Assembly (NCBI RefSeq): GCF_006345805.1
Contig: NW_021826805.1
Span: 1-12,349, forward strand
Length of the DNA: 12,349 nucleotides
Source of the DNA: Octopus sinensis
Taxonomy: Eukaryota
Direction: 5' to 3'
Part shown: one piece after another, positions 1 through 12,349 of the stretch
Numbering within the stretch: the stretch's first letter is position 1
Layout of the letters: every line of letters begins with the position of its first letter
The notes under the pieces: generated by a model
What the model saw: the letters and a program-made list of their open reading frames with translations, nothing else
What the model was told of the DNA's origin: nothing
The model's database searches: none
Program-made: the position numbers and the translations under genes

Positions 1-19
1 ATTTATGTGTTTACTCCGG

Positions 20-20
<1 letters not shown>

Positions 21-51
<31 letters not shown>

Positions 52-296
52 CGAAACACGTAGTAGTCGAAGCAGGGGCAGCTGAGGGGAATATTCCTTG
101 TGTTGTATGTCTTGTTTCTCTGTTTTTTCGTTCTTTGAAAAATAGTTCGTTTCCATGTTTTTGTTATTATGTATCCGTTTCTCATTGTGTTCGACGTTTT
201 TTTGTGTCCTGTACCCATATATGTGTATATATATACATGTAGAGGTAGGTACGTACATATATGTATGTATGCATATGTTTTATTTATTAACTTATC

Positions 297-327
<31 letters not shown>

Positions 328-365
328 TTACATATAAATACACACACACATATAAATAAATAAAT
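21..365. repeat. (TA)n and (CA)n microsatellites (21-46, ~220-360) flanking a short T-rich repeat fragment
   Basis: Dinucleotide runs seen directly. They explain the low-complexity ORFs 3..383, 155..337 and 169..363. Confidence 0.9.
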
Positions 366-405
366 AGATAGTTGCGTCTGCATATTTTTGTTTGCCTTAC
401 CTCAG

Positions 406-625
406 ATCCCCAAAGCTTGACAACCGGTGTTGGTTTTGTTACGTCCCTGTCATTTGACTGTTCGTCAATAGAAATTTTATAACTGAGTTTTTTTTTTTTG
501 TTTAAGCAAAAAAAGAAGCTCAGAAATACTGGGTGTCATTTTGTCCGACTAAGCCCAACAACTTGATGCACCAGCTTGGCCGCAACCCAGTGAGCAAATT
601 GGATAAAAAAAACATGAGAATAAAA
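406..625 (+). mobile_element. Degenerate 3' half of a tRNA-derived SINE (same family as 8900-9300 and 11777-12180)
   Basis: GCTTGACAACCGGTGTTGG...TACGTCCCTGT...GGCCGCA...GAGAATAAAAA is the reverse complement of the 3' half of the better-preserved minus-strand copies in this window. Confidence 0.7.
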
Positions 626-743
626 AAAGAAGAGTAAAACGTATTTATATATAAGAAAGAATTTGCGCTTTTAAATTTCTTTTTGCTGAATAAAGTATCG
701 ATTAGTTTTGTCTGTATTTGTAACAGGCGGTGCTACAGCATGA

Positions 744-1145
744 TCACAGCTTCCGGTAGTGTTGATATTGGTTAAATGATTACTCAAGAGGTCCATAGTG
801 ACCCCTACGTCTAAGCTTCCCCTTACAGGTCACAGCTTGCGGGTAGCTGTGAGAGGCATTCAACCCCCTACCGCGTAAATTATATAACTCGGGGTTAAAC
901 GACTCTAAGGTAAGTGAAATGTAGAGTAAAGCGGGTGCGCGCATATAAGTGCGTACTTACGGTGGTATGGAAGTAAAAGAAAAAAATTTTAAAAAGTAGT
1001 GAGGGGGGGGAGCGTAGGGTGGGTGGGAAAACACATTCTCCCTCCGCCATCGTTACCACTGCTGCCACCTTCAATAACTCAAATCACCAACGCTGAACTT
1101 TGTGGTGACGTGAACTAAATTTATGTGCACGGGCGCATGCGCGTC
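744..1145. promoter_or_regulatory. CpG-enriched promoter-like segment with opposing splice donors
   Basis: Non-repetitive and rich in CG/GCGC. Contains CTTCCGG (ETS-like, 750-756), CCGCCAT (YY1-like, 1044-1050) and palindromic GCGCATGCGC (NRF1-like, 1133-1142). Donors: AAG|GTAAGT at 910 (+) and ACC|GTAAGT at 960 (-). Motif matches only. Confidence 0.4.
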
Positions 1146-1244
1146 TACTCACACAAGTTTACCTACACGAACGCATGAAATAGTAAATAGTTACAAATCT
1201 ATACACGCTTGTATAGGAAGAATGTATAAATAGATGGATAGGTA

Positions 1245-1263
1245 TTATATATATATCTATATA

Positions 1264-1308
<45 letters not shown>
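1245..1308. repeat. (TA)n microsatellite
   Basis: Seen directly. Confidence 0.95.
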
Positions 1309-1314
<6 letters not shown>

Positions 1315-1560
1315 AATGAGGTAATCAGATCGGATGGTTCATATTTATAGATATTTATTATATATTACATTTTTTACATATATATCTATCATATCATTCA
1401 GATCACATCATTCGGATTATTAGCGCTTTCTCCCAATCAGTGGGGTTTTCAAATCAAATATATATATATATATACATATATTATACATATACGTTTATAT
1501 ATCTATTTTGCAAGATTCCTGATGTGAAATCGTATTTTAGTGACAAAGGAAAGGACACTA

Positions 1561-1615
1561 AAATAATAATTGTAATAATAATAATAATGATATTAATAAT
1601 AGCAATAATGATAAT
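1561..1615 (+). repeat. Degenerate (ATA/TAA)n microsatellite
   Basis: AATAATAATTGTAATAATAATAATAATG...; gives the poly-Ile stretch of ORF 1440..1922. Confidence 0.9.
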
Positions 1616-1870
1616 CATCCATAAAGACGAAAATGAAGCAAAGATGATAGATGTTGCAATAGCAGGCGATTCGAGGGTGAAATGTAAGGAAACAGAAAAT
1701 AGTGAGAAATACCAGCCACTGCGGGACGAGATAGGAAAGTTATGGGGCATGAGGAAAGTAATGGTGATACCAGTGGTAACTGGGGCATTAGGAGCTGCTG
1801 TCAGGCTCGAGGTGATCCAGAAGACAGCATTGTTGGGTACAGAACGCATTCTAAGGAGAAAAATTGTCTC
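1612..1870 (+). mobile_element. 5'-truncated non-LTR retrotransposon fragment: C-terminal restriction-like endonuclease (RLE) domain, R2/R4-Dong/NeSL-type
   Basis: Translation IIHKDENEAKMIDVAIAGDSRVKCKETENSEKYQPLRDEIGKLWGMRKVMVIPVVTGALG...RLEVIQKTALLGTERILRR fits the RLE pattern (IDVAxPxD...EKxEKY..L..E...LW...VIPVVxGALG...IQKxALLGTxxILR). There is an apparent internal deletion after GALGAAV and no RT domain. Confidence 0.85.
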
Positions 1871-2000
1871 TTTGAGTCACGGGAGAAGGCATACCCACAC
1901 ACATATACATACATCTACATAACAGCCCACTAACTGTTCTACCTGTATATATAAAATGTGTGTATATGGATATGACTACTTAGGTAGAATATTTAGTGGG

Positions 2001-2092
2001 CAGCTATGTAGATGTGTGTGTGTGTGTGCGTGTGTGTTTATATGTGTTTATATGTATATGTATGTGTGTATGTGTGTGTGTGTGTGTGTGTG
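2001..2092. repeat. (TG)n/(TA)n microsatellite
   Basis: Seen directly. Confidence 0.9.
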
Positions 2093-2097
2093 CCTTT

Positions 2098-2300
2098 CGG
2101 CCCCACCATTGCCTGACAACCGGTGTTGTTGATTTTGTGTCCGTAACTTAGCGGTTCGGATTAAGAAAATGATAGAATAAGTACTTGGCTCAGAAGGAAA
2201 AGGATTGAGGTGGTTTCGCTCGTCTAAAATTCTTCAAAGCCGTGCTGCAGTATGGCCGCAGTCTAGTGTTTGAAACAAGTAAAAGATTAAAGAATAAGGA
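2098..2300 (+). mobile_element. 3' half of a tRNA-derived SINE
   Basis: TGACAACCGGTGTTG...GTAACTTAGCGGTTCGG...GATAGAATAAGTACT...GGCCGCAGTC...GAAACAAGTAAAAGA matches the other copies in the window. Confidence 0.85.
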
Positions 2301-2301
2301 G

Positions 2302-2520
2302 AATAGGGGTCTTCATGGAATAGGGGATAATGTTTTCAAGAAACAACTTGACCCCCTGCTATCCAAGATTCCATGTGAACCAATATCAAGGAAGGAGATT
2401 CAAAAAGAGCCAGCAGTGTCGAATTCCCTCCTTCACCAAAGCCGATCACATAGAATTGGCTATTTAAGGGGTGATTACACTGGTTGTGCCCAATCATGGC
2501 CACAGCCTTGGGGCTGATAT
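2302..2520 (+). mobile_element. 3' fragment of a LINE ORF2 (CR1/L2-group-like C-terminus) plus 3' UTR
   Basis: RGLHGIGDNVFKKQLDPLLSKIPCEPISRKEIQKEPAVSNSLLHQ resembles the FKxxLDxxLxxIPDxP...SNSL motif at the end of LINE ORF2 proteins. Clade assignment is tentative. Confidence 0.6.
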
Positions 2521-2566
2521 GTGTAAAAGAGTAAAAGATAATGCTTGCAATTGTAATGTAAGCAAG

Positions 2567-2802
2567 GGCGGCGAGGAGCTGGCAGAAACGTTAGCACGCC
2601 GGGCGAAATGCGCAGCCGTATTTCGTCTACCGCTACGTTCTGAGCTCAAATTCCGCCGAGGTCGACTTTGCCTTTCATCCTTTCGGGGTCAATAAATTAA
2701 GTAACAGTTACGCATTGGGGTCGATGTAATCGACTTAATCCGTTTGTCTGTCCTTGTTTGTCCTCTCTGTGTTTAGCCCCTTGTGGGTAGTAAAGAAACA
2801 GA
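2567..2802 (+). mobile_element. tRNA-derived SINE with a CORE-like central domain
   Basis: Head GGCGGCGAGGAGCTGGCAGAAACGTTAGC, B-box-like GAGCTCAAATTCC, CORE-like GTCGACTTTGCCTTTCATCCTTTCGGGGTCAATAAATTAAGTA, A-rich tail. Confidence 0.8.
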
Positions 2803-2870
2803 TACTGCTTACAATTGCGTTGGACATGATATTTACTAAGCGTTGTAAGTGTAACAATTTACGCATCGAC

Positions 2871-3266
2871 AACAAGGGCACTAGAAAGCGCAAACCTCTG
2901 CCAAGGCAACAAGGACGTCCTCTCAACGATTAGCCAGAGACATTTTTTTAAAATGAGAATAGCTGAAATAAACTGAATAAGATGAAATAAACTCGACTGC
3001 TCTCACAAACAAGAACACTAAAAATGAACGCGACCGCTCTCAAAAAAATTAAGTAAAAAACAGAAAAAACAATCCAGAATTCTTGTCCGGTATCGGATCA
3101 ATCCCAAATTCTTATCGGTTTGTGCTAGTCACGAGGATAAACATCTCTGAAAGTTTCATGCGAATCCATCCAGCGCTTCTTAAGATATCTTGTCCACGGA
3201 CAAACAAACAAGCAATCAAACGCGACTGAAAACAATACCTCAGCCCTTCGCTAAGGCGGAAGTAAT
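2871..3266 (+). mobile_element. Non-autonomous Helentron/HINE (DINE-1-like) element
   Basis: 5' subterminal ACCTCTGCCAAGG (2894-2906). Its degenerate complement forms the 3' stem-loop ACCTCAGCCCTT-CGCT-AAGGCGGAAGT (3237-3263). Also AAGTTTCATGCGAATCCATCCAGCG-TTCTTAAGATATC core and (ACAA)n just before the 3' end. Confidence 0.6.
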
Positions 3267-3402
3267 GACAATAACAGCAGCGACAATAATTGTGTTTTTG
3301 TGAATAGTTGCAGTAATGATTACGGCAATAACTATAACTGTAAGTGATAGTTTCAACAATGATAGTGAGCACAAACAGTTTGTAAACTTGAAGGATTGTG
3401 AG

Positions 3403-3405
<3 letters not shown>

Positions 3406-3436
<31 letters not shown>
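3406..3436. repeat. (CT)n microsatellite
   Basis: Seen directly. Confidence 0.95.
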
Positions 3437-3440
<4 letters not shown>

Positions 3441-3648
3441 TCTTTTACTCTTTTACTTGTTTCAGTCATTTGACTGCGGCCATGCTGGAGCATCGCCTTT
3501 AGTCGAGCAAATCGACCCAGGACTTATTCTTTGTAAGCCTAGTACTTATTCTATCGGTCTCTTTTGCCGAACGCTAAGTTACGGGGCGTAAACCACACCA
3601 GCATCCGTTGTCAAGCGATGTTGGGGGGACAAACCCAGACACACAAAC
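3437..3648 (-). mobile_element. 3' half of a tRNA-derived SINE; its 5' half is at 7907-8060 (split element)
   Basis: Near-identical to the 3' halves of the intact copies at 8900-9300 and 11777-12180. It ends at the internal (CA)/(TA) microsatellite. Confidence 0.9.
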
Positions 3649-3718
3649 GTATACACACACATACATATATATATATAATATATTATATATTATATATTAT
3701 ATATATACCACACACCAC

Positions 3719-3759
<41 letters not shown>

Positions 3760-3761
3760 CT
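3649..3761. repeat. (CA)/(TA)n microsatellite, left flank of the array
   Basis: Seen directly. Confidence 0.95.
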
Positions 3762-4026
3762 ATTTAGCAATTAAGGACAACTACTTAATAAGGAAAACTT
3801 AACAAGAAATTGTCAGGTAGATAGCGTAAAAACCTCATAAGAGAAAAAATTTCGAAAATAATTATTTCTTATTGAACATATTAATTTATATATAGAGGGC
3901 ATTATACATACATGCCAGGAGGCATTCTACATACACGCCATACGCTAAGAGGGACAATCAGTCATTTCTACCAAAAATATTACTAATCCCACCGAATGCA
4001 ATTTTTCAAAGAAAGACATTTAAAAA

Positions 4027-4086
4027 TATATAGACCTGTATCACAGTGATTTCATACTTACGTAATCATCAGCAGGCCTGAATATA
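4027..4086 (-). ncRNA. Type I hammerhead ribozyme, copy 1 (core intact; predicted cut between 4039 and 4038)
   Basis: Same motif as 7289-7348, reverse complemented. Confidence 0.8.
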
Positions 4087-4506
4087 CTATAAATGAACAA
4101 CGACCCTGCTTCGCTTAAGCCGATCAGCTAACTGATCAACATCAACGAAGCACATGGGTGGGTTTATATATATACTATATCCGGATGAATGGCAAACTTT
4201 TACGAATTGCATTCGGGAGAGGAAAAGTTTTTTCGGAATATAAAATTTAGCAATTAAGGACAACTATTAATAAGGAAAACTTAACAAGAAATTGTCAGGT
4301 AGATAGCGTAAAAACCTCATAAGAGAAAAAATTTCGAAAATAATTATTCCTATTGAACATATTAATTTATATATAGAGGGCATTATACATACATGCCAGG
4401 AGGCATTCTACATACACGCCATACGCTAAGAGGGACAATCAGTCATTTCTACAAAAATATTACTAATCCCACTGAATGCAATTTTTCAAAGAAAGACATT
4501 TAAAAA

Positions 4507-4565
4507 TATATAGACCTGTATCACAGTGATTTCATACTTAGGTAATCTCAGCAGGCCTGAATATA
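4507..4565 (-). ncRNA. Type I hammerhead ribozyme, copy 2, core damaged
   Basis: The minus strand reads CTGAGA instead of CTGATGA (1-nt deletion) and has a substitution in loop/stem II (plus-strand TTAGGTAA for TTACGTAA). This may be a sequencing error. Confidence 0.55.
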
Positions 4566-4980
4566 CTATAAATAAACAACGACCCTGCTTCGCTTAAGCC
4601 GATCAGCTAACTGATCACATCAACGAAGCACATGGTAGGTTTATATATACTATATCCGGATGAATGGCAAACTTTTACGAATTGCATTTCGGGAGAGGAA
4701 AAGTTTTTTCGGAATAAAAATTTAGCAATTAAGGACAACTACTTAATAAGGAAAACTTAACAAGAAATTGTCAGGTAGATAGCGTAAAAACCTCATAAGA
4801 GAAAAAATTTCGAAAATAATTATTTCTTATTGAACATATAATATATATAGAGGGCATTATACATACATGCCAGGAGGCATTCTACATACACGCCATACGC
4901 TAAGAGGGACAATCAGTCATTTCTACCAAAAATATTACTAATCCCACCGAATGCAATTTTTCAAAGAAAGAATTTAAAAA

Positions 4981-5039
4981 TATATAGACCTGTATCACAG
5001 TGATTTCATACTTACGTAATCATCAGCAGGCCTGATATA
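4981..5039 (-). ncRNA. Type I hammerhead ribozyme, copy 3 (core intact; cut between 4993 and 4992)
   Basis: Same motif, with 1 nt missing in distal stem I. Confidence 0.8.
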
Positions 5040-5460
5040 TACTAAAATAAACAACGACCCTGCTTCGCTTAAGCCGATCAGCTAACTGATCAACATCAAC
5101 GAAGCACATGGGTGGGTTTATATATACTATATCCGGATGAATGGCAAACTTTTACGAATTGCATTCGGGAGAGGAAAAGTTTTTTCGGAATAAAAATTTA
5201 GCAATTAAGGACAACTACTTAATAAGGAAAACTTAACAAGAAATTGTCAGGTAATAGCGTAAAAACCTCATAATATAAAAAATTTCGAAAATAATTATTT
5301 CTTATTGAACATATTAATTTATTATATAGAGGGCATTATACATACATGCCAGGAGGCATTCTACATACACGCCATACGCTAAGAGGGACAATCAGTCATT
5401 TCTACCAAAAATATTACTAATCCCACCGAATGCAATTTTTCAAAGAAAGACATTTAAAAA

Positions 5461-5520
5461 TATATAGACCTGTATCACAGTGATTTCATACTTACGTAAT
5501 CATCAGCAGGCCTGAATATA
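5461..5520 (-). ncRNA. Type I hammerhead ribozyme, copy 4 (intact; cut between 5473 and 5472)
   Basis: Same motif. Confidence 0.8.
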
Positions 5521-5939
5521 CTATAAATAAACAACGACCCTGCTTCGCTTAAGCCGATCAGCTAACTGATCAACATCAACGAAGCACATGGGTGGGTTTA
5601 TATATACTATATCCGGATGAATGGCAAACTTTTACGAATTGCATTCGGGAGAGGAAAAGTTTTTTCGGAATAAAAATTTAGCAATTAAGGACAACTACTT
5701 AATAAGGAAAACTAACAAGAAATTGTCAGGTAGATAGCGTAAAAACCTCATAAGAGAAAAAATTTCGAAAATAATTATTTCTTATTGAACATATTAATTT
5801 ATATATAGAGGGCATTATACATACATGCCAGGAGGCATTCTACATACACGCCATACGCTAAGAGGGACAATCAGTCATTTCTACCAAAAATATTACTAAT
5901 CCCACCGAATGCAATTTTTCAAAGAAAGACATTTAAAAA

Positions 5940-5999
5940 TATATAGACCTGTATCACAGTGATTTCATACTTACGTAATCATCAGCAGGCCTGAATATA
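5940..5999 (-). ncRNA. Type I hammerhead ribozyme, copy 5 (intact; cut between 5952 and 5951)
   Basis: Same motif. Confidence 0.8.
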
Positions 6000-6419
6000 C
6001 TATAAATAAACAACGACCCTGCTTCGCTTAAGCCGATCAGCTAACTGATCAACATCAACGAAGCACATGGGTGGGTTTATATATACTATATCCGGATGAA
6101 TGGCAACTTTTACGAATTGCATTTCGGGAGAGGAAAAGTTTTTTCGGAATAAAAATTTAGCAATTAAGGACAACTACTTAATAAGGAAAACTTAACAAGA
6201 AATTGTCAGGTAGATAGCGTAAAAACCTCATAAGAGAAAAAATTTCGAAAATAATTATTTCTTATTGAACATATTAATTTATATATAGAGGGCATTATAC
6301 ATACATGCCAGGAGGCATTCTACATACACGCCATACGCTAAGAGGGACAATCAGTCATTTCTACCAAAAATATTACTAATCCCACCGAATGCAATTTTTC
6401 AAAGAAAGACATTTAAAAA

Positions 6420-6479
6420 TATATAGACCTGTATCACAGTGATTTCATACTTACGTAATCATCAGCAGGCCTGAATATA
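6420..6479 (-). ncRNA. Type I hammerhead ribozyme, copy 6 (intact; cut between 6432 and 6431)
   Basis: Same motif. Confidence 0.8.
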
Positions 6480-6824
6480 CTATAAATAAACAACGACCCT
6501 GCTTCGCTTAAGCCGCAGCAGCTAACTGATCAACATCAACGAAGCACATGGGTGGGTTTATATATACTATATCCGGATGAATGGCAAAACTTTTACGAAT
6601 TGCATTTCGGGAGAGGAAAAGTTTTTTCGGAATAAAAATTTAGCAATTAAGGACAACTACTTAATAAGGAAAACTTAACAAGAAATTGTCAGGTAGATAG
6701 CGTAAAAACCTCATAAGAGAAAAAATTTCGAAAATAATTATTTCTTATTGAACATATTAATTTATATATAGAGGGCATTATACATACATGCCAGGAGGCA
6801 TTCTACATACACGCCATACGCTAA

Positions 6825-6868
6825 GATGATTACGTAAGTATGAAATCACTGTGATACAGGTCTATATA
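6825..6868 (+). ncRNA. 5'-truncated hammerhead at the inversion junction (inactive as written)
   Basis: Begins at G5 (GATGA...). It lacks C3-U4 and the 5' strand of stem I. Confidence 0.7.
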
Positions 6869-7288
6869 TTTTTAAATGTCTTTCTTTGAAAAATTGCATT
6901 CGGTGGGATTAGTAATATTTTTGGTAGAAATGACTGATTGTCCCTCTTAGCGTATGGCGTGTATGTAGAATGCCTCGTGGCATGTATGTATAATGCCCTC
7001 TATATATAAATTAATATGTTCAATAAGAAATATTATTTTCGAAATTTTTTCTCTTATGAGGTTTTTACGCTATCTACCTGACAATTTCTTGTTAAGTTTT
7101 CCTTATTAAGTAGTTGTCCTTAATTGCTAAATTTTTATTCCGAAAAAACTTTTCCTCTCCCGAAATGCAATTCGTAAAAGTTTGCCATTCATCCGGATAT
7201 AGTATATATAAACCCACCCATGTGCTTCGTTGATGTTGATCAGTTAGCTGATCGGCTTAAGCGAAGCAGGGTCGTTGTTTATTTATAG

Positions 7289-7348
7289 TATATTCAGGCC
7301 TGCTGATGATTACGTAAGTATGAAATCACTGTGATACAGGTCTATATA
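7289..7348 (+). ncRNA. Type I hammerhead ribozyme (intact; predicted cut after A7336)
   Basis: Stem I TATAT-(TC bulge)-AGGCCTG (7289-7302) pairs with CAGGTCT-ATATA (7337-7348). Core CTGATGA 7303-7309. Stem II T-TAC-GTAA-GTA-T 7310-7321 has a GNRA loop. GAAA 7322-7325. Stem III ATCAC-T-GTGAT 7325-7335. AUA cleavage triplet. Confidence 0.8.
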
Positions 7349-7488
7349 TTTTTAAATGTCTTTCTTTGAAAAATTGCATTCGGTGGGATTAGTAATATTT
7401 TTGGTAGAAATGACTGATTGTCCCTCTTAGCGTATGGCGTGTATGTAGAATGCCTCCTGGCATGTATGTATAATGCCCTCTATATATA

Positions 7489-7512
7489 TATAATATATAT
7501 ATATATATAATA

Positions 7513-7570
<58 letters not shown>
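7489..7570. repeat. (TA)n(TG)n microsatellite, right flank of the array
   Basis: Seen directly. Confidence 0.95.
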
Positions 7571-7879
7571 GAGGCGCAATGGCCCAGTGGTTAGGGCATC
7601 GGACTCGCGGTCGTAGGATCGCGGTTTCGATTCCCAGACCCGGCGTTGTGAGTGTTTATTGAGCGAAAACACCTAAAGTTCCACGAGGCTCCGGCAGGGG
7701 GTGGCGATCCCTGCTGTACTCTTTCGCCACAACTTTCTCTCACTCTTTCTTCTGTTGGCCTGCTCGCTTAGCCAGCGGGGTGGCATCATTTGAAGGCTAA
7801 AAAACAATGCGAAGCGCATTGTGACCAGCGATGTGTAGCAACATCTTATAGCGTGGTCGGTCACGGTGATCACGGTGAT
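7570..7879 (+). mobile_element. Full-length tRNA-derived SINE (second family)
   Basis: A box TGGCCCAGTGG 7580-7590, B box GGTTTCGATTCC 7623-7634, 3' tandem TCACGGTGA x2 (7861-7878). Confidence 0.85.
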
Positions 7880-7906
7880 ATATATGTATATATATATATA
7901 CATTTA

Positions 7907-8060
7907 TACGACGGGTTTCTTTCAGTATCCGTCTACCAAATCCACTCACAAGGCTTTAGTCGGCCCGAGTCTATAGTAGAAGACACTTGCCCAAGGTACC
8001 ACGCAGTGGGACTGGACCTGGAACCACGTGGTTGGTAAGCAAGCTACTTACCACAACTAC
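7907..8060 (-). mobile_element. 5' (tRNA-head) half of the split SINE whose 3' half is at 3437-3648
   Basis: TACGACGGG...CCAAATCCACTCACAAGGC...GACACTTGCCCAAGG...GCTACTTACCAC matches the head halves of the intact copies. Confidence 0.85.
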
Positions 8061-8602
8061 CGTACAAATGGTATGAAACTACTGATGGGGTGGATAACGC
8101 ACAAAAATTCTACTGATTATGGTTGTGCACCTCATTATGGCATGAGATAAATAGCACGCAATATTCCCATCCTGTTGGATTACGTTATTTTAAGAAGGAA
8201 TTTTAATGCCTGCGAAGAAATAAACGCCAGACCAAAACTATTGGATATAAATGTAATGTTAAAATTAATTACTTCTTTCCACTTCTTCCATTTTTAAATC
8301 AAATTCCATTATCATATTGATACATTTATTTAGGAAGCGAGATTAAGCGAAAACAATCTTGTTTACCTCGAAGACCAGGGAACACTAGGAGGACAATAAT
8401 ATTGATTTTCATCTAACGTTGATCGCCACTGGCCATGCTAAGCTTTTGTTCGTGATAGATATGGTTACTGTCTCAATCGTTTGGAAATGCTGGAAATCTT
8501 AAAATGTACGGGTGATGTTATGAATAGATCAAATCAAATGCTAGCATTTTATCCGCAAAACTTTTTCAGATTTTAACGTCTTCCCTGGGTGCTGAGTGAT
8601 AT

Positions 8603-8810
8603 ATATGTAAAAATAATATGTGACAATTATTCGGTAGCCAAGATAAAACTCTGAATTTCGGGTGCCAAGTTGGAAATCCACACCACCATCTCTTCAGTTA
8701 TCTGGCCATCCGAAAAACGAAGAGATGGCGTCGTGGATTTCCACCTCGGCACCCGAAACTCAGAGTTTATCTTGGCTACCGAGTAATTGTCACATATTAT
8801 TTTTACAGAT
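8603..8810. mobile_element. ~205-bp imperfect palindrome (MITE/fold-back-like)
   Basis: Arm 8606-8681 is complementary to 8733-8807 with a few mismatches. Inner stem CCATCTCTTC (8686-8695) pairs with GAAGAGATGG (8719-8728) around a 23-nt loop. Confidence 0.75.
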
Positions 8811-8899
8811 AAATTCTTCTATTTACATAATATTGAGGTCTCTTCTTTCTTTTGTTATCTTACTGTTTTTAACTATATATATATATATATATATATATA

Positions 8900-9300
8900 C
8901 TCTTACTCTTTATCTTTTACTTGTTTCAGTCATTTGACTGCGGCCATGCTGGAGCACCACCTTTAATCGAGCAACTCGACACCGGGACTTATTCTTTGTA
9001 AGCCCAGTACTTATTCTATCGGTCTCTTTTGCCGAACCGCTAAGTAACGGGGACATAAACACACCAGCATCGGTTGTCAAGCAATGCTAGGGGGACACAC
9101 AGACACACAAACACACACACGCATATATATATACATATATACGACGGGCTTCTTTCAGTCTCTCTACCAAATCCACTCACAAGGCATTGGTCGGCCGAGG
9201 CTATAAGTAAGACACTTGCCCAAGGTGCCACGCCGTGGGACTGAACCCGGAACCATGTGGTTGGTAAACAAGCTACTTACCACACAGCCACTCCTGCGCC
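8900..9300 (-). mobile_element. Full-length tRNA-derived SINE with an internal (TA)(TG) microsatellite
   Basis: Minus-strand head GGCGCAGGAGTGGCTGTGTGGTAAG, B-box-like GGGTTCAGTCC, central CCTTGGGCAAGTGTCTT, tail (AAAGAGT)-like. Confidence 0.9.
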
Positions 9301-9310
9301 TATATATATA

Positions 9311-9882
9311 AATAGTTATCGCCATACTAATATGGCAGTCTATAAATAAGACTAAAGCTGTCGTTGATTAGCTCCAAGAGGCCATCGCCTCTAGCTAGCT
9401 ATATGACACACGAACCTGCGTCCATTACAACCTTCGATATTAGTATGGCGATAACTATTAATATCCAGTAACGCTGCCGTAATCTCCTTTAGAGAGACTT
9501 AGTAATTTTAATATTTCTATTACTGAAAACAAGTGGATGTATTCCACTGTAACTAGGTAAATAAAATCTTCGAACAGATGGTCAGTAGCGACACCTGCTG
9601 GTTCTGACTACGCTGCATTGATAAAGGGCAACAACCCTGAAACATGTCTGCAGATGTCTGACTAGCAAGGCGAAGCGGCTGACCTCCCTTGTTCGAAGGT
9701 TGTAATGGACGCAGGTTCGTGTTTCATATAGCTAGCTAGAGGCGATGGCCTCTTGGAGCTAATCAGCGACAGCTTTAGTCTTATTTATAGACTGCCATAT
9801 TAGTATGGTGATAACTATTAATATCCAGTAACGCTGCCGTAATCTCCTTTAGAGAGACTTAGTAATTTTAATATTTCTATTA
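9311..9882 (+). mobile_element. Candidate retrozyme family 2: 360-bp unit (9437-9796) plus partial second copy (9797-9882), preceded by an inverted 127-bp piece (9311-9437)
   Basis: 9437-9522 repeats at 9797-9882 (period 360). 9311-9437 is the reverse complement of 9693-9819. (TA)n lies on both sides and there is an internal HHR. Confidence 0.8.
9597..9666 (+). ncRNA. Type I hammerhead ribozyme, U3-A8 core variant (predicted cut after C9648, GUC)
   Basis: Stem I CTGCA 9613-9617 pairs with TGCAG 9649-9653. Core TTGATAA 9618-9624. Stem II AGGG-CAACAA-CCCT 9625-9638. GAA 9639-9641. Palindromic stem III ACATGT 9642-9647, then C17. Distal stem I: GAC/GTC and GCTGGTT 9597-9603 with GACTAGC 9660-9666. 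Confidence 0.75.
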
Positions 9883-10319
9883 TATATATATATATAACCC
9901 CACATTATATAAATTGTTATCGTACTGATTAGAGAAGGCTGATGCTTTGAGAGTTGCGAAAAATATTACGTACATTACAGATGTTGTGCACACTGCATTA
10001 CTTGACTGTGGTATATTTACGTCTTAACGAAACAACTGTAGCAGTACTAGATAACCCATTCATCTGATATTATTATTATGTTTTTACGCTGCAGTTTCTC
10101 TCCCATTCACTGCACACTTTTGGATATTAATGGAGTCGTGGATTACCAATCAACTGTGAACTACTTTCCATCGATGCGTTCCGTGCTGTGATAATGAATT
10201 ACGTAGCTGGCTGGCTTACGTCATTCTATGTGACCAATGTTTGTGGGCGTGCATCGCTTTGATGTTCCTTGATCCGTTAAGGATACATTGTAATCAAATG
10301 AATCAATCAATCTATCCAT

Positions 10320-10600
10320 CATACACAGACTCACTCAAACATGCACACACAAGGAGACAGAGGTACACACACACACATGCAAACACATACACACACACAC
10401 ACACACACGCACACGCACACGCACACAAACACACAAACACGAATACACAAGCACATGAATATGTAGAATACAAACGTAGAGATATACATACATATATATG
10501 CATGCGCTCGCACATACACACACACACACATCCATACACATACATACATATGTGTATTCACACACATACTGACCCACTGACCCACACACGTGCGCACGTA
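10320..10600. repeat. Degenerate (CA)n-rich simple repeat
   Basis: Seen directly; source of the C/V- and H/T-rich ORFs. Confidence 0.9.
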
Positions 10601-10674
10601 CAAACAAAAAGAACGCAGCTCGTATAATGGACAGTCAACAACTATGAAAAGGTTACAAGATGCAACAAAAAATT

Positions 10675-10695
10675 ATATATATGTATATATTATAT

Positions 10696-10752
<57 letters not shown>

Positions 10753-10800
10753 CTATGTATATATGTACTATTGTATATATATGTACTATTATATATATGT
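10675..10800. repeat. (TA)n-rich simple repeat
   Basis: Seen directly. Confidence 0.95.
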
Positions 10801-10992
10801 ACTATTGGCGATTTTTTTCCTCCGTCTTCAATTCTTTGGATCTTTCCTTTTCCTATGTTTTGACGAGGAGCTCCGCTCGAAACGTTAGATCCTCCTTCTT
10901 TCTTTCCTTTCTGAGCGTCCAATAACACTATACTTGTTCCACGTCCTCGCGTTGTTGTGTTTTCTCTTTGTGTTTTCATGTTTGGATTAACT
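10801..10992 (+). mobile_element. Short pyrimidine-rich element between TA runs carrying a degenerate minimal hammerhead (Penelope-like terminal repeat relic?)
   Basis: TTGACGA-G-GAGC-TCC-GCTC-GAAACGT-T at 10860-10886. Stem I is poorly preserved. Confidence 0.5.
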
Positions 10993-11156
10993 ATACATAT
11001 ATATAATATAATATTATTATATACATATCTATATATATACATATATACATATATACATATATACATATATATATACATATATATATATATAACATATATA
11101 CATATAACACTATATATAATACATATTATATACATATATATATACATATATATTAC

Positions 11157-11229
<73 letters not shown>
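10993..11229. repeat. (TA)n/(TACA)n microsatellite
   Basis: Seen directly. Confidence 0.95.
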
Positions 11230-11550
11230 GAAGGTGTGTAGCGTAGTGGTTAGGATGTTTAGCTCACGATCGTGGGATTGTGAGTTCGATTTCCGGCGGC
11301 GAGTTGTGTCCTTGAGCAAGACACTGTATTTGACGTTGCTCCAGTCTACCTTAGCTAGCGAAAATGAGTATCTGCAATTCAAAGAAGGCCAGCTTTGAAA
11401 CATTCTGTGAAATGCTCTACTTCCCTGAAAACTAAGTCAAGTGTACGCGTTTCTGCGGAGTTCTCAGCAACTTGCATGTTAACTTCACGAGGAGGTTGTT
11501 GATTGGGTCAACAGGAAGCCTCGTTGTCGTAAACGTCGCAGAGGCAGTCC
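11230..11550 (+). mobile_element. Diverged tRNA-derived SINE (third family)
   Basis: A-box-like TAGCGTAGTGG 11239-11249, B-box-like GAGTTCGATTT 11282-11292, central GTGTCCTTGAGCAAGACACT typical of conserved-domain SINEs. Confidence 0.7.
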
Positions 11551-11574
11551 ATATATATATATATATATATATAT

Positions 11575-11755
11575 AGGGTGAATTCACGAAAAAAAACAAA
11601 AGACAAAGACAGGTGGTGTACAAAACAAACAGATGTATTAGTATAACGCTCAGGAATAGAAAAAGTCTTTTACGTTTCGGGCCTACGCTCTACTACAGAA
11701 AAGGACACAGAATAAAACAAGGAGAGAAAAAATGTGTGTAGTGGCTGACGATATA
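11575..11755 (-). mobile_element. Short element with a very degenerate minimal hammerhead-like motif (Penelope-like relic?)
   Basis: Minus strand 11706-11665 reads GTCCTTTT-CTGTAGT-A-GAGC-GTAG-GCCC-GAAACGT-A-AAAGAC. Confidence 0.35.
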
Positions 11756-11776
11756 CATGCTTCACATTACATACAT

Positions 11777-12180
11777 CTTCTTTTACTTGTTCCAGACATT
11801 TAACTGCGGCTATGCTGGAGCACCGCCTTTAGTCGAGCAAATCAACCCCGGGACTTATTCTTTGTAAGCCCAGTACTTATTCTATCGGTCACTTTTTGAC
11901 GAACCGCTAAGTGACGGAGACGTAAACACACCAGCATCGGTTGTCAAGCAATTCTAGGGGGACAAACACAGGCACACAAACACACACACATACATATATA
12001 TATATATACATATATACGACAGGCTTCTTTCAGTTTCCGTCTACCAAATCCACTCACAAGGCATTGGTCGGCCCGAGGCTATAAGTAGAAGACACTTGCC
12101 CAAGATGCCACGCAGTGGGACTGAACCCGGAACCATGTGGTTGGTTAGCAAGCTACTTACCACACAGCCACTCCTGCGCC
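11777..12180 (-). mobile_element. Full-length tRNA-derived SINE (same family as 8900-9300)
   Basis: Same head, A/B boxes, internal microsatellite and tail as 8900-9300. Confidence 0.9.
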
Positions 12181-12183
12181 TAT

Positions 12184-12222
<39 letters not shown>

Positions 12223-12349
12223 CATATATATTTATACATGCACACACATATATTTATATGTGTAATGTGAAGCATGCAGGGTGGTTCGTGTTCTTCTAAA
12301 ATATTGTGATCAAAATCGGCAGAATATAAAGTGCAGAGTTTGAGATAGT

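What the first reader, a model, noticed from the sequence alone, without database searches (positions are those of the whole stretch)
3762..7488. Tandem ~480-bp repeats each carrying a type I hammerhead ribozyme: candidate cephalopod non-LTR retrozyme
Seen: every full unit has CTGATGA...GAAA...TA with stems I, II and III in type I topology, one per unit, on one polarity only. Established: metazoan non-LTR retrozymes are tandem genomic repeats of a few hundred bp with type I HHRs. They self-cleave to monomers, circularise, and are thought to be mobilised by Penelope-like RTs. Inference: minus-strand transcription would release monomers 6431-5952 (480 nt), 5951-5473 (479 nt) and 5472-4993 (480 nt). 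That is longer than the roughly 170-400 nt I recall for described animal families, and I do not recognise this family. The 6.4 head-to-tail copies fit rolling-circle reverse transcription of a circular RNA.
Basis: partly seen in the sequence, partly recalled or inferred. Interest (0 to 1): 0.92.

Follow-up and report, generated by a model that had tools for sequence, protein, structure and literature searches.

The report
Octopus tandem repeat with hammerhead-like motif
A young 480-bp non-coding tandem repeat, inserted into an older SINE in an octopus-like genome, carries a hammerhead-ribozyme-like motif in most units, so it is most likely an ordinary new member of the known animal "retrozyme" repeats, although the motif is atypical and self-cleavage is untested.

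Summary
The array is real: 480-bp units, 6.4 copies, 97% alike, at 3762-6826.

- 6825-7491 is another 1.4 units in inverted orientation, joined head-to-head.
- One unit's motif is broken and one is cut at the junction. Six of eight are intact.
- Stem II is three pairs plus a U·U mismatch where hammerheads nearly always have G10.1-C11.1.

No Rfam hammerhead model matches, even at E<=10 on an 81-nt slice. Even so, the full core in type I geometry is expected only about 1e-6 to 2e-5 times per unit by chance.

The monomer RNA is non-coding, 33% GC, 63% paired, and folds far better than shuffles (z -6.3). Two intact paralogous SINE copies serve as empty sites. They show the array lies in about 4.2 kb of inserted DNA within a (TA)n tract. 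Both RNA-sense 3' ends abut (TA)n and the 5' ends meet in the middle, as in twin-primed reverse transcription.

The best reading is a non-LTR retrozyme array (confidence 0.55). Its size is not unusual: pDo500 is about 500 bp, and retrozyme families reach 972 bp. No relatives could be retrieved, so core conservation and self-cleavage remain untested.

The parts
3434..3683 (.). Left half of the split host SINE, copy C of the ~410-bp repeat 'R'
   Evidence: Matches intact R copies at 8900-9139 (88.7%) and 11779-12015 (87.2%). The joined flanks align to the intact copies in a single HSP.
3684..3761 (.). (TA)n-rich microsatellite abutting the RNA-sense 3' end of the minus-strand array
   Evidence: TRF row 3661-3759; sequence read.
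3762..6826 (-). Main array with hammerhead polarity on the minus strand: a 5'-truncated unit 6826-6432 (395 nt), five full units (6431-5952, 5951-5473, 5472-4993, 4992-4519, 4518-4039), and a 3' partial unit 4038-3762 (277 nt)
6425..6472 (-). Intact hammerhead-like motif, predicted cleavage after 6432
5945..5992 (-). Intact hammerhead-like motif, predicted cleavage after 5952. This is the copy that was folded.
5466..5513 (-). Intact hammerhead-like motif, predicted cleavage after 5473
4986..5033 (-). Intact hammerhead-like motif, predicted cleavage after 4993
4512..4558 (-). Degenerate motif: the core reads CUGAGA (U7 deleted) and loop II has a G-to-C change
   Evidence: Absent from the lists.
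4032..4079 (-). Intact hammerhead-like motif, predicted cleavage after 4039
6825..7491 (+). Inverted part of the array with hammerhead polarity on the plus strand: 32 nt starting inside the CUGAUGA box, one full unit 6857-7336, and then about 155 nt ending in the unit's own UAUAUAUA tract
   Evidence: (I2: 315 nt, 99%; I4: 239 nt, 100%; D9).
6825..6826 (.). Head-to-head junction where the 5' ends of both arrays meet, at unit positions about 86 and about 449, sharing 2 nt (GA) of microhomology
   Evidence: Sequence; unit coordinates.
7296..7343 (+). Intact hammerhead-like motif in the inverted unit, predicted cleavage after 7336
7492..7570 (.). (TA)n followed by (TG)n, abutting the RNA-sense 3' end of the inverted array
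7571..7866 (+). A separate tRNA-like SINE ('S2') nested in the same microsatellite. It is not part of the repeat.
   Evidence: Sequence. The boundaries are approximate and read by eye.
7887..8055 (.). Right half of the split host SINE, copy C of 'R'
   Evidence: Matches 11995-12164 (91.8%) and 9123-9284 (89.2%).

Best explanation
This is a young array of a non-autonomous, non-coding retroelement of the metazoan non-LTR retrozyme kind, in an octopus-lineage genome.

Shown:
- The unit is 480 bp, 33% GC, and has no reading frame longer than 57-58 aa.
- It forms a 3.07-kb direct array plus 0.67 kb in inverted orientation.
- The whole array lies in about 4.2 kb of inserted DNA within the (TA)n tract of an older SINE.
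- Both RNA-sense 3' ends abut (TA)n, and the two 5' ends meet head-to-head.
- Six of eight units carry a complete hammerhead core in type I order.
- The monomer RNA is unusually well paired.

Inferred:
- A donor locus is transcribed on the motif strand.
- The hammerhead cuts the multimer after AUA. It probably acts as a double hammerhead, because helix III is marginal as a hairpin (-0.2 kcal/mol) but stable as a duplex between two copies (-10.1 kcal/mol).
- A reverse transcriptase supplied in trans copies the circle, or an uncut multimer, round and round. It is primed at a nicked (TA)n target, and priming from both nicks (twin priming) gives the inverted 5'-truncated arm. Penelope-like elements are the literature's candidate source, but a LINE is not excluded here.
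- Whether this copy's U·U variant hammerhead cleaves is unknown.
For: - Array and exact monomers.
- Core in type I order, stem I of 7 bp, AUA cleavage triplet, four consecutive intact motifs.
- Chance expectation: 0-1 hit per 40 Mb of random sequence. Only 6 suitable junction geometries exist in the unit, each with about a 2.7e-7 chance of carrying the core.
- The motif's fold energy is -8.3 kcal/mol, and its MFE of -10.3 kcal/mol is below the -5 kcal/mol cut-off for 'active' retrozymes in bioRxiv 10.64898/2026.07.22.740005. Cofolding two copies gives the double-hammerhead arrangement.
- Low GC and no coding capacity.
- RNA folding: linear monomer -129.8 kcal/mol, z -6.3. Circular monomer -123.1 kcal/mol, 63% paired, z -6.3 on the motif strand against -5.1 on the antisense strand. 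PMC7229834 and PMC7761336 describe retrozyme circRNAs as highly self-paired.
- Insertion: split SINE copy C compared with intact copies A and B. The joined flanks align in one HSP.
- Neither the 3' ends (unit positions about 277 and about 155) nor the 5' ends (about 86 and about 449) coincide with the cleavage site. This argues against a linear monomer template and for a circle or multimer.
- All substitutions among copies are singletons, pointing to one burst rather than stepwise duplication.
- Tandem insertions with an inverted 5'-truncated copy, and a bias for microsatellite targets, are described for Penelope-like elements (PMC8557442). Octopus vulgaris has recently active Penelope families (PMC13282606).
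Against: - No Rfam hammerhead model (types I, II, III, HH9, HH10) matches at E<=1 on the window or at E<=10 on an 81-nt slice.
- Positions 10.1/11.1 are U·U, whereas G10.1-C11.1 is described as highly conserved even in minimal Penelope-element hammerheads (PMC4209133).
- Stem II has only three Watson-Crick pairs.
- The hammerhead fold is not the MFE of the 48-nt segment (-8.3 against -10.3 kcal/mol) and makes up about 0.3% of the ensemble.
- The genomic copies show no preferential conservation of the motif. The most diverged unit has two of its roughly nine changes inside it.
- No second locus or related species could be retrieved, so there is no covariation or family evidence.
- Across a genome of about 2.7 Gb, on the order of 100 chance matches to my descriptor are expected.
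- (TA)n targeting and twin-priming geometry are not specific to Penelope-like elements. Two unrelated tRNA-like SINEs in the window also sit in (TA)n.
Confidence: 0.55

Rival explanations
1. The repeat is mobile or satellite DNA whose hammerhead-like motif is a chance match or a dead relic. It was inserted and amplified without any ribozyme step, for example by retrotransposition of an uncut multimeric transcript, or as a tandem-repeat-bearing non-autonomous element.
For: - Rfam is negative.
- U·U sits at the normally G-C 10.1/11.1 pair (PMC4209133).
- The hammerhead fold is a minor conformer.
- The motif is not spared by mutation within the array.
- Roughly 100 chance matches per genome are expected.
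- The strong folding z-score could be a property of any palindrome-rich repeat, since the antisense strand also scores z -4.3 to -5.1.
Against: - For this one 480-bp unit the chance expectation is about 1e-6 to 2e-5.
- The motif has all 11 fixed core positions, a favourable AUA triplet, a 7-bp stem I abutting the core on both sides, and the weak near-palindromic helix III typical of metazoan type I hammerheads (PMC4209133).
- Hammerheads lacking helix II altogether (minizymes) can still cleave (PMC544870), so U·U need not be fatal.
- Hammerhead-bearing tandem repeats are widespread in invertebrates, including molluscs (PMC7229834).
Confidence: 0.3
2. A single unit, or a short piece, was inserted. 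The array then grew locally at the DNA level by unequal crossing-over, replication slippage or re-integration of rolling-circle eccDNA. The inverted arm came from a later rearrangement or from an assembly error.
For: - Tandem arrays commonly expand this way.
- Most differences between copies are 1-nt homopolymer indels, which hints at long-read noise and so at possible assembly problems in the array.
Against: - No substitution is shared between neighbouring copies, as stepwise duplication would produce.
- The inverted arm is not a mirror image of the adjacent sequence. The junction joins unit position about 86 to about 449, so a simple hairpin or chimeric-read artefact is unlikely.
- The two outer ends lie at different unit positions, and each is an RNA-sense 3' end next to (TA)n. 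That is the signature of target-primed reverse transcription from both nicks.
- The inverted full unit is as close to the consensus as the direct ones, so it is the same age.
Confidence: 0.15

Closest known systems
Metazoan non-LTR retrozymes (Cervera & de la Pena 2020, PMC7229834), for example the 350-390-bp Mytilus galloprovincialis repeats
   Same: [quoted passage not shown] The predicted RNA is highly self-paired. The mussel hammerheads also lack the archetypal loop-loop contacts. The host is a mollusc.
   Different: The unit is somewhat longer than the 170-400 nt in that paper, though it lies inside the 51-972 bp range reported later. Positions 10.1/11.1 are U·U, and there is no Rfam hammerhead hit. 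No RNA or cleavage data exist. I found no report of cephalopod retrozymes in two full-text searches.
pDo500 satellite DNA of Dolichopoda cave crickets (PMC2837043; Rojas et al. 2000)
   Same: Tandem units of 463-505 bp, each carrying a 49-nt hammerhead. Single- and double-hammerhead modes have been proposed for it.
   Different: pDo500 makes up about 5% of the genome and is conserved across 12 species. Its hammerhead is demonstrably more conserved than the rest of the unit, with compensatory changes, and in vitro cleavage has been shown. None of this is known here. There is no sequence relationship.
Penelope-like element pseudo-LTRs with minimal type I hammerheads (PMC4209133, PMC8557442)
   Same: A type I hammerhead with a weak helix III, thought to act as a dimer. 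Insertions form partial tandems with an inverted 5'-truncated copy and show a bias for microsatellite targets.
   Different: The unit and the window contain no RT or GIY-YIG reading frame (the Pfam scan of window ORFs found nothing significant). The Penelope-element hammerheads keep G10.1-C11.1 and usually have one unpaired nucleotide after A9. The (TA)n bias is documented mainly for Naiads, which lack hammerheads.
L1 twin-priming inversions (established knowledge: Ostertag & Kazazian 2001)
   Same: The two arms are in opposite orientation, their 5' ends meet at an internal junction with short microhomology, and both 3' ends lie next to the target.
   Different: That template is a polyadenylated linear mRNA. 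Here there is no poly(A), and the arms are multimers of a 480-nt unit.

Membership tests
Metazoan non-LTR retrozyme | Head-to-tail tandem repeats with a unit of roughly 150-1000 bp | tested here: met
   TRF finds period 480, 6.4 copies, 97% matches. Another 1.4 copies lie inverted.
Metazoan non-LTR retrozyme | One type I hammerhead per unit with the conserved core (CUGANGA, GAAA, UH) and helices I-III | tested here: met
   Six identical motifs in type I order; stem I 7 bp, stem II 3 bp plus U·U, stem III 4 bp. The chance rate is very low.
Metazoan non-LTR retrozyme | [quoted passage not shown] | tested here: met
   Four consecutive intact motifs, cleaving after 6432, 5952, 5473 and 4993. MFE -10.3 kcal/mol; hammerhead fold -8.3 kcal/mol. 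Whether their rnabob descriptor would accept U·U is unknown.
Metazoan non-LTR retrozyme | Low GC (<45%) and no protein-coding capacity | tested here: met
   GC 0.32-0.35. The longest stop-free frame is 57-58 aa, with no protein homologues.
Metazoan non-LTR retrozyme | Monomer RNA predicted to be highly self-paired | tested here: met
   z -6.3 against dinucleotide shuffles; 63% paired as a circle.
Metazoan non-LTR retrozyme | Self-cleavage of transcripts, and accumulation of monomeric linear and circular RNA | not testable with these tools
   Needs in vitro transcription, Northern blots or RNase R treatment.
Metazoan non-LTR retrozyme | A dispersed multi-locus family in the genome, with the hammerhead conserved among copies | not testable with these tools
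   No cephalopod DNA is in the searchable collections. Exact-pattern scans and ORF-based look-ups found nothing. There is no other copy in the window.
Hammerhead ribozyme (Rfam Hammerhead_1 / HH9 / HH10 / II / 3) | Match to a curated covariance model | tested here: not met
   No hammerhead family is listed at E<=1 for the window or at E<=10 for 5930-6010.
Hammerhead ribozyme (canonical or Penelope-element minimal type I) | G10.1-C11.1 pair closing helix II | tested here: not met
   U·U in all copies. The pair is described as highly conserved in PMC4209133.
Hammerhead ribozyme (metazoan type I) | A weak helix III with near-palindromic sequence that allows a double hammerhead | tested here: met
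   Hairpin -0.2 kcal/mol against self-duplex -10.1 kcal/mol; the cofold MFE adopts the dimer. Any short-loop hairpin is near-palindromic, so this is weak evidence.
Penelope-like element (autonomous) | An ORF with RT and GIY-YIG endonuclease domains between pseudo-LTRs | tested here: not met
   The unit has no such ORF. The Pfam scan of window ORFs has no significant hit.

The most novel reading that the evidence does not exclude
Octopuses harbour an active retrozyme family whose hammerhead works with a U·U mismatch in place of the near-universal G10.1-C11.1 pair and yields ~480-nt circular RNAs. On this reading, the locus preserves a fresh integration event whose geometry gives structural evidence for how retrozyme circles are reverse-transcribed and integrated, a step the literature still treats as hypothetical. 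That geometry comprises multimeric arms from both target nicks, priming inside the unit's own UAUAUA tract, a (TA)n target, and no end at the cleavage site.
Probability: 0.3. Interest if true: 0.55.

Novelty: new member of a known kind. Interest (0 to 1): 0.35.

Why it matters
If the motif cleaves, cephalopods join the animal groups known to have hammerhead retrozymes, and a natural ribozyme would be shown to tolerate loss of the G10.1-C11.1 pair. More useful is the clean paralogous empty site together with the twin-arm structure. Together they give a concrete, testable picture of retrozyme integration, whose autonomous partner and priming mode are still inferred only from co-occurrence and from homology to Penelope-element pseudo-LTRs. 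If the motif does not cleave, this is simply one more young tandem repeat in a repeat-rich genome.

Tried and rejected
- Rfam cmscan of the whole window at E<=1 and of 5930-6010 at E<=10 found no hammerhead or other ribozyme. It returned only low-complexity miRNA-like noise.
- Exact-pattern scans found nothing. I used a non-motif 21-mer and a gapped motif pattern against metagenome contigs, viral contigs and, for the motif pattern only, prokaryotic genome contigs.
- Three ORF-based routes to other copies failed: an exact look-up of the 57-aa repeat ORF, a homology search with a 58-aa ORF, and a search with 15 concatenated stop-free frames of the array.
- The Logan and ENA loci reached through the LINE remnant contain neither the unit nor the window's SINEs.
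- The hairpin assembly-artefact reading of the inversion is rejected, because the junction is phase-shifted from unit position about 86 to about 449.
- The TIR-transposon reading is rejected, because the two outer ends are at different unit positions.
- ARAGORN found no tRNA genes.
- The Pfam scan of window ORFs gave no significant domain.
- Alternative registers for stem II that would avoid the U·U mismatch were examined by hand. None pairs better.
- I could not obtain a Penelope-element pseudo-LTR from an octopus to compare with the unit.
Full report
**1. The observation**

Tandem Repeats Finder reports a single long-period array at 3762-6826: period 480, 6.4 copies, 97% matches, 1% indels. 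I read the minus strand and split it at GUGAUA|CAGGUC. It also gives 4992-4519 (474 nt), 4518-4039 (480 nt), a 5'-truncated unit 6826-6432 (395 nt) and a 3' partial unit 4038-3762 (277 nt).

Region 6825-7491 holds another 1.4 units in the opposite orientation. The inverted-repeat arms are 315 nt at 99% and 239 nt at 100% complementary, and 6825-7011 repeats at 7305-7491 with 480-nt spacing (sequence).

The inverted arm is not the mirror image of what precedes it. The junction joins unit position about 86 of the minus-strand array to unit position about 449 of the plus-strand arm, inside the CUGAUGA box, with 2 nt (GA) shared. A simple hairpin or chimeric-read artefact is therefore unlikely.

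**2. The hammerhead-like motif**

On the motif strand each intact unit ends with this sequence, in type I order with helix I open:

AGGCCUG-CUGAUGA-U-UAC-GUAA-GUA-U-GAAA-UCA-CUG-UGA-UA|CAGGUCU

- CTGATGA occurs six times in the window against 1.1 expected.
- A descriptor scan I wrote finds six identical 48-nt motifs: five on the minus strand and one on the plus strand in the inverted unit. The descriptor requires CUGANGA, helix II, GAAA, helix III closed by A15.1-U16.1, H17, and helix I abutting the core on both sides.
- The seventh copy, at 4558-4512, has lost U7 (CUGAGA) and has a G-to-C change in loop II. The eighth is cut at the inversion junction. 'Every full unit' is therefore not correct.

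The motif deviates from the norm in two ways. Helix II is three Watson-Crick pairs capped by a GUAA tetraloop, and the pair next to the core (10.1/11.1) is U·U. That pair is G-C in nearly all natural hammerheads and is called 'highly conserved' even in the minimal hammerheads of Penelope-like elements (PMC4209133).

Consistent with this, no Rfam hammerhead model matches, either at E<=1 over the window or at E<=10 on an 81-nt slice centred on the motif.

**3. Is the motif chance?**

- In two 40-Mb first-order Markov sequences, one trained on the unit and one on the window, the descriptor gives 0 and 1 hits at the motif's own stringency (helix I of at least 7 bp, a mismatch at 10.1/11.1 allowed). 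With helix I of at least 4 bp it gives 4 and 2 hits.
- Taking the unit's own self-complementarity into account, both strands hold only 6 three-way-junction geometries of the right shape at that stringency, or 90 at the relaxed one. The chance that one of them carries the fixed core letters is about 2.7e-7 for this base composition.
- The expectation for this unit is therefore about 1e-6 to 2e-5.

Two caveats apply. And a genome of about 2.7 Gb should contain on the order of 100 chance matches to the stringent descriptor, so a genome-wide scan could find one inside some tandem repeat by accident. I put that expectation below one but not at a negligible level.

**4. Properties of the RNA**

- The unit is 32-35% GC. 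It has no stop-free frame longer than 57-58 aa.
- The 480-nt monomer on the motif strand folds at -129.8 kcal/mol, with z -6.3 against dinucleotide shuffles.
- As a circle it folds at -123.1 kcal/mol, is 63% paired, and again gives z -6.3. The antisense strand gives z -4.3 (linear) and -5.1 (circular).
- Helix I of the motif is present in the monomer MFE.
- For the isolated 48-nt motif, the hammerhead fold (-8.3 kcal/mol) lies 2 kcal/mol above the MFE (-10.3 kcal/mol).
- Helix III is marginal as a hairpin (-0.2 kcal/mol) but stable as a duplex between two copies (-10.1 kcal/mol). Cofolding two motifs gives the double-hammerhead arrangement.
- This matches the description of metazoan type I hammerheads as dimer-dependent (PMC4209133, PMC7761336). 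However, any short-loop hairpin is near-palindromic, so I count it as weak evidence.

**5. The array is inserted DNA**

A self-comparison of the window with the array masked shows an interspersed repeat of about 410 bp, which I call R. By eye it is a tRNA-derived SINE with an internal (CA)n(TA)n tract.

- R has two intact copies: A at 8900-9309 and B at 11779-12189.
- A third copy, C, is split. Segment 3434-3683 matches the left part of A and B, and 7887-8055 matches the right part.
- Joining the two flanks gives a sequence that aligns to B and to A in a single HSP, at 85% and 83%.

So 3685-7886 (about 4.2 kb) was inserted into R's short (TA)n tract. The insert consists of:

- (TA)n
- the minus-strand array
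- the inverted arm
- (TA)n followed by (TG)n
- a separate tRNA-like SINE at about 7571-7866

A and B are paralogous empty sites, not orthologous ones. But no copy of R contains any part of the 480-bp unit, and the unit occurs nowhere else in the window.

**6. What the ends say**

- In RNA sense, both outer ends of the array are 3' ends, and both abut (TA)n.
- The left end is at unit position about 277 (...GCUAAAU).
- The right end is at about 150-155, inside the unit's own CUAUAUAUA tract, so it has microhomology to the target.
- The two 5' ends meet head-to-head in the middle. This is the geometry of twin-primed, target-primed reverse transcription, known for L1 (established knowledge). It is also the 'tandem plus inverted 5'-truncated copy' arrangement described for Penelope-like elements (PMC8557442).
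- None of the four ends coincides with the predicted cleavage site. This argues against a cleaved linear monomer as template and fits a circular or uncut multimeric RNA.
- Every substitution among the eight copies is a singleton, and the inverted full unit is as close to the consensus as the direct ones. That fits one burst of synthesis rather than stepwise duplication.
- Most differences are 1-nt homopolymer indels, which may be sequencing noise.

**7. Limits on the Penelope link**

About 7% of the non-insert window is (TA)n by TRF. At least two unrelated tRNA-like SINEs, at about 7571-7866 and about 11229-11550, also sit in (TA)n tracts. The (TA)n bias is documented chiefly for Naiad elements, which lack hammerheads (PMC8557442). 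The target and the inversion therefore suit a Penelope-like partner but do not identify one.

The window holds LINE 3' remnants (1440-1922 and 2242-2517) and no RT or GIY-YIG domain. Octopus vulgaris is reported to have recently active Penelope families (PMC13282606).

**8. Organism**

The LINE remnant's best protein matches are three Octopus bimaculoides UniRef entries, at 69-70% and 65% identity. This supports an octopod or cephalopod origin without naming the species.

**9. Comparison with what is known**

Metazoan non-LTR retrozymes are defined as follows (PMC7229834, PMC7761336):

- low GC
- no coding capacity
- a type I hammerhead in each unit
- expression as highly self-paired circular RNAs

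They have been demonstrated in a coral, a mussel and the axolotl.

On the size argument:

- A 2026 preprint reports family consensus lengths of 51-972 bp, with most families having at most seven repeat units (bioRxiv 10.64898/2026.07.22.740005).
- The pDo500 hammerhead satellite of cave crickets is 463-505 bp (PMC2837043).
- So 480 bp and 6.4 copies are typical.

On the preprint's operational criteria, this array qualifies: it is a TRF array, has at least two consecutive complete motifs, and the motif MFE is below -5 kcal/mol.

It fails two hammerhead-family features that I could test, namely a match to a curated covariance model and the G10.1-C11.1 pair. Hammerheads with no helix II at all (minizymes) can still cleave (PMC544870), so the U·U mismatch lowers but does not remove the prospect of activity.

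I found no paper reporting retrozymes or hammerhead repeats in cephalopods. The library is incomplete, so this is weak evidence of novelty.

**10. Verdict**

The most likely reading is a young retrozyme-type array (0.55). The main rival is that the motif is fortuitous or dead and the repeat moved without it (0.30). A DNA-level origin of the array is least likely (0.15).

It is a new member of a known kind. The locus has some value as a clean snapshot of an integration event.

The decisive data were out of reach of the tools here:

- family-wide conservation and covariation of the motif
- cleavage in vitro
- detection of a ~480-nt circular RNA

All attempts to retrieve other copies failed.

Noticed in passing
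window 8900-9309, 11779-12189, 3434-3683 + 7887-8055, and weaker 2046-2298 (minus): There are at least four copies of a ~410-bp interspersed repeat that looks like a tRNA-derived SINE with an internal (CA)n(TA)n microsatellite. The intact copies are 90.5% alike. From memory it resembles the very abundant octopus SINE.
   Followed up: partly
window ~7571-7866 (+) and ~11229-11550 (+): Two further tRNA-like SINEs of different sequence each sit directly next to (TA)n tracts. ARAGORN calls neither a tRNA. Their position suggests that (TA)n is a general landing site for retroelements in this genome.
   Followed up: partly
window 9306-9437 vs 9693-9824, and 9437-9522 vs 9797-9882: There is a 132-nt inverted repeat at 97% and an overlapping 86-nt direct repeat at 98.8%, just after SINE copy A. 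This is a complex palindromic structure of unknown nature.
   Followed up: no
window 8658-8755: A ~98-nt near-perfect hairpin gives a weak mir-605-like Rfam match (E 0.017, far below the gathering score). It may be a small inverted-repeat element.
   Followed up: no
window 1440-1922 and 2242-2517 (+): These are degraded LINE ORF2 C-terminal remnants. The first has Octopus bimaculoides 'uncharacterized proteins' as best hits at 69-70% identity and matches Logan contigs from SRR11869394 and SRR11869384 at 77% DNA identity.
   Followed up: partly
window 3762-7491: Most differences between repeat copies are single-base length changes in homopolymer or TA runs. This looks more like long-read sequencing noise, or reverse-transcriptase slippage, than point-mutation decay.
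   Followed up: no
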